64,000 nucleotides of DNA. It comes from Thermodesulfobacteriota bacterium. Its GTDB lineage: Bacteria > Desulfobacterota > Binatia > Bin18. How positions within the stretch are numbered: position 1 is the stretch's first letter; every line of letters starts with the position of its first letter. The DNA lies in assembly GCA_964291405.2 (NCBI GenBank), contig OZ219926.1:1333825-1397824 (forward strand). The letters run 5' to 3'. Shown one piece after another: positions 1 to 64,000 of the stretch. The notes below the pieces were generated by a model. It had not been told where the DNA came from and did not search any database. It saw nothing but the letters and a program-made list of their open reading frames with translations. Position numbers and translations under genes: made by a program.

Positions 1-9185: not shown

Positions 9186-9366
9186 TCACATACGAAGAGA
9201 GGTCTTGCTGAGGCCTCGCCCAGCCCTCTTGGCTTTCCAGAGATGTTGGTCGAATGGCACCAGATGCACCCCTTGGCCTCGGCGTGTTGTCCAAGCACTC
9301 CTCCTGACGCGATCATCCGACGATCACTTTATTATGGGCTTTTAACAGACTCTCTGGAGGGGAAAA

Positions 9367-10020
9367 ATGAATAGATATCTTTTGGCCCCAGTCGCTTTCG
9401 CTATGAGTACGGTTCCAGCCTTTGCGCACCACCCGCTCGCCGGTGCGCCGATGGAAACCCTCACCGACGGAATCCTATCCGGCGTTGGACACCCGCTCTT
9501 GGGCTTTGATCATCTCTTCTTCGTCATCGCCGTTGGCGTGGCGGCGCTGTACACCGGTCGCGCGAAACTGGCAACGGCAGCCTATGTTGGCGCGATGCTG
9601 ACTGGGTGCCTGCTGATGAGTTTTGGCCTTGGTCTTCCTGTCAAGGAATTTGTGATCGGCATGTCGCTGCTGGTTGTCGGCTCTCTCATTTTGTCCGGTC
9701 GTGCCCTGGGTCTTACGCCGGCTGTCGGACTTTTCGCGGTTTTCGGCCTGTTCCACGGCTCAGCCTTTGGCGACACGATCGCGGCCCAGGAAGCAGGGGC
9801 GAGTGCTGCTGTTCTGGTCGGCTATTTGGTCGGGCTTGGCCTGGTGCAATACGGCTTGGCGCTCTTGGCCGGATTTGTTGTTCACAATCTGCTGAAAGCA
9901 ACAGCGGCGCAACATATTCATGCCCGCCTGGCGGGCGCTGTTGTTGCTGGTGTCGGCATGTTTTGCACGCTTGAGAATATCGAAGGCCTCGTCTTCAATA
10001 TGTTGGGCCTGGCTGTCTAG
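9367..10020 (+). CDS. HupE/UreJ-family membrane protein (putative Ni/Co transporter)
   Basis: 217 aa. It has a signal-like N-terminus, the motif GVGHPLLGFDHLFFVIAVG (HPxxGxDH) and multiple hydrophobic helices. Confidence 0.75.
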   Translation: MNRYLLAPVAFAMSTVPAFAHHPLAGAPMETLTDGILSGVGHPLLGFDHLFFVIAVGVAALYTGRAKLATAAYVGAMLTGCLLMSFGLGLPVKEFVIGMSLLVVGSLILSGRALGLTPAVGLFAVFGLFHGSAFGDTIAAQEAGASAAVLVGYLVGLGLVQYGLALLAGFVVHNLLKATAAQHIHARLAGAVVAGVGMFCTLENIEGLVFNMLGLAV

Positions 10021-10272
10021 AGAAGCCAAGCCATCCGGCGCTGAAGTCCTGCATCCCGTGAAGCTGTTTGCGAAAGAGATTCTGCCAGGTCTGCCTTAAG
10101 CTGGTTCAATAAGGGAAGAACACCTCATGGCAGAAACACAAGAAATCATGTCGGGCCTCCTGTCGTGGTACAGGCTACGGAAACGGTCCCTTTGTGTCAT
10201 TTGGCCCGTTGTGCACGGCTTCCCGTTGGGACCGACGTGATCGGTCCCCTACTCTTTCATTCACCACGCGAT

Positions 10273-11415
10273 TTATCTCAGCCCCCGGAAGCAGGTGCGC
10301 ACCTCGCGTAGATACGACTCGGGTTGTTCGAACGCGGCAAAATGGCCGCCCTTGTCGAGTTCGTTGAAGTACACCACGTTCGCGAAGCGCTTCTCGGCCA
10401 AGCGTCTGGAGGTGTGAAAGATTTCCTTGGGGAAGATGGAGCATCCGACGGGGACGTTGACCGGATCCTGCCGGGCGAATGCCTCGTTGAAGCTCTCCCA
10501 ATACAGTCGTGCAGAAGATGTGGCGGTCGCCGGCAACCAATACAGCATCACGTTGTCGAGCAGCTCATCCCGCGTAACAACGTTCTCCGGATGGCCATCG
10601 CAGTCCATCCACGACCAGAACTTCTCGATAATCCAGGCCGCTTGTCCGGCGGGGGAATCGGTCAGACCATACCCGACCGTTTGCGGCCGGGTGCTTTGCT
10701 GCTTGGAATAGCCGGAGTCCCAGTCGTTGTAATACTTCATTTTTTCGAGCGCCGATTTTTCCTGTTCCGTCAAATCGTCCATCGTCGGATCGGGCATCGC
10801 CAGCACGAGGTTCATGTGAATGCCGAGGCAATTGTCTGGATCCTGCACGCCGATGTACATCGTCACCACCGCGCCCCAATCGCCGCCCTGGGCAGCGTAG
10901 CGCGTATAGCCGAGCCGCTGCATCAACTGCGACCAGGCGCGTGCAATGCGTTGCACCTTCCATCCGGTGCGTGACGGCTTATCGGAGAATCCGTAGCCCG
11001 GCAGCGACGGGGCAACCACGTGAAATGCGTCGGCAGCATCGCCCCCGAACGCGGTCGGATTTGTCAGCGGCTCGATGACTTTATGGAACTCGACGATCGA
11101 TCCCGGCCAGCCGTGCGAAATCACCAGCGGCATCGCATCAGGATGCGGCGAGCGAGCGTGAATGAAATGAATCCCCAGTCCGTCGATCGTGGTCCGGAAC
11201 TGCGGAAAGCGATTGAGCTGCTCCTCGCGCGCCCGCCAGTCGTATTGTTCGAGCCAGTATTGGCACAGCTCCTGCGTGTAACTGAGCGGGATACCCTGGG
11301 TCCAGTCGTCCACACATTCCGGCTCGGGCCAACGGGTGTTGCGCAGCCGCTGGTTGAGGTCGTCGAGCTGCGCGTCAGTTGCCGCAATGCGAAAAGGTTC
11401 GATATGATCACTCAT
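10273..11415 (-). CDS. epoxide hydrolase (microsomal-type N-terminal domain plus alpha/beta hydrolase)
   Basis: 380 aa. The N-terminus is FRIAATDAQLDDLNQRLRNTRWPE, followed by the HGWPGS oxyanion-hole motif and an alpha/beta-hydrolase body. Confidence 0.85.
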   Translation of the reverse strand: MSDHIEPFRIAATDAQLDDLNQRLRNTRWPEPECVDDWTQGIPLSYTQELCQYWLEQYDWRAREEQLNRFPQFRTTIDGLGIHFIHARSPHPDAMPLVISHGWPGSIVEFHKVIEPLTNPTAFGGDAADAFHVVAPSLPGYGFSDKPSRTGWKVQRIARAWSQLMQRLGYTRYAAQGGDWGAVVTMYIGVQDPDNCLGIHMNLVLAMPDPTMDDLTEQEKSALEKMKYYNDWDSGYSKQQSTRPQTVGYGLTDSPAGQAAWIIEKFWSWMDCDGHPENVVTRDELLDNVMLYWLPATATSSARLYWESFNEAFARQDPVNVPVGCSIFPKEIFHTSRRLAEKRFANVVYFNELDKGGHFAAFEQPESYLREVRTCFRGLR

Positions 11416-11723
11416 GAATTGCCATCCTTCCGATCATGGGTTTACAGCCAGCAGTCATCATAGGATGCCTTTACGTACCACAGACTCAGATCAGAATCAT
11501 CGGTTTCCACCCGCAACCATTAGCGACCAGTGACAACAAGGCTTGACAAAATCAATGAAACGAGAAGATATGGCACCAGCTTTTTTTGAGATACCGGGGC
11601 ATTTTCCTATCGGGATAGACTGCCGGTGAGGTGGCCGCACACTCACTCGTTTCCCATTAGGGCACTGGCTTCTCCTTCATTGGCATTTTCCTGGAAGACG
11701 CTCGGAAAGGGGAGGGAAATCAT

Positions 11724-12248
11724 ATGAGTGACACGATCGACGATCTGGTGGCGCGTCTGACACGCCTGGAAGACCTCGAAGCCATTCGGCATACGTGGCG
11801 GGACTATTGCATGCGACTGGATTCTGCGGATTGGAGTGCGCTCGGTGATGTGTTCACCGAGGACGCCGTCCTCGAGATGGATGGACTGGACCATCTGATC
11901 GAGGGACTAGATGGTCAGTATTGCGGCCGACAGACGATCATCAACGACTTCTATCGGCAGACCGGGTCTGTGCTTCCGCACGGCGCCAAGCCACTGTTCG
12001 TCACCGGTCATCTCAGCACAAACATGCAGATCGAGCTCCAGGGCGACGAGGCCACCACGCTCGCGTACTTTTTCGAGATCGTCGCGAACGATCGGGTGTT
12101 GATCGGGACGTATCAACATCGACTCCGTCGCGAAGCGGATCGCTGGCGGTTTCGCTTCTTGCGCATCGCGATTCGGTATCGGGCTCGGCTGGAAGCCACG
12201 GACGTAGGCGGCCAATCGCTGAACGACATCCTCGCACGTCCGGTCTAG
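11724..12248 (+). CDS. SnoaL-like / NTF2-fold protein
   Basis: 174 aa. LEDLEAIRHTWRDYCMRLDSADWSALGDVFTEDAV is typical of the SnoaL_4-type family. Confidence 0.65.
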   Translation: MSDTIDDLVARLTRLEDLEAIRHTWRDYCMRLDSADWSALGDVFTEDAVLEMDGLDHLIEGLDGQYCGRQTIINDFYRQTGSVLPHGAKPLFVTGHLSTNMQIELQGDEATTLAYFFEIVANDRVLIGTYQHRLRREADRWRFRFLRIAIRYRARLEATDVGGQSLNDILARPV

Positions 12249-12332
12249 CTTATCGCTGGTCGTCCTCCTGAACTCTTGCGTCCGCTGGACAGGGTGTGAA
12301 AGAACCACGGAGAGAAAAACAAGGAGGAAGAG

Positions 12333-13406
12333 ATGGCAGACCCACAGTTTGACCAGGCAAGAGCCGACGCCTTTTCCCAAAAGATGCTCGGCATCTTAAA
12401 TGACGCGAGTGTGGCCCAGATGATAGTCATCGGCCACCAAGTCGGCCTGTTTGACACACTGGCCGGCTTAGCCCCCTCGACGAGTGAGCAGATTGCGGCG
12501 GCGAGTGACTTAAACGAACGCTACGTACGCGAGTGGCTCGGAGCCATGGTGACCGGCCGGATTGTAGACTATGACCCTGCCGGGAAAACCTACCGCCTCC
12601 CGCCTGAGCATGCCGCCGCCATCACTCGAGCGGCCGGCCCGAAGAACCTCGCGGCGCTGCTGCAAATGGTGCCAATGGTGGCGAGAGTCCAGCAGGGCAT
12701 CGTGGACAGTTTTCGCAATGGCGGCGGCGTGCCGTATTCAGCGTTCAGCGACTTCCATCAGCTGATGGCCGAGGTGAGTGGAGCCGTCCACGATGTGTCT
12801 CTCGTGAACACGACCCTGCCCCTCGTCTCCCAGCTGGTCGAGCGTTTACGCACGGGCATTGACGTCCTCGACGTCGGGTGTGGAAGTGGCCATGCGGTCA
12901 ATCTCATGGCGCAAGCGTTTCCGCAGAGCCGCTTTACAGGCTATGACTTCTCGGAAGAAGGCGTCGCTGCGGGACGGGCGGAGGCGCAGGAGTGGGGGCT
13001 CACCAATACCCAGCTGGCCGTCAAGGATGCGGCCGAGCTCGACGAGGTCAGCCGCTACGACTTTATCACCGCCTTTGATTCTATCCACGACCAGGCGCAT
13101 CCCCGCGCCGTGCTCAAGGGCATTGCCCAGGCCTTGCGGCCCGACGGCACGTTTTTGATGGTGGATGTGAACAGCTCGAGCAATTTGGAGGAGAACCTCG
13201 ACCATATCCTGGGGCCGATGCTGTATAGCATCTCATGTATGCATTGAATGTCGGTCTCATTGGCCCTCCGGGGTGAGGGTCTCGGCGCGATGTGGGGCAG
13301 ACACAAGGCTCAGGAGCTGTTGAGCGAAGCCGGCTTTACTCAGGTCACCATCAAGAATGTGGAACAGGATATGATGAATAACTACTACATCTGCACGAAG
13401 GGCTAG
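12333..13406 (+). CDS. class I SAM-dependent methyltransferase with an in-frame UGA (candidate selenoprotein, C-M-H-U motif)
   Basis: ORF 12333..13247 ends in TGA (13245-13247). The same frame stays open for 52 more codons to TAG at 13404-13406. It encodes [52 protein letters not shown]. As I recall, this is the normal C-terminus of this family, where the TGA position is Cys (SC.HCM..SLA). The SAM motif is [10 protein letters not shown] hairpin lies 14 nt downstream of the UGA. Confidence 0.7.
13262..13281 (+). promoter_or_regulatory. candidate bacterial SECIS stem-loop for UGA 13245-13247
   Basis: Stem GGCCCTC/GAGGGTC (7 bp including one G-T pair) with loop CGGGGT. Confidence 0.55.
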
Positions 13407-13465
13407 CGAAGACGGCGGCATGTGGAGGGGTTAGAGGTTGTAGGGACAAAGATAGGCCGTTGTCC

Positions 13466-14644
13466 TTATGTGGGAGATATCTGAGTATCCTCCAGGCTTT
13501 CCATTTCCTCCTCCCATGTCATACGCTTCCTCAAGGAGTTCAAGACCGGTTCGGAAGGCAGGGCTTCAGGGAAAAGGACCCCTCGCTGCGTAATGGTCCC
13601 ATCGGCTAAGAGCATGATGGCAGCGACCGCTGGTCCGGTGATAATCAGGTTTCGATCGGCTGAAGCCCCACGAAACGTACAGCGGGTACGGACACCGTGC
13701 TTCTCTCCCTCGACATAGACAACGACCCCAAATCCAGTCCCCTTGGCAGCATCGAGCGCTGTAATCCGCTGAAATAGTGGGCTCTCGACAAAGTACCGCG
13801 AGGTCAAAAACTCCACCATAAAATCAAAGGGGACAATAGGACTCTCGCCAACTTGCAAGGGTTCTGTGGTGCATAAACGCGCGTCTCGCAGAAAGGTCAG
13901 GAGTGAGTTAAACTCCTCCACCCAATACCCACCCTTACACACGACTGCCTGCGGCTCCTTGAGCAGGGCACGAGAGGCGTGGAGCATCAAGGGCTCCCCA
14001 TGTCCTACTACCCGTACGGTCTGCCGACCGATCGGCGGGGGAAAATCTAAGCTTTCCTCCTCTGTCCAGGCCTGGATCTCTTGGATCTGGCCAGCGCGAC
14101 AGACAGGAACAGAGGCGCTCGCCATACCCATCCGATGGATCCACAGGGCGCGGGCAAAAACGCTGATGCTGGCAATCCAATTGAGACCAATCCGATCTAC
14201 GCGCTCCAGCCTATCTGCCCCAGCTCGGGCCCAGAGGTTCGTCAGTCCTGGGGAACCTCCGATTCCCAGGACGAGCGTACAGCCACGCCGCTCAGCTTCT
14301 CCACTATACTGAGCCGCCAGATCACTGACGTTGAGATCATCGTTGATATCGACATAGTGGACTCCCGCCTCTACCGCAGCGCGCATACCGGGCAGACCCG
14401 TATCGGAATACGGGCCGGCAAAGTTGCCGATGAGATCCGTGTTGCGCGCGGCCGCCAAGAGGGCCGTATGATCACGAATATCCAGACCGAGACCTGCGCT
14501 CGCCCCAACCTCTTGAGCAACCCGCTTGGCCCGCTCCCCGTCCAAATCTGAGACGACAAGTTCAGTAATACTGTTTTCCTGGGCCAAAAGCTTGGCAATC
14601 CGAGAGCCTTGGGTGCCCGCGCCTCCGAGTAGCAGCACACGCAT
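13466..14644 (-). CDS. saccharopine dehydrogenase-like NAD(P)-binding protein
   Basis: 392 aa. The N-terminal Rossmann motif is MRVLLLGGAGTQGSRIAKLL, and the architecture is typical of saccharopine dehydrogenase NADP-binding family proteins. Confidence 0.7.
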   Translation of the reverse strand: MRVLLLGGAGTQGSRIAKLLAQENSITELVVSDLDGERAKRVAQEVGASAGLGLDIRDHTALLAAARNTDLIGNFAGPYSDTGLPGMRAAVEAGVHYVDINDDLNVSDLAAQYSGEAERRGCTLVLGIGGSPGLTNLWARAGADRLERVDRIGLNWIASISVFARALWIHRMGMASASVPVCRAGQIQEIQAWTEEESLDFPPPIGRQTVRVVGHGEPLMLHASRALLKEPQAVVCKGGYWVEEFNSLLTFLRDARLCTTEPLQVGESPIVPFDFMVEFLTSRYFVESPLFQRITALDAAKGTGFGVVVYVEGEKHGVRTRCTFRGASADRNLIITGPAVAAIMLLADGTITQRGVLFPEALPSEPVLNSLRKRMTWEEEMESLEDTQISPT

Positions 14645-14676
14645 CAGTCCCCTCCCCTTGTGGCGAGCGCTCGTAT

Positions 14677-15318
14677 TTAGGCAGTCGCCCGCAGGCGGTC
14701 CGGCACTTCGAGCTCAGCGATCACTTCATCGCTCGTGAGCACCCGGCAGAAGGCCAGACGCAGAATTTCGAGGCTTGCCTCATGGGCCTGTTGCGAATAG
14801 GTGGCGTTGGCGTCGCTGACAAAAAACACCTTATAGTCCAGCATCGCAGCGTCCCGTGCGGTGGACTCACAACAGATATTGGTAGCAACCCCGGTGATAA
14901 TCAGACTTTCCCTTTTGAGACCTCGCAGGAGGCCCTCAAGGTTAGACGAGCCAGGAATGAGCGCGCTCCAGCGACACTTTTGGACCTGATGATCTTCAGG
15001 CTGGACGTCAAGCTCGGCGTAGAGCTCGACCCCCGTCGTCCCTTCGATCATGGGCGGCAGAAAATCCCACATCAGGCCGGCATCGCTGCCGTCTTTCCGT
15101 TCAACATGCCGGATCCAAATGACAGGGACTCCCGCCTGCCGGCACGTGTGAGCCAGCCGGTTGATGGTTGGGACGATCTCACGAGCGGCCGGGACCTCGC
15201 TGTGCGCTCCAGGTAGCAGGACGTCGTTCTCCATATCGATAACGAGAAGCGCGACGTTTGCCGGATCAATGTGCCAATCGGTTTTCCTGTGCGGATCAAA
15301 CGCTGTCGTGTGTGCCAT
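14677..15318 (-). CDS. isochorismatase-family cysteine hydrolase
   Basis: 213 aa. VALLVIDMENDV and ITGVATNICCESTARDA contain the catalytic Cys context. Confidence 0.8.
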   Translation of the reverse strand: MAHTTAFDPHRKTDWHIDPANVALLVIDMENDVLLPGAHSEVPAAREIVPTINRLAHTCRQAGVPVIWIRHVERKDGSDAGLMWDFLPPMIEGTTGVELYAELDVQPEDHQVQKCRWSALIPGSSNLEGLLRGLKRESLIITGVATNICCESTARDAAMLDYKVFFVSDANATYSQQAHEASLEILRLAFCRVLTSDEVIAELEVPDRLRATA

Positions 15319-15546
15319 GGGACATCCTCCTTTTCGTCAGCGAATTGTCAGATAATTCGTGCAGGGAGTATAGGCTCTTTGGCTTCTGCAAGTCAAAGAG
15401 ACATTGAAAAGCCAACCATACAGTCGAGCTAAGAAGATGACGAAGCCCTGCCCAAGGTCATGGGGACGAGGTTGCTCTGCCTATCCCCGAAGCCGCTCCG
15501 GTAATCAGGGCTACTTTATCTTCGAGTCGCATGGGTCCACTCTCCC

Positions 15547-17058
15547 CTATTTGGACAGCAAACTGGCCGCCACCCCATTCACTTGCACGGCGGGGGTTCC
15601 TGCGGCGAGCACAGCGGCGGCCTCTTTCTCGACCAGCGTGCCATTGAAAAAATCCGGGTTGGCGTCGGCCCAGAAATGGACCGGATTCGCCAGTACGAAG
15701 TCACGAAAATTGTCTGCATCCATCAAGCCATCTTCAACCAGTTCGTAGGCTTCGGGTAAGACCCCAGCCATGTCCGTCACGTCGAAATGGCCAATGTCCG
15801 AACCGAATAAGGCGTTCAACTGCGAGCCGAGCGGAAGATTCTTCCGATTAAAAGCCACGGCGTTCATTTTATCATCCGCCTCGCAGCCGAAATAAAAATT
15901 CTTGGCAAACAGCTCGTGAAAGTCCTGCTTCTTATCGATCTGGCACGCTGCGTAATCATCCAGATTCTCGATGCCACCCGTCTCGGGACCATACGGCTGC
16001 GTGACCGTGTCCAGGGGCGATTCACTCTCTGTTAACGCGTCGACGATTTCTTGACTTCCGTACGATTCAGCCAACTGCCGCAGCAAATCCACATCGAGAT
16101 TGTCTGGCCTGACTTCCTCCAAGGCGTCCACATTACGCTTCTCCCAGTGCTCGATCAGATCAACGTACAGCTGACACGCCCAGCCGACGCCGCCTTCCAG
16201 AAAACCAAACTTCAGGGTCGGAAACCGACGAGTCACACCGCCCAAAAAGAGCGCTTTACACACCGCTTCACCGGCAGCGGCAAAATGGCCAATGTGGTTG
16301 TAGCAAAAGTTCGAGGGCGAGACGCGCAAGCCGTAGCCTTTGCTACCGGAATGGAAGGTCGGCGAGAAGCCTAACTCGACACACTTCGCCCACACGGGGT
16401 CATAATCATGTTCGCTGTCGAGTCCGAGGACATCGTACCAGGCGGCAACGCCTGCGGCTGTGGGATGTTCTTCGGCAATAGCGGGTATCTGACGTCGCAT
16501 CATGCTGCCCAGCATGACGACCTTTAAGCCTAGTTGATGTTTCACATGTTCGAGTTCTGTAATGGCTTCTTCCGGCGTGTGCATCGGAATTACAGCCACC
16601 GGCGTCAGGCGATCCGAGAAGTTGCGAAAATAATCGGCACTAAATGTATTGAAGGCCCGGCAGGTCACCCGTCGCGTCTCGTCATCGGCAATCGTGGGGA
16701 GTGACAGACCTATAGTCGGATACATGACCGAAAAATCGAAACCGAGTTCATCCATGCGTTCATACAGCAACTGCGGCATAAACGCCGTAGCACGGTCGCG
16801 CGTATTCCTGGTTGGGAATCCCCAGAACCCCTGCTGCCCAATCCGTCGCTTACGCCGCTCAGCCACCGACATCGAGAGTTGCCGGTCGACCAGCGCGGGG
16901 CGTAATGAGAACCCCTCCGCGGCCATGTCCCCACCAATCTTTCGCAGCCGTTCCTCGACCAACGGCCCAAACTCCAGCCAGTGTCCGTCGGCGTCAATGA
17001 TCGGGTGGTTCAGCTGCTTCCGCAGTACTGTGTTCCTGGTAGTTCCGTTACGACTCAT
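15547..17058 (-). CDS. amidohydrolase-2 family metal-dependent hydrolase (ACMSD-like TIM barrel), long form
   Basis: 503 aa. It has the N-terminal metal-ligand motif IIDADGHWLE plus an HSG and a late D residue pattern. Confidence 0.75.
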   Translation of the reverse strand: MSRNGTTRNTVLRKQLNHPIIDADGHWLEFGPLVEERLRKIGGDMAAEGFSLRPALVDRQLSMSVAERRKRRIGQQGFWGFPTRNTRDRATAFMPQLLYERMDELGFDFSVMYPTIGLSLPTIADDETRRVTCRAFNTFSADYFRNFSDRLTPVAVIPMHTPEEAITELEHVKHQLGLKVVMLGSMMRRQIPAIAEEHPTAAGVAAWYDVLGLDSEHDYDPVWAKCVELGFSPTFHSGSKGYGLRVSPSNFCYNHIGHFAAAGEAVCKALFLGGVTRRFPTLKFGFLEGGVGWACQLYVDLIEHWEKRNVDALEEVRPDNLDVDLLRQLAESYGSQEIVDALTESESPLDTVTQPYGPETGGIENLDDYAACQIDKKQDFHELFAKNFYFGCEADDKMNAVAFNRKNLPLGSQLNALFGSDIGHFDVTDMAGVLPEAYELVEDGLMDADNFRDFVLANPVHFWADANPDFFNGTLVEKEAAAVLAAGTPAVQVNGVAASLLSK

Positions 17059-17175
17059 GATCGCCCTCCTTGCGCCGATTTTCGTATGTTCCTCTTCGCC
17101 GTTATCACTTGAGACACTTCACGGATATTCCGCGGAGAAGTCAAGCGGGACAGCGGGTGCTGTCTGACTGAACTT

Positions 17176-17390
17176 CTACCGAAAGGCGTTGCGGTGTGCC
17201 GCCGCCGGGTGGGTAGCCGGAAGCCTATCGTCACCAAAGATTTTTCGGCGCAGGGTACCGGGAGTGTACACCTCTTTGGCAAGCCCCCGCTTCCGCAGCT
17301 CGGGCATGACGTGCTCGATGAACTCCGTGTAGCTACCGGGGATGGTGGCGTTGATGACATTGATACCGTTTCTCCCCTTTCTTTTGACAC
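17176..17390 (-). pseudogene. C-terminal fragment of an NtaA/DszA-type LLM flavin monooxygenase
   Basis: The translation INVINATIPGSYTEFIEHVMPELRKRGLAKEVYTPGTLRRKIFGDDRLPATHPAAAHR matches only the last roughly 70 residues of that family. No upstream body is present, and it abuts the higBA module. Confidence 0.6.
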
Positions 17391-17417
17391 CCGATACGTA
17401 ACGGGTTACACTGCGCC

Positions 17418-17696
17418 ATGATTCGCAGCTTTCGCCACAAGGGATTACGGCAGCTTTACCGGACGGGCAAGACTGCCGGGCTGAATCCCCAATGGTTGAA
17501 ACGTTTGCGGGCCATCCTGGCGCGATTGGACGCCAGTACACGGCCCCAGGATATGGACCATCCGGGGTTACGGCTCCACCCGCTCAAGGGGGAGTGGGCC
17601 GGATTTTGGGCGGTCGAGGTATCGGGGAACTGGCGGGTGGTGTTTCGCTTTGAAGATGACGCCCCCAGCGACGTCGATTTGATCGATTATCACTAG
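17418..17696 (+). CDS. higB: HigB-type toxin (RelE/ParE superfamily, plasmid maintenance system killer)
   Basis: 92 aa, MIRSFRHKGLRQLY...LKGEWAGFWAVEVSGNWRVVFRFEDD...DLIDYH. Confidence 0.85.
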   Translation: MIRSFRHKGLRQLYRTGKTAGLNPQWLKRLRAILARLDASTRPQDMDHPGLRLHPLKGEWAGFWAVEVSGNWRVVFRFEDDAPSDVDLIDYH

Positions 17697-17708
17697 GAGC
17701 AAAAGACC

Positions 17709-18002
17709 ATGGTAATGCATAATCCTCCCCATCCTGGCGAAACGATCCGGGAACTGTGCTTGGAACCTTTGGGCCTGACGGTGACGGCGGCGGCGGAAGG
17801 TCTGAGGGTCTCGCGGAAAGCCTTGTCTGAACTGCTGAACGGCCATAGCAGTATTTCTCCGAGTATGGCCGTTCGCTTAGAAAAGGCTTTTGGTGGGAGT
17901 GCGGAAAGCTGGCTGCGGCAGCAAATGCAGTATGATCTATGGCAGGTGCAAAAGCAGGCCGGGAAGATCAAGGTCAAACGCTTTGAGTTGCCCCCGGCCT
18001 AG
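17709..18002 (+). CDS. higA: HigA-type antitoxin (XRE-family HTH)
   Basis: 97 aa. It contains [42 protein letters not shown] and lies directly downstream of higB. Confidence 0.85.
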
Positions 18003-18231
18003 ACCCTGCGGTTGCGTCTCGGTATGGAGATAAGCGCTCCGTTGAAACACGACCTTCCAAAGCTGCGAGGATGGTAGGTGTATAGGGAAAATCCTTGGCC
18101 AATGGAAGGTTGCGTACTTCTCAAGGATTGTTGTAGATCAAATGGGAGACGCTCTAATTTTAGAGGCTTTCTTAACAGGAAGGACTGTAAAGCAGCGATA
18201 GGAAGCCATCCCTCCAGATTCCCAGCAACGT

Positions 18232-19925
18232 TTAGACTCGTTTACGCTGATATTTTCGACCTAACGCCTCCTCATCGCGCAGATATTTGGCCATCCGTTC
18301 ATGGCTGAATCCATACGGTCCGCTACCGAATAAACCGACTTCTTCAATCGCCAGCCGCTCTAATTCAGCATTACTAGATAAATCGCCTAAGCCTTGCTCA
18401 GTCGGCAGCTCGGCAGCCCGCCAAGCGTCAAATCCGCCCTGCAATACTGCGACGCGGGTATAGCCCATGGCTTTTAAGGTGGGGACGGATAAGGGCGAGA
18501 GATTCCCCTTGCGGCACATCAGCACCACCAGGGTCGTTTTGTCCGGTACTTCATGTTCAATCTGGAGGTCGAGCTTGCCCCGCGAGAGCCAGCGTGCGCC
18601 CGGCACATGAGCAGTGGCGAAATCGCCCAGACTCCGCACATCGAGCAGTGCAGGCTGCTCACCAGCATCAGCTGAGTCTGCAAGGCTTGCGGCGTGAGGA
18701 GTTCGGCCTGCGCACGAGCTTCAGCCAAGCCGGGGATCGGCAGAGCCTGGGGCTCTACCCCGGCCGGCAGTCCCTGCAGCAGCCGCGCCATCCATACGGG
18801 CTGGCCAAAATCAATCTCTTGGGGGTCGCCAGTCTCAAGCTCAAAACCGGCGGCTTTCCAGGCGGTCGTGCCGCCGTCCAGGACACTCACGTTTGGATAG
18901 CCAGCTCCCTTGAGTACAGACGCGGCGATAATCGCCCGGGCGCGGCCGGCACACATGGTGATAATCGGTGCGTTCTTCACGCCGATCAAACTCTCGACCA
19001 GGAGGGCAATCTGAGTCGCGGGACAAAAATGGGCGCCGGGAATATGGCCGGCCTGATACTCGTCGAGCAAACGCACATCGAGCAGGTAGAGCAACTCACC
19101 CTTTTCCTGCCGAGCGTGCACGTCCTGAGGGGTGATACTGGAAACGTTGTCTTCTGTGGCAAGGTGCTCGGCAAACTGTTTGCACGTTGAGATACCAGTC
19201 TCAGAAAGTCGGGGCACGGGGACGCCGTCGCCTTTCTCAAGTTCCCCGGTGTAGCCGGCAATGCGCCAGGCCCCGGTGCCACCCTTCAGCGCGTAGACGT
19301 CGGTAAAACCCATCCGCCGTAAAATATGAGCTCCCAGCAAGCTGCGTGTGCGGCCGGCACAGTTGGTGACAATCGTCCGGCCTTTGTCTGGTACAACCTC
19401 GGGCGCGATCAGGGCTAACTGCCCGCCTGGAGCGCAATACGCGCCTGGCAAATGCGCAGCCTTGAATTCCGGCTCAGTGCGAGTATCAAAGATATACAGC
19501 TGTTCGCCTTGCTTCAGGCGCGCATGGAGTTCTTCGGCCATCATCTCGGGGATGTCCTCCTCGACCTGGAGACGCTCGCCATAGACTTTGCCCCGTAAAC
19601 TCCAGCCATGCATTGTCTCATAGCCAGCCGCTGTCCAGGCGGTGAGACCGCTGTCCAGGACCGACACATTGGTATAGCCCAGGGTTTCCAGGCTGAGGGC
19701 CGCCCGAGTCGAACGTTGGCCGGTATCGCAGTACAGAACTGTAGGGATATCGGTCTTGGGGACTAACACCGAAATATACTTTTCTAATGATCCGCGCGGG
19801 ATGCAGTTGGTGCCAGGAATCTGGCCCAGGGAAAATTCTCCCCAGTCCCGGACATCAATGACCGCATACAGCACCTGGCTGTCTAGAAGCGCTTTGAGAT
19901 CTTGGGCACTCATACTGCCTGCCAT
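18232..19925 (-). CDS. four-domain rhodanese-like sulfurtransferase, interrupted by an apparent 1-nt frameshift near 18655-18680 (possible pseudogene or sequencing error)
   Basis: ORFs 18519..19982 and 18232..18639 overlap in different frames. There are four rhodanese repeats with active-site loops YCDTGQRS, NCAGRTRS, MCAGRARA and MCRKGNLS. The total span of 1694 nt is one short of a multiple of three. An AAGGAGGAA RBS precedes the ATG at 19925. Confidence 0.75.
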
Positions 19926-20063
19926 GAGAGTTCCTCCTTGTGACGCGTACGGAAAAGTCCGCAGGTGCTTGACCGCGCCCATATGACGTTGGACAATCGA
20001 AGCCTAGGCTCGAGAGATGGTCAATACCCATAAGATGAGCTGACTGCTGCAAGGGAGGGAGAT

Positions 20064-20669
20064 ATGGCTGAAAAATGGAAAATTGAGGGTGATTATTTTG
20101 AATCGTGTAATTGTGACACGATCTGTGCCTGTTTGATCCAGAACCCGCCCCCTCGTGGGCGGTGTGACGCGGCCCTGGCGTTTCATGTGAATCAGGGGAG
20201 CTATGGCCAGACGAGCCTCGGCGATCTGAACGCCGTGCTCGTGGTGTCCTTTCCCGGTCCGGGCAAGATGGGGGACGGCAACTGGACTGCGGCCCTGTAC
20301 GTGGACGACAAGGCCTCCACAGACCAGCAAGAGGGGCTGAGTGCGATTTTCTCCGGTCAGGCGGGTGGGCCCATGCAGCTGGTCTCGGGTCTGATCAGTA
20401 ATTTTCTGGGGATCAAGACCGCTCCCATTGCGTTTACGATAGACGCCAACAATCGGCGGCTGACGATTCCGGACGTGCTGGAGATCGACATTGAGGCACT
20501 GACCGGTCGGGACGGCAGTGAGCCGCTATGGGTCACCAACGCCAATCACCCGGTTTCGCCCAGGCTGTCGCTGGCCAAATCCAACGCGTATCGCTACACC
20601 GACCACAACCTGGCCTGGGACGTCGATAATACCAACGGCCACTTTGCGCCGTTTAGCTGGCAGAATTAG
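20064..20669 (+). CDS. DUF1326 family protein (Cys-rich N-terminus)
   Basis: 201 aa. The N-terminus MAEKWKIEGDYFESCNCDTICAC is typical of DUF1326. It is paired with a DUF2182 gene downstream. Confidence 0.7.
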   Translation: MAEKWKIEGDYFESCNCDTICACLIQNPPPRGRCDAALAFHVNQGSYGQTSLGDLNAVLVVSFPGPGKMGDGNWTAALYVDDKASTDQQEGLSAIFSGQAGGPMQLVSGLISNFLGIKTAPIAFTIDANNRRLTIPDVLEIDIEALTGRDGSEPLWVTNANHPVSPRLSLAKSNAYRYTDHNLAWDVDNTNGHFAPFSWQN

Positions 20670-20775
20670 CCCGTTTTAACGTGGCTGGACCGTGCGTTCA
20701 GCCCCCGACCCCTATCGACCTGGTTGCCCTTTCCCCGTTGGAAAAGGACTGAGGTGAGGGAAGAGACTGCCAGCC

Positions 20776-21543
20776 ATGACCTTACGAGATAAGATCATCA
20801 TCGTCACCGCTCTCGTGCTGCTGTCCGTTCTGGCCTGGATTGCCACCGTGCACCAGGCCGGAGGGATGGGGCTTGGCCTGATGACCATGAGTATGACTAT
20901 GGGCCTGCCATTCTCGGTCTCTAATGCAGTCCTGTACATTGCCCTCTGGGGTGTCATGATGGTGGCCATGATGTTCCCGTCTGTCGCGCCAACGGCCGTG
21001 CTGTTCGCCACCGTAACGCGCCAAAAACGAGAGCAGGCTGCCCCCTTTGCTCCGGCGTGGCTCTTTACCGCTGGGTATGCCGTGCTGTGGACCCTGACTG
21101 GCGGGGTGGCCTATGCTGGGGACATCGCCATCCAGTCCCTGCCCGACACTTTTCTTGGCCTGCGAACGTATGGCTCTGCTATCGGTGGGCTGACCCTGAT
21201 CATCGCCGGCCTGTATCAGCTCAGCCCGCTCAAATACGTCTGCCTGTCGAAATGTCGCTCCCCACTCGGCTTCCTGCTCAATAGTTGGCGAGACGGGTAC
21301 TGGGGGGCGTTTCGGATGGGCTTGCACCACGGCGCCTACTGCCTGGGGTGTTGCTGGAGTCTGATGGCCGTGCTGTTCGTTGTCGGCACCATGAACCTGG
21401 TGTGGATGGGTGTTTTGACCCTGATTATTTTTATGGAGAAGATTCTTCCCTACGGGGTGGCACTGGGAAAAGGCACGGGCATTGGCCTGATCGGCCTGGG
21501 ACTGGTCCTGGTTGTCGCCCCCAGTACGCTGGCCGTGGGCTAA
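20776..21543 (+). CDS. DUF2182 family predicted metal-binding integral membrane protein
   Basis: 255 aa, polytopic. LSKCRSPLGFL and HHGAYCLGCCW motifs are present, along with the conserved partnership with DUF1326. Confidence 0.7.
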   Translation: MTLRDKIIIVTALVLLSVLAWIATVHQAGGMGLGLMTMSMTMGLPFSVSNAVLYIALWGVMMVAMMFPSVAPTAVLFATVTRQKREQAAPFAPAWLFTAGYAVLWTLTGGVAYAGDIAIQSLPDTFLGLRTYGSAIGGLTLIIAGLYQLSPLKYVCLSKCRSPLGFLLNSWRDGYWGAFRMGLHHGAYCLGCCWSLMAVLFVVGTMNLVWMGVLTLIIFMEKILPYGVALGKGTGIGLIGLGLVLVVAPSTLAVG

Positions 21544-21596
21544 GCCGGCGACGCAAGAGCACTATTCGTTGTTTTTTTAAGACATAGGAAACACGA

Positions 21597-23156
21597 ATGC
21601 CAACACCAGGTTGGGACGATTATATCGCCCAACTCCGGCACCGAAAGACTGAAGCACGGAGCCAGGGCGGTCCCGAGGCCATCGCTCGGGCGCATAGGCG
21701 GGGGAAGCTGACCGCCCGTGAACGGCTGACCTTACTCCTAGACGAGGACAGCTTCCACGAAATTGGACTGCTGGCCGAAGGCAGCGTAGACACGCCTGGG
21801 AAACCCGCCCAGCACCTCCCAGCCGACGGAGTGGTAACGGGCTGGGGCACGATACACGGCCGCCATGTGTGTGTGGTGGCCGACGACGGTACCTTGGTGG
21901 GAGGAGCGGCCAGCCTGAAGAATATTGCCAAACGCTTTCGCCTGCGCCGCTTGGCCCTGGAACAGGGCTATCCTTTCATTGGCCTCTATGAAGGCTCTGC
22001 CATCCGCTTCCAGGACTCGATGCAGGCCCGCCAGATGACCCAAGTGCCGGCCTTTCGAGAAGTCACCGATTGTGTAGGGAGGATTCCTCAGGTCGCCGCC
22101 ATGCTGGGTGCCTGTTTTGGCCGGCCGCCCATTGATGGGCTGTACGCCGATTTTACGCTGATGGTCAAAGGTTCCGGCTTTGTCGGCTGGTCCGGACCGA
22201 CCCTGGTCCGGGGCGGGCTTGGCGAGGCGGTCGATATCGACCGCCTCGCCGGCCCTGATATGCACGCCCGGACAACCGGGTTTGTTGATCGGGTCTCAGC
22301 CAATGAGCAGGAGTGTATTGCCGCTATCCGGACCTTTCTCACCTTTATGCCTCAAAACTGCTGGGAGCTGCCGCCGCGCGAGCCCTCCACCGATGACCCC
22401 AACCGTCTGTGCCCCGAACTGCTCGATATCGTCCCTACTCGTCTCCGCAAGCCGTACGACGTCGCCCGGGTGATCGCCGCTCTTGTTGACCACGGTCAGA
22501 CCTTTGTTTACAAGCCAGACTTCGGCCAAAGCGTCATGACCTGCCTCGCCCGTCTTGACGGGCTCGTGGTGGGGATTGTGGCCAGTCAGCCGGACTACCA
22601 GGCCGGAGCCCTGGACTGGGCGTCAGCGGCCAAGGTCCGCCGTTTTATTGCAGTCTGTGACTCGTTTCACATTCCGCTCGTTTTTCTGCAGGACCAACCA
22701 GGCTTTCTCATTGGCCAACAGGCCGAGACCAGCAATATGCTCTACTGGGGCGGTACGCTGATCGATGCGGTGGAGCGGGCAGGCACTCCCAAGATCACTC
22801 TTATTCTGCGCAAGGCGCATGGCGCGGCGATGTGGGCCATGGGTGGACGCGGGAGCCCGTATTCGCCCGATCTACAAATTGCCTGGCCGCTCGCGATCAT
22901 GACCGGCACCGGTCCGACCTCGGCCGTCTATACGGTCCACAGCCGGGAGCTGCAAGAAGCGCGCGACCCAGACCAGTTACAGGCTGAACTGGAGGCCAAG
23001 TACAGTCGCCAGGGATCGGTCTACGAAGCCGCGGCCGCATTTGGGGTTGATGATATTATTGAACCGCCCGAGACCCGTCGGTACCTGATTCAGGCCCTGG
23101 CCTTTCTGTGTGGCAAACAGACCCGACAGCTCGGACCCAAAGTCCGCTGTCCCTAG
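21597..23156 (+). CDS. acyl-CoA carboxylase carboxyltransferase subunit (propionyl-CoA carboxylase beta-like)
   Basis: 519 aa. It shows the two-lobed carboxyl transferase domain pattern (GKLTARERLTLLLDEDSF, VVADDGTLVGGA, FLQDQPGFLIG). Confidence 0.8.
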   Translation: MPTPGWDDYIAQLRHRKTEARSQGGPEAIARAHRRGKLTARERLTLLLDEDSFHEIGLLAEGSVDTPGKPAQHLPADGVVTGWGTIHGRHVCVVADDGTLVGGAASLKNIAKRFRLRRLALEQGYPFIGLYEGSAIRFQDSMQARQMTQVPAFREVTDCVGRIPQVAAMLGACFGRPPIDGLYADFTLMVKGSGFVGWSGPTLVRGGLGEAVDIDRLAGPDMHARTTGFVDRVSANEQECIAAIRTFLTFMPQNCWELPPREPSTDDPNRLCPELLDIVPTRLRKPYDVARVIAALVDHGQTFVYKPDFGQSVMTCLARLDGLVVGIVASQPDYQAGALDWASAAKVRRFIAVCDSFHIPLVFLQDQPGFLIGQQAETSNMLYWGGTLIDAVERAGTPKITLILRKAHGAAMWAMGGRGSPYSPDLQIAWPLAIMTGTGPTSAVYTVHSRELQEARDPDQLQAELEAKYSRQGSVYEAAAAFGVDDIIEPPETRRYLIQALAFLCGKQTRQLGPKVRCP

Positions 23157-23529
23157 GCGATAAATTCTCGGAGAAAACGGATGCTACGCTATAGAGGCTA
23201 TCGAGTCGAGCACCTGGATATCATCTTCACCGAAATCTTTCACCCTTCGTATAGGTCGAACCGTCTTCCTTTATGTATCGACGAAGGCCGCCGTGCTCCG
23301 AGTAGTGGTTCACCTATTCCGGCGTTGGGGTCATCTCGGGCTGGAAGTGTGAGGCCAACGAGCCACTGTCCATCTCAATGAAGACATGGTACTCGCTTGG
23401 GACCCGATTCCCCGGGACCGAGCGGACCGATGTCCTCAACGCAGGTGCCTGTGACAGTGCAGATGTCGGCTTTGTCGCCATCTGGAACTGGGGGAATCTG
23501 GGGGGGGATGGGACCTACACGGCCATTGT

Positions 23530-24285
23530 CTACGATAACGCGGTGGAGTTTGCCCGCAGCACGTTTACGGCCACAACGCTGGAGAGGCATTTGTGGAGGG
23601 GGCGAGCGGCAAGTGCACTATTGCGGATTTTCCGGCCTCTGGGGAGAGTGCGCGGTTTGCGTGGAATGAGAACTCGTGCTGGTTCTTGGCTCATCCGCGC
23701 CCTCCAGGGCACCAATGAGCTCGGTCCATGGACGACCTGGCTCCGATGCAGCATTATGACGCAGCGGTTATCCCAGATCACCAGGTCACGGGACGTGTAT
23801 CTGCCACCGCCGCCCGACCGGTCCAGAGCAGCTCGGCGATCCCGGCCAACCCCAGACCGGCGTGGCGGCTGACCATGGCGGCCCGACCACCCGGCAGCTT
23901 TCCGTCAGTCGTATTGCCGAACGCAGCAGTCCCTGGGGATCGGCCCAATGATTTCGGGCAGGACTCCGTGCCATGGTCAACCGTGTACGGGCCTTCTCCC
24001 ACAATGTGGCTGGCATGCCGACTTCTTTGGCTCGGGCTCGACAAAGAGTGAGTGCTTTCTGCGGATACCGTCTCTTCGATGAGCGTTGAAACTCCAGGCG
24101 AGTTATGAGCAGATATTTCAGGCACCTCATTCCACTGGCGGAGCGCCATCCGAAGCGGCCCGTTGTTTTTCGGATGTGGTTGAAGCCCCCAGCAATCCCG
24201 GCTCAGACTTTCAGGTTCGGCGGACGGGGGCGACGCGTTCAGGCGTCGCGTCATTAAATCGGCAGATTTACCGTGGCTGTACGCA
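23530..24285 (-). pseudogene. degenerate, insertion-riddled duplicate of the 3' half of the adjacent tauD-like gene
   Basis: There are exact blocks shared with the intact gene. These are 24251-24285 = 24795-24829 (35 nt), 23993-24022 = 24678-24707 (30 nt) and 23764-23789 = 24565-24590 (26 nt). Extra sequence between the blocks breaks the frame. Confidence 0.65.
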
Positions 24286-24459
24286 GTGGAGTGTGGGGAG
24301 TCCCATGCGGAGGCCACACTGCCGACAACCGCGTGCGGGTTGTGCATGCGCGCCGGAGGAGCGCCGTGGCTGACCAGATCGGTAGCGGTGGCGGCGGTGA
24401 TTGAAGGCGAGCGCATAGCCGGTCGTCGGCAAGCCTCGCGCCAGGGCACCGATAGCAGC

Positions 24460-25317
24460 TTATCGCGACGAACTCCTGACGTTATCGGCTCCATTGTCCG
24501 GGTCATCGCAAGCCACCCGAATTCTTGGCTCATCAGGGGGCCATGGTCGACCGCGATGCAGTAAGCGGTTATCCCAGATCACCAGGTCACCGACGTGCCA
24601 CCGGTGTGTAAAAATACGCGGCGGCTGACACGCGCTTTCCGTCAGCTCACGCAGCAGTGAACGACTGCGTTCAACATCTTCTCCCACAATGTGGCTGGCA
24701 TGCCGACCGACAAAGAGTGACTTTCTGCCCGTCTCTTCATGGATGCGGACGATCGGATGCGCGACCGGCGGCAGGGCTGCGCGTTCGGCGTCGGTCATTA
24801 AATCGGCAGATTTACCGTGGCTGTACGCAAAGTCATGCACAACCAGCTTGTCTGCGAGCCAGTCTTTACGCGCGGTGTCGAGCGCGTCGTACGCCGCCCG
24901 CATATCGGCGAACTGGGTTTCTCCTCCCGACGAGGGCAAAGTATGGGCTCGGAGAGCTGAAGCCTTTGAGGTAATACGTTTGTATGAGCTGTCGGAGTGC
25001 CACTGCCGGTTGCCCCGATTTAACGCATCATAGGGGCCTCCTGCGGAGTCGAGGATGCCGTCCGGACGGACATTCGCAACTCGGAATATCTCAGGCTTTG
25101 TGCCCTCGATTGCCGTTGTGAGCAGACGTTCCAAATGGCCAAAGCGACGACTGAAGGTGATGTGAGCCTCATCATCGAGATGTTGTTCGGGAAAGGCGAG
25201 CACGCCGTATTCGTGCCACGCTTCAATGATCCGCTTGCCGGTTCGATCATCGAGATGATGCAGATTCACACCGTAGATACTGGCCCCAAGTGTTGCCTCG
25301 CTGGGAACGATCTCCAT
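24460..25317 (-). CDS. TauD/TfdA-family Fe(II)/2-oxoglutarate-dependent dioxygenase
   Basis: 285 aa. It contains WHSDSSY (HxD facial triad context), GGETQFADM, HPIVRIHEETGRKSLFV and GDLVIWDNR. Confidence 0.85.
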   Translation of the reverse strand: MEIVPSEATLGASIYGVNLHHLDDRTGKRIIEAWHEYGVLAFPEQHLDDEAHITFSRRFGHLERLLTTAIEGTKPEIFRVANVRPDGILDSAGGPYDALNRGNRQWHSDSSYKRITSKASALRAHTLPSSGGETQFADMRAAYDALDTARKDWLADKLVVHDFAYSHGKSADLMTDAERAALPPVAHPIVRIHEETGRKSLFVGRHASHIVGEDVERSRSLLRELTESACQPPRIFTHRWHVGDLVIWDNRLLHRGRPWPPDEPRIRVACDDPDNGADNVRSSSR

Positions 25318-25412
25318 GAGGCATACTCCTTTCGTTCGTCTCTATGCCAGCCCAATCCCACCTGCAAAACAGGCTGTCCGCGATCATTCGTCGTGCGTCG
25401 AAGCTGCGTCGG

Positions 25413-26426
25413 CTAGTGTATGTGCGGCACGATGTGCGATGTAAAAAGATCGAGCGATCTTTGGCTTTCCTCCGGACTCAATGAGCCCCATGCGAACGAA
25501 CCGACGAAATAATTGATCCCACTCTCCGAGACCAATTGTTGAATTTGATCGCGGACTTTGTCGACCGATCCGATCAGTATCGTTTCTCCCGCGAGGCAGA
25601 GGTCCCACGCAAAAAAATTGTCGTAGGCGTGATCATTGTGCTGATGCCAGAGCTGCATGATTGAGTTGTACCAATCATCGTACGCCGGCTTCGCCACCGC
25701 AAAGGCTTGTTCGTCGGTTTCCGCCACATAGATTTGGCGCATTGCGCCCAGTTTCAGCGTGTCGGCGCCGCCATTGCCGCTGTCAGCGGCGACTTCTCGA
25801 TATCGAGCCATGAGATTCGTGATGAGCGACGGTGGGCCGAGGGTCATGAAGTGCATTCCCTCACGCGCGGCAAATTCGACCCCGGATTCACTGAACGATG
25901 GATACCAGAGCGGCGGATACGGGTCCTGAAACGGTTTGAGAGTCATTGGTACATCTCGAAATTCGAAATGTTTTCCGGCGTAATTCAGTACATCGTTGCA
26001 CATCCCTTTACGGAATATCTCGAGGACTTCGGTGAAGATTTCCCGGGTCTCTTCCGGATCGACACTGTAGGTAGCGATTTCGTACGGTGACACGCCACGG
26101 CTGATGCCAAGTTCCATGCGCCCGTTTGAAAGGTGGTCCAGCATGCAGACTTCCTCTATGAGGCGCAGTGGATGATACATCGGTAACAAATACGCCATGG
26201 GGCTGAAGCGGATATGCTTGGTCCTCTGCGCGAGCGCCGCGAAGAATACCGATGGAGAGGGCGCCATACCGAGCGGAGTCGAATGGTGTTCCGCCAGATG
26301 ATAGCCGTAAAAATTGGCCTTGTCCGCCGATTCGATCAGTTTGAGACGCGACTCGTACAGATCGCCGACCGAATTCGAGCCGCGATCAACCCAGTCGAAC
26401 ATCCCGAATTCGATTTTTGCTGACAT
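25413..26426 (-). CDS. LLM-class (luciferase-like) flavin-dependent oxidoreductase
   Basis: 337 aa, with FYGYHLAEHHSTPLGMAPSP and GRMELGISRG motifs. Confidence 0.85.
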   Translation of the reverse strand: MSAKIEFGMFDWVDRGSNSVGDLYESRLKLIESADKANFYGYHLAEHHSTPLGMAPSPSVFFAALAQRTKHIRFSPMAYLLPMYHPLRLIEEVCMLDHLSNGRMELGISRGVSPYEIATYSVDPEETREIFTEVLEIFRKGMCNDVLNYAGKHFEFRDVPMTLKPFQDPYPPLWYPSFSESGVEFAAREGMHFMTLGPPSLITNLMARYREVAADSGNGGADTLKLGAMRQIYVAETDEQAFAVAKPAYDDWYNSIMQLWHQHNDHAYDNFFAWDLCLAGETILIGSVDKVRDQIQQLVSESGINYFVGSFAWGSLSPEESQRSLDLFTSHIVPHIH

Positions 26427-26590
26427 TACGGATTCTCCTCTTCCATGCTCACGCTCGCCGTACTTTTCCGAATCTTATGATAAGAGGAAAACGGCGAGGG
26501 TTTTAGGGCTCGTACAGCTCATAATAATGCTGTTGAGGCATTCCTACCAGGAATCCACTTTTTGCTTAAGATGGTCCTCAACTCTCCTGA

Positions 26591-27082
26591 TTACAAGAGA
26601 ATGGACTTGTTCTTATGGCCTGACCACTTCGGCAGATCATCGTGCATGTCCATGACCCGCATCCCATAGAAAATATGACACGTGGGTGTGAAGCTCGGTG
26701 GCACCTGGGGCGGGCGCCCGAAATCAAATAGGGAGGGAAACGCCAGCCACATCTTGCGGCCCTCATCCGCGATCAGCGTTCCACACACGGCACAGCTGAC
26801 TTTGCAGGGGAGAATGCGCTCATACTGCTGCCGCTCGCTATTGTAGAAGCGGAGTTGAGCGATGCCGTGCGTGATGCGCACGTGGCGTTTGTGAAAAATA
26901 GCAGCCCACTGCATAGGCGCGCCGTGCAGCGTCTGGCAGACTACGCAGTGACAGATTTTCGCGTCAACCGGATCTGCGCTCACTTCGTATTGGACGGCCT
27001 GACAGTGGCATCCGGCGCGATATTTTGCCGTAAAGGTCGTGTCCTCAATCGACGCAAATGCGTCTCCAAATTCTTTTTGCAT
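26591..27082 (-). CDS. GFA-family (CENP-V/glutathione-dependent formaldehyde-activating-like) zinc protein
   Basis: 163 aa, with the Cys pattern GCHCQAVQYEV...CHCVVCQ. Confidence 0.75.
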   Translation of the reverse strand: MQKEFGDAFASIEDTTFTAKYRAGCHCQAVQYEVSADPVDAKICHCVVCQTLHGAPMQWAAIFHKRHVRITHGIAQLRFYNSERQQYERILPCKVSCAVCGTLIADEGRKMWLAFPSLFDFGRPPQVPPSFTPTCHIFYGMRVMDMHDDLPKWSGHKNKSILL

Positions 27083-27094
27083 AAGGACGCTGCC

Positions 27095-28105
27095 CTACTC
27101 CTCCGTACGAGAGAGGCTCAAGCTGGCCTCGGCCAGGCACACGAGCGAGCCCAGTTGATTGGTCCCACGTACGGTACAGCCGACCCGACAGTGATCTCCC
27201 ATGGTCTGTGCCGCCGTCACTTCGCCCTGCAGGGTCACTACATGCCCGGCCCGAAACGGCTCGATCGCACGCATGAGCAAGCGGCCACCGGAGTAAAACG
27301 CGGATAGCGGAAACGACAGAGTGAGCATCTGCTCCACGTAGGACATGGTGGCAGGCCCGGCGTTGACGGCCCCGCCAAAAATGTTCTGGCGCGCAAACTC
27401 CTCATCTGTATGGATATTGCTCGTCATGAGCCGGCCCGCCAACTGGATATCGTTATAGCCCAGAATCGTGTCCTGGCTCTCCGTGACCTGAAGCGCCGGC
27501 AGCGTTGTGCCCACCGTAGCCTGCTCGGTCGTCAGGACCCGACGCGCCTCGGCCACAGGCTGCCCGGGCTTGACTGTCGTTTCCCACGCCTCGGCCCCTC
27601 CTGAGGCCGGTACGGTCTTCTGTCCCTGGACATAGGCGAAGATACAGGTGTAATCGTAGTCGGCGACCATGACCCCGCGTTGGTTCACCGCTTCCACGCG
27701 AAAGGTCACAAACCTGCTGCCGCGTCGTTCATACTTGTCCAGGACCCGACGGGTGGCGGTGATGCAATCGCCGATCGCGACCGGCACGTGCCACCGAATA
27801 TCGCACTTGGCAAACGGCGTCTGGCGGCGCGCGGTCTTGGAGTCTTCGAGCGCCACAAAACCGTTGTTCTCCGCCAGGTCGTAGCGCAGCAGCGGCGCGT
27901 AGGCCAACACCATGCTGGGCATGGCCAGGACTGCGGCCGGGTGTGTCGCATCGTTGGTCTGATCCAGTTCCGACCCACGGACGTGTTGGGTGGCCTGGGC
28001 GTACTCGCGCAGCGTATCCATGGTGATGGTGACCGTAGTCTCGGTTCCGGTCTGACCAATGGCCACCGCGTCATAGTCCCATAGTTTCTCGGGCTCGTTT
28101 GGCAT
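27095..28105 (-). CDS. double hot-dog fold MaoC-like dehydratase
   Basis: 336 aa in two hot-dog halves. The second half carries IHTDEEFARQNIFGG, typical of MaoC dehydratase. Confidence 0.6.
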   Translation of the reverse strand: MPNEPEKLWDYDAVAIGQTGTETTVTITMDTLREYAQATQHVRGSELDQTNDATHPAAVLAMPSMVLAYAPLLRYDLAENNGFVALEDSKTARRQTPFAKCDIRWHVPVAIGDCITATRRVLDKYERRGSRFVTFRVEAVNQRGVMVADYDYTCIFAYVQGQKTVPASGGAEAWETTVKPGQPVAEARRVLTTEQATVGTTLPALQVTESQDTILGYNDIQLAGRLMTSNIHTDEEFARQNIFGGAVNAGPATMSYVEQMLTLSFPLSAFYSGGRLLMRAIEPFRAGHVVTLQGEVTAAQTMGDHCRVGCTVRGTNQLGSLVCLAEASLSLSRTEE

Positions 28106-28289
28106 GCATCCCTCCCTGCTCGTCCGTCCGGTGCTCCAGCCTACTCGAGACTGCTCCGGGGTGCAATTTGCGGTAGCTTGCCAAGAGACGACTCTGTAAG
28201 GGTATAAAGAGGAAAGCCCCTTGGGGAGAATCAGTGGAGGGGTCCGCAGGCTGGCCCTGGTACGACCGGCAGAGGAAAGGAGCAGAGCA

Positions 28290-28661
28290 ATGAGTGCAAT
28301 TGGAGAGAAGATTTCAGACTACACCGGGAAGGTCACGACGGTGACGCTGACGGAGGCAGGCTCCGTTATGAATGCAGAGGGAGAAGCCGGACCGTTCGGC
28401 ACGTACCTGTATACGGCAACGTTCGGTCCGGCGGTGGGTCCGACGGGAGAAACGGGCCCACTGACGGGCCGGGTCCAGGATTTTCGCCCGGATGGCAGCG
28501 TGGTGCCCCAAGTCGTCACGGGAGTGTGGCGTAAGAGCGGGCACCGCCAGTGGGAAGTGAAGGCGATCAACATGGCCGCAGACGGGAAGTGCCTTTTCTT
28601 CGTCGAAGTGTGGGATTTGGCGACGCAGTCGATCTCGGGCACGATCTACGCCTTGGACTAA
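28290..28661 (+). CDS. hypothetical protein
   Basis: The internal ATG at 28290 of ORF 28221..28661 is preceded by AGGAAAGGAG. It encodes 123 aa with no family I recognise. Confidence 0.45.
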   Translation: MSAIGEKISDYTGKVTTVTLTEAGSVMNAEGEAGPFGTYLYTATFGPAVGPTGETGPLTGRVQDFRPDGSVVPQVVTGVWRKSGHRQWEVKAINMAADGKCLFFVEVWDLATQSISGTIYALD

Positions 28662-28817
28662 GCTTCATCGCCTCCGAGATTCAAGCTCCAGAGGCGATGA
28701 TGGCCGTTGACATGCCATTTTCAGCGGGGTATCTCACGTCCACCATATGTCCGCCGCCGGGTTATTCCCCGGTTGCATATCACAATAGCAAGCCGTCCAA
28801 GCCAATAGAGCACTGGT

Positions 28818-30002
28818 ATGAGTCAAGAAGGAAAACCATTTCTGTTGCAGATGTCCGCGGATCACATGCTGGCCCAGGCGCGCGAGATGACCGGTATCGA
28901 CATCATCGACGAGGCGGCCGTAGAACCGTTCCGGCTCTTACACACCGCATATAATACCGATGCCTGTCTGCATGAACAGGGCGCGATCGCCATTGAAAAA
29001 AAATTATTGCGCCTGCTCTGTAATCGGTTACGGATGCAACGGGACTTTGCCCGGTATCCGGAAATTGCCGAGATCGAGATTCAAAATCCGGCCTTTGTCT
29101 ATGGCCAGCTGCGAAGCGGCACCACAAAGATACAGAAGCTCCTGGCAGCCTCCGGTGATTTTCACTATCTCCCCTTCTGGTGGACGTATAATCCGTCGCT
29201 GATCACCGGGTCCATGACGGAGTCACCGCAACCCCGGATTGATGAAGCGGACGCATTTATCCGCTGGTTCGATAGCATGTCTCCAGATGCCAAGTTGGGG
29301 CACCGTTTTCAAACCTTTGAACCGGAGGAGGAAAGTCTCTTACTCGAACACAGCCTGGTCAGCGGCGTATTCATCGCGTTCAATACGATGAGCAGTTATA
29401 TGCAGTGGTTTGCCACCCAGAACCCGACCATGACCGTCGAATACCTGCGCGATATGCTGAAATACCTGCAATGGCAATCGGGTGAAAACAAACCCTGGGT
29501 CCTAAAAAGTCCGCTGTGGTGCGGCCTGGAACCGTTTATTATTGATGTCTTTCCGGATGCCCGCCTGCTCATGACCCATCGCACTCCGCACAAGACCATC
29601 CCCAGCCTGTTCCGCTTACTGGACACCTTTCACGCCCCGTTTTCCGACAAGCCCCCGGAGTATGAAACGCTCAGAATGGGGCTCGCGATGGGCATGGAGC
29701 AGCATCTCAAGGTCCGGCAAAGCCGGCCAGACATCAAGATTCTGGACATTCCCTATAATGAAGTCACCGGCCCCAGTGAGGACGCGGTCACAAAGATCTA
29801 TAACTTCTGTGGCATGCCCTTGCGTGAGGAGGCCCTACAAAACATACGCAACTGGGAGGCGGCGAATCCCATCCACAAATTAGGCGCGTTCACCTATGAT
29901 CAGGCGGACTATCAGCTGACACAAGACCTGATTAACCGGGACTTCGGCTCTTATTTGGAGTTCCTCAACAGCACGTTTCCTACAATCTCGAACGCTCAAT
30001 AA
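28818..30002 (+). CDS. sulfotransferase family protein
   Basis: 394 aa, with the PAPS 5'-phosphosulfate-binding loop YGQLRSGTTKIQKLL. Confidence 0.7.
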   Translation: MSQEGKPFLLQMSADHMLAQAREMTGIDIIDEAAVEPFRLLHTAYNTDACLHEQGAIAIEKKLLRLLCNRLRMQRDFARYPEIAEIEIQNPAFVYGQLRSGTTKIQKLLAASGDFHYLPFWWTYNPSLITGSMTESPQPRIDEADAFIRWFDSMSPDAKLGHRFQTFEPEEESLLLEHSLVSGVFIAFNTMSSYMQWFATQNPTMTVEYLRDMLKYLQWQSGENKPWVLKSPLWCGLEPFIIDVFPDARLLMTHRTPHKTIPSLFRLLDTFHAPFSDKPPEYETLRMGLAMGMEQHLKVRQSRPDIKILDIPYNEVTGPSEDAVTKIYNFCGMPLREEALQNIRNWEAANPIHKLGAFTYDQADYQLTQDLINRDFGSYLEFLNSTFPTISNAQ

Positions 30003-30093
30003 GCAATGAAGGCCGTGGGACCGGGTGATACGGGCTCTTGCAAAGACAAACCCGGTGTGACACCATCGGCTATCTTTAACTGGAGGGCATGTT

Positions 30094-31359
30094 ATGGGGC
30101 TTAATACCATCGAGAACAACGCTGTAGGGGTTAATTCGTCGGCCTATGTGCCTTCTCTCCAGCTCACCGCCGGGCAGCCGGCACCCATCGCGGCGAACGG
30201 CGGTTTGTCCTACATGTCGTTCGATCAGGACGGGGATGCGGGAACCGCGGCGGCGATGGAGGCGGCGATCCGCCAGGTTGCCGAGGGCGAAGGGCAAGCG
30301 GTCATCGACATGATCGAGAACGCCCCTCCCGGCCCGATCGAGACCAGGTGGGGTCTTGGGTTTCGGAGCTACGACGAGTGCCTGGACTATATTCGGGCGA
30401 ACAACATCCAGGCTCCCGAAGGCGGCGTCGCACTGCCGTTGCGCTACACGGTCTACGAGCAGCCGTCCTACTCGGTCGTCTCGTCCAACGCCATCTGGCG
30501 GGACCCGGCGCGCGCGGATGTGGCCAAAATGTTTCGCCAGGAAGAGCAGGAGATCGGGCGGAGAGGTCTCTATTTCCCGCAAATCCTGCGCGACGCGCGC
30601 CGGATGGCAGAGTACTACCCCGGTCTCTCGCCCACGAGCCCCGAGTGTATGGACAAGCTCGGCGTCTCGCTCGCCCACTGCGAATCGAAATGCCAGAATT
30701 TCTACGACGCCGCCGAGGTGGAGCGCGTCTTCTACCCGGAGATCGAGAAACTCCTGCTCGATTTCTTCCCCGGTGCAACGGATGCACTCGTGTATAACCA
30801 CGACGTGTTTGACAAGGACTACACGGGCCCCGTCAAGGAAGATCAGGACAACAAGGACCCGGGGGTCAACACCTTCTACGCCAACATCGTGCATAACGAC
30901 CTGAACGACAACAGCGGCCGCGTGCGGTGCCGCGAACTGCTGACGAAGAACCTGCGCAACTTTGGGCGCCGGCAGCACTACACCGAGGCGGAGGCCGACG
31001 CAAAGATGTCGCGGCGGTTCATGTCGATCAACCTGGCCAAGCCGATGGAGACCGTGGGCCAGAACCCCTTTGTCCTGTGTGCCTGGCCGTCGTTTGCTGA
31101 CCAGCCGTATATCACCAACTACCGCATCTACGACGACCGCGTGGGCGAGACCACCCGCTTCACCTACCGTCCCAACCATGAGTGGTACTGGCTTCCGCAG
31201 CAGACGTCGACCGAAGTGTCGATGCTCAAGTGTTACGACTCGGTGACCGACGGCTCGGTGTCGCGGTGGTCGTTCCACTCGGCCTGCATCGACCCGACCG
31301 CGCCCAAGGACGCCCCGTGCCGCAAGAACGTGGTCGTCCGCTCCTATATCTTCTTCTAG
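30094..31359 (+). CDS. CmcJ/NvfI (AsaB-like) family oxidoreductase with a roughly 170-aa N-terminal extension of unknown function
   Basis: The C-terminal 250 aa share family blocks with 33489..34427 (FYPEIEKLL, VHNDLNDNS, HEWYWLPQQTSTEVSMLKCYDS, final R..V..R....FF). The 475-aa ORF on the opposite strand is a shadow. Confidence 0.6.
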   Translation: MGLNTIENNAVGVNSSAYVPSLQLTAGQPAPIAANGGLSYMSFDQDGDAGTAAAMEAAIRQVAEGEGQAVIDMIENAPPGPIETRWGLGFRSYDECLDYIRANNIQAPEGGVALPLRYTVYEQPSYSVVSSNAIWRDPARADVAKMFRQEEQEIGRRGLYFPQILRDARRMAEYYPGLSPTSPECMDKLGVSLAHCESKCQNFYDAAEVERVFYPEIEKLLLDFFPGATDALVYNHDVFDKDYTGPVKEDQDNKDPGVNTFYANIVHNDLNDNSGRVRCRELLTKNLRNFGRRQHYTEAEADAKMSRRFMSINLAKPMETVGQNPFVLCAWPSFADQPYITNYRIYDDRVGETTRFTYRPNHEWYWLPQQTSTEVSMLKCYDSVTDGSVSRWSFHSACIDPTAPKDAPCRKNVVVRSYIFF

Positions 31360-31522
31360 GGAGACAACCCGACGTAGCGCTCTCCTCGCTGCGTCGGGGA
31401 GATCAGGGACGTAGCAATCTTTTACCCGGTGGGTGAGTGCCGGTTGCCAACGCGCCGCCCCCACTCGCCCGCGCTGACAGATTTTCCGGTTCGAGGTATT
31501 CACCGCATCTTAGAGGGACAAA

Positions 31523-32701
31523 TTGACGACATACGAACCTTTCACGGTCGACATTCCGGAAACGGCTCTCGTAGATCTTCGCGAACGTCTGCAACGGACT
31601 CGACTGGCACCGGAGTTCGCGAACGATGATTGGCGCTTCGGCACGAATGGGGCCTATTTGCAGGAACTGCTGGACTATTGGGCGACAGATTTCGACTGGC
31701 GCGCACAAGAAGCCGCGATCAACCAGTTTTCGAACTACAAAACGACGATTGACGGTGTTCCTATCCACTTCATCTATGAAAAAGGCAAGGGTCCGAACCC
31801 GACGCCGCTGATATTAAGCCATGGCTGGCCTTGGACGTTCTGGGATTGGCACAAAGTTATCGGTCCGCTCACTGATCCCGCGGCCTACGGTGGCGATCCA
31901 GCAGATTCATTTGATGTCATCGTGCCGTCCCTGCCAGGCTTTGGTTTTTCGACACCACTTACGACGACCGGGTTCAATTTCTGGCGCTCTGCTGATCTGT
32001 GGGTCTCACTCATGCGCGAGGTGCTGGGTTACGACAAATTTGCCGCCGGCGGAGGAGATTGGGGTTCGCTCACAACCGCCCAACTGGGACACAAATACGC
32101 CGAGCACATGATCGGCGTGTACCTACTTTTGATGGCGCCGCTCACGCTCTTCAACGTGCCGCTCAGCACATTACCCGAAGAATCGGAGTTTTCCGCAGAT
32201 GAAGCCGGTTGGTACGAACGAAACCAAGATTTTTTCACGGATGGAAGTGGCTATTCGGCCATTCAATCGACGAGACCCCAGACTATTGCCTACGCAATGA
32301 ACGACTCGCCCACCGGGTTATGCGCCTGGCTCCTGGAGAAACGCCGCAGTTGGAGCGATTGCGGCGGCAATGTCGAGAGCCGCTTCAGCAAAGATGACCT
32401 GCTGACGGGGATCAGTATCTACTGGTTCACCCAGTCGTATGGAACCTCGGCACGCTACTACTATGAGTGTACACACAACCAGTGGCAGCCAGCGCATGAT
32501 CGGACCCCGGTGGTCGAGGCCCCGGCCGGAGTTGGCGTGTTTTCAGAAGAGGCGTTCTTCATGCCACGGAGCTGGGCCGAGCGTTATTACAACCTTCAAC
32601 ATTGGACGATGATGAAACCTGGCGGGCACTTTGCGCCGATGGAAGAGCCACAGGCGCTTACTGAGGACATACGGACGTTCTTTCGCTCATTGCGGGGATA
32701 G
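31523..32701 (+). CDS. epoxide hydrolase (second paralog)
   Basis: 392 aa with a non-ATG start in the track. It has FTVDIPETALVDLRERLQRTRLAPE, HGWPWTFWDW and an alpha/beta hydrolase body. Confidence 0.85.
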   Translation: MTTYEPFTVDIPETALVDLRERLQRTRLAPEFANDDWRFGTNGAYLQELLDYWATDFDWRAQEAAINQFSNYKTTIDGVPIHFIYEKGKGPNPTPLILSHGWPWTFWDWHKVIGPLTDPAAYGGDPADSFDVIVPSLPGFGFSTPLTTTGFNFWRSADLWVSLMREVLGYDKFAAGGGDWGSLTTAQLGHKYAEHMIGVYLLLMAPLTLFNVPLSTLPEESEFSADEAGWYERNQDFFTDGSGYSAIQSTRPQTIAYAMNDSPTGLCAWLLEKRRSWSDCGGNVESRFSKDDLLTGISIYWFTQSYGTSARYYYECTHNQWQPAHDRTPVVEAPAGVGVFSEEAFFMPRSWAERYYNLQHWTMMKPGGHFAPMEEPQALTEDIRTFFRSLRG

Positions 32702-32888
32702 TGTCCGCCCAGAAACCGCGCTCAATAACGACGCCGAACGTAGTGCGCGCAACGCTTCAGCACGGAAAATTCATACTCAAGCCCAACAGACCTACAAAAC
32801 CAGTGAACGGGATCCCATCGGAACGAAATTGAGCGAAAGATCCAGAACAACCTGCTCAAGAGCGTCAGTGAGGAGGCGCGCTGCTCCG

Positions 32889-33335
32889 TCAGGCTAGGAT
32901 GGCCTGAAATTCCTCCTCTGTTGGCTGGGTCTCAAACTTCGGAATCGCGGGGTTCATCGCATCCCACGGTTGGGCACTGGCCGTCCAAATGTCGGCGGTA
33001 GGCCGAACCCAACTGGGATCGTCCAAGCTACCGACGCGGAGGGACATCATGGCGGGATACGCCGACGGGAGGGCGACCAGCGGAGAGCTACACGTCGGAC
33101 AGAAGCCATGGCGGACCGAGGTTCCGCGCTCCCCAACCGTCTCATAGTATTGAGGGCTCCCTTGGGTGAACTGCACCTTGGCGGCAGGAACACCAACGAC
33201 GGTACTGTGTGCGCTGCCCGTGATACGTTGGCAGTCACGACAGTGACAATTGAGAGACATCATAGGCTCAGCCGAACAGGCATACCGAACCGCGCCACAC
33301 GCGCACCCACCCGTAAAGGGAGTTGAAACCGGCAT
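32889..33335 (-). CDS. GFA-family zinc protein (second paralog)
   Basis: 148 aa, GGCACGAVRYAC...CHCRDCQR. Confidence 0.75.
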   Translation of the reverse strand: MPVSTPFTGGCACGAVRYACSAEPMMSLNCHCRDCQRITGSAHSTVVGVPAAKVQFTQGSPQYYETVGERGTSVRHGFCPTCSSPLVALPSAYPAMMSLRVGSLDDPSWVRPTADIWTASAQPWDAMNPAIPKFETQPTEEEFQAILA

Positions 33336-33488
33336 AATAGAACCCTCCTTTTGCCTACGGCCTTAGCAGGGTGGCGGGTGTGTCACAAGTCGAAAGGCGA
33401 AGGCGTTATTGGAAGCGCTGGCAGAAGCTGATTCTTGTCCTGACTTGTGGTAGATGAGGGTGAGAATACATTTTTGAGGGGCGCAAGG

Positions 33489-34427
33489 ATGACAACAGCA
33501 CAGATCAATTATGCCATCCCGAACGCGGATGGCAGCCAGCGCTACGCGTATGACAACAGTTTTCAACCACTGCCGGCCGGGGTGACGCGGCGCAAGAATG
33601 GGGAATCGCAGACGTGTACCGTTGAGGTGCACGACGGCCGGACGTTGTCACCGCCCCCATCGTTAATGAGAAACGGCTATTGCCTGGCCCGGGATTTCGA
33701 CACCGCACTCGATTTACAGAGCGAGGGCTTGGACTCCGAGAAGATCGTGCATACGTATTACCCCGAAATTCGCCACCTCGTCACTGAAGCGCTTGGCGGT
33801 GCCGACGCGGTGAAACGCGCGATTGTTTTCGACCACACGATTCGCTCAAGGGTCCGAAGAGCCACAGGAGAAAAAGAGACCAACGGCGAGAACGTCGGCG
33901 GCTATGCGAGTGCGGCGCATAACGACAACACGAGTGCTTCGGCGAAAAATCGGGTGCGCTTATTGTCTCAAGCGAAAGCGGCAGGCGGGAGTTTGACCTT
34001 GCCCACACCGCCGGTAACGGAGCGCGAGGCGGAAGAAATCGTGTCCGGACGGTTTGGGATATTTAATGTCTGGCGGCATTTCCGCAAGGACTACCCAGTC
34101 TTGGATTACCCACTCGCGATACTCGATGCCCAATCTACCCGTCCGGAGGACTTCCTCGCCAGTCTCTATATTTATCCCGACCGAGTAGGGGAAGTGGTCA
34201 GTGTTGTCAGAAATCCCGAGCATCGTTGGATCTACTATAGCGAAATGCGTCATCACGAGGCTTTGATTTTTAAAGTGTTCGACTCTTCATCCGAACTCGG
34301 GGTGTGCACCGCCGAACAATGCCCGCCCAATACCGCGCATACCTCTTTTCGCCTCGCCGACTCGGATGCTTCCACACCCGCGCGCGAATCGATTGAGTGC
34401 CGGGTTTTGGTGGAGTTTATGGCATAA
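33489..34427 (+). CDS. CmcJ/NvfI family oxidoreductase
   Basis: The internal ATG (MTTAQINY) of ORF 33447..34427 is used. Family blocks are YYPEIRHLV, VFDHTIR, AAHNDNT, FNVWRH, RWIYYSEMRHHEALIFKVFDS and ARESIECRVLVEF. Confidence 0.7.
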   Translation: MTTAQINYAIPNADGSQRYAYDNSFQPLPAGVTRRKNGESQTCTVEVHDGRTLSPPPSLMRNGYCLARDFDTALDLQSEGLDSEKIVHTYYPEIRHLVTEALGGADAVKRAIVFDHTIRSRVRRATGEKETNGENVGGYASAAHNDNTSASAKNRVRLLSQAKAAGGSLTLPTPPVTEREAEEIVSGRFGIFNVWRHFRKDYPVLDYPLAILDAQSTRPEDFLASLYIYPDRVGEVVSVVRNPEHRWIYYSEMRHHEALIFKVFDSSSELGVCTAEQCPPNTAHTSFRLADSDASTPARESIECRVLVEFMA

Positions 34428-34599
34428 CTGATGATTTCGGGTGGAAACCGATGATTCCTGTAGCGACGTGTGGTACGAGTGAGGATATCGTGATGAGTGC
34501 ACACCACAGTGACTCCTCACAGGGGAGTCACAATTTAACAATACTGTACGGTAAGGTAGCACGAGGGACCGCGCTCACGCGCGGAAAGGAGGGTCTCAA

Positions 34600-35775
34600 A
34601 TGACATTGACCGCAACTGAACTCTATACCGGCAACTACGGTATCATGGACACGGACGGGCATATCATTGAACCGGCTGATCTGTGGACCGGCGACCTGAT
34701 GGAAGCCAAGTATAAGGATCGGGGCCTCCGCTTCGGTCGGACTGCTGAGGGGCCGCATCTCCAGCTAGACGGGCAATTCCTCCGAGGCAATGACCTCAAG
34801 AGTGTACAAGCGATCATGGGTATGGGTCGGACACTCACGGAGATGGAGGGATTAAAGATGGAATGGCCGGGGGACGCTGATCCAGCTGGCTACAACCCCA
34901 CGGCGCGACTGGCCCGAGCGGACGCTGAGGGACTCAAATACACCGCTATCTTCACGTCCCTCGGGCTCCTGTGGAACACCCACATCACGGATATTGAGTT
35001 GGCCCATGCAATGTGTAGGGCCTACAATCGGTGGGTGATTGACTTCTGCTCCGGGAGCAATGGCCGGCTTGTGCCGATAGCGCATTGCTTTCTTGGGGAC
35101 CCCAAGGTCGCCGCGGAAGATCTCACAGCAGCGGTGAAGGCAGGCGCCAAGGGTGCGATGATCGTGACCTTTAATATCCGGAGATTACCCTTGGGGGATA
35201 CGGAATGGGACCCCTTTTATGCCGCAGCGCAGGATCTGGATGTGCCTATTTGCATCCACGTGTCTGGCGAGCTCCGGGAGTATCGGCCGTTTACCAGAAT
35301 CCAGCCTAAAATCCTGCATGACGGTGGACAATTTCTGATGTCCGTCCTGGGTGGCAGAGTGGCAATGGAAATCGCTCTCGTAGATATGTTTCAGTACGGG
35401 CTGTTCGAGCGCTTCCCGCGACTGCGCGTCGGCTTCTTTGAAGGAGGCGCGGGTTGGGTCCCCTCCTTGCTCGATAAGATGGAAGCGGTCTTCGATACCC
35501 AGGTCGGTGAGCGCAGCATCAAGCGAACCGCTCGACCGAAGGAGACGTTCGCTCAGCAATGCTTTGTGAGTGGCGATCCAGACGAAACGGGGTGGGCAAA
35601 AACAATCGAAGACTTCGACTCCCATCAATTCGGCTGGGCGTCGGATTTTCCGCATCCGGACCACCCCGGAAACTATATGGAACATCTTGCTCACCTCGCC
35701 GGGAGCCTCCACACACCGGAAGCACGCAACGGCCTGTTAGGAGATGCTTCGGTCCGGTTTTTCGGGCTGGCTTGA
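34600..35775 (+). CDS. amidohydrolase-2 family metal-dependent hydrolase
   Basis: 391 aa, with MDTDGHIIEPADLW and the late pattern WASDFPHPD. Confidence 0.8.
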   Translation: MTLTATELYTGNYGIMDTDGHIIEPADLWTGDLMEAKYKDRGLRFGRTAEGPHLQLDGQFLRGNDLKSVQAIMGMGRTLTEMEGLKMEWPGDADPAGYNPTARLARADAEGLKYTAIFTSLGLLWNTHITDIELAHAMCRAYNRWVIDFCSGSNGRLVPIAHCFLGDPKVAAEDLTAAVKAGAKGAMIVTFNIRRLPLGDTEWDPFYAAAQDLDVPICIHVSGELREYRPFTRIQPKILHDGGQFLMSVLGGRVAMEIALVDMFQYGLFERFPRLRVGFFEGGAGWVPSLLDKMEAVFDTQVGERSIKRTARPKETFAQQCFVSGDPDETGWAKTIEDFDSHQFGWASDFPHPDHPGNYMEHLAHLAGSLHTPEARNGLLGDASVRFFGLA

Positions 35776-35876
35776 GGACGTCTACAGCACGCATTCGCCG
35801 GCAAGCCGCTGCACTTGCCGGTTTTTGTCAAAAGAATGTCCTGTCCTTGGGCACTGTCATACAGCTGAGGAACTCC

Positions 35877-36689
35877 ATGGCCAAACCTCGTTTCCCGACG
35901 GACGGTCCACTCCGCCTGTACTACCACCACACCAGCAGCGCCTCGATGCGCGTGACGCTGTATTTACGGTGTCGTGGCGTGCTGTCTTCGCAAGTCACCC
36001 TGGTGAGTACGGGTTTCGGCACCGATGACCGCGGTATCCCCGTTTACAGCATGCCGAAAAACGATCCCGAAACGGAGCGGCTGGGTACGGCGGATCTGAA
36101 GGCATTCAACCCGGAGGGGCGCGTCCCCGTACTGTTGCTGCCGGACGGAAGAACGATGACGCAATCGGGTCCGATCATCGAGCTGATCGAAGACTGGTTC
36201 GATCATGACGGCCCGCCGCTGTTGCCTGCTGACCCCTGGCTGCGGGCGCAGGTTCGCCGCATCATGTGGATCATTGCTGCCGATACCCAGCCGTATCAGA
36301 ATATCCCGTTTATTATCCAGGCAATCGGCGAATGGGGTATGACCAAAGCACCTCCGACGGAGCATCCGCTCCGGCTGCACTTCATCCGCCGTGAATTCGG
36401 GGCCATCGAACACATCATGTCGCAGTGTGCAGGGAAATTCTCTGTCGGCGACTCGATCACCTACGCCGACTGCTTCATCGTCCCTCAGATACGAAACGCG
36501 CTGCTGGCAGGCATTGACCTGCCTCATGAGTTCCCAACGCTGAACCGCGTGTGGGAAAACATGCTGGCCGTGCCCGAAGTCCACGCGGTTCTGGACCAGG
36601 CTGGCGGTGTAGTTCAACCGCTATTTTTCGATAAGGAAAAATTCGAAGTCTACGCTGACAACGCCAAACCCGAGGCGGGGTTGTCGTGA
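35877..36689 (+). CDS. glutathione S-transferase (zeta / maleylpyruvate-isomerase-like)
   Basis: The ATG at 35877 (MAKPRF, RBS GAGGAA) lies inside the long ORF 35559..36689. It contains LRLYYHHTSSASMRV, FNPEGRVPVLLLPDGRTMTQSGPIIELI and a C-terminal helical domain. Confidence 0.7.
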   Translation: MAKPRFPTDGPLRLYYHHTSSASMRVTLYLRCRGVLSSQVTLVSTGFGTDDRGIPVYSMPKNDPETERLGTADLKAFNPEGRVPVLLLPDGRTMTQSGPIIELIEDWFDHDGPPLLPADPWLRAQVRRIMWIIAADTQPYQNIPFIIQAIGEWGMTKAPPTEHPLRLHFIRREFGAIEHIMSQCAGKFSVGDSITYADCFIVPQIRNALLAGIDLPHEFPTLNRVWENMLAVPEVHAVLDQAGGVVQPLFFDKEKFEVYADNAKPEAGLS

Positions 36690-36710
36690 TGAATCGTCAC
36701 AGATCCTCAA

Positions 36711-37912
36711 CTACGCTTCGCTAACGACACGGCTCGCGGCTTCGACGGCCCCTTCGCCATGGGGGATGTTCAGCGCTTTCAGACCTGCGTCGATCACCGC
36801 GAGCATGCCCAAGGTCATGTGCGCATTCACGTGACCCATGTGGGCGACGCGGAAGAAACCATGGTAGGCAGGGTCGGAAGGTTCCGCCATGCCCAGTCCG
36901 ATGCCCAGGGTCACCCCGGACTTTTTTTCGGTCCAGCGTCTCAGCTCGGTGGCATGAGGGGCATCCATGGAAGCCGCAGTGACCGAGTGGGAACGGTCTT
37001 TTGGGTCGTTGATGTTAAGACGAATGGAACTGCCCATTCCCCAAGCATCGAACGCGGCCCAGACCGCTCGGCTGAGTTTCGCATGCCTGTCCCAAGCTGC
37101 CTCGAGTCCTTCCTCTTCCAGCAGCATAGTCAAAGCTTCACGCAGTCCAAAAAGATGGTGCGTCGGGGCGGTACCGAAAAAGTAGTGATAAAACACTTCC
37201 GGGTGGATTCGCGGACGGATATCCCAGTAAGGGGTAACCAGGTCCGCTTTCTTCCGAGCTTCGAGCACCCGTTGGTTGAAAAACATGAAACCCAGTCCCG
37301 GCGGAGTCATCAGGCCTTTCTGGCTGCCCGCCACCATCAGGTCTACGCCCCAGCTATCCATTTCAAAGGGTTCACAGGCCAAGCTGGCCATGGAGTCGAC
37401 CATGTACAAGGCCGGGTGCCCGGAGGAACGGATGCACTCGCCCAGGGCGGCGAGATCATTTCTCACCGAACTGGCCGTGTCCGTTTGCACGACCAGAATC
37501 GCTTTGTAGCGACGGTTCGAATCGGCTTTCAGCTTGGCTTCTACCTGATCCAGGTCCACCGGAGCCGATTTGCCGAAATCCACCAGGTCGACCTCCACCC
37601 CGAGCCGTTCAGCCATGCTGGCCCAGAATACGACGAAGCGTCCCGTAGCCAGGGCGAGCACCCTGTCCCCGCGCGAGAGGATGTTGGTCAGGGCGGCCTC
37701 CCAGGTGCCGTGCCCGTTGGCGATGTAGATGGCGACTTCCCCGGAACTCCTGGCCACCCGGTTCAAATCTGGAATCATGCCTTCCACCATTTCGTGGAGG
37801 GCGCGCCCTCATAGATATTCGGCGCGGCCTGGTGCATTGCCTGCAGGACGCGGTCCGGAATCACCGAAGGACCCGGAATAGCAAGATAGTGACGACCATG
37901 GCTTAATGACAT
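36711..37912 (-). CDS. class V pyridoxal-phosphate aminotransferase (serine/alanine-glyoxylate type) with an apparent 1-nt frameshift near 37795-37810
   Basis: ORF 36711..37790 lacks the family N-terminus. That N-terminus (MSLSHGRHYLAIPGPSVIPDRVLQAMHQAAPNIYEGA) is encoded from the ATG at 37912 in another frame. The span is 1202 nt, one short of a multiple of three. Confidence 0.75.
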
Positions 37913-37941
37913 CGAATTCCTTGCCTCTCTTTTTCTCTTTG

Positions 37942-38234
37942 TTACGCGGCTTCAAACTCTACTCTTTGGACATGTGAGAGATCTGTCGTTTTTCTGGTTT
38001 GCCACAAGCCATAGTTGTCCTGCATAGCCAGCCAGCTCTCCGGGGAACGACCCAAAGCCTTCGACAACCGCAATGCCATTTCCGGGCTGATAGCGCTCCG
38101 CCTATTAATGAGGCGAGTCAGCGTTGAAGGGACAACTCCTAAACTCGCCGCCAGTTACCGCATGCTTATGTCGAACGGTTCAAGGTAGGTGGACCGAATA
38201 AACTCTCCGGGATGTGGGGGTTATACATAGTCAT
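37942..38234 (-). pseudogene. decayed HigA-like antitoxin gene
   Basis: The HigA-like frame reads PHPGEFIRSTYLEPFDISMR-stop-LAASLGVVPSTLTRLINRRSAISPEMALRLSKALGRSPESWLAMQ. It is out of frame with its ATG (a C5 run at 38216-38220 on the plus strand as G5). It also contains an in-frame TAA at 38155-38157. Confidence 0.6.
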
Positions 38235-38460
38235 GAGTCATAATCCTCATAGTCTAATATGTGTATGTTTCCATCCTTAAACTCAAACGTAGGCCGCCAG
38301 TTACCGCTTGCCCATATTGACCAGCGACCCTTCAACTTTCCAGCCTCCCCGAGATCGCTTCGGGCAGAGAGTATCAGCAAAGCTGAGAAAGGGAAATTTT
38401 CTAAACCTGAAGAAACATGCAACGTCTCTCATTTTCTTGGGCTTATTGAATTAACGGCAC
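38231..38460 (-). pseudogene. decayed HigB-like toxin gene
   Basis: The C-terminus is LKGRWSIWASGNWRPTFEFKDGNIHILDYEDY. The upstream part has an in-frame TGA and no usable start. An ATGA stop/start overlap with the antitoxin remnant is retained. Confidence 0.55.
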
Positions 38461-39202
38461 CAACGCACGTGGGATAGTCCTTGACCCCCAATGCATGCTG
38501 TTTTAGAAGCCATCTGGTTCAAAAATTGAAGTTGCCTGAGTGGGGAAGATGCGCAGGTCGGACCAGCTCGCACGCAACTGTTTACTGCAGTCCTTGCCCG
38601 AAAACGGCTCAGTCGCGTAAAGGACATGGACCTCGACTCCCGCTGGCATCTCCCTCAGGAGGCGCAGCAGGGCTTCCCCGCCGCTGCCTTGACCCACCAG
38701 CAAGTGGTATAGACCACTGGGATCAGGCTTAAGAGTCGTGTAGACCGGCTTACTCTTGATGCCTGTGACTAACATTGATCACGAGTCTCCTCTCTACCCA
38801 AGTGTTCTGCTCAGCCGCCACGCTTCGGAGCCGTAGTGTACTCAAGCAAATCCAACACTTTTCACTACCCGCAGCAAGAGCCAGCTGGCTGGTTCGGTGC
38901 ACGGTCCCATCAACAATCTCTTTCGTGTTGAGCGCCATCTACTGAAAGCCGCGCATTATCGACTGCTCCTTGCTCGGGCCTTTACGACGTAGCGAGAGAT
39001 GACGTATGTCCAGCATGCAGCCTAACGGAAACACACAGTGACCTCCGCATATGATGCTCTTCGCCTTTTTCTTAATAACTTGACAAAACCCTGCGAAGTT
39101 AGCACGATGATTCCGGTGGGACCGGTGACGTCTGGTCTGTCCCTTGCCTTTCATACCTGACAATACCGTTTTAGAGTCTTTCAATCACAGGAGCTTGAAG
39201 CC

Positions 39203-39559
39203 ATGGCTAATCCATTATTTTCCAAGATAGGTAACAAAACGGTTACACCCATCGAAACTGACCTCGACGGCTGGAAGAAGGTCGAAGGTCACCCGACTAT
39301 GAAGACTTGGATCGAATACACCTCGGATGACAAATCGATGATCAGTGGCTGGTGGGAAGCTACACCCGGCACCTACCATGCAAGCTACGAATCCTGGGAA
39401 TTCGTCCACCTGATTGAAGGCCAGATCACGATCACGCCAGATGGAGGTTCTCCGCAGCAGGTCGGCCCCGGAGATGCGTTCGTGGTTGAAAAGGGCTTCA
39501 AGGGAACCTGGAAAATCCAGCAAAAGGCACTCAAGCATTTTGCTATTAAACTGCAATAG
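39203..39559 (+). CDS. cupin-3 (DUF861, EutQ-like) small cupin protein
   Basis: 118 aa, ISGWWEATPGTYHASYESWEFVHLIEGQITITPDGG...GDAFVVEKGFKGTWKI. Confidence 0.75.
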   Translation: MANPLFSKIGNKTVTPIETDLDGWKKVEGHPTMKTWIEYTSDDKSMISGWWEATPGTYHASYESWEFVHLIEGQITITPDGGSPQQVGPGDAFVVEKGFKGTWKIQQKALKHFAIKLQ

Positions 39560-39790
39560 TGGGCCTTCAGCTCGGGAAGCTGGCATACGGTTTCGAGGAT
39601 ATGCGGAGCACAGTATATTTGAGGCGTCATGCCGAGTTCCGGATCATGCCGAGTTTTGACCTCTCATCCCTCTGCGACTCAATCAGGTTGGTGGGTTCCC
39701 ATTCTCTCTACTCGGGGAACGATATCTACCTGCCAGAAAGTGGGCCATTTGCTGGCAGAGCGAGGGTGGAAGGCGGGAGGCCGGACGTGT

Positions 39791-39912
39791 GGGAAAGTAG
39801 AGCCAGACTCGACTATCCACCCAAGCCATATGGAAAGATCATAAAGTGGGATATCCCCGCAGCATTTGCGGAAGAAGTCCCATTAGTCGAGTCTGACCCC
39901 ATATATCGAGCG
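39791..39912. repeat. dispersed repeat, most complete copy (segments shared with 57164-57229, 58033-58055 and 61407-61451)
   Basis: 39813-39840 matches 57164-57191 at 27 of 28 nt. 39868-39912 matches 61407-61451 at about 39 of 45 nt. There is an internal 10-bp inverted repeat, CAGACTCGAC (39804-39813) / GTCGAGTCTG (39886-39895). Confidence 0.6.
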
Positions 39913-39928
39913 TGGTTATCGCACGCGA

Positions 39929-40201
39929 TCAAAGCTGCGGCGCTACCTCAGAAAGAAAGCGCGCGATCTGCCCCCTCTGGTCGTATGAAGGGAAACGGAT
40001 GATCATCGTTTGCACGTCGGCCGCGTCGAACGCGCGCAGCCGCTCTACACACTCCGTGGGTGCACCGTAGCCGGTCCAGACGTTCACTTTCCATTCCGGC
40101 CAATCCGAACTGTAGTGCTCATCGAGGAAACGCTTACTTTCCGTGTATGCGGCTACACGGTCGTCGTTGATGTTGAGGTTGAAGTACAGTGCATTTTCCA
40201 T
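39929..40201 (-). pseudogene. C-terminal fragment of an LLM-class oxidoreductase
   Basis: The 90 aa end in GYGAPTECVERLRAFDAADVQTMIIRFPSYDQ, the usual LLM C-terminal segment. No N-terminal barrel is encoded upstream. Confidence 0.5.
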
Positions 40202-40416
40202 CCGTGCGGGCTCTCTGCCATGGTTAACGGTGGCGGTAAGAATCTCCTGCTAAGCCATGCTGAACTGTTTCGGCGTCGCACCTACTGTCATCCACCCAGG
40301 CAGAGAAGTACCCATAAAAGTTCTAGCCTAAATCAGGTTCCGTACAATCATTACTTCTTATAGCACCTCACCATATCAAATAAGGCTTGGCTTCCACTCT
40401 GAGTTAGGAGCAACAC

Positions 40417-41454
40417 ATGAAAACATCCATCATGATCGGCGGAGCGACGTATACCGATATGCAGGGCATGGTTGAGTTTGTCCAACACGCTGAGCGTGTT
40501 GGCGTCGATCATGTCTGGTCGGCCGAGGGGTGGAGCCAGGATGCGGCAACATCCCTTGCCTATCTCGCTGGCCAGACTGAGCGCATCATCCTCGGCACCG
40601 GTATTATGCAGATCAGCGCCCGTGCGCCGTCTATGATGGCTATGACAGCCCTGTCCTTACACGATCTCTCCGGAGGACGCTTCATCCTGGGCTTGGGAAC
40701 AAGCGGCCCTCAAGTTGTAGAAGGGTTGCAGGGCGTCCCATTTCACGCGCCGCTTACCCGACTGAAAGAGACAGTCGATATTATCCGCATGGCTTTTCGA
40801 GGTGAGAAGCTACGCTATGAAGGCAAGCTCCATACCCTGCCGCGACCGGGTGGTGAGGGCAAGGCGCTCCGGCTTGACCATAAGCCCGTGGACATCCCCA
40901 TCTTTCTGGCAACCCTGGCACCCAAGGCGCTTGAATATACAGGCGCAGCGTCAGATGGTTGGCTAGGTACCTCATTTTCGCCTGAGTGTCCCGAAGCCCA
41001 TCTGGCTTATATTCGCAAAGGGGCAGAAGCAGCAGGACGAAAACTCAGCGACATTTCCCTGCATGCTGGGTGCGTGGTTGCGCTTGGCGACAATGTCGAG
41101 GAGCTCATCAACATGCGCAAGCCGTCTGTCGCCTTTAGTATGGGCGCTATGGGCTCGGCCACAACGAATTTTTACAACGCGGCCTTCCAACGCGCAGGGT
41201 TCGAAGACGATGCCAAAGCCATTCAACAACTATGGAGTAAGGGAAAACGCAAAGAAGCCGCAGAGCGCGTTCCGGACGCTATGGTGACGCAGTTCGGGGC
41301 TGTCGGGACCCCAGACATGATTCGTAAACGCTTTCAAAAATACAAAGACGTGGGAATTGACGGACTCACACTACGCATTGAAGCCGCAGATCATGCGAAA
41401 CGCATGGCAGATCTCGAACAAGTTATGGATGTGGTTGGCTCGATTGAAAAGTGA
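40417..41454 (+). CDS. LLM-class oxidoreductase (resembles the F420-dependent subgroup)
   Basis: 345 aa, with VDHVWSAEGWSQDA, GRFILGLGTSGPQVVEG and GTPDMIRKRFQKYKDVGIDGLTLR. Confidence 0.8.
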   Translation: MKTSIMIGGATYTDMQGMVEFVQHAERVGVDHVWSAEGWSQDAATSLAYLAGQTERIILGTGIMQISARAPSMMAMTALSLHDLSGGRFILGLGTSGPQVVEGLQGVPFHAPLTRLKETVDIIRMAFRGEKLRYEGKLHTLPRPGGEGKALRLDHKPVDIPIFLATLAPKALEYTGAASDGWLGTSFSPECPEAHLAYIRKGAEAAGRKLSDISLHAGCVVALGDNVEELINMRKPSVAFSMGAMGSATTNFYNAAFQRAGFEDDAKAIQQLWSKGKRKEAAERVPDAMVTQFGAVGTPDMIRKRFQKYKDVGIDGLTLRIEAADHAKRMADLEQVMDVVGSIEK

Positions 41455-41536
41455 ACTGATAACGCCTTTTCCTGAGATGGGACCTTTTATTATCGCGGAA
41501 GACACGCAATTACCATATCTGTTCAAAGGAGCAAAG

Positions 41537-42697
41537 ATGCACGACAACGACCAAGCCATGCGCGAGTTTGCCAAGACCTTAGCGCTGCCAGAATTTGAAG
41601 AAGCCGCTTTCACGAAACCACCACCGCTGCGAGAGGCGCACGTGGCGATCGTGACCAGCGCTGCGCTCCACCGAATCGGCAGCCCCAAGTGGAAGGTTGA
41701 GGATTTCCACTTTGAGACCTTGCCGAATGACGCCCGCGATCTGAAGCTCGGCCACCTGAGCCCGAACTTTGATCGGGCTGGCTTTGCCGCTGACATGAAC
41801 GTCGTCTATCCGGTCGACCGCCTGCAGGAACTCTCCGATCAGGGGGTGATCGGCAGCGTCGCTAATTACCACTACGCCTTCGCCGGCAACCAACCCGAAG
41901 GGCTATCCGCGCTGCGTTTGGATACTGGTCCGGCCTGCGCTCACAAGATGCGTGAGGATGGAGTGGATGTTGTCCTGCTCACTCCGGTTTGACCGCTGTG
42001 TCCGCGTACCGTGTGTACGCTGGCCCACGTCTTCGAGGCGGCTGGTCTGTCAACGGTCGTGATCTCACCGATGCGTGATGTTGCAGAACGCATGCGTCCA
42101 CCACGCGTACTGTATGCAGAATTTCCATTAGGGCTGCCTCTCGGCAAGCCCCGCGACGCGGCCTATCAGCACCGGGTGCTCGAAGCGGCCTTTGCCCTGC
42201 TGGAACGGCCGAGTGGACCGGTTCTCGTAGACTTCCCGGAGACGATCCAAAGCAGGGGTGGGGAGCCCTTAGAGTGTCCGCTTCCGCCTCGTTACGATCC
42301 GAACCTGCACCCAGCCATTGACGAAGCACAAGCGTTACGCGCTGCTTACGACCGCGCTGTAGCGAAAACTGGGCGGACCAGTGTCGGCCGGGTGATCAAT
42401 GCGGATCAGATTCCTGCCGCACTCGAGAAGTTCGTACGTATCGCCGAAGGGGAAGCCTGGGATCAGGTTGGGCTCGAAGGGACGACTATGCAGGTCGTGC
42501 ACGATATCCGGGCCTACTACGAAGAGTTGGCCTGCGAACTGGTAGTCGACGAGCCCATTCCGGCGTGGAGCGCTGAGCGTTGGTTCTACGATAAAACCGA
42601 GGCCGGTAAGGTGTTGCTGACGGCACGCCGTACGCTGAAGGAGAGTGGGGCGAACCGTCCGATCTGGTTTTTCATGGCCCCGGGCTCACGCCAGTAA
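41537..42697 (+). CDS. GrdB/PrdB-family (glycine/sarcosine/betaine/D-proline reductase selenoprotein B-like) protein with an in-frame UGA
   Basis: ORFs 41357..41992 and 42011..42697 are in the same frame, 654 nt apart. The only stop between them is TGA at 41990-41992. The joined sequence reads VDVVLLTPV-U-PLCPRTVCTLAHVFEAAGLSTVVIS...YAEFPLGLPLGKPRD. The N-terminal blocks VAIVTSAALH and DMNVVYPVDRLQEL fit the GRDB family. AAGGAG precedes the ATG at 41537. Confidence 0.75.
42000..42024 (+). promoter_or_regulatory. candidate bacterial SECIS stem-loop for UGA 41990-41992
   Basis: A perfect stem GCGTAC/GTACGC (42004-42009 / 42015-42020) closes the loop CGTGT. It is extendable to 42000-42024 with one mismatch. 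Confidence 0.55.
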
Positions 42698-42751
42698 AGC
42701 CGTCCGTAGTGGACATCGGGTAAAGATTTTTTACAGCGAAAGGAGCGGTGT

Positions 42752-43594
42752 ATGAAGCTGAGTATTAACGTGCGGAATTGGGGTCCTCATTCGACCGCTG
42801 ACATCATGCTCGAATGTGCCCATGCGGCCGATGAGTCCGGACTTGATACGCTCTGGATTAACGAGCATATTGCGATCCCACCGAATCTCGAAATGCCAGG
42901 CGGCTTCCCTGATTTCTCAGAAGGACGGGTTCTCGATCCGTTTGCGACTCTCGCATTCCTCGCCTCGGCGACAAAACGGATCGGCTTAGGTACGGCCGTC
43001 ATCCTCCTCCCCTACCGCCCCCCGCTTCCAACGGCAAAACTCGTCGCAACGGTCCATGAACTGTCGGGCGAACGTTTGCGTTTGGGTGTGGGCGTGGGCT
43101 GGATGAAAGAGGAATTTCAGGCCCTCGGGGTCGACTACAGTCGGCGCGGGGCAATGACGAACGAAACCTTAGCCTTTATCCGCCAGTGTTTTGATGGGGA
43201 CGATATAACTGAAGCGAATGGGCAACCCTTTTTATTTCGGCCCCGTCCCGCCTGCCCCCCAATTTATGTTGGGGGTGCACCACCGCATAGCCTTGAACGC
43301 ACGGTAAAATACGGTCACGGCTGGATTCCAGCCGGTGTCGAGGCGGAAGTCCTCAAGCCCGATATTGAAAAGCTGCAACAGCTGGCAAAGGAAGCCGGCC
43401 GCTCGGCGCTTGAAGTGGTTGCCATGAAAACCTTGCCCATCGATGACCCACCAAAGGCGATCGACTACGCGAAAGGCTTTGCGGAGGTAGGCGTGACCCA
43501 TCTTGTCCATACCCAAGGGTACGAGAGTGCGGCTGAATATCGACAGAATATCGCTGTTCTCGAAGAAAGAATTCGACCAGCTTTAGCCGACTAA
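42752..43594 (+). CDS. LLM-class oxidoreductase (F420-dependent-like, short form)
   Basis: 280 aa, with LDTLWINEH, RLRLGVGVGWMKEEFQALGV, PPIYVGGAPPHSLERTVKYGHGWIP. Confidence 0.8.
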   Translation: MKLSINVRNWGPHSTADIMLECAHAADESGLDTLWINEHIAIPPNLEMPGGFPDFSEGRVLDPFATLAFLASATKRIGLGTAVILLPYRPPLPTAKLVATVHELSGERLRLGVGVGWMKEEFQALGVDYSRRGAMTNETLAFIRQCFDGDDITEANGQPFLFRPRPACPPIYVGGAPPHSLERTVKYGHGWIPAGVEAEVLKPDIEKLQQLAKEAGRSALEVVAMKTLPIDDPPKAIDYAKGFAEVGVTHLVHTQGYESAAEYRQNIAVLEERIRPALAD

Positions 43595-43811
43595 GGAAAA
43601 GGTTCTGGGAGAGCCGGGCACGACGGGGGCAGTCTTCTTCGAGACCGGATGCGGCAATCGCGCAGAGGGTATCGAGGTCAGACATCAGTGCGCTCTGACG
43701 ATGGATCTCGCTGGTTGCGCGGGGATCTCTGAGACGGCGAGCGCCGTTCAGGGTGGACCCTGAGGAGTATTCCACGTCGCCTCCCGAATACCTCAAACCC
43801 TCAGGATGATC

Positions 43812-44207
43812 TTAGTCCATAGCGATGGCTGATATTTCAAACATAGCCCCCGGAGCATAGAGCCCGGTCACTCCATGCAGCGCACTACCCGTAGGGGTAG
43901 AATCGCCAAAGGCTTTAGCGAGCACATCTAAATTCGCATAAGTTTGTGGCACATCAGTAGTGTATATGAAGTAATGAACAACGTTAGATAGATTCATGTC
44001 AGCTTCTTTCAGAACACGTTCCACATGGTCTATTGCCATGGCCATCTGTGCGCGCATATCACCGACGTGGCAAGGTTCTCCTGTCTCTTCGTCCATCGCA
44101 ACTTGGCCAGTAACAAACACAATTCGGGTATAGTCCTCTATGATCTCTCCCTGAGGAACTCCAAGGTTTTTGAAAAAGGGGGATATAGTGATAGGGGTTC
44201 TCTTCAT
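43812..44207 (-). CDS. RidA/YjgF-family protein
   Basis: The ATG at 44207 (MKRTPIT) follows AAGGAG. The sequence contains IVFVTGQVAMDEETGE and ends with the FEISAIA-type motif. Confidence 0.75.
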   Translation of the reverse strand: MKRTPITISPFFKNLGVPQGEIIEDYTRIVFVTGQVAMDEETGEPCHVGDMRAQMAMAIDHVERVLKEADMNLSNVVHYFIYTTDVPQTYANLDVLAKAFGDSTPTGSALHGVTGLYAPGAMFEISAIAMD

Positions 44208-44480
44208 TATTCTTACTCCTTTCCACCTCAATGATAGGCGGTATCTGTTTTCAGAATCGAAGCACTGAGAACTGGAGATAAATATCATAAGGGCATGGCG
44301 TCTGCGAGCAGCGACTAAACATCACCCAGTGCTCGTCCTGGGCGTCCACCTCTCCCCTGTCTGTTGTCACCTGTGTAGGCAGTGAGACTTTCCCATGGGA
44401 ATACATGCCCTCACAGCGGCGTCAAAAATGAGCCGTGCTTAGTTTGCAACCAGGACGGCTTCCTATCGGAGAGTCGATAA

Positions 44481-44496
44481 GATATATCTAGGCAAC
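44481..44496 (+). promoter_or_regulatory. conserved box GATATATCTAGGCAAC upstream of BVMO gene 3
   Basis: The 16-nt core is identical to 3150-3165. The palindrome AGATATATCT lies at 44480-44489, and the box ends 37 nt before the ATG at 44534. Confidence 0.5.
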
Positions 44497-44533
44497 CTGA
44501 AAACCGACGTAGGATCATAGAGGATGGAACACC

Positions 44534-46195
44534 ATGACGAACACGACTCAACAGCCACACGGAAACGGATCGCTTGAATACTGTGACGCCGTCATCATCG
44601 GAGCGGGCGTTGGCGGCATGTACGCCTTACACCACCTGCGCGAAATGGGCCTGTCAGTGCGCGTGTACGACGGCGCCGGCGGTATCGGCGGAACCTGGTG
44701 GTGGAACCGCTACCCCGGTGCACGGGTCGATGGTCCGGGCAGTCCTTTCTACTGCTACACCTTCTCGGAAGAGCTGGTGCGGGAGTGGGACTGGGCCGAG
44801 ACCCAGCCAAGCCAAGAGCAGGTACTGGACTACCTTGAGCACGTGGCCGACCGGCTCGACCTGCGCCGCGACATCCAACTTGAGACCTGGATACGCGACG
44901 CCCGTTATGACGAAGCGGTCCAGCGCTGGACAGTTGAGACCAGCGGTGGCGAGCGTGTCTCGGCTCAGTTTTTGATCTGCGCAGTCGGCACCCTCTCGGC
45001 GGCCCACAAACCCGACTTCCCTGGACTCGACGATTTTACCGGTGAGTGCTACCACACCGGCCGCTGGCCGCAGGAACCTGTTTCTTTTGAGGGCAAACGC
45101 GTTGGCGTGATCGGGACTGGCTCCTCGGGGGTACAGGCGGTTCCTGTAATCGCTCGCGAGGCCGCACACCTGACGGTGTTCCAGCGCACACCGCAATACA
45201 GCATCCCGGCACGTAACCGTCCCCTCGAGCCTGAGTTAATGCAGTACGCCCGCGAAAACTGGGACGAAGTCCGGGCGAAAATGAACGCCCATCCCGTAGG
45301 CATGCCGTTCGAGACCACCTCGCGCTTGGGTATCGAGGACACCCCCGAACAACGCCAAGCGCTCTACGAGGATCTGTGGCAGAAGGGCAGCTTCAACCTC
45401 CTTTTCGGCAGCTATGCCGACCTCCTGACCAATAAGGAGACCAACCGCACGCTGGCCGATTTTATACGCGGTAAGATTCGCGAGTGCGTGAAGGACCCCG
45501 AGATTGCCGAGAAGCTGATGCCAGACTACTATCTGGGCACCAAGCGCCAGATCCTCGATAATGGCTACTACGAAACCTTCAATCGCGATAACGTCACTTT
45601 AGTAGACTTACGCGAAGACCCAATTCAGACGGTCACTGCAACAGGTGTACGGACTGAGACCGGCGACCATCCGCTCGATATGATCGTGATGGCAACGGGC
45701 TTCGACGCCATCAGCGGCACTCTGCTGCGCCTCAACCCCAAGGGGCGTGGCGGCGTCGGCCTCAAGGAGAAGTGGAGCAGTCGCTTCGATAACTACCTTG
45801 GTATGGCGATTGCCGACTTCCCCAATCTGTTTATGATCCATGGCCCAGGCTCACCCTCAGTGCTCTATAACATGCCGCTCGGTGCCGAGCGCGAGACGGA
45901 GTGGATCGGCAACTGCGTGCAATATCTACGCGAACGTGGTCTGGGTGCCATCGAGGCGACGCCGGACGCTGAGAAAGACTGGGACAAAGAGGTCAACGAA
46001 CTCGCCAACGAGACGCTCTACCCCCTCACTGACTCCTGGTACACAGGCGCCAATATCCCAGGCAAGCCCCGTCAGTTCTGCGTCCACCTGGGTGGTCCGC
46101 TGTACTTTCAGCGCATCTCTGAGGCTGCCGCCAAGGGCTACGAGGGGTTCGTGTTTGAGGAGGAGAACAACGTAGACGTCTCCGCCGCGTCCTGA
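44534..46195 (+). CDS. type I Baeyer-Villiger monooxygenase, divergent third paralog
   Basis: 553 aa, with GAGVGG, the fingerprint FTGECYHTGRWP and GTGSSG. Confidence 0.9.
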   Translation: MTNTTQQPHGNGSLEYCDAVIIGAGVGGMYALHHLREMGLSVRVYDGAGGIGGTWWWNRYPGARVDGPGSPFYCYTFSEELVREWDWAETQPSQEQVLDYLEHVADRLDLRRDIQLETWIRDARYDEAVQRWTVETSGGERVSAQFLICAVGTLSAAHKPDFPGLDDFTGECYHTGRWPQEPVSFEGKRVGVIGTGSSGVQAVPVIAREAAHLTVFQRTPQYSIPARNRPLEPELMQYARENWDEVRAKMNAHPVGMPFETTSRLGIEDTPEQRQALYEDLWQKGSFNLLFGSYADLLTNKETNRTLADFIRGKIRECVKDPEIAEKLMPDYYLGTKRQILDNGYYETFNRDNVTLVDLREDPIQTVTATGVRTETGDHPLDMIVMATGFDAISGTLLRLNPKGRGGVGLKEKWSSRFDNYLGMAIADFPNLFMIHGPGSPSVLYNMPLGAERETEWIGNCVQYLRERGLGAIEATPDAEKDWDKEVNELANETLYPLTDSWYTGANIPGKPRQFCVHLGGPLYFQRISEAAAKGYEGFVFEEENNVDVSAAS

Positions 46196-46281
46196 GCGCC
46201 TCAGAACGTCGACCCGGGCGCTACCCTATACCGATCCGCTTTTGTGGAAGGGCGTCTTGGATTCAGCCGGTTAGGGGTACA

Positions 46282-46298
46282 GGGGCCCGCGCCCTTTT
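46282..46298 (+). terminator. possible intrinsic terminator (short GC hairpin plus T tract)
   Basis: GGGC-CCGC-GCCC is followed by TTTT between the convergent BVMO and GST genes. The stem is short, so this call is weak. Confidence 0.3.
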
Positions 46299-46952
46299 CT
46301 AAACCTCAAAGCGTGCCTGCATCCGCTCCCACCACTTGCCCAAAGACGGGGCAGAATCAAACAGCGGTTCGTCGCTGACCCGGGTGATCCAGGTGAAGGT
46401 GCCGAAAAGACAGAAATCAGCATAGGTTAAAATCTCAAACAAATATTCGTGCCCTAAAGCGACGGCCTCAAGGTCGGCGAGGACAGATTTGAAGCGTGGA
46501 CGAAATTCGTCGCGCTTGGCGGCAATATCTTCGAGCGTTGCGCCCAGCCGCGCCTCGAAGTTTTCGCGGAAATAGGCGCGATCGACCGGCTCGATCTTTT
46601 CAAAGACGTCGTACACCACGACCGGAAAGAACGCTGGATGCAGCGTGGTGTCGACATATATATTAAAAAACCGGCAGGCCTTTTTCATGCCAAGGACAGG
46701 AAAGAGCTTGGGCTCTGGGTGCTGCTCTTCCAAATACTCTGCGATTTTCCACGAATCGGAAACAACCGTGCTGTTATCTTTGATGACCGGCACACGCTCC
46801 TGGTTGGAGAAAGTCAGCTTGTCTTTATCACAAAACCGAATTGGTACAGTGGTATAATCCAGGTTCTTATAGCGCAGCGCGGCTTTGGTACGGGCACAGA
46901 ATGGACTGCAGCGCAGGTCATTTGCTCCAGTGAGATCATAGACTTCGATCAT
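46299..46952 (-). CDS. glutathione S-transferase family protein
   Basis: 217 aa, with CSPFCARTKAALRYKNL, VPVIKDNSTVVSDSWKIAEYLEE and a helical C-domain. Confidence 0.75.
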   Translation of the reverse strand: MIEVYDLTGANDLRCSPFCARTKAALRYKNLDYTTVPIRFCDKDKLTFSNQERVPVIKDNSTVVSDSWKIAEYLEEQHPEPKLFPVLGMKKACRFFNIYVDTTLHPAFFPVVVYDVFEKIEPVDRAYFRENFEARLGATLEDIAAKRDEFRPRFKSVLADLEAVALGHEYLFEILTYADFCLFGTFTWITRVSDEPLFDSAPSLGKWWERMQARFEV

Positions 46953-47241
46953 TGGGTTTCCCCTCTCTCATATCTCTAGCGCTTTTCGTCATCGCCAAAA
47001 AAAGAGAAGAAGTCAAGGAGACGGGTGGTGGTACAGGTGTACCACCACCCGTTCGCATTTGCCTCTGTAAATTTGTACTATGCAATCGTAATCTGGTCGC
47101 AGACAGCTTCCTTGGGGGACGGTGTCAGACGGCAAGGAGTTGCAGCGGGTACGGGTTGTGTGCGGCGGCCTCATTGTCGTTCGAAGGTACGGGGCCGCTC
47201 ATGCGATTGCATGAATTGAATGATCCGGAGGGTAGAGACTG

Positions 47242-47625
47242 ATGAACAGGAAACATGATGCGGGAGTTGCGAAGCACATCGGTACGTACAGCGATGCGGT
47301 AGAGATTGATTCCGCACAACGCATTCTCTATGTGTCCGGTACCCCCGGTATTGATGCGGACAGTGGCCACTTGCCGGACGACTTCGCCGAGCAGGCGGAT
47401 CTCGCCTGGCGCAACGTCGTGAACATTCTCAAGCGGGCGGATATGGGTGTTGAAGATATCGTCAAACTGACCCAGCATCTTATTCGGCGGGAAGACTTGA
47501 AAATCTATCGAGAAATACGATCACGGTATTTGGGGACGTGCGCTCCAGCCTCAATGCTCACCCTGCTCCCCGGTCTCGTTTGGCCGAATATGCTGATCGA
47601 GCTGGAGGTCGTGGCCGCGAAATGA
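47242..47625 (+). CDS. RidA/YjgF-family protein (second paralog)
   Basis: 127 aa, with ILYVSGTPGID and LIELEVVAAK. Confidence 0.75.
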   Translation: MNRKHDAGVAKHIGTYSDAVEIDSAQRILYVSGTPGIDADSGHLPDDFAEQADLAWRNVVNILKRADMGVEDIVKLTQHLIRREDLKIYREIRSRYLGTCAPASMLTLLPGLVWPNMLIELEVVAAK

Positions 47626-48016
47626 AGCCAGGAAGGCACTGTCAAGTTTTCGGAGGGAAAGCACGAAATTCACTTACTGTGATATAGAGTTAGAGTCCTT
47701 TTTACGCAGACATCCGATCCGTTGTCGCCGCACGCCAGGTCATAAAGACCCGTTCTCGAAACAGCCGCTAGTGGGCTACCTCCAAGAGATAGCGTCCAGT
47801 CCGAAAGAGACTGAGGCATTCCATGATTACTGCACCTCGAAGCGACCCATCACAAGGGTCCAACAACTTTCCTCCATGGAAGTTTATGTCGTGTATCCTC
47901 GCAAACCCTCTATGTGCATAATAACTAAACGCTCATATGATAATCTCCTTGCGACGGGGCCGCCCTCCCCTGACTGAAATCGACCGGCTGATCGAATTTG
48001 GGAACAGGCCGCAACG

Positions 48017-49313
48017 CTAGAGAAACCGACTCCGGAGTCGAGCGAGCGGTTGGAGGACAAATCGAGATGCGCCTTCCATAACACGCTTACTCCGGACTGG
48101 CTTGAGATCACGCAGAGGAAAGGCGCATTCTTCCGGATTGTCTGCGACAAACATGTTGGCGACCTGGCGGCCCATCTGGGTGCCTAACACAATGCCATTG
48201 CCGCAGTAGGAATTCGCCGCATACAGGCCAGGGGCAAGAGAGTAGAGGTGGGGGAGAATGTCGGTATTCATCGCAATCTGGCCAAAATGGACGTAGCGCC
48301 ACGCGGGAAGGGCCACCGTGGGAAAAATGCGCTTGAATTTGTTGGTAAATTGCGCGGCCACTTTTTCGGGCTCGAAAGAGGGAAGGGCAAGCGCGGCGGT
48401 ACTGGTTCCAAGTCGCCCTTCCGTATCCACTCGTAGGCTGAAAATGTTTGAATAGTCAACGTCGATAAAGCCGCCATCCTTCGGCAGCAGTGCGGCACCC
48501 TTATCAGGCAGTGGATCAGTCGCAACAAAAGCTAAGGTCCAACGAATAAAGCTGTTCTGCAGGCCCGGCCATAAACCTTGCTCATACGCATTTGTCGCCA
48601 ACAAAACTCGACTGGCCAAAACTGAGCCCTTGGGGGTGAGCAGCTTCCAACGATCTCGCTGCTGCTGAAGCGATTGCACCGGGCTATTGCTATAGACGTG
48701 GACGCCACAGCTCTGAGCAGCGCGGGCCAGTCCCCGCACGTACGATAACGGGTTGATCAAGCCGCTATTCACCACACGCATACCGTGCCTATAGCGATCG
48801 GTCGGTATCACTTCAGCCAGCTGCGCCGCGTCAAGGATTTCAATCGGATGATCGTATGCCGCCCATTCTTCGGCCTCAGTTTCGAGCGTATCGCGCATGC
48901 GGTCAGTCAGAGACGCGTAGACATGGCCCGTTGTTCGATAATCACACGCAATCTGATACCGCTGGGTTAGTTCATAAATGTAGCGGCCCTTCAGGGGCAA
49001 GGCGATTGAGCCGTTGTCCGCGCTCCTCACCGCCATTTGACGATCTGCGACGGCGGTGTATGGAACCACCAGTTTGGACACACCCAGCTGCACTGCGTCC
49101 TGACGCTCCCCAGCCGGGCTGGCCTGCGTCTAATAGTGCGACGCTCTTACCCGCAGCGGCCAGATGGAGAGCTGCGGAGCAGCCCGTGTATCCAGCCCCG
49201 ACAACGGCAACCTCGACATCGCCGTCTCCATCAAGCTGCCGGGCATCTGGTGCGGGTATCGCTGTTTCCAGCCAAACGCTTTTGTCTCGATTGTCCCACG
49301 CTGAGATATCCAT
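48017..49313 (-). CDS. FAD-dependent (DAO-family) oxidoreductase with an apparent frameshift near 49085-49105
   Basis: ORF 48972..49313 encodes VAVVGAGYTGCSAALHLAAAGKSVALLDAGQPGWGASGR. ORF 48017..49093 encodes the rest in another frame. The span of 1297 nt is not a multiple of three. Confidence 0.7.
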
Positions 49314-49570
49314 AGGTGCACTCCAAAAAAGCTATAGCGATACTCACTTCATCCGCCACACACGGTGTGCCTCACTACGATGTAACTTTGACTCCCGTCC
49401 GGCCAATAGAAGGGTATTGCACGGCATACCGTCCGCTGCCGTTCTTCGCTTGCTGTCGTCCCTGTTCTTCACGTTCGCTAAAGCAGTGTCAAGCTCAGGA
49501 ACAACACTCCCCTAGCAATGGGACATCTTCCGCAGTATTTTCCATTCATTCAAATTGATCAGAGGATCTT

Positions 49571-50758
49571 ATGCGAACGAGTCAAGATAGCATTCTTACC
49601 ACCCACGTTGGCAGCTTGCCGCGCAGCGAACCGCTGATGCGTATGCTGCTCGATAAAGAGCAGGGCAATGCGCTGGATGAGGCGAGCTTTGAGTCTCAAG
49701 TCAGGGACGATCTGGCTTTCATCCTGCAAAAACAGCGTGAAGTGGGCATTGATATCCCAAACGATGGCGAACTGCCGCGTCTGGGTTTCTCGTTTTATGT
49801 TAAAGACCGCATGACCGGTTTTGGCGGCCATGCCCAGCGGGGCACGGTGACCGATTTTGCTAAGTTTCCAGGCTATGTCGCGCTCAAGACGGGCCGCCCG
49901 GCTGGTGAAGAGATCAAACAGAGTGCCACCATGTACGACATGCCCGAATGTCAAAGTGCCGTGCTGTATGATGCTGAGAAACGCGTTGCCCACCAGGAAC
50001 TACGACTGTTCAGCGAGGTATTAAACAATGATAATGCAACGGCCGAGACGTTTGTCACCGCCGCCACACCCGGTATTGTCTCGACCACGCTGTTGCGGAA
50101 TGCAGACAATCCCGATTACGCCACTGACCGTGATTATGTGCTCGCCCTGGCCGAAGAACTCCGCCACGAATACGAGCTGATTGTTGAACAGGGCCACATT
50201 CTGCAGCTGGATGCTCCGGACCTGGCGATAGAGCGTCAAATCATGTTTCTCAATCAGCCGCTGGACGCGTTTCTCAAGCGGGTTGAGCTGCACATCGAGG
50301 CCATCAATGCTGCCTTGGTGAATATCCCGCGTGACCGGGTGCGTATGCATGTGTGCTGGGGCAACTGGGACGGGCCGCATATCGACGATATGGACTTGGA
50401 GCCGCTTTTGCCGCTTCTCTATCAAGCCAAAGTTGGCGGACTGAGTATTCCGTTTGCCAATCCCCGCCATCAGCATGAAGTGAAGCTCTTCAAACGCTAT
50501 CCCCTACCGTCAGACATGGTCCTGATTCCCGGTCTCATTGACGTGACGACGAACTACCTCGAACACCCCGAAGTGGTCGCCGACCGAATTGAGACGATCA
50601 CGAATATTGTTGGGGATCCAAAGCGAATCATCGCTGGCACAGATTGTGGCTTCAGCACCTTTGCCGGTTATGTTATGGTTGCGCACGATGTGGTGTGGGA
50701 GAAACTGCGGATGTTGTCAGAAGGCGCCAAGCTTGCCACCGCGCGACTGTTTTCATAG
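49571..50758 (+). CDS. cobalamin-independent methionine synthase (MetE C-terminal domain)-like family protein
   Basis: 395 aa, with ILTTHVGSLPRS, GIDIPNDGE and the late pattern GTDCGF. Confidence 0.75.
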   Translation: MRTSQDSILTTHVGSLPRSEPLMRMLLDKEQGNALDEASFESQVRDDLAFILQKQREVGIDIPNDGELPRLGFSFYVKDRMTGFGGHAQRGTVTDFAKFPGYVALKTGRPAGEEIKQSATMYDMPECQSAVLYDAEKRVAHQELRLFSEVLNNDNATAETFVTAATPGIVSTTLLRNADNPDYATDRDYVLALAEELRHEYELIVEQGHILQLDAPDLAIERQIMFLNQPLDAFLKRVELHIEAINAALVNIPRDRVRMHVCWGNWDGPHIDDMDLEPLLPLLYQAKVGGLSIPFANPRHQHEVKLFKRYPLPSDMVLIPGLIDVTTNYLEHPEVVADRIETITNIVGDPKRIIAGTDCGFSTFAGYVMVAHDVVWEKLRMLSEGAKLATARLFS

Positions 50759-50801
50759 CCTTTCCAGTCTTCTCTACGTAATACAATAAGGAGGAGGACC
50801 T

Positions 50802-51383
50802 ATGGAGCCCAGAAATCCAAGCCGTGAAGAGTTAGCGCAGCGGGTCGCTCGCTTTGACCAACTGCAACCCATGTCTACGGCCAAAGAGCTTGCCGACATA
50901 CCCCAGGAGGCGATGGACATCATTTTTGCCCGCACGCTCATGCCGGTGATCCTGGAAAAGACAAAAAATCCGTTCGGCGATACGGCCGCGATTTATGGCG
51001 CAGCAGGTACCACGATGAACGTCTCGGTCTGCCCGCCAGACCAGGGGCCGTGTCTGCACTCCCATAACCACACCTATGAAACCTTCATGGTACTGGACGG
51101 TGCGTTTGAGTTCAGCGTGGGTGATGACGGCCAAGAAAAAATCATCCTGAACAAATGGGACGTCTTTTCCTGTCCGCCAGGCATGTACCGGGGCTTCAAG
51201 AATGTGGCCGACACTGACAGTGTCTTGCTGACGGTCATTACTGGGGCGGTGCATGAACGCGACGACGTATCGGTCCCACCCCAAGTGACCGAACAAGTCC
51301 GTGACGGCTATGGCGAAGAGGTGCTCAACGCGTTTAAGAAAATCGCCACGTTCAACGAGCGCGATGAAGGCGAACAGGCATAA
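50802..51383 (+). CDS. cupin domain protein
   Basis: 193 aa, with the cupin metal motif context CLHSHNHTYETFMVLDG ... GMYRGF. Confidence 0.65.
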   Translation: MEPRNPSREELAQRVARFDQLQPMSTAKELADIPQEAMDIIFARTLMPVILEKTKNPFGDTAAIYGAAGTTMNVSVCPPDQGPCLHSHNHTYETFMVLDGAFEFSVGDDGQEKIILNKWDVFSCPPGMYRGFKNVADTDSVLLTVITGAVHERDDVSVPPQVTEQVRDGYGEEVLNAFKKIATFNERDEGEQA

Positions 51384-51439
51384 GCGCAAGCCGTATTAGG
51401 AAGAGAAGCAACGAGACTTAGAGCAAATTACGATTCCGT

Positions 51440-51579
51440 GTAGCCCTTCGACTTCAGGCGCGTTGCGCCTGCCGCTCAGGACTAACGGTCTGCCGTTCGT
51501 GCTGAGCGTAGCGGAGCGAAGTCGAAGCAGGGATGCCGGAGCGCGTCCGACATGACGAGCACGTAACGGCAGGGCTACA
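51440..51579. repeat. nested palindromic (REP/MITE-like) element
   Basis: The outer arms are TGTAGCCC / GGGCTACA (51440-51447 / 51572-51579). Next come CTTCGACTTC / GAAGTCGAAG, then GCTCAG / CTGAGC, with a central hairpin AACGG-TCTG-CCGTT. Confidence 0.55.
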
Positions 51580-51703
51580 GCCTATAGTAAAACGCTCTAA
51601 GCGAGTAGGGTTACAACTGCCCTGCTCATACCCGCGACATAGGCCGCCCTGCTTTCGGCACTCAGTACCAAGCCGGTCGATACACAGCTCAGAACAAACG
51701 CCA

Positions 51704-52255
51704 CATCCCGCGCAGCATGACCGGGAAGCCTCCCTCCCGATCGAGAACTACGAAGCGCTGAAACGGGAGGGGTTCTATGAGCTGACCATCCCCACGAACT
51801 TTGGAGGTGGGGGCGCGGGTTTGCTGGACTGGGTGCTGGCCGTCGAGGAGCTGGCCCAAGGGTGTCCGAGTACGGCCCTCAGCTTCACCATGCATGCCGC
51901 CGGGGTGCGGATTCTCATCGACACGCCCACGACTCCGCCGGCCGCCAAACAGCGCATCGCCCAGCTGGTTGCCAAGGAACACAAGCTGTTTGCCTCCGCT
52001 TTTACGGAACCAGGCTCTTCTAGTCTCCTGATCGGCCTGCCCTTTGTCCCGAGCGTCCAAGCCCGGCGAGTCGACGGTGGGTACATGTTGCAAGGCCGCA
52101 AGGCGTTTACCTCGATGGGGGAAGCCAGTGATTATCTGATGCTCATGGTCCATCCGCAGAAATCATCCAATCCCCTGGAGATGCTGATGCTCCTGGGGCC
52201 GTATCCTGCGCCCGGCCTGCGGGTGGAGCATTTAATGCAGCCATTGACGCTTTGA
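51704..52255 (+). pseudogene. acyl-CoA dehydrogenase fragment (N-terminal and middle domains only)
   Basis: The translation HDREASLPIENYEALKREGFYELTIPTNFGGGGAG...GYMLQGRKAFTS stops before the C-terminal helical domain. The first roughly 40 family residues are also missing. Confidence 0.55.
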
Positions 52256-52611
52256 TACATGCCCCAGAGAAAGTATCGGATTGCTTCGCTGAAGATGTCC
52301 TCTGGATTAACTATGTGCCGCAGCATCTGCCTTATGGTGGTGAGTACAGGGGACTTGATGAACTGGCTAAGCTTTTCGCTCAATATATGGCAGCGCTCGA
52401 AATTGGAAAGCTTGAGTTCGATGAATATTTTGTCACTGCAGACAGTGTTTTAATTGTGACGGGGAACGAATGCGAGAGTCGGGTGAAATCAACCGGAAAG
52501 CATTACACTATGCCGTTTGTTTGGGTTGTCCGTTTTAATGAACATGGAAAAATCAACTATGTACGCGAATATAATGACACGTACCCGATGGCAGAAGCAT
52601 TCAAAGCCTAA
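52252..52611 (+). CDS. SnoaL/NTF2-like protein, possibly 5'-truncated
   Basis: 119 aa from a TTG start. The same frame continues upstream as AFNAAIDAL without a start codon and abuts the ACAD fragment. Confidence 0.55.
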   Translation: MIHAPEKVSDCFAEDVLWINYVPQHLPYGGEYRGLDELAKLFAQYMAALEIGKLEFDEYFVTADSVLIVTGNECESRVKSTGKHYTMPFVWVVRFNEHGKINYVREYNDTYPMAEAFKA

Positions 52612-52720
52612 ACAGATCAACCAGCAACGTCCCATGTTAGCTCTGTCCAATTATCTGGCTCGAGTGCGAAATTCACGCAGGCTGGATACCTGAACCGCGC
52701 AAACTCTGAGGAGGAAACCA

Positions 52721-53263
52721 ATGGGTAAACGAGTACGCCGGGTCCTTACCGGCCACAATGCCGACAACAAGTCCTACATCATGGAGGACGGTCCCGCGCC
52801 GAACCACATGGAGATGGGCTCGATGGCCGGTCTCCTGGTCACCGATATCTGGGAAACAACCACCATGCCGGCGGACAATAGCGGCAGTGCCGATAACGCC
52901 GACCGCCCCATTCGCCTCGAGCCGCCGCCGAACGGTACCATCTGCCGCGTGGTTGAATTTCCACCGGACTCGACGTGGAAGAACGATGCCTCCGGTCTCG
53001 AAGGATTCGATTCCATCGGCGCCGGGCACGCGGTCAGTAGTGACAGCGACGATCCAATGATGCACGTCACGACCACCACGGACTACGCCATCGTCCTCGA
53101 GGGCGAAGTGTGGGCCGTGATGGACGAAGGCAAGACCTGCCTCAAGGCCGGCGATATCCTGGTCCAGCGCGGCACGATGCATTCGTGGTCGGTGCGAACG
53201 GATCAGACCGCGCGTGTCGCTTTCGTCCTGGTGGATGCTGCACCACTGCCCCATCAGAAATAG
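52721..53263 (+). CDS. cupin domain protein
   Basis: 180 aa, with DYAIVLEGEVWAVMDEGKTCLKAGDILVQRGTMHSW. Confidence 0.65.
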   Translation: MGKRVRRVLTGHNADNKSYIMEDGPAPNHMEMGSMAGLLVTDIWETTTMPADNSGSADNADRPIRLEPPPNGTICRVVEFPPDSTWKNDASGLEGFDSIGAGHAVSSDSDDPMMHVTTTTDYAIVLEGEVWAVMDEGKTCLKAGDILVQRGTMHSWSVRTDQTARVAFVLVDAAPLPHQK

Positions 53264-53416
53264 GCTGCGTGCAATTCTCCCAGAGCATCAAGATCGCGCG
53301 ACCGTGTGACGGTACCGTTTGACGAGCAACCGGACAGAAAGTGTACTCAAGAAGAGTGGCGACCAGAGCGTTCTGCCAGACGACTCTTCCTTTCCCCCCA
53401 AAGTCGCCTATGAACC

Positions 53417-54250
53417 TCAGCCGCCGACTGGCCCAAGTGGAACGGGACCGGTTGGGGGATACGAGCCGTCTGTGTCGTGCACTTCCTGACCGGTCAGCGG
53501 TGGGTCGAATACGCTAATGCCGTGAAAATCGCTCAACGCTTTGACGTGATGGCGGTCTTTCGGCCCGACCACATACAGGCCGCCGGGACCGATAATATGC
53601 ACGGCTCCGGTGGCGGAATCGGTCACCTCAAGCGTGCCGTCTAGCACCACGTTTGCTTCCCAGTGGTGTTTGTACCACAAGTCTGCTTCCCCGCCCGCTT
53701 GCAGGCGGACCGCCGAAAAGGAGAACCCGAGCTGGTCGGCGGCGGTCAAATAGCGGGCCGTGATGGCGACGCCGCCCGCGATCACCCGCTCCAAGCCCGC
53801 ATTACGAACATCGGCGAGAGTTCTGACGAACATGCGATCCTGACCTTGAGGAGCATCACCCGTTGGGGGATAGGACCCGTCTGCATCGTGGGTCTCATTG
53901 CCTTCGAGCGGCGGGGAGAAGACACTGATGACACGCAGGTCTGATGGTTCCTCACAGATGATGCGATGTCGGTCCTGAGGACCAACGCAATAGAGCACGT
54001 CGGGTTCGAGGGGCCAGCGTTCTTCCGTGGCCCGGTTCTCCAGGGTGGCGTTTCCCGAATACACGTAGTTGGCCTCCCAGTGGTGTTTGTACCAGACATC
54101 CAGTGATCCGACCTGCTGTGTCCGGGCTTCAGACACGCTAAACCCGAGTCTATCGGCTTTGGTGAGCAGACGGACGGCCGTCGCTTTGCCGTGGGCAATC
54201 GAGATAACCCGATCATCGGCTTCCAGTTGGTTCATCGTACGAATCAGCAT
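53417..54250 (-). CDS. tandem double EctC-like (L-ectoine synthase fold) cupin protein
   Basis: 277 aa made of two homologous halves. Each half has WYKHHWEAN(Y/V)V, VGP(Q/K)DRH and D(A/T)DGSYPPTG, motifs characteristic of EctC. Confidence 0.7.
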   Translation of the reverse strand: MLIRTMNQLEADDRVISIAHGKATAVRLLTKADRLGFSVSEARTQQVGSLDVWYKHHWEANYVYSGNATLENRATEERWPLEPDVLYCVGPQDRHRIICEEPSDLRVISVFSPPLEGNETHDADGSYPPTGDAPQGQDRMFVRTLADVRNAGLERVIAGGVAITARYLTAADQLGFSFSAVRLQAGGEADLWYKHHWEANVVLDGTLEVTDSATGAVHIIGPGGLYVVGPKDRHHVKALSDFHGISVFDPPLTGQEVHDTDGSYPPTGPVPLGPVGG

Positions 54251-54430
54251 AGTGGTCCCCCTTTGATGGACTCGGTACGAACTGGTAGCAGGTTAGGGAA
54301 GTCGGGATAGTCGATTTCCGTGATTTTTGTAATCGTTGTGTCGCCGACTTTCCATTTGAGATTCGTATCGACCTCCTTTTTTCACGGCATTCGCGTATTC
54401 GACCCACCGCTGACCTTGTTGGGAAATACC

Positions 54431-55078
54431 CTACGAGGGGTTTTGCTTTCCCCAGCGATCAAAATGCGTCAGCTCTTCTGCTGGCCGGCGCGTAATGGGT
54501 CCGAACTTCCCTTGAGGGAAACCAATGGGAATGAGCGCAACCGCCCCATAGTTCTCAGGGATACCAAAGTGGTCATGCAGCTCTTCTTCAAAGAACATCT
54601 GGGCCGTGGTCAGGGTGGCACCCAGACCCAATCCGCGACACGCCAGGAGAATATTCTGCACGCAAGGATACACGGAGCCGTAAGATGGAGGTGCTTTGCC
54701 CACCCGCTGATCCGGGGGTACGGCTGCCGGCCAATCTCTTAATCCGGAGCAGAGGAGCAAGACCGGCACTTCGTGCATATGTTCGGACAGATACTGAGCC
54801 GCACGACCCATCCGGGCCTGCGAAGAAGGGTCCCCCGGCGCCGGCTGCATTGTGCCAAAGCGGGAGGCTACAGCCCGGTGGTAGCGCTCTTGTATGAATT
54901 TCTTGCCCTCTGGATCCTGCACGACCAAAAACGCCCAAGGCTGAGTGTTTTGCCCGCTGGGAGCTTTTGTGCCCGCCTCCAACACTTTGCGAATCAGCTC
55001 TAAAGGAACCGGGTCCGGCTTGAGCCGTCGCATCGCCCGCATCGTGTTCATCGTCTCAAAAAGGTCTATCTCCGGCAT
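54431..55078 (-). CDS. nitroreductase family protein
   Basis: The ATG at 55078 follows AAGGAGGA. The sequence contains MRAMRRLKPDPVPLELIRKVLEAGTKAPSGQNTQPWAFLVV. Confidence 0.8.
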   Translation of the reverse strand: MPEIDLFETMNTMRAMRRLKPDPVPLELIRKVLEAGTKAPSGQNTQPWAFLVVQDPEGKKFIQERYHRAVASRFGTMQPAPGDPSSQARMGRAAQYLSEHMHEVPVLLLCSGLRDWPAAVPPDQRVGKAPPSYGSVYPCVQNILLACRGLGLGATLTTAQMFFEEELHDHFGIPENYGAVALIPIGFPQGKFGPITRRPAEELTHFDRWGKQNPS

Positions 55079-55114
55079 GGGTACTCCTCCTTCTGTCCTT
55101 TTTGCGTTCTGCCA

Positions 55115-55370
55115 AACCATCGTCATCACCGGCATGGCAACTAACTACTGTTGCATGACGACATCCATCGACACTTTTAATCGTGATTACGACGTGATCT
55201 TCGTCGACGATCTCAATTGCACGATAGCTTCGAGCGACGGGACAGACGCCGCGACGATGCACCGCATCACGGTTGAGACGCTGAAGGACGGCTTCATCTC
55301 CGAGTTGGTTACCGCCGACGATCTCCTAGCGCGGCTCGACGCCGACACCGAAACACGCGCTGCCGTCTGA
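55115..55370 (+). pseudogene. C-terminal fragment of an isochorismatase-family hydrolase
   Basis: TIVITGMATNYCCMTTSIDTFNRDYDVIFVDD corresponds only to the last third of the family. The N-terminal two thirds are absent. Confidence 0.55.
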
Positions 55371-55418
55371 TCGGTATTGGACTCGTCCCGGACCTGCTGG
55401 TGGCGCAAATCGGCTGCA

Positions 55419-55694
55419 CTACACCCCTAACCAATACAGTCCAATAAGGATGACACAGATCGAGACGGCCCACACTTCAAACGCTATTCGTAGTGGCAAT
55501 GGCGCCGTTCTGAGTTCCATGAAATCAAGAAAGACGAAACGGATTTTGACAAAGGTGATAATCAAAATGGCGGCGGTCGCGTAGTGAGATTTCTCCCCAA
55601 AACCGAATCCATGCCCAAACTGCCACGACAATCCTGTCGCCACTATCAAGCCGACCCAAATACCGGTCACTCTGGATTGAAGCGAAACTGCCAT
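55419..55694 (-). CDS. prokaryotic cytochrome c oxidase subunit IV-family small membrane protein
   Basis: 91 aa with three predicted helices. It lies immediately downstream of the subunit III-like gene. Confidence 0.55.
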   Translation of the reverse strand: MAVSLQSRVTGIWVGLIVATGLSWQFGHGFGFGEKSHYATAAILIITFVKIRFVFLDFMELRTAPLPLRIAFEVWAVSICVILIGLYWLGV

Positions 55695-55697
55695 GCA

Positions 55698-56285
55698 TCA
55701 CCGCATCAGATACAGCAGCGCGAAAAGCGCGATCCACAAGATGTCCACGAGGTGCCAAAAACACGCCCCGCTTTCGAGCACGCCCACGCCTTGAGCATCA
55801 AATTCCGCATCGCGCACGGACTGCCAGAGGAAAACCAGCACGCCAATCCCAATCACCATGTGCAGCAGATGAATACCCGTCATCAGGTAGTAGTACATAA
55901 AGAAATTATTCGTCTCTATGGTCAAACCGGCGGCAAACTTTTCGCCCCATTCAAAATATTTGATGACGACGAAACCAATACCGCAAAGGGTTGCCACCAC
56001 GAAACAGCCGCGGGCCCGCGAAAGCTGGCCTGCCCGAGCGCCGTGAACGGCGAGTGCGACCAGCCAAGAACTCGTCAACAGCAGCACGGTGTTGAGGAGC
56101 CCGAGGGTTTGGTTCAGCAGTTGCTGCTGTTCGACGAATAACGCGACTTCTTGCGATCGATCGTAGACAAATACCGAGAACAACAGAGAAAAGACCAGGA
56201 TGTCGCCGATGATGAACATCCACACGCCGGTTTCGCCAGGCAGGTGCGGCTTGACCGAGTCCGGCAGCGCGGAAGTTGAAGACAT
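55698..56285 (-). CDS. heme-copper oxidase subunit III-family membrane protein (NorE-like)
   Basis: 195 aa. The C-terminal motif is FWHLVDILWIALFALLYL, and GIHLLHMVIG is also present. Confidence 0.7.
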   Translation of the reverse strand: MSSTSALPDSVKPHLPGETGVWMFIIGDILVFSLLFSVFVYDRSQEVALFVEQQQLLNQTLGLLNTVLLLTSSWLVALAVHGARAGQLSRARGCFVVATLCGIGFVVIKYFEWGEKFAAGLTIETNNFFMYYYLMTGIHLLHMVIGIGVLVFLWQSVRDAEFDAQGVGVLESGACFWHLVDILWIALFALLYLMR

Positions 56286-56300
56286 TGATGAGTCGTCTTT

Positions 56301-57008
56301 CTAGGCGGCCACCGCCGGTTCAGATTGCGCCTGCTGTTTTATCGTGCCCATAAGGATGAAAGGCATCGCGACATACCAGGTAAAAAAGACCAGAAAGGGG
56401 ACCCACCAGACAAACAAGCCATCCCAGGCGAAAGGCCCCGTCTTGAAAAAGGTCAAAAGCCCGCCAGGAACAAACAGCACCGCCACCCAGAGATTGTAGT
56501 ACCCGACCCAACGCGGAAATATCGGCTCCGCCTGCTTATCACTCAAGATACACAGGCCGAGGGCAATGTTCTGGATGATGAACGGCGCGAAGGTCATTAA
56601 CAGCGTGATCCAACCAATATCGTTCAGCATCCGGGTCAGCTCAGGATCGTGATCAGGCCGGAATGCCGCTCCCGTCCAAAACACGGCTGAAAACACAAAC
56701 ACCAGCGTGGTGACACAGCCAGCGCCAAGTTGCGTGTACGTAAATACGGGGACGAGATCGCCTTCGATACGTTTCATCTGCATGGACAGCGCTGCAGCGA
56801 ACGAACAAATAAACCCGGCACTGCTCATAATCAGCAAAATCCCGAAGCGCATGGGCAGGGTGTTTTCGCGATAGATCGTCGCAACTTCTTCGGCGCTGAG
56901 GTTCGGCGAAATCGGCGGAATGAAATTCGCGAACAAAAACCCGGCCAGACAAATCACGGCGAACCCTATCGCGGACCAGGCACAAATCATTTGGTTTCGA
57001 ATATTCAT
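56301..57008 (-). CDS. integral membrane protein of unknown function
   Basis: The ATG at 57008 follows GGGGGAG. It encodes about 235 aa with six or more hydrophobic segments and is co-oriented with the oxidase III/IV-like genes. Confidence 0.55.
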   Translation of the reverse strand: MNIRNQMICAWSAIGFAVICLAGFLFANFIPPISPNLSAEEVATIYRENTLPMRFGILLIMSSAGFICSFAAALSMQMKRIEGDLVPVFTYTQLGAGCVTTLVFVFSAVFWTGAAFRPDHDPELTRMLNDIGWITLLMTFAPFIIQNIALGLCILSDKQAEPIFPRWVGYYNLWVAVLFVPGGLLTFFKTGPFAWDGLFVWWVPFLVFFTWYVAMPFILMGTIKQQAQSEPAVAA

Positions 57009-57163
57009 CTCTCCCCCTTTTGAATCTGAGTTGACATTCGAGTTTTGGGCCATCTCGCGCTCATGCCGAAGCAGACAGGATAAGCCTAAACCTGCCCATC
57101 GCTTGCCGTCAAGCGCTGCCATAAATTAGGTTTTCGTTGACGAGAAATAGCGGCAAAATCAAC

Positions 57164-57229
57164 CTATCCAACCAAGCCATATGGAAAGATCGGAAAGCGG
57201 TATCTCTCCGCGATGGACGATCCGGGCCT
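57164..57229. repeat. dispersed repeat copy B, ending in the direct-repeat arm GATGGACGATCCGGGCCT
   Basis: 57164-57191 matches 39813-39840. 57212-57229 matches 58014-58031 at 17 of 18 nt. Confidence 0.55.
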
Positions 57230-57502
57230 GAAGTTCACTGGCGAGTTTTTTGTGGCGCCGGGAGCCGAAGCTGAAGGATAATGGTGACGCACCTATTGTT
57301 TTAGATTGTCGCAGGGATACTGCAATAAATACGTGCGCCCCATTTACCCCGCTAACGCAAGCTATCGCTAGACAATAAACCTGACACTTTTTTCGATCGG
57401 CCGGCGCAAGCAGCGGGAAGTTAGGGTGGCACGCTGCCGGCTTCGGGTCTATAGTGAATCGACCTAAATATAAAATTCACCCACCTACCGGGGAGGAGCA
57501 TC

Positions 57503-57985
57503 ATGGCCCAGCCCGCATATGAGGTAATCGACACGATTGGAAATCTGAGCCCTGCAGAAAACAAGGCCCGTTATCGCAAGCTTTACATCGAAGAACTGTG
57601 GAACGCCGGCAATACGGATATTGTCGATGAAATCATTCATGACGAGGTGGCCTACCATCAGCCGAGCTTCGAGGGGGACACCCGCAAGGCGGATCTGCCG
57701 GGCATTATCCAGGCATTTCACAAGGCCTTTCCGGCAGGCAATTTCACCTTCACGATCGAAGAGCTCGTGGCGGAGGACGACTGGGTGTGCGCCTGGCTTT
57801 CGTTCGTGGGTAATCAGAAAGATGAGTTTTGCGGAGTGCCTTCGACCGGCAAAACCCTGAAATTCACCGTTCTCGGCTTTTACCGATTCAAGGAAGGCAA
57901 GGTTATCGAATGCCGCAAGCACAACGTCGGCGACAATATCGACTTCGTCACCGCGATGGGAATTAGGGGGCAGCTCGGCAGCTAA
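57503..57985 (+). CDS. SnoaL-like ester cyclase family protein
   Basis: 160 aa, with YRKLYIEELWNAGNTDIVDEIIHDEVAYH and a GGAGGAG RBS. Confidence 0.75.
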   Translation: MAQPAYEVIDTIGNLSPAENKARYRKLYIEELWNAGNTDIVDEIIHDEVAYHQPSFEGDTRKADLPGIIQAFHKAFPAGNFTFTIEELVAEDDWVCAWLSFVGNQKDEFCGVPSTGKTLKFTVLGFYRFKEGKVIECRKHNVGDNIDFVTAMGIRGQLGS

Positions 57986-58013
57986 TACTGTCGCGCGGCG
58001 ATCGCCTGCGCGT

Positions 58014-58055
58014 GATGGACGATCCGAGCCTAGGGAAATAGGGTCAGACTCGACT
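58014..58055. repeat. dispersed repeat copy C (direct-repeat arm plus a segment matching the left end of copy A)
   Basis: GATGGACGATCCGAGCCT is followed by GGGAAATAGGGTCAGACTCGACT. Compare GGGAAAGTAGAGCCAGACTCGACT at 39791-39814. Confidence 0.55.
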
Positions 58056-58115
58056 TATCTCTCTACAGTTCCTTAACTATCATTACCCGACTCTGCCCCA
58101 ACGCAGATATTCAAC

Positions 58116-58778
58116 TTACGACCTTTCGGTTTTGCCTGCCCGTACGGCCGCTTGCCGTCTCAGAGAAGGCGGGCCTGTCGATAATCGCGCTTCATCCGTG
58201 GGCACGAATGCGCCGCCGACTTTATCCAGCAGAGTCTGGGCGTTCATTTCGATGCCTTCGCCGCCCGCGGCTTTCATCGTAGGAAAGTGTTCGAGCAAAT
58301 TCTCCGCAGCGCCCCGGTAAACGTGCGATGGGTCGCCAGGCCAGGGCGGTAATGCCGCAATTTGTTCTGCATTGAGGTCCTTCAGGAAATGCCGGGCCTG
58401 CGGCTCCATCCGGACAACGTTCGTCAGGCCTTCGAATTCTTTGTACGCGGCCACCTGTGACACGAGAATCCTTTTCTCGTAGAACGGATGGTCGCCGAAC
58501 AGCACCGTCCAGCACGCCTTGCAATAGAAACGGGTGGTATCAGCCGACTCATAATTCATGAATGCGCCCAGTTTCTCTTCGCCCGTCCTGATACGAAAGT
58601 CGTTCGGCAGCCAGCAGCAGTCCGCACAGAGGTTGTGTGGATATTCCGGACCGCCGCGCTTCGTCGCATACCACAGGGCCGAGATACAATCATGGCAACA
58701 ACATTCGTGTCGGAAAAGCTCTTTGTTTGCGGGGAAGTCGATACGAACGGAACCGCATTTGCACTGAATAGTCGCCAT
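58116..58778 (-). CDS. Gfa-like S-(hydroxymethyl)glutathione synthase family protein (long GFA form)
   Basis: It starts at the ATG at 58778 (MATIQCKCGSV). It has the Cys clusters CCCHDC and CKAC plus GDHPFY, as in glutathione-dependent formaldehyde-activating enzyme. Confidence 0.65.
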   Translation of the reverse strand: MATIQCKCGSVRIDFPANKELFRHECCCHDCISALWYATKRGGPEYPHNLCADCCWLPNDFRIRTGEEKLGAFMNYESADTTRFYCKACWTVLFGDHPFYEKRILVSQVAAYKEFEGLTNVVRMEPQARHFLKDLNAEQIAALPPWPGDPSHVYRGAAENLLEHFPTMKAAGGEGIEMNAQTLLDKVGGAFVPTDEARLSTGPPSLRRQAAVRAGKTERS

Positions 58779-58818
58779 GGTTTTTCTCGTGGGTGAGCCT
58801 CTGGATCCAGTCACGAGT

Positions 58819-59016
58819 TTAGACTTGGTGCTTAGCGATCAACTCGCGAATCACGGGGACCAAAGTCGTAGGGACTTCCATAACCGTCTGATCTGGCTCT
58901 TCATAGGCTGCCTCATCTTCTGCGACTGCCTCATCTTCAGATTGCTCCTCATAATGCGCAAGTACGCTTTTCACGCGGTCTTCATCCCAGCCGGGCGGAA
59001 ATTTGTTGTGGCTCAT
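58819..59016 (-). CDS. small acidic hypothetical protein (antitoxin-like)
   Basis: 65 aa, MSHNKFPPGWDEDRVKSVLAHYEEQSEDEAVAEDEAAYEE..., preceded by GGAAGGGGA. The antitoxin idea comes only from its size, its charge and a BrnT-like remnant (RIMVKESQQLF) upstream. Confidence 0.45.
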   Translation of the reverse strand: MSHNKFPPGWDEDRVKSVLAHYEEQSEDEAVAEDEAAYEEPDQTVMEVPTTLVPVIRELIAKHQV

Positions 59017-59170
59017 CGCTTCCCCTTCCGGCGTAATCTCCGCCGAAAAAAGCTGTTGAGATTCTTTTACCATGATCCGCTCATACAAAGCTAACGATGA
59101 GGATGACCGAACAGGAAGTTGATGTATTCGAGCGAAGCGAACCGCACGGACAAGGCCCGCTTCGGCCTGC

Positions 59171-59440
59171 TTACCCACAGACGTTTTGATTGAGATGATC
59201 GCGGAGTGTGTCGCCGGTGTATTCGCGCCGGTGCCGCCCGCGCTTCTGCAAGATGGGGACGACTTCGTCGACAAATTCTTTGAAGTTGTTCGGCATGACT
59301 GTCGGTGTGAGGTTAAAGCCGTCACCACCGGTTTCATCGAGTATGGCTTCCATCTGGTCAGCAACTTGTTCAGGCGTCCCGACAAGCTGCGGGCAGCCAA
59401 TCGTTGCCCCGTAGATTTTCCCGACTTCGCGCATGGTCAG
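59171..59440 (-). pseudogene. C-terminal fragment of a second NtaA/DszA-type LLM monooxygenase
   Basis: The translation LTMREVGKIYGATIGCPQLVGTPEQVADQMEAILDETGGDGFNLTPTVMPNNFKEFVDEVVPILQKRG covers only the family C-terminus. Confidence 0.6.
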
Positions 59441-59459
59441 TTTGTCTTTGCCCAAGTCG

Positions 59460-59700
59460 CCGGCCTTATACGCGGTTGTTGGTCTGACGAAAACGGCTGC
59501 GCTGGAATACGCCAAGGCCGGCATTCGGGTCAATGCCGTGTGTCCCGGGGCGATTGACACGCCCATGATCGCGCGCAGCGCGCAAGCCATCCCCGGTTTT
59601 GATGAACTCGCCGTCGCCATGGAACCTGTTGGCCGTTTTGGCCAGTCGTCGGAAATCGGGGAAGCCGTCGCGTGGCTGTGTTCCGATGCGGCATTGCCGA
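59460..59700 (+). pseudogene. internal fragment of an SDR gene
   Basis: AVVGLTKTAALEYAKAGIRVNAVCPGAIDTPM...GRFGQSSEIGEAVAWLCSDAA lacks the Rossmann N-terminus, and the catalytic YxxxK is incomplete. Confidence 0.55.
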
Positions 59701-59859
59701 CCCAGGAGTTATTCTTTCCGCAACTGCTCGCCAGTCCCGATGTGATCGCCCTCGTCGCTGAGGAAGGGGAGACGCCCCGTGGGAGAGCGGGTAGCAGGAG
59801 AGGGTTGCGCTGTGTTAAAGACAGAACGTGTTAAAGACGGAACATAAGGAGGGGACATA

Positions 59860-61005
59860 ATGGCGATCTATCCGGTGATATCGTCAGATGACCATGTGTT
59901 TGAGCCAGCGGATTTGTGGACGAGTCGGCTCGATAAGCCATTCCGCGATCGCGCACCCCACGTGATTCATCGCGACGAGGATGACACCGACTGGTGGGTA
60001 TGCGACGGCCTCGTGGGCCTCAGCGGCGGGTCAGGTGGTTCACTGTTGGGCAAGCGCTTTGATGAATCGCCCGACAAGCTGAGTTTTGCCGATAAGATCG
60101 AGAATGTCCGGCCCGGGGCGTATCTGCCCGAAGAACGCCTCAAAGATATGGATGCCGACGGCATCGACCTGGCGCTGGTGTATCCCACGCAAGGGCTGCT
60201 GCTGTACAGCGTGCCAGATAGCACCCTCCTCACCGCCTTATGCAAAGCCTACAACGACTGGCTCGTTGAGTTTTGTGGCGGGTCGGCGGGCCGGATCAAA
60301 GGGATCGCGATGTTGGATATCGACGACATTGGGTCGGCGATCCGGGAGATCGAGCGGTGCGCGAAACTGGGTCTCGTCGGGGCGATGATTTCGGTGTATC
60401 CGGCCGAGGAGAACTCATACGATCGACCTGAATACGAGCCGTTCTGGTCGGCGGCGGAAGATTTACGTATGCCGCTCAGCCTCCATATTGTGACCAACCG
60501 GCCGGCCGCGCAGACCGGCCAAGGCGATGGGGCACTCCGGTCACTGGACGGGCCGATTGATTTCGCGGCCCTGGCGAATGCGGATCACTGGGTGCGGATG
60601 TCCTTAGCCCGAATGATTCTGAGTGGGGTCTTTGAACGCCATCCGCGGCTACAAGTCGGCTCGATTGAACAAGAAGTCTCGTGGGCGCCGCACTTCATCG
60701 AACGCCTCGACTACACCTATACGCAGCGCCCCCAAAGTGGCGGGTATCGGTTTGGGGAAGCGATGCTCCCCAGCGATTACTTCCGTCGCAACGTCTTCAT
60801 CAGCTTTCAAGAAGATGCGGTGGGCTTGCGGGAGCGGCAGTTCATTGGGGTGGACAATCTCCTGTGGGGGTCGGACTATCCGCATGCCGAGTCGACGTTT
60901 CCGCGCTCGCAACAGATCCTGACGGAGATCTTGGCCGACTGCACGGAGGAGGAGAAGGCGAAGATCGTGGGTGGGAACACGGCTCGCATTTACAACCTCG
61001 GCTAA
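59860..61005 (+). CDS. amidohydrolase-2 family metal-dependent hydrolase (third paralog)
   Basis: 381 aa, with ISSDDHVFEPADLW and WGSDYPHAES. Confidence 0.8.
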   Translation: MAIYPVISSDDHVFEPADLWTSRLDKPFRDRAPHVIHRDEDDTDWWVCDGLVGLSGGSGGSLLGKRFDESPDKLSFADKIENVRPGAYLPEERLKDMDADGIDLALVYPTQGLLLYSVPDSTLLTALCKAYNDWLVEFCGGSAGRIKGIAMLDIDDIGSAIREIERCAKLGLVGAMISVYPAEENSYDRPEYEPFWSAAEDLRMPLSLHIVTNRPAAQTGQGDGALRSLDGPIDFAALANADHWVRMSLARMILSGVFERHPRLQVGSIEQEVSWAPHFIERLDYTYTQRPQSGGYRFGEAMLPSDYFRRNVFISFQEDAVGLRERQFIGVDNLLWGSDYPHAESTFPRSQQILTEILADCTEEEKAKIVGGNTARIYNLG

Positions 61006-61406
61006 GGGATGATTAACAAAGACCAAGTAAGAGAGCAGGTGGAAGGAATTGTCTTATTTTTCTAAATTCCACAGTCTTTGTGGAAATAAGTCGGCTCTTT
61101 TCATCCACGGTAAGGAAGGAAAGAGACGGTCGTTTTCTTCCGCACCTTTGGAAAATCATAGGATCGTTGGATTTTACCCCGTTGCTGATACTGCTGCCCA
61201 ATTCAAAGAACACCTCATAGACTGTCGTCAAGGCAAGGTTTTACAAGCCTTCTCATGGCAGTTGAAGAATTCGGCAGCAGTATCCGTTGCTACGGCATGC
61301 CCCTCCTTGCCGCTGTGGAGCACGAAGCCAAGGCCCGAGGCGTGGTGAATGCGCACGAACGGGTACGCATCGTTCCAACTCTTCACGCCGCATTTTTTCC
61401 GGCTCT

Positions 61407-61451
61407 GCGGAAGGAGTCCCATGCGTCGAGTCTGACCCCATATACCGCGAG
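61407..61451. repeat. dispersed repeat copy D
   Basis: GCGGAAGGAGTCCCATGCGTCGAGTCTGACCCCATATACCGCGAG is compared with 39868-39912. Confidence 0.5.
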
Positions 61452-61462
61452 TCACGCAAGAC

Positions 61463-62320
61463 TCAGTCCTCCTTTTTGGACATGAAAGCCGCAAAGACAC
61501 CTTCGTAGTCCGGATGCCAGCGCGAGAGCGCCGGGCGGTTCTCGGTCATGTCACCCGCCGCCCACTCAATGCGCCGGTGGTCGATCTCGGGCGTTACATC
61601 ATTGTCTGGACACAGCACGTAAAAGTCGCCACGGTCCATCGCTGCAAGCAAGTAGTCCGCCACCTGCTCGGGCATCCAAGCACCGGGGGGCTTTTCCTGC
61701 GCGAATCGCTTTGTCAATCCTGTGTACGTAAAACCCGGAATCAGGAGGTGCGCTGTGACTCGGCAGCCGTCGATAAGGCGGAGTTGATGGGCAAGGCTCT
61801 CAGTCAAGCTCTTGATACCGGCCTTGGATACATTGTACGCCGCGTCGCCGGGTGGATTGGTGATGCCCTGCTTCGATCCCGTATTGACGATCGCGCAAGG
61901 GGTGCCCTGGTCAATCATTCCCTGGGTGAAGACCTGGAGCCCGTGAATCACGCCCCAGAGGTTCACGCTGAGCGCTCTCCGCCAGCCCTCGTAGTGCTCC
62001 CAGGGGGTGCCGCCACCGCGCGCGCCGGCATTGTTCATCAGCACGGCAACCTCGCCGAACTGATAGAGTACGGTGTCTCGAAGAGCCTGCACGGATTCAA
62101 GGCGAGCTACATCGACTGGGGCTGCCAGGATCGCGTCCGTACCTCGCGCGCTCTGCTTCGCGAGGATGTCGGTCGCGGAGCTGAGCTTCTCCTCGTCCTG
62201 GTCCGCGATACACACGTTCAAGCCCAGCGCTACAAGGCGCTCAGCCGTGGCAAAACCAATGCCACTGGCGCCGCCGGTGATCACCGCCGTACGGTTTGGA
62301 GTTAAAGCAGAATGTGTCAT
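61463..62320 (-). CDS. short-chain dehydrogenase/reductase (SDR)
   Basis: The ATG at 62320 follows AAGGAGGA. The sequence contains TAVITGGASGIGFATAERL, NNAG and YNVSK. Confidence 0.85.
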   Translation of the reverse strand: MTHSALTPNRTAVITGGASGIGFATAERLVALGLNVCIADQDEEKLSSATDILAKQSARGTDAILAAPVDVARLESVQALRDTVLYQFGEVAVLMNNAGARGGGTPWEHYEGWRRALSVNLWGVIHGLQVFTQGMIDQGTPCAIVNTGSKQGITNPPGDAAYNVSKAGIKSLTESLAHQLRLIDGCRVTAHLLIPGFTYTGLTKRFAQEKPPGAWMPEQVADYLLAAMDRGDFYVLCPDNDVTPEIDHRRIEWAAGDMTENRPALSRWHPDYEGVFAAFMSKKED

Positions 62321-62410
62321 TCGGGGGATCCTCCTTGGGTTCGGCGAAACACCTTCCTCGCCACCCAACGCCGTGTTAACTCGCGTTAGGTGGCATTGTG
62401 CGAGGAGCGC

Positions 62411-62743
62411 CTACTCAGTAGGAAGTACGAAACCCATATCCCGCTTCCCACTAGCATCATAGATCTCTGCCGAGTAGCTCGTAATGTCGCCACGTATATT
62501 CGACTCGCTCAATGCTGCCACAAGACTATCCATGTAGGGATACGTGAAATGCTTGTCTAGATACTCTTGGCTATCCCAGACTTCGAATATTGTGGCACGG
62601 TTTGGGGCCGTAACATCGATTACCCAATCATAAATTTGAGCGTCTGGTTCTTTTCTTGAGTTTTCAATCGCGGTTGTAACGGTTTCTTTGATGCAATCAA
62701 ATCCTCCCGGCACGTACTCGAACACGACTGCAACGATTGACAT
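62411..62743 (-). CDS. ABM/Dabb-like small monooxygenase-fold protein
   Basis: The ATG at 62743 follows GGAGGA. It encodes 110 aa, with ATIFEVWDSQEYLDKHF typical of antibiotic-biosynthesis-monooxygenase-like domains. Confidence 0.5.
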   Translation of the reverse strand: MSIVAVVFEYVPGGFDCIKETVTTAIENSRKEPDAQIYDWVIDVTAPNRATIFEVWDSQEYLDKHFTYPYMDSLVAALSESNIRGDITSYSAEIYDASGKRDMGFVLPTE

Positions 62744-62824
62744 GCAGTTCCTCCAGGTAAGGCCGGGCAGGGCCAGTTTGTAGGGTGATGGAGGAACCGG
62801 GGTTAGGGAAGTCGCGGCTGTTCC

Positions 62825-63556
62825 ATGAATTTGTCGAGGCGTGTTGCCATACACCCTCAGGCGCGTTATGAACCCAGCGTAGAAATCGCAGTGGTACGAC
62901 CTAAAAAAACAGCAAACTCACCTGACTACCGGGCCATCATCTGCGCCGTCGGCCAAGCCTTGTTCGCTGAGCGCGGTTTTGCCGGCACGACTATCCGCGA
63001 GATTGCCAAACAGGCGGGTGTCAATTCAGGCCTGCTGTACCACTATTACTCCAACAAAGAAACGCTGTATCTGTCGCTGCTGGAAACGGCCGTCAGCGAA
63101 ATCGTCGTGCAAGTCGAAAACATTGCCACCGGTCCGGGCACCCCGGAGGAAAAAATCCACCAGATTGTCCAGGCGTGGCTCGCATACTACCAGGCCCATC
63201 CACAGAGTTTTCTCCTCATCCAGCGAGCAGTCAATGAACACAGTCCTGCAGCGCAAGCCCTAGCCCAACATTGGTTTTCGCGTTGCTTCACCGCCATTGA
63301 CGCCATCACCACCGAAGGCGTCCAACACGGGCTTTTCAGACCGCTGCCGCCCGCCCTCTTGTCATTTGCCATTGAGGGGCTCCTAGAGCATGCCGTGCAC
63401 ATCCATAAGCTCATAGGGGGCATTAGCCCGGATCTGTCTGGTGCCTCCCTACTGGACGAACTGGCAAATCTGGTCCTCACCCTATTGCGGGCCGATACCC
63501 CCAAGCGAAGCGTTCCTGTTCGCCGTGGCAAGAAGCGCCTACCGAGGCCTCGCTGA
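62825..63556 (+). CDS. TetR/AcrR-family transcriptional regulator
   Basis: The HTH is FAERGFAGTTIREIAKQAGVNSGLLYHYYSNKETLY. The true start may be the GTG at 62891. Confidence 0.85.
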   Translation: MNLSRRVAIHPQARYEPSVEIAVVRPKKTANSPDYRAIICAVGQALFAERGFAGTTIREIAKQAGVNSGLLYHYYSNKETLYLSLLETAVSEIVVQVENIATGPGTPEEKIHQIVQAWLAYYQAHPQSFLLIQRAVNEHSPAAQALAQHWFSRCFTAIDAITTEGVQHGLFRPLPPALLSFAIEGLLEHAVHIHKLIGGISPDLSGASLLDELANLVLTLLRADTPKRSVPVRRGKKRLPRPR

Positions 63557-63624
63557 GCTGCTCTTTCAGATCGTCCAGCCCCTCCTCGCCTTACGCCGAT
63601 AGCGGGAGGCTACCAAAACGAGTC

Positions 63625-63653
63625 TTGACTTAACTAATCGATTGATGTATTAT
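63625..63653 (+). promoter_or_regulatory. near-consensus sigma70-type promoter (TTGACT - 17 nt - TATTAT)
   Basis: The -35 is at 63625-63630 and the -10 at 63648-63653. It lies upstream of the CDS starting at 63710. Confidence 0.6.
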
Positions 63654-63676
63654 ATCAGAAATTCATCGATCGATTA
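63635..63676. promoter_or_regulatory. inverted repeat TAATCGATTGATG / CATCGATCGATTA flanking the -10 element (candidate TetR operator)
   Basis: The 13-nt arms at 63635-63647 and 63664-63676 are complementary at 12 of 13 positions. The left arm fills the promoter spacer and abuts the -10, and the right arm lies downstream of it. The site lies just downstream of the TetR gene. Confidence 0.5.
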
Positions 63677-63709
63677 ATTACAAACCCCGGGAAGGAAAAG
63701 GAGAACAGG

Positions 63710-64000
63710 GTGAACGAACAAGAGGTAGATAAAGTTATGGAGCTCGAGCGCGAAGCGTATCGGCTGTACCAGGCCGGAGATGTCGACGGGATGATAGACA
63801 AGATACTGACGGAGAACGCCCGAATATGTCCCCCCGGCTCCGAATCTATTGTCGGGAGAGAAAACCAACGGGTGCTATTCAAGGAACTCGCCCAGATGGA
63901 CGGCTTCGAGCTGTTCTGGGAACCCCTTGAGGCACAGGTGAGCGCGTCTCACGACATGGCATACGTGTATGGAGCGGTCAGATGGAAAATGCCGGGGAGC
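63710..64000 (+). CDS. SnoaL/DUF4440-like NTF2-fold protein, 5' part (runs off the window end)
   Basis: A GTG at 63710 lies 6 nt after AAGGAG. The frame is open to the window end and encodes VNEQEVDKVMELEREAYRLYQAGDVDGMIDKILTENARICPPGSE. It is absent from the ORF track because there is no stop in the window. Confidence 0.6.
   Translation, partial: MNEQEVDKVMELEREAYRLYQAGDVDGMIDKILTENARICPPGSESIVGRENQRVLFKELAQMDGFELFWEPLEAQVSASHDMAYVYGAVRWKMPGS

Follow-up and report, generated by a model that had tools for sequence, protein, structure and literature searches.

More than 100 families of bacterial selenoproteins are known, and selenocysteine (Sec), which is costly to insert, is found almost always at catalytic, redox or ligand positions. 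The precedent for selenoproteins with a methyltransferase fold is the Sec-containing form of ArsM, a class I methyltransferase (PMC13188914). ArsM (NF008823; also NF041536, NF041537 and NF047649) is SAM-dependent and carries Sec at its substrate-binding Cys after strand beta5. A further described protein is MduS (Haft & Tolstoy, 2025, mSystems), the 'methyltransferase domain-containing selenoprotein' WP_332845911.1, for which a PF13649 domain, a CxxU motif and two Sec residues are listed (PMC13188914). Rv2258c from Mycobacterium tuberculosis (PDB 5F8C, 5F8E and 5F8F) combines an N-terminal winged-helix domain with a class I SAM-binding fold. The same combination occurs in TnmJ of the tiancimycin pathway (PDB 8G5S), which has been described as a SAM-requiring, non-methylating oxygenase that catalyzes deformylation and epoxidation (bioRxiv 10.1101/2024.05.03.592356). 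Thus, the fold is no guarantee of methyl transfer. SgvM and MppJ, in turn, are metal-dependent alpha-keto-acid C-methyltransferases built from a dimerisation domain and a class I fold, and SgvM binds its catalytic Zn through two histidines spaced by 52 residues, H244 and H296 (PMC10502145).

Here, we analyzed a stretch of 64,000 nucleotides from a Binatia genome (the window), in which a gene of the Rv2258c type contains an in-frame TGA codon. The 304-codon ORF (12333-13247) ends with ...L-Y-S-I-S-C-M-H followed by TGA at 13245-13247, and the frame then continues without a stop through another 52 codons ([52 protein letters not shown]) as far as the TAG at 13404-13406. This TGA is the only one in frame between the ATG and the TAG, and the same applies to all orthologues with TGA at this position (Sec forms). 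A preliminary description of the locus had reported the 304-aa ORF, the TGA, the 52-codon extension and a hairpin downstream of it; re-reading of the sequence confirmed each of these items and all of their coordinates. We consider it very likely that the locus is one gene for a 357-residue selenoprotein, with the UGA at 13245-13247 read as Sec. Annotated accordingly, the gene comprises the following features.

12321..12327, + strand: Shine-Dalgarno sequence AAGGAGG, 5 nt 5' of the ATG at 12333, read from the sequence
12333..13406, + strand: proposed complete selenoprotein gene, 357 codons including the UGA (Sec) codon 305, plus TAG, by translation
12405..12629, + strand: Rv2258c-like winged-helix domain (HTH_65, PF21320), residues 25-99, Pfam E=7.6e-35
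12822..13340, + strand: class I SAM-dependent methyltransferase fold, residues ~164-336, with the motif [10 protein letters not shown], by Pfam; the UGA lies inside
13086..13091, + strand: codons for H252-D253, after strand beta4, invariant in a 72-sequence alignment; candidate catalytic or metal-binding pair
13236..13247, + strand: C302-M303-H304-U305 (CxxU) motif, with H304 invariant throughout the family and C302 fixed solely among Sec forms
13245..13247, + strand: in-frame UGA, proposed selenocysteine, residue 305; TGA in 12/12 Sec-form loci, TGC/TGT in 155/155 Cys-form loci
13248..13403, + strand: 52-codon C-terminal tail, residues 306-357, which contributes the rest of the lid helix together with helix alphaE and beta6-beta7 to the methyltransferase fold

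An open frame of 52 codons is, taken alone, not rare at 57% G+C. A promoter and terminator scan gave no signal above shuffle expectation.

The winged-helix domain was matched by PF21320 over profile positions 1-75 of 75, with 119 bits against a cut-off of 24.1. In the second domain, Methyltransf_23 covered residues 164-336 (E=2e-20), Methyltransf_31, 25, 12 and 11 likewise scored above their Pfam cut-offs, and PF13649 matched with E=4.3e-17. The SAM-binding motif of the GxGxG type, V-L-D-V-G-C-G-S-G, occupies residues 178-186, and the AF2 model of the closest homologue with Cys in place of the UGA displays a Rossmann-type strand order. Residues 11-356 of the read-through product aligned with chain positions 24-369 of Rv2258c (PDB 5f8c, E=5e-122). 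Rv2258c has the same two-domain architecture and length at ~60% identity, and it was the top structural match (Foldseek E ~1e-41). The alignment runs end to end, and 29 of 51 tail residues (57%) are identical to the Rv2258c C-terminus, in agreement with the preliminary description, according to which the family continues past the TGA with a conserved C-terminus. The common lid motif of this protein type is S-x-M-H-C-M-[TS]-V-S-L-A...G-L-G-x-x-W-G, and the Rv2258c site reads M-H-C-M-T-V-S-L-A-L. At the site of the UGA in the Binatia gene, Cys is found in Rv2258c and in every other member seen, and at position -3 Rv2258c carries Leu (...T-S-L-M-H-C-M...) whereas the Sec form carries Cys302. Within the PDB, a profile of the lid matched Rv2258c and TnmJ only. 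TnmJ (E=5e-48, 32% identity) is the sole other solved structure with winged-helix domain, fold and lid, and it has Tyr-Ser in place of His-Cys. Because the substrate of Rv2258c itself has no assignment, no function can be transferred from it to the Binatia protein.

The UGA column was occupied by Cys, encoded by TGC or TGT, in 155/155 homologues with at least 54% identity (Cys forms), just as the preliminary description had expected. The Cys-form loci span many phyla, among them Chloroflexota, Actinomycetota, Cyanobacteria and Acidobacteriota, as well as archaea and others, and H304, C305 and M306 are each present in all 155 of them. More distant paralogues sometimes have A, S, G or R in the Cys column. 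The TGA had also been interpreted as replacing the second Cys of a CxxC-like pair. The first Cys, C302, occurs in just 52 of the 155 Cys forms (34%), with Thr in 83, as opposed to 10/10 Sec forms; the pair is thus no feature of the family. In this census of loci, TGA at the column was confined to one Binatia clade. A metagenome scan returned Cys forms only, at 64% identity or less, and of the 150 top-ranking representatives of clusters at 50% identity, none ended in ...M-H as an independent Sec lineage would. The sole candidate from a search with the tail as probe turned out to be a fragment at a contig end, carrying TGC, and was rejected as a Sec lineage. We conclude that the UGA almost certainly codes for selenocysteine, which replaces an otherwise invariant Cys.

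The further TGA-containing orthologues that had been predicted were indeed found. TGA, reading frame and tail are kept in 12 independent Binatia assemblies (the window and 11 further loci), whose Sec forms show a body identity of 80-97%. All 11 full-length genes measure 1074 nt and are free of any other stop or frameshift, and in the remaining, partial gene the read-through ends at the same TAG. Moreover, ~40 protein clusters that likewise keep the TGA, frame and tail have been called at exactly 304 aa, several of them on contigs of 4-5.6 Mb. All Sec forms make up one clade, and their shared features are partly due to common descent. When other Binatia loci were scanned for more TGA read-through genes, the methyltransferase alone was convincing. 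TGC or TGT becomes TGA by a single base change, and TGC is the codon of the closest Cys forms, in keeping with a decaying gene or an assembly or sequencing error. Such an accident, however, would have had to hit all 12 independent assemblies as well as the ~40 protein clusters, although these stem from different samples, and the divergence among the assemblies excludes a single contaminated source. Neither additional stops nor indels have accumulated despite a dS of 0.5-0.9, and both parts of the gene are under strong selection. A pseudogene or sequence error is therefore vanishingly improbable.

Between Sec forms, dN/dS amounted to 0.04-0.10 in the tail, at a dS of 0.3-1.6 (up to saturation), and to 0.10-0.18 in the body. 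This substitution pattern, together with the 11 intact full-length genes, bears out the suspected conservation of the downstream frame and argues that the tail is under purifying selection, that is, translated. Purifying selection would be equally expected if the UGA terminated translation and ribosomes reinitiated at the adjoining AUG (TGA-ATG, 13245-13250), yielding a 304-aa protein and a 52-aa peptide that reassemble without the conserved Cys. The ATG does lie directly 3' of the TGA, and in gene calls the tail appears as an ORF of its own, an orphan of 52 aa or 38 aa. However, this ATG is ancestral, as Met306 is present in 155/155 Cys forms, and thus gives no sign of an evolved restart; nor is ATG 13248-13250 preceded by a Shine-Dalgarno sequence. 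Judged by the AF2 model mentioned above, the break would cut helix 294-311 in its middle, and a residue invariant in 155/155 orthologues would have to be lost. Two further observations, presented below, would be left unexplained by reinitiation: the conserved SECIS-type hairpin with its fixed Arg313 and rare codons, and the co-occurrence of other Sec-type TGA genes with similar loops. We regard a split gene as very unlikely and a single gene with UGA read as Sec as the preferred explanation.

The hairpin downstream of the UGA was resolved into two elements.

13248..13293, + strand: putative bacterial SECIS, consisting of a variable lower stem and a conserved upper hairpin, MFE structure -18.6 kcal/mol
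13262..13281, + strand: upper stem of the putative SECIS, 7 bp GGCCCUC/GAGGGUC, with the 6-nt loop CGGGGU at 13269-13274

The hairpin, with the arms GGCCCTC (13262-13268) and GAGGGTC (13275-13281), starts 14 nt past the TGA, and the two-tier fold is present in all 12 Sec forms. According to the published bSECIS model, the loop measures 3-9 nt with a G in its first two positions, the upper stem 4-16 bp and the distance from the UGA 16-37 nt, with an MFE of -7.5 or lower (PMC13188914 Fig. 2A). The hairpin, which had been put forward for a bacterial SECIS search, lies within all four of these constraints, with a 6-nt loop CGKGGU, a 7-bp stem, a UGA-to-loop spacing of 21 nt and an MFE of -18.6. 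The loop follows the pattern N1-G-[G/U]-N-N2-N with N1:N2 = C:G, so that G at loop position 2 is followed by G or U. Stem pairing was 100% in six distinct sequences, and the sole change in the stem was an alternation between G.U and G-C. Among these six Sec-form sequences there was no double compensatory change, and the covariation score equalled that of shuffles. The folding energy was unexceptional in comparison with shuffled sequences (z of 0.04 for 66 nt and -0.64 for 51 nt), and 16-21% of the Cys-form homologues are equally stable over the same codons. It is therefore geometry and conservation, not energy, that speak for the hairpin. Searches of Rfam, at gathering thresholds for the whole window and at permissive E-values for 13150-13420, returned no SECIS or other relevant family.

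The coding sequence itself carries an imprint of this element. Arg313, whose CGK codon starts the loop, was found in 10/10 Sec forms versus 1/155 Cys forms. Likewise, the codon GGT for Gly314 is fixed in the Sec forms (11 loci) versus 12% in Cys forms, and TTG at codon 310 is fixed in the Sec forms (11 loci) versus 11%. Judged by these codons, the hairpin has shaped the coding sequence, imposing rare codons and an Arg313 that is seldom seen otherwise. Over codons 306-317, the suppression of synonymous sites was marginal (0.198 versus 0.313, permutation p=0.058).

An ORF at 8085-9185 in the same window, when read through the TGA at 8805, matched NF041238, the 'alkylhydroperoxidase-related (seleno)protein', over 357/357 positions and with 445 bits against a cut-off of 175. 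Its TGA falls on the U of C-F-Y-U-T, and NCBI has used the NF041238 name for a protein of Candidatus Binatia. A truncated copy of the NF041238 type is located on a contig of 4,312,128 bp, a length identical to that of a contig bearing the Sec-form methyltransferase. A GrdB/PrdB-like gene in the window has a TGA at the UxxC position, and each of these three Sec-type TGA sites is followed by a hairpin with a loop starting C-G-[G/U]-G at a spacing of 17-25 nt. TGA also serves as an ordinary stop, ending 19 of the 63 ORFs in the window, which rules out a genome-wide reassignment. Searches for selA, selB and selD (tblastn with the E. coli proteins, over the window and ~190 kb of related Binatia loci, less than 5% of a genome) gave no matches, and ARAGORN detected no tRNA in the 64-kb window, again less than 5% of a genome. 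Decoding of Sec by this genome is very probable, given that the TGA of a curated NF041238 gene coincides with the U. With no fewer than three Sec-type genes in a 64-kb stretch, the Binatia, uncultured bacteria of soil and sediment, probably possess a sizeable selenoproteome.

The UGA might nevertheless be recoded to a residue other than Sec, either to Cys, through a tRNA(Cys) resembling SelC and a factor akin to SelB, as has been reported from certain bacteria, or to Trp or Cys by near-cognate read-through. The sequence itself cannot tell Sec from another SECIS-directed residue, and Sec-like tRNAs charged with Cys were reportedly described by Mukai and coworkers in 2016. Inserting Cys through UGA, however, would bring no obvious gain over a TGC codon, and simple leakiness of the stop would not keep an active-site residue invariant. 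The same genome harbors a family curated by NCBI as a (seleno)protein, and the exact fixation of Cys302 in the Sec forms fits a partner for an Se-S bond. We hold a non-Sec residue to be highly unlikely and retain Sec as the residue encoded by the UGA.

Compared with the known methyltransferase-fold selenoproteins, the Binatia protein is distinct from ArsM. The ArsM models scored far below their cut-offs (NF008823, 34.4/263 bits; NF041536, 30.9/575; NF041537, 27.0/510), and the matches were limited to the generic SAM-domain region. ArsM has the Sec motif UxxG, the Binatia protein C-x-x-U-M-S-V; moreover, ArsM is devoid of the winged-helix domain and is absent from the top 50 structural matches. 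A positional equivalence of the ArsM/AS3MT cysteines with Cys305/Sec305 would be tentative, the regional-profile alignment with ArsM being non-significant (E=0.12). As in MduS, a PF13649-type domain and a CxxU motif (C302-M-H-U305) both occur in the Binatia protein; the difference, judged by description only, is that two Sec residues are listed for MduS versus one in-frame TGA here. Neither the 87 residues around the Sec nor the first 172 residues of the protein were matched by an NCBIfam model. The Sec form of the Rv2258c-like family is apparently absent from the selenoprotein catalogues examined, although one listed entry, MduS, may belong to the same family.

In the mechanism that we propose, the hairpin at 13262-13281, with its loop C-G-G/U-G-G-U 21 nt past the UGA, would act as a bacterial SECIS. 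It would recruit SelB with Sec-tRNA(Sec), so that the UGA at 13245-13247 is decoded in a SelB-dependent manner as selenocysteine rather than as a stop, and translation would then run on to the TAG at 13404. The product would be an Rv2258c-type protein with an N-terminal winged-helix dimerisation domain and a class I SAM-binding fold. Sec305 would adjoin the invariant His304 in the lid helix after strand beta5; in the class I fold, this region lies over the methyl group of SAM and the pocket for the acceptor. Some active-site role of Sec305 is likely; it could be a nucleophile, a redox centre or a soft-ligand residue, possibly partnered by Cys302 in a selenenylsulfide pair or by His304 together with His252. 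Each specific chemistry, taken singly, is doubtful at best.

The metal-dependent C-methyltransferases SgvM and MppJ have the same overall fold of dimerisation domain plus class I domain (Foldseek E ~1e-14). Among distant representatives, the H252 column holds H in 54/59 and the D253 column D in 51/59. Like the two Zn ligands of SgvM, H252 and H304 of the Binatia family are 52 residues apart, and H304 adjoins Sec; the match is by spacing only, since SgvM was not retrieved by regional sequence-profile searches and no sequence-level alignment exists. The literature consulted reports no metal for the Rv2258c-like family. By analogy, Rv2258c-type proteins might not be plain small-molecule methyltransferases but contain a His252 (plus Asp253)/His304 site, at which Cys305 or Sec305 together with Cys302 serves as catalytic ligand, nucleophile or redox centre, the Sec form performing selenium-dependent chemistry. 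We consider this rather unlikely as a whole. On the same reading, His252/His304 would bind a metal or a substrate and correspond to the Zn site of SgvM, and the chemistry would be directed at metal(loid)s or chalcogens, or else depend on oxygen as it does in TnmJ. If this is true, the Sec form would mark selenium-dependent chemistry in a family that includes the M. tuberculosis protein.

Sec in place of the invariant Cys in the H-C-M motif of the lid would imply that this residue is functionally critical. It thereby flags an essential residue in a widespread, structurally solved and functionally uncharacterised family including M. tuberculosis Rv2258c, and offers a concrete target for mutagenesis and structural work. 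Selenoproteins with a methyltransferase fold would then reach past the arsenite methyltransferases. With regard to annotation, the ~40 public clusters truncated at 304 aa should be merged with the orphan 38-aa and 52-aa "hypothetical proteins". In one subclade of the Sec forms, the gene resides inside a Zur-type zinc-homeostasis cluster, a location that would fit a link to metals.

The candidate selenoprotein gene at 12333-13406, which encodes an Rv2258c-like methyltransferase-fold protein, comprises the following elements:

12333, + strand: start codon ATG, read from the sequence
12321-12327, + strand: Shine-Dalgarno sequence AAGGAGG, upstream of ATG 12333
12333 (ATG) to 13245-13247 (TGA), + strand: 304-codon ORF ending ...S-C-M-H before the TGA
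In frame past the TGA to 13404-13406 (TAG), + strand: tail of 52 codons
13262-13281, + strand: hairpin GGCCCTC-CGGGGT-GAGGGTC with a 7-bp stem, beginning 14 nt past the TGA

Re-reading of the sequence reproduced exactly the coordinates of the ORF, the TGA, the 52-codon frame and the hairpin in the preliminary description. An open frame of 52 codons is unremarkable alone; its content decides.

The product was searched with Cys in place of the TGA residue. Pfam assigned residues 25-99 to HTH_65 (Rv2258c-like winged helix), and class I methyltransferase models ran across the TGA, with Methyltransf_23 covering residues 164-336. Residues 11-356 aligned with Mycobacterium tuberculosis Rv2258c (PDB 5f8c, E=5e-122), which has M-H-C-M-T-V-S-L-A-L where the window product has the TGA residue and is identical to it at 29 of 51 tail positions, so that the C-terminus past the TGA is of the family type claimed earlier. 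The closest homologue with Cys at this site (Cys form) is 72% identical. In its AlphaFold model (mean pLDDT 76), residues 302 and 305 lie on one helix (294-311), which comes straight after strand beta5 (268-279). The closest solved structures were Rv2258c and TnmJ, followed by natural-product small-molecule methyltransferases, with a dimerisation-domain architecture in common.

We then took a census of the TGA column in genome and metagenome loci where the motif could be located. As the preliminary description had anticipated, all 155 Cys-form loci, from Chloroflexota, Actinomycetota, Cyanobacteria, Acidobacteriota, archaea and others, carry a Cys codon there (TGC in 136, TGT in 19), and TGA occurs solely in Candidatus Binatia genomes. 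His304, Cys305 and Met306 are invariant among these 155 Cys-form orthologues. Distant representatives (33-52% identity) keep Cys in about three quarters of cases, some have A, S, G or R instead, and TnmJ has Tyr-Ser at the His304-Cys305 positions. Thus, the Cys is evidently a hallmark of the Rv2258c subfamily, not of the entire fold. Cys302 is fixed in the genes with TGA at codon 305 (Sec forms) and present in 34% of Cys forms, a pattern compatible with a Se-S partner for Sec305.

The proposed search for more TGA-containing orthologues yielded eleven further Sec-form loci, all from Binatia (L001, L002, L161-L168 and L174), whose DNA was compared with the window gene. The 11 full-length genes, the window's included, are 1074 nt each, with the TGA at codon 305, the same TAG and no extra stops or frameshifts; the partial gene of L174 has the same TGA, tail and TAG. 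In the gene body, dN/dS between Sec forms (Nei-Gojobori) lay at 0.10-0.18, and in the tail at 0.04-0.10, with a synonymous divergence of up to 0.3-1.6. The low tail dN/dS despite high synonymous divergence indicates that the tail is translated and under protein-level constraint, which supplies the downstream conservation that the preliminary description required. A pseudogene or sequencing error is refuted by the 11 intact full-length genes and the low dN/dS of both tail and body.

In the large protein collection, no full-length Sec form was found, all entries being truncated: about 40 clusters (80-97% identity), several of them on contigs of 4-5.6 Mb, are called at exactly 304 aa, and the nearest full-length homologue is only 72% identical. 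This mis-annotation is systematic (entries P0001-P0042 and P0275-P0279); the P0275 cluster by itself comprises 21 members from 49 contigs. In public protein collections the tail is listed separately, as an orphan 'hypothetical protein' of 38 or 52 aa.

For a bacterial SECIS, an apical loop of 3-9 nt borne by a stem of 4-16 bp, a G within loop positions 1-2, a UGA-to-loop distance of 16-37 nt and an MFE of -7.5 kcal/mol or lower are required, the typical loop being N1-G-[G|U]-N-N2-N, in which N1 and N2 can pair (PMC13188914, Fig. 2A). The methyltransferase hairpin, for which a SECIS check had been suggested, agrees with four of four published requirements: its 6-nt loop, C-G-G/U-G-G-U (N1:N2 = C:G), tops a 7-bp stem and lies 21 nt past the UGA, with an MFE of -18.6. 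The architecture is identical in 12/12 Sec forms, in which loop position 3 is G or U and one stem pair alternates between G.U and G-C; compensatory covariation was absent from the stem among these 12. The folding energy is unexceptional, 16-21% of Cys forms fold equally well, synonymous-site suppression over the hairpin is marginal (p=0.058), and no Rfam model matched the region. Arg313, the first loop codon, occurs in 10/10 Sec forms but in 1/155 Cys forms, which otherwise have Gly, Asp or Asn. Likewise, Gly314 is always GGT and Leu310 always TTG in 11 Sec-form loci, as against 12% and 11% in Cys forms. In Arg313, the hairpin has left a footprint on the protein sequence.

Conservation of the tail would also be expected if the UGA terminated translation and the ribosome reinitiated at the adjoining ATG. 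We regard this as very improbable, since that ATG lacks a Shine-Dalgarno sequence and codes for Met306, an ancestral and invariant residue, the protein would break mid-helix, the invariant Cys would be lost, and the hairpin footprint would go unexplained. The sequence would also be compatible with a SECIS that directs Cys or some other residue, in place of Sec, to this position; the prior for this is low.

Insertion of Sec presupposes a genome that decodes it. When the window was scanned for genes that may be read through a TGA, two more emerged:

8085-9185, + strand: AhpD-related (seleno)protein gene (NF041238), 240 codons, TGA (8805-8807) and 125 codons
8826-8842, + strand: hairpin CUGCUCC-GGG-GGAGCAG of the AhpD-related gene, 25 nt past the UGA
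About 41477-42697, + strand: distant GrdB/PrdB-family homologue, candidate selenoprotein, TGA at 41990-41992, start codon uncertain
42004-42020, + strand: hairpin GCGUAC-CGUGU-GUACGC of the GrdB/PrdB-like gene, 17 nt past the UGA

Read through, the first matches NCBIfam NF041238 ('AhpD_rel_CFYUT, alkylhydroperoxidase-related (seleno)protein') over 357/357 positions with 445 bits (cut-off 175), its TGA at the U of N-Q-C-F-Y-U-T-T-G-H. Its homologues are nearly all truncated at the same codon, and a Candidatus Binatia protein bears the NCBI name 'alkylhydroperoxidase-related (seleno)protein'. One truncated copy is carried by a contig of 4,312,128 bp, the same length as a contig with a Sec-form methyltransferase. 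The GrdB/PrdB-like gene matches Pfam GRDB (E=6.5e-10) and scores 116 bits with TIGR04483 PrdB, below the cut-off of 300; its TGA falls at the U of the UxxC motif in L-L-T-P-V-U-P-L-C. This family is unusual in a probably aerobic soil lineage. Both hairpin loops start C-G-[G/U]-G, at 25 and 17 nt, and the AhpD-related hairpin resembles the methyltransferase element (CUC-CGGGG-GAG versus CUC-CGGGGU-GAG). TGA is also an ordinary stop, ending 19/63 ORFs in the window. No selA, selB, selD or tRNA was found in the DNA searched, which is <5% of a genome. The two further TGA genes, the similar hairpin loops and the use of TGA as a normal stop make Sec decoding very likely. Elsewhere in the window, an ORF of acyl-CoA-dehydrogenase-like look (51533-52255, + strand) ends in TGA, and a 64-codon ORF (52259-52453, + strand) follows in the same frame, one codon on (...M-Q-P-L-T-L-*-Y-M-P-Q-R-K-Y...). 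This TGA lacks a Cys-type motif, and the two may be one disrupted gene or two genes.

The comparison with catalogued selenoproteins covered two reviews (2022 and 2026), the GOS study, deep-Sep and the main text of BSepDB. Several methyltransferases appear among them: arsenite methyltransferase, alone and in fusions; methylated-DNA-protein-cysteine methyltransferase; a methyltransferase/UXPK-star protein; and MduS. ArsM-type identity was rejected, as the NCBIfam arsenite methyltransferase models score below their cut-offs on the window protein; no NCBIfam model covers its Sec region or winged-helix domain. MduS, compared by description only, likewise combines a methyltransferase domain with CxxU and may belong to the same family; its entry gives two Sec residues (PMC13188914), whereas the window gene has one in-frame TGA. 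From the sequence comparisons, the gene most probably represents a further Cys-to-Sec family, read via an ordinary bacterial SECIS. In a family of solved structure that is still uncharacterised, it would thereby single out a key residue, and it would show Sec use in Binatia.

In SgvM, a structural relative, the catalytic Zn ligands are H244 and H296 (PMC10502145); the conserved H252 and H304 of the window protein are also 52 residues apart, a correspondence by spacing only, and H304 directly adjoins Sec305. Of the relatives from characterised pathways, TnmJ is the nearest; it reportedly needs SAM but works as an oxygenase, not a methyltransferase (bioRxiv 10.1101/2024.05.03.592356). Sec305 is likely situated in the active site, as nucleophile, redox centre or soft ligand.

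No conserved operon partner of the Sec-form gene was found across the window and the Binatia loci compared. In the window and L161, the neighbours encode epoxide hydrolase, SnoaL-like, saccharopine-dehydrogenase-like, isochorismatase and amidohydrolase proteins. In the Binatia loci L163, L164 and L165, a subclade of 84-86% identity, the gene lies within a metal homeostasis cluster:

2800-15800 in L163/L164/L165: Zur-type zinc/metal cluster, with the Sec-methyltransferase gene at 10001-11074

The cluster encodes ZnuA, an ABC-3 permease, an ABC ATPase-MerC fusion, Zip, a CDF cation-efflux protein, SCO1/SenC, CobW (COG0523), a Fur-family regulator and ribosomal L24/L33/L28 proteins (L28/L33 paralogues). 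Directly downstream in L163 follows a CzcCBA-like RND efflux system. This context is absent from the window's subclade, and the remaining subclades differ again.

Selenoproteins are known among rhodanese families, but no in-frame TGA was seen in a gene 5 kb downstream of the methyltransferase (18519-19982, - strand), whose 487-aa product has three rhodanese domains. A HupE/UreJ-family (Ni/Co transporter-type) membrane protein (9367-10020, + strand) is encoded between the AhpD-related gene and the epoxide hydrolase, and 3193-4821 and 4914-6542 (+ strand) are tandem FMO-like flavin monooxygenase paralogues of 542 aa each (Baeyer-Villiger/FMO type).

What the first reader, a model, noticed from the sequence alone, without database searches (positions are those of the whole stretch)
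41537..42697. Orphan GrdB/PrdB-like selenoprotein candidate between two LLM oxidoreductase genes: possible undescribed reductive module
Directly seen:
- ORFs 41357..41992 and 42011..42697 share one frame, and the only stop between them is TGA at 41990-41992.
- The six codons after the TGA read PLCPRT, and the joined product reads DVVLLTPV-U-PLCPRTVCTLAHVFEAAGLSTVVIS.
- A perfect 6-bp hairpin (GCGTAC-CGTGT-GTACGC, 42004-42020) begins 11 nt after the TGA.

Established knowledge: GrdB and PrdB are selenoproteins of the Stickland-type glycine, sarcosine, betaine and D-proline reductases. They work with GrdA and GrdC/D/E or with PrdA.

None of those partners is in this window. The gene instead lies co-oriented, with gaps of 82 and 54 nt, between two luciferase-like (F420-type-looking) oxidoreductase genes (40417..41454 and 42752..43594).

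Inference: this could be a three-gene operon in which a selenoprotein-B-like reductase is coupled to flavin or deazaflavin enzymes rather than to the classical glycine reductase complex.
Basis: partly seen in the sequence, partly recalled or inferred. Interest (0 to 1): 0.85.

Follow-up and report, generated by a model that had tools for sequence, protein, structure and literature searches.

The report
Orphan PrdB-like selenoprotein gene, known family
The in-frame TGA is a genuine selenocysteine codon in a stand-alone relative of the proline/glycine reductase selenoprotein B, but it belongs to a widespread family already catalogued in ocean metagenomes, and its pairing with luciferase-like oxidoreductases is peculiar to one bacterial lineage (Binatia).

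Summary
ATG 41537 to TAA 42697 is one 386-codon frame, broken only by TGA 41990-41992.

The TGA is almost certainly selenocysteine:
- The same TGA sits at the same position in 74 of 80 species-representative genomes from five phyla; the other six have TGT (Cys).
- It aligns with the Sec of canonical PrdB.
- The 17-nt hairpin 11 nt downstream is kept in 398 of 402 stem cells, with compensatory changes and frozen third-codon positions. It is broken in all six Cys-type genes.

The protein is a PrdB-like core plus a clade-specific C-terminal extension of about 140 residues (helical in the model). It scores below the PrdB and GrdB family cut-offs. No PrdA homologue was found in the window or in about 100 related loci, and Pfam gave no GrdA or GrdE/PrdA-type domain in the roughly 50 window ORFs scanned.

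UxxC 'PrdB' selenoproteins of this Pfam family, probably this clade, have been listed since 2005 among the most abundant selenoproteins of the Sargasso Sea and GOS data. The substrate is untested.

The proposed LLM-selenoprotein-LLM module is not general. An adjacent LLM occurs in all ten Binatia loci, in three arrangements, and in none of about 68 loci from other lineages.

Verdict: a new member of a known kind, with function still unknown.

The parts
41537..42697 (+). Complete selenoprotein gene: 386 codons, with Sec at codon 152 and stop TAA at 42695-42697. It is an orphan PrdB-like member of the selenoprotein B (PF07355) superfamily.
   Evidence: The frame is open apart from one TGA. Pfam GRDB and NCBIfam PrdB hit it. 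tblastn matches residues 1-386 in one piece, across the TGA, in Binatia genomes at 96-98% identity.
41528..41531 (+). GGAG Shine-Dalgarno-like motif, 5 nt before ATG 41537.
   Evidence: Read directly from the sequence; not tested further.
41621..42202 (+). PrdB-like catalytic core (residues 29-222).
   Evidence: NCBIfam TIGR04483 aligns residues 29-222 to model positions 25-218 of 238, E 1.1e-33. The alignment with canonical PrdB keeps H73, D79, N88, P92, D144, C155, E167, G170, P189-R190 and Q211 invariant.
41990..41992 (+). UGA selenocysteine codon (U152), first residue of the U-P-L-C motif.
   Evidence: The codon is TGA in 74 of 80 species-representative genomes and TGT in 6. It aligns with the TGA of canonical prdB genes and with Cys in full-length homologues.
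41999..42001 (+). Cys155 codon, the presumed resolving Cys of the UxxC motif.
   Evidence: It is invariant in all alignments, including the one with canonical PrdB. The resolving role is inferred.
42004..42020 (+). SECIS upper stem-loop: 6-bp stem plus 5-nt loop CGUGU, 17 nt in all, beginning 11 nt after the UGA.
   Evidence: 398 of 402 stem cells pair across 67 distinct Sec-type sequences. Pair 21-31 is UA in 51 and CG in 16; pair 22-30 is AU, GU or GC. Third-codon positions inside the hairpin have 0-0.8 bits of entropy, against 0.9-1.8 bits outside, and the stem is broken in 6 of 6 Cys-type genes.
42269..42694 (+). Clade-specific C-terminal extension (about residues 245-386). It is absent from canonical PrdB and lies just after the invariant Cys247.
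   Evidence: Canonical PrdB ends at about residue 245 of this protein. The region has no Pfam or NCBIfam hit. It is helical in the AlphaFold2 model of homologue P0001 (pLDDT 90), and no PDB fold matches.
40417..41454 (+). Upstream 345-aa luciferase-like (LLM) oxidoreductase gene: a lineage-specific neighbour and possible operon partner.
   Evidence: PF00296, E 1e-72. Its orthologue (94-97% identity) is adjacent in 8 of the 10 Binatia loci, upstream in some and downstream in others; the other two (L017, L018) carry a different 295-aa LLM upstream.
42752..43594 (+). Downstream 280-aa LLM oxidoreductase gene (F420-type model TIGR03619 passed): a neighbour in only some Binatia genomes.
   Evidence: Searches give the family assignment. 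Its orthologue lies about 8 kb away in L013 and L016.

Best explanation
41537-42697 is a single functional gene for a 386-aa selenoprotein.

During translation, the UGA at 41990-41992 is read as selenocysteine. This is directed by a 17-nt stem-loop (42004-42020) that starts 11 nt downstream. The genome is probably a Candidatus Binatia bacterium.

The protein belongs to a large, phylogenetically broad clade of the selenoprotein B superfamily. It has the short PrdB-type catalytic core with a U-x-x-C motif, plus a C-terminal extension of about 140 residues (helical in the model) that canonical PrdB lacks. In the loci examined, members of this clade occur as stand-alone genes inside varied catabolic gene clusters. 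They lack the pyruvoyl subunit (PrdA or GrdE) and lack GrdA/C/D.

Inferred mechanism, not shown here: the Sec152 selenolate attacks an electrophilic centre of a still unknown small-molecule substrate. Cys155 then resolves the adduct as a selenenyl-sulfide, which a general cellular thiol system re-reduces.

The two flanking LLM genes are a Binatia-specific context. They may share a pathway or substrate with the selenoprotein, but they are not obligatory partners of the family.
For: TGA conservation and Cys homologues:
- TGA sits at the same codon in 74 of 80 GTDB species representatives, spanning Binatia, Pseudomonadales and other Gammaproteobacteria, Myxococcota, Acidimicrobiia and Chloroflexota. 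The other 6 have TGT.
- Full-length homologues carry Cys there.
- Canonical prdB genes have their TGA in the aligned column.
- The codons between the TGA and the next possible start vary synonymously while P-L-C-P-R-T is kept, so they are translated.

SECIS:
- 398 of 402 stem cells are paired across 67 distinct Sec-type sequences.
- There are compensatory UA to CG and AU to GU to GC changes.
- Third-codon positions are frozen inside the hairpin only.
- All six Cys-type genes have a mismatch in the stem.

Standard genetic code: the upstream LLM gene itself ends in TGA.

Orphan status:
- tblastn with PrdA finds nothing at E <= 1 in the window or in about 100 loci.
- Pfam finds no GRDA or Gly_reductase domain in about 50 window ORFs or in the annotated neighbourhoods.

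Family size and splitting: 3561 cluster representatives match at E <= 1e-3. Many are fragments that end at, or start just after, the Sec position.

LLM link is lineage-specific.
Against: - Selenium incorporation has not been observed.
- The Sec machinery (selA, selB, selC, selD) could not be looked for in this genome. None is in the 64-kb window, and no tRNA-Sec is in the window or in the flanks of related loci.
- No other convincing TGA-interrupted gene is in the window.
- The hairpin alone is not more stable than shuffled sequence (z = -0.11), and much of its sequence is also constrained by the conserved peptide.
- The catalytic mechanism and the stand-alone mode of action are inferred from homology and from missing partners. 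A partner encoded elsewhere in the genome cannot be excluded.
- Within Binatia the LLM adjacency is perfect (10 of 10 loci), so a real functional link in that lineage is possible.
Confidence: 0.85

Rival explanations
1. The first reader's module: LLM345, the selenoprotein and LLM280 form one operon. In it, a selenoprotein-B-like reductase is functionally coupled to flavin or deazaflavin enzymes in place of the classical glycine or proline reductase partners.
For: - The three genes are co-oriented, with gaps of 82 and 54 nt and no terminator-like site between them.
- Only 3 LLM genes occur in the 64-kb window, and two of them flank this gene.
- All 10 Binatia loci have an adjacent co-oriented LLM.
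- The same LLM345 orthologue (94-97% identity) stays adjacent even where it has moved from upstream to downstream (L005 and L006).
Against: - None of about 68 non-Binatia loci has an adjacent LLM.
- The 83%-identical homologue in L001 has none adjacent.
- The LLM280 orthologue is about 8 kb away in L013 and L016, and L017/L018 carry a different LLM.
- The Binatia genomes are very close to one another (90-98% protein identity), so the shared arrangement reflects few independent events.
- In other lineages the neighbours are PhyH dioxygenases, sulfatases, acyl-CoA ligase with CoA-transferase, a PEP-utilising kinase, or amidohydrolases.
Confidence: 0.15
2. It is the PrdB subunit of a genuine D-proline reductase (as JGI annotation names several homologues), or a GrdB-type glycine, sarcosine or betaine reductase subunit, with the partner genes located elsewhere in the genome.
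For: - The best NCBIfam hit is PrdB, TIGR04483, E 1e-33.
- Sec and the UxxC Cys align with canonical PrdB, and a set of core residues is invariant.
- Sources label some homologues 'D-proline reductase (dithiol) PrdB'.
Against: - It scores 116.6 bits against the equivalog cut-off of 300, and 49.9 bits against 65.45 for the general selenoprotein-B subfamily model.
- Identity to canonical PrdB is only 28-30%, and there is an extra extension of about 140 residues.
- Canonical prdB sits next to prdA. No PrdA homologue is found in the window or in about 100 related loci of +-6-10 kb.
- The host lineages are mostly known as aerobic heterotrophs rather than Stickland fermenters (my knowledge, from the taxon labels).
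Confidence: 0.05
3. The TGA is a true stop, an assembly error or a pseudogene lesion. On this reading the locus holds two separate ORFs (151 aa and 228 aa) or a dead gene.
For: - Gene callers in public data routinely split it into two ORFs.
- The Sec machinery was not seen in the window.
Against: - The identical TGA position recurs in 74 independent species-level assemblies across five phyla.
- The peptide between the TGA and the GTG is conserved, with synonymous variation.
- Cys is found there in the homologues, and there is a covarying SECIS.
- The GTG at 42011 is simply the conserved Val codon of the P-R-T-V motif, and it lies inside the hairpin.
Confidence: 0.02

Closest known systems
Marine 'proline reductase PrdB' selenoprotein family of the Sargasso Sea and GOS selenoproteome surveys (Zhang, Fomenko & Gladyshev 2005, PMC1088965; Zhang & Gladyshev 2008, PMC2398784)
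   Same: It has the same Pfam domain (pfam07355) and the same UxxC Sec motif. It occurs with both Sec and Cys forms in marine and aquatic bacteria. The surveys counted 42 Sec sequences in the Sargasso Sea and 235 Sec plus 110 Cys sequences in GOS. The present clade is dominated by marine Gammaproteobacteria, Acidimicrobiia and Chloroflexota.
   Different: Those surveys filed the sequences under proline reductase. In the passages I searched they do not mention PrdA (no occurrence in PMC2398784), a C-terminal extension or gene context. I could not align their sequences with this one, so identity of the clades is very likely but not shown. Binatia members and the LLM context are not mentioned there.
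PrdB, selenoprotein subunit of D-proline reductase (TIGR04483; e.g. Peptoclostridium acidaminophilum, Terrisporobacter)
   Same: It shares the homologous alpha/beta core (28-30% identity). Sec is in the aligned column, followed by x-x-C, and H73, D79, N88, D144, E167, P189-R190 and Q211 are invariant. It is a short form that lacks the N-terminal half of GrdB.
   Different: It scores below the equivalog cut-off (116.6 against 300). It has about 140 extra C-terminal residues. There is no prdA next to it or anywhere in the fetched DNA. The hosts are mostly lineages known as aerobic heterotrophs (my knowledge).
GrdB / GrdF / GrdH, substrate-specific selenoprotein B of the glycine, sarcosine and betaine reductases (PF07355, TIGR01917/01918)
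   Same: It hits Pfam GRDB above the gathering score, and it has the UxxC motif.
   Different: It matches only the C-terminal part of the GrdB model (positions 200-345 of 347). It scores 49.9 bits against the 65.45 cut-off of TIGR01918. No grdA, grdE, grdC or grdD is present. The motif is UxxCxxxxC/S rather than the UxxCxxC reported for GrdB (PMC13188914).
Bacterial SECIS of the E. coli fdhF type
   Same: It is a stem-loop in the coding sequence just 3' of the UGA. Here it is a 17-nt upper stem-loop starting 11 nt after the UGA, with a conserved G/U-containing apical loop. From memory, this matches the minimal E. coli SECIS geometry (17 nt, 11-nt spacing).
   Different: The sequence differs from fdhF, and no bulged U is evident. 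No Rfam family matched. Binding by SelB is untested.

Membership tests
Bacterial selenoprotein gene | In-frame UGA aligned with Cys (or Sec) in homologues | tested here: met
   The codon is TGA in 74 of 80 species representatives and TGT in 6. Full-length homologues have Cys there, and canonical PrdB has Sec there.
Bacterial selenoprotein gene | SECIS stem-loop immediately downstream of the UGA, conserved beyond what the coding constraint requires | tested here: met
   398 of 402 stem cells are paired, two pairs show changes on both sides, and third-codon entropy is 0-0.8 bits inside against 0.9-1.8 bits outside. The stem is broken in 6 of 6 Cys-type genes. Thermodynamic z-score alone is not significant.
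Bacterial selenoprotein gene | The genome encodes selA, selB, selC (tRNA-Sec) and selD | not testable with these tools
   None is in the 64-kb window or in the flanks of related loci.
Bacterial selenoprotein gene | Selenium incorporated into the protein | not testable with these tools
   Needs 75Se labelling or mass spectrometry.
D-proline reductase PrdB (TIGR04483 equivalog) | Scores at or above the curated equivalog cut-off (300 bits) | tested here: not met
   116.6 bits.
D-proline reductase PrdB (TIGR04483 equivalog) | Encoded with prdA (pyruvoyl proprotein), usually directly upstream | tested here: not met
   Canonical Terrisporobacter has prdA, a small ORF, then prdB. tblastn with that PrdA found no hit at E <= 1 in the window or in about 100 loci.
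D-proline reductase PrdB (TIGR04483 equivalog) | Sec/Cys in a UxxC motif at the homologous position | tested here: met
   Alignment A5.
D-proline reductase PrdB (TIGR04483 equivalog) | Protein of about 240 aa with no further domain | tested here: not met
   386 aa. About 140 residues extend beyond the end of canonical PrdB.
Glycine/sarcosine/betaine reductase selenoprotein B (GrdB/F/H; TIGR01918 subfamily) | Scores at or above the subfamily cut-off (65.45 bits) over the full-length model of about 430 aa | tested here: not met
   49.9 bits, and only model positions 271-406 are matched. The Pfam GRDB domain passes (39.2 against 22) but covers only positions 200-345 of 347.
Glycine/sarcosine/betaine reductase selenoprotein B (GrdB/F/H; TIGR01918 subfamily) | Clustered with grdA, grdE and grdC/grdD (and usually trxA/trxB) | tested here: not met
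   No such Pfam domains appear in the window ORFs or in the Pfam-annotated neighbourhoods of homologues.
Selenoprotein B superfamily (Pfam PF07355), orphan PrdB-like clade | PF07355 hit above the gathering score, the UxxC motif, the shared C-terminal extension with invariant Cys247, and a stand-alone gene | tested here: met
   Homologues share 45-98% identity over residues 1-386.
   An adjacent LLM is present in 10 of 10 Binatia loci and in 0 of about 68 other loci.
   The genes are co-oriented with gaps of 82 and 54 nt. The consensus scans found no intergenic terminator or promoter, but they do not exceed the shuffled expectation either.

The most novel reading that the evidence does not exclude
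The orphan PrdB-like clade is not a proline or glycine reductase subunit. It is a self-contained selenol/thiol reductase whose clade-specific C-terminal region (near the invariant Cys247) replaces the substrate-activating pyruvoyl subunit. It would catalyse a so far undescribed reductive cleavage on a substrate in aerobic marine and soil heterotrophs. In Binatia it would have been recruited into a pathway with F420- or flavin-dependent LLM enzymes. That would give a function to one of the most abundant marine selenoprotein families.
Probability: 0.3. Interest if true: 0.6.

Novelty: new member of a known kind. Interest (0 to 1): 0.33.

Why it matters
Three things follow.

1. Annotation. The 386-aa Sec protein is being split into two ORFs in public gene calls. 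The same split affects many metagenomic entries: numerous cluster representatives are fragments that end at, or begin just after, the Sec codon.

2. An old puzzle made concrete. PrdB-like selenoproteins are among the most abundant selenoproteins in ocean metagenomes. Yet the genomes that carry this clade show no PrdA/GrdE, GrdA or GrdC/D near the gene, and the protein carries an extra region that canonical PrdB lacks. The name 'proline reductase' is therefore probably wrong for this clade, and its chemistry is unknown.

3. A lead, no more. The Binatia-specific adjacency to an LLM oxidoreductase is a modest pointer to a substrate or pathway, not a defined module.

Tried and rejected
- **Rfam scan of the window at gathering thresholds:** no hit, so no known SECIS or other RNA family.
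- **ARAGORN on the window and on 53 related loci:** no tRNA-Sec.
- **Thermodynamic test of the hairpin region:** z = -0.11, uninformative. I replaced it with comparative analysis.
- **PDB sequence search with the family profile:** only a sub-threshold glutaredoxin CPxC-motif resemblance (E about 0.6).
- **Foldseek of a confident AlphaFold2 model against the PDB:** nothing significant (best E 8.5e-3, TM about 0.3). No solved relative is available to guide function.
- **Structure prediction of the window protein itself:** I used the 60%-identical Cys homologue P0001 instead.
- **Neighbour clustering:** two recurrent 'families' (c2, c18) turned out to be antisense or low-complexity ORF artefacts of high-GC loci and were discarded.
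- **Scan of the window and Binatia loci for other TGA-interrupted genes with redox motifs:** nothing convincing in Binatia. Only L001 shows Prx-like W-U-P-Y-C genes.
- **Promoter and terminator consensus scans around the three genes:** no more sites than in shuffled sequence.
- **Literature searches for Binatia plus selenoproteins, or for selenoprotein B in SAR92, SAR202 or Acidimicrobiia:** nothing relevant.
- **LLM enrichment outside Binatia:** LLM genes lie within +-10 kb in about 12 of 68 loci, never adjacent. I judged this background for these LLM-rich phyla.
Full report
**1. The observation**

The sequence is as described.
- ATG 41537 is preceded by GGAG at 41528-41531.
- It opens a frame that runs to TAA 42697 with a single internal stop, TGA 41990-41992.
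- The next six codons read P-L-C-P-R-T.
- GCGTAC-CGTGT-GTACGC occupies 42004-42020 and starts 11 nt after the TGA.
- The flanking co-oriented genes (40417..41454 and 42752..43594) lie 82 and 54 nt away.
- Both are luciferase-like monooxygenase-family proteins (PF00296).
- The downstream one passes the F420-type model TIGR03619. The upstream one falls just short of TIGR03559.

**2. Is the TGA selenocysteine?**

Family and homologues:
- With U replaced by C, the joined product hits Pfam GRDB (39.2 bits, cut-off 22).
- Its best NCBIfam hit is PrdB (E 1e-33).
- A search of 5.8 billion proteins gave 1115 hits of two kinds.
  - Full-length homologues of about 395 aa, at 45-61% identity.
  - Closer hits (66-96% identity) that are only 226-228 aa and begin just after the TGA position.
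- The full-length homologues mostly have Cys in the U column, in the motif TPV-C-P-x-C-x-R-T.
- The contigs of the short hits show the same split. An N-terminal GRDB fragment ends 18 nt before the C-terminal ORF, with TGA and the same hairpin.

Conservation of the codon:
- A scan of one genome per GTDB species found 340 species that encode a relative.
- In the best 80, the codon is TGA in 74 and TGT in 6.
- These span Candidatus Binatia (96-98% identical, so the window is very probably Binatia), Pseudomonadales (including Porticoccaceae, SAR92 and Azotimanducaceae), Myxococcota, Acidimicrobiia and Chloroflexota/Dehalococcoidia.
- Canonical prdB genes from Peptoclostridium acidaminophilum and Terrisporobacter were retrieved from the plasmid collection. 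Their own TGA lies in the aligned column, followed by x-x-C.
- The genome uses TGA as an ordinary stop elsewhere; the upstream LLM gene ends in TGA.

**3. The SECIS**

- Folded alone, the region is no more stable than shuffled sequence (z = -0.11).
- Across 67 distinct Sec-type sequences, the 6-bp stem is paired in 398 of 402 cells.
- Pair 21-31 is U-A in 51 sequences and C-G in 16, with no mixed combination.
- Pair 22-30 runs A-U, G-U, G-C. Pair 20-32 is G-C or G-U.
- Third-codon positions inside the hairpin are almost frozen, at 0-0.8 bits. For example, the Thr/Val codon always ends in G, and the Pro codon is CCG in 63 of 67.
- Third-codon positions outside the hairpin vary freely, at 0.9-1.8 bits.
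- All six Cys-type genes carry a C-A mismatch in the middle of the stem.
- The loop keeps an invariant U and a nearly invariant G.
- A 17-nt stem-loop that starts 11 nt after the UGA matches the minimal E. coli SECIS geometry as I recall it. That is my knowledge, not tested here.
- The synonymous variation in the P-L-C codons between the TGA and the GTG also shows that this stretch is translated, which requires read-through.

**4. What the protein is**

- The PrdB-like core spans residues 29-222. It is 28-30% identical to canonical PrdB.
- H73, D79, N88, P92, D144, C155, E167, G170, P189-R190 and Q211 are invariant in that alignment.
- Canonical PrdB ends near residue 245. The remaining residues, about 140, are specific to this clade, follow the invariant Cys247, and have no Pfam or NCBIfam match.
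- An AlphaFold2 model of the 60%-identical Cys homologue P0001 is confident (pLDDT 90, pTM 0.90).
  - It places the Sec/Cys in the loop between a beta-strand and the helix that carries the rest of the motif.
  - It makes the C-terminal part helical.
- Neither sequence nor fold search finds a solved relative.
- The protein scores below the PrdB equivalog cut-off (116.6 against 300) and below the general selenoprotein-B subfamily cut-off (49.9 against 65.45).
- It is therefore a distinct clade of the superfamily, not PrdB or GrdB proper.
- An exhaustive profile search finds 3561 50%-identity clusters at E <= 1e-3 and 301 at E <= 1e-30. Many are fragments that end at profile position 150 or begin at 158-161. 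These are split Sec genes.

**5. Partners and context**

- Canonical prdB sits behind prdA.
- A tblastn search with that PrdA finds nothing at E <= 1 in the window or in about 100 fetched loci.
- Pfam scans of about 50 window ORFs show no GRDA, Gly_reductase or Sel-machinery domains.
- The region instead encodes three Baeyer-Villiger-type monooxygenases, several GSTs, two epoxide hydrolases, two GFA proteins, TauD, a rhodanese, amidohydrolases and three LLMs.
- Across lineages the immediate neighbours differ:
  - PhyH dioxygenases, a TonB receptor and Amidohydro_3;
  - a PEP-utilising kinase, acyl-CoA ligase, CoA-transferase, SDR and sulfatases;
  - dienelactone hydrolase;
  - Amidohydro_2 and a second tandem copy of the gene itself.
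- No family is a universal neighbour.

**6. The LLM module**

- Within Binatia the link is striking. All ten loci have a co-oriented adjacent LLM, in three arrangements.
- The same LLM345 orthologue (94-97% identity) is upstream in four loci and downstream in four. L005 and L006 also have it downstream.
- The window holds only three LLM genes in 64 kb.
- However, these genomes are close relatives.
- The LLM280 orthologue is about 8 kb away in two of them. L017 and L018 use a different LLM. The 83%-identical L001 homologue has none adjacent.
- None of about 68 loci from other lineages has an adjacent LLM.
- The adjacency is thus a lineage-specific context. It is possibly a real local pathway, but it is not what defines the gene.
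- Co-transcription is plausible from the short gaps, but it is untested.

**7. Comparison with what is known**

- Zhang, Fomenko and Gladyshev (2005) listed 'proline reductase PrdB' (UxxC) as the third most abundant selenoprotein family of the Sargasso Sea, with 42 Sec sequences and 1 Cys homologue (PMC1088965).
- The GOS analysis counted 235 Sec and 110 Cys sequences under pfam07355 with the UxxC motif (PMC2398784).
- A 2006 survey listed 'proline reductase' selenoproteins in Anaeromyxobacter and Geobacter, which are not Stickland fermenters (PMC1794560).
- Recent reviews still list only GrdB and D-proline reductase for this domain.
- NCBI names the Cys forms 'glycine/sarcosine/betaine reductase selenoprotein B family protein'.
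- The selenoprotein family is therefore known.
- In the papers I could read, three things are not addressed: the missing pyruvoyl partner, the C-terminal extension, and the real substrate.

**8. Verdict**

- 'Undescribed' and 'LLM-coupled module' are not supported as general claims.
- This is a new (Binatia) member of a known, abundant but functionally uncharacterised selenoprotein clade.
- Confidence that it is a real selenoprotein gene is about 0.9.
- The proposed chemistry is inference from homology: selenolate attack, then a Se-S bond with Cys155, then re-reduction by a thiol system.
- Interest is modest (0.33). It rests on the open question of what orphan PrdB-like selenoproteins do in these mostly aerobic heterotrophs.

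Noticed in passing
L001:1258-1950, 12152-12670, 15193-16623: Three AhpC/TSA (Prx-like) genes are interrupted by an in-frame TGA in a W-U-P-Y-C motif. One follows a guanylate-cyclase domain in the same frame. This suggests the organism behind this 1.1-Mb contig, which also carries an 83%-identical copy of the PrdB-like gene, has several selenoproteins.
   Followed up: partly
L101:1517-2770 and 5461-6744 (also L102; second weaker copies in L026 and L061): Two Sec-split copies of the PrdB-like gene lie about 3.9 kb apart on one contig, at 63-65% identity to the window protein. A 95-aa Bac_luciferase fragment lies between them.
   Followed up: partly
L097:5869-6777 (Roseomonas haemaphysalidis plasmid p546-2): A shorter (302 aa) Cys-type 'selenoprotein B family protein' with a C-P-V-C motif lies convergent with, and 4 nt from, a gene annotated protein adenylyltransferase SelO. 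It belongs to another orphan subfamily of the same superfamily.
   Followed up: no
window 51533-52608: An acyl-CoA dehydrogenase appears truncated. Its N and middle domains are in a 240-aa ORF ending at TGA 52253-52255, with a further ORF in another frame starting at 52252. This could be a frameshift, a pseudogene or a sequencing error. The second ORF was not annotated.
   Followed up: no
window 36711-37955 (- strand): The class-V aminotransferase is 359 aa here but 399 aa in the Binatia orthologue of L019. Upstream of the conserved 'ALHEMVEG' the window reads a different sequence, with an in-frame TGA at 37811. This is probably an N-terminal frameshift rather than Sec.
   Followed up: no
window 3193-6542 and 44534-46195; whole window: The window is unusually dense in xenobiotic-type oxidoreductases and transferases: three Baeyer-Villiger/FMO-like monooxygenases (two in tandem), at least four GST genes, two epoxide hydrolases, two GFA genes, TauD, nitroreductase, a three-domain rhodanese and three LLMs.
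   Followed up: partly
L018 (CAYWPF010000047.1): This MAG is labelled 'uncultured Enterobacteriaceae', yet it carries a 90%-identical copy of the gene with the L017-type Binatia arrangement (a 295-aa LLM upstream). The label or the binning is probably wrong.
   Followed up: no
window 30076-31503 (-) / 30094-31359 (+): Two long ORFs (475 and 421 aa) overlap on opposite strands, and neither has a Pfam hit. Which strand is coding, if either, is unresolved.
   Followed up: no
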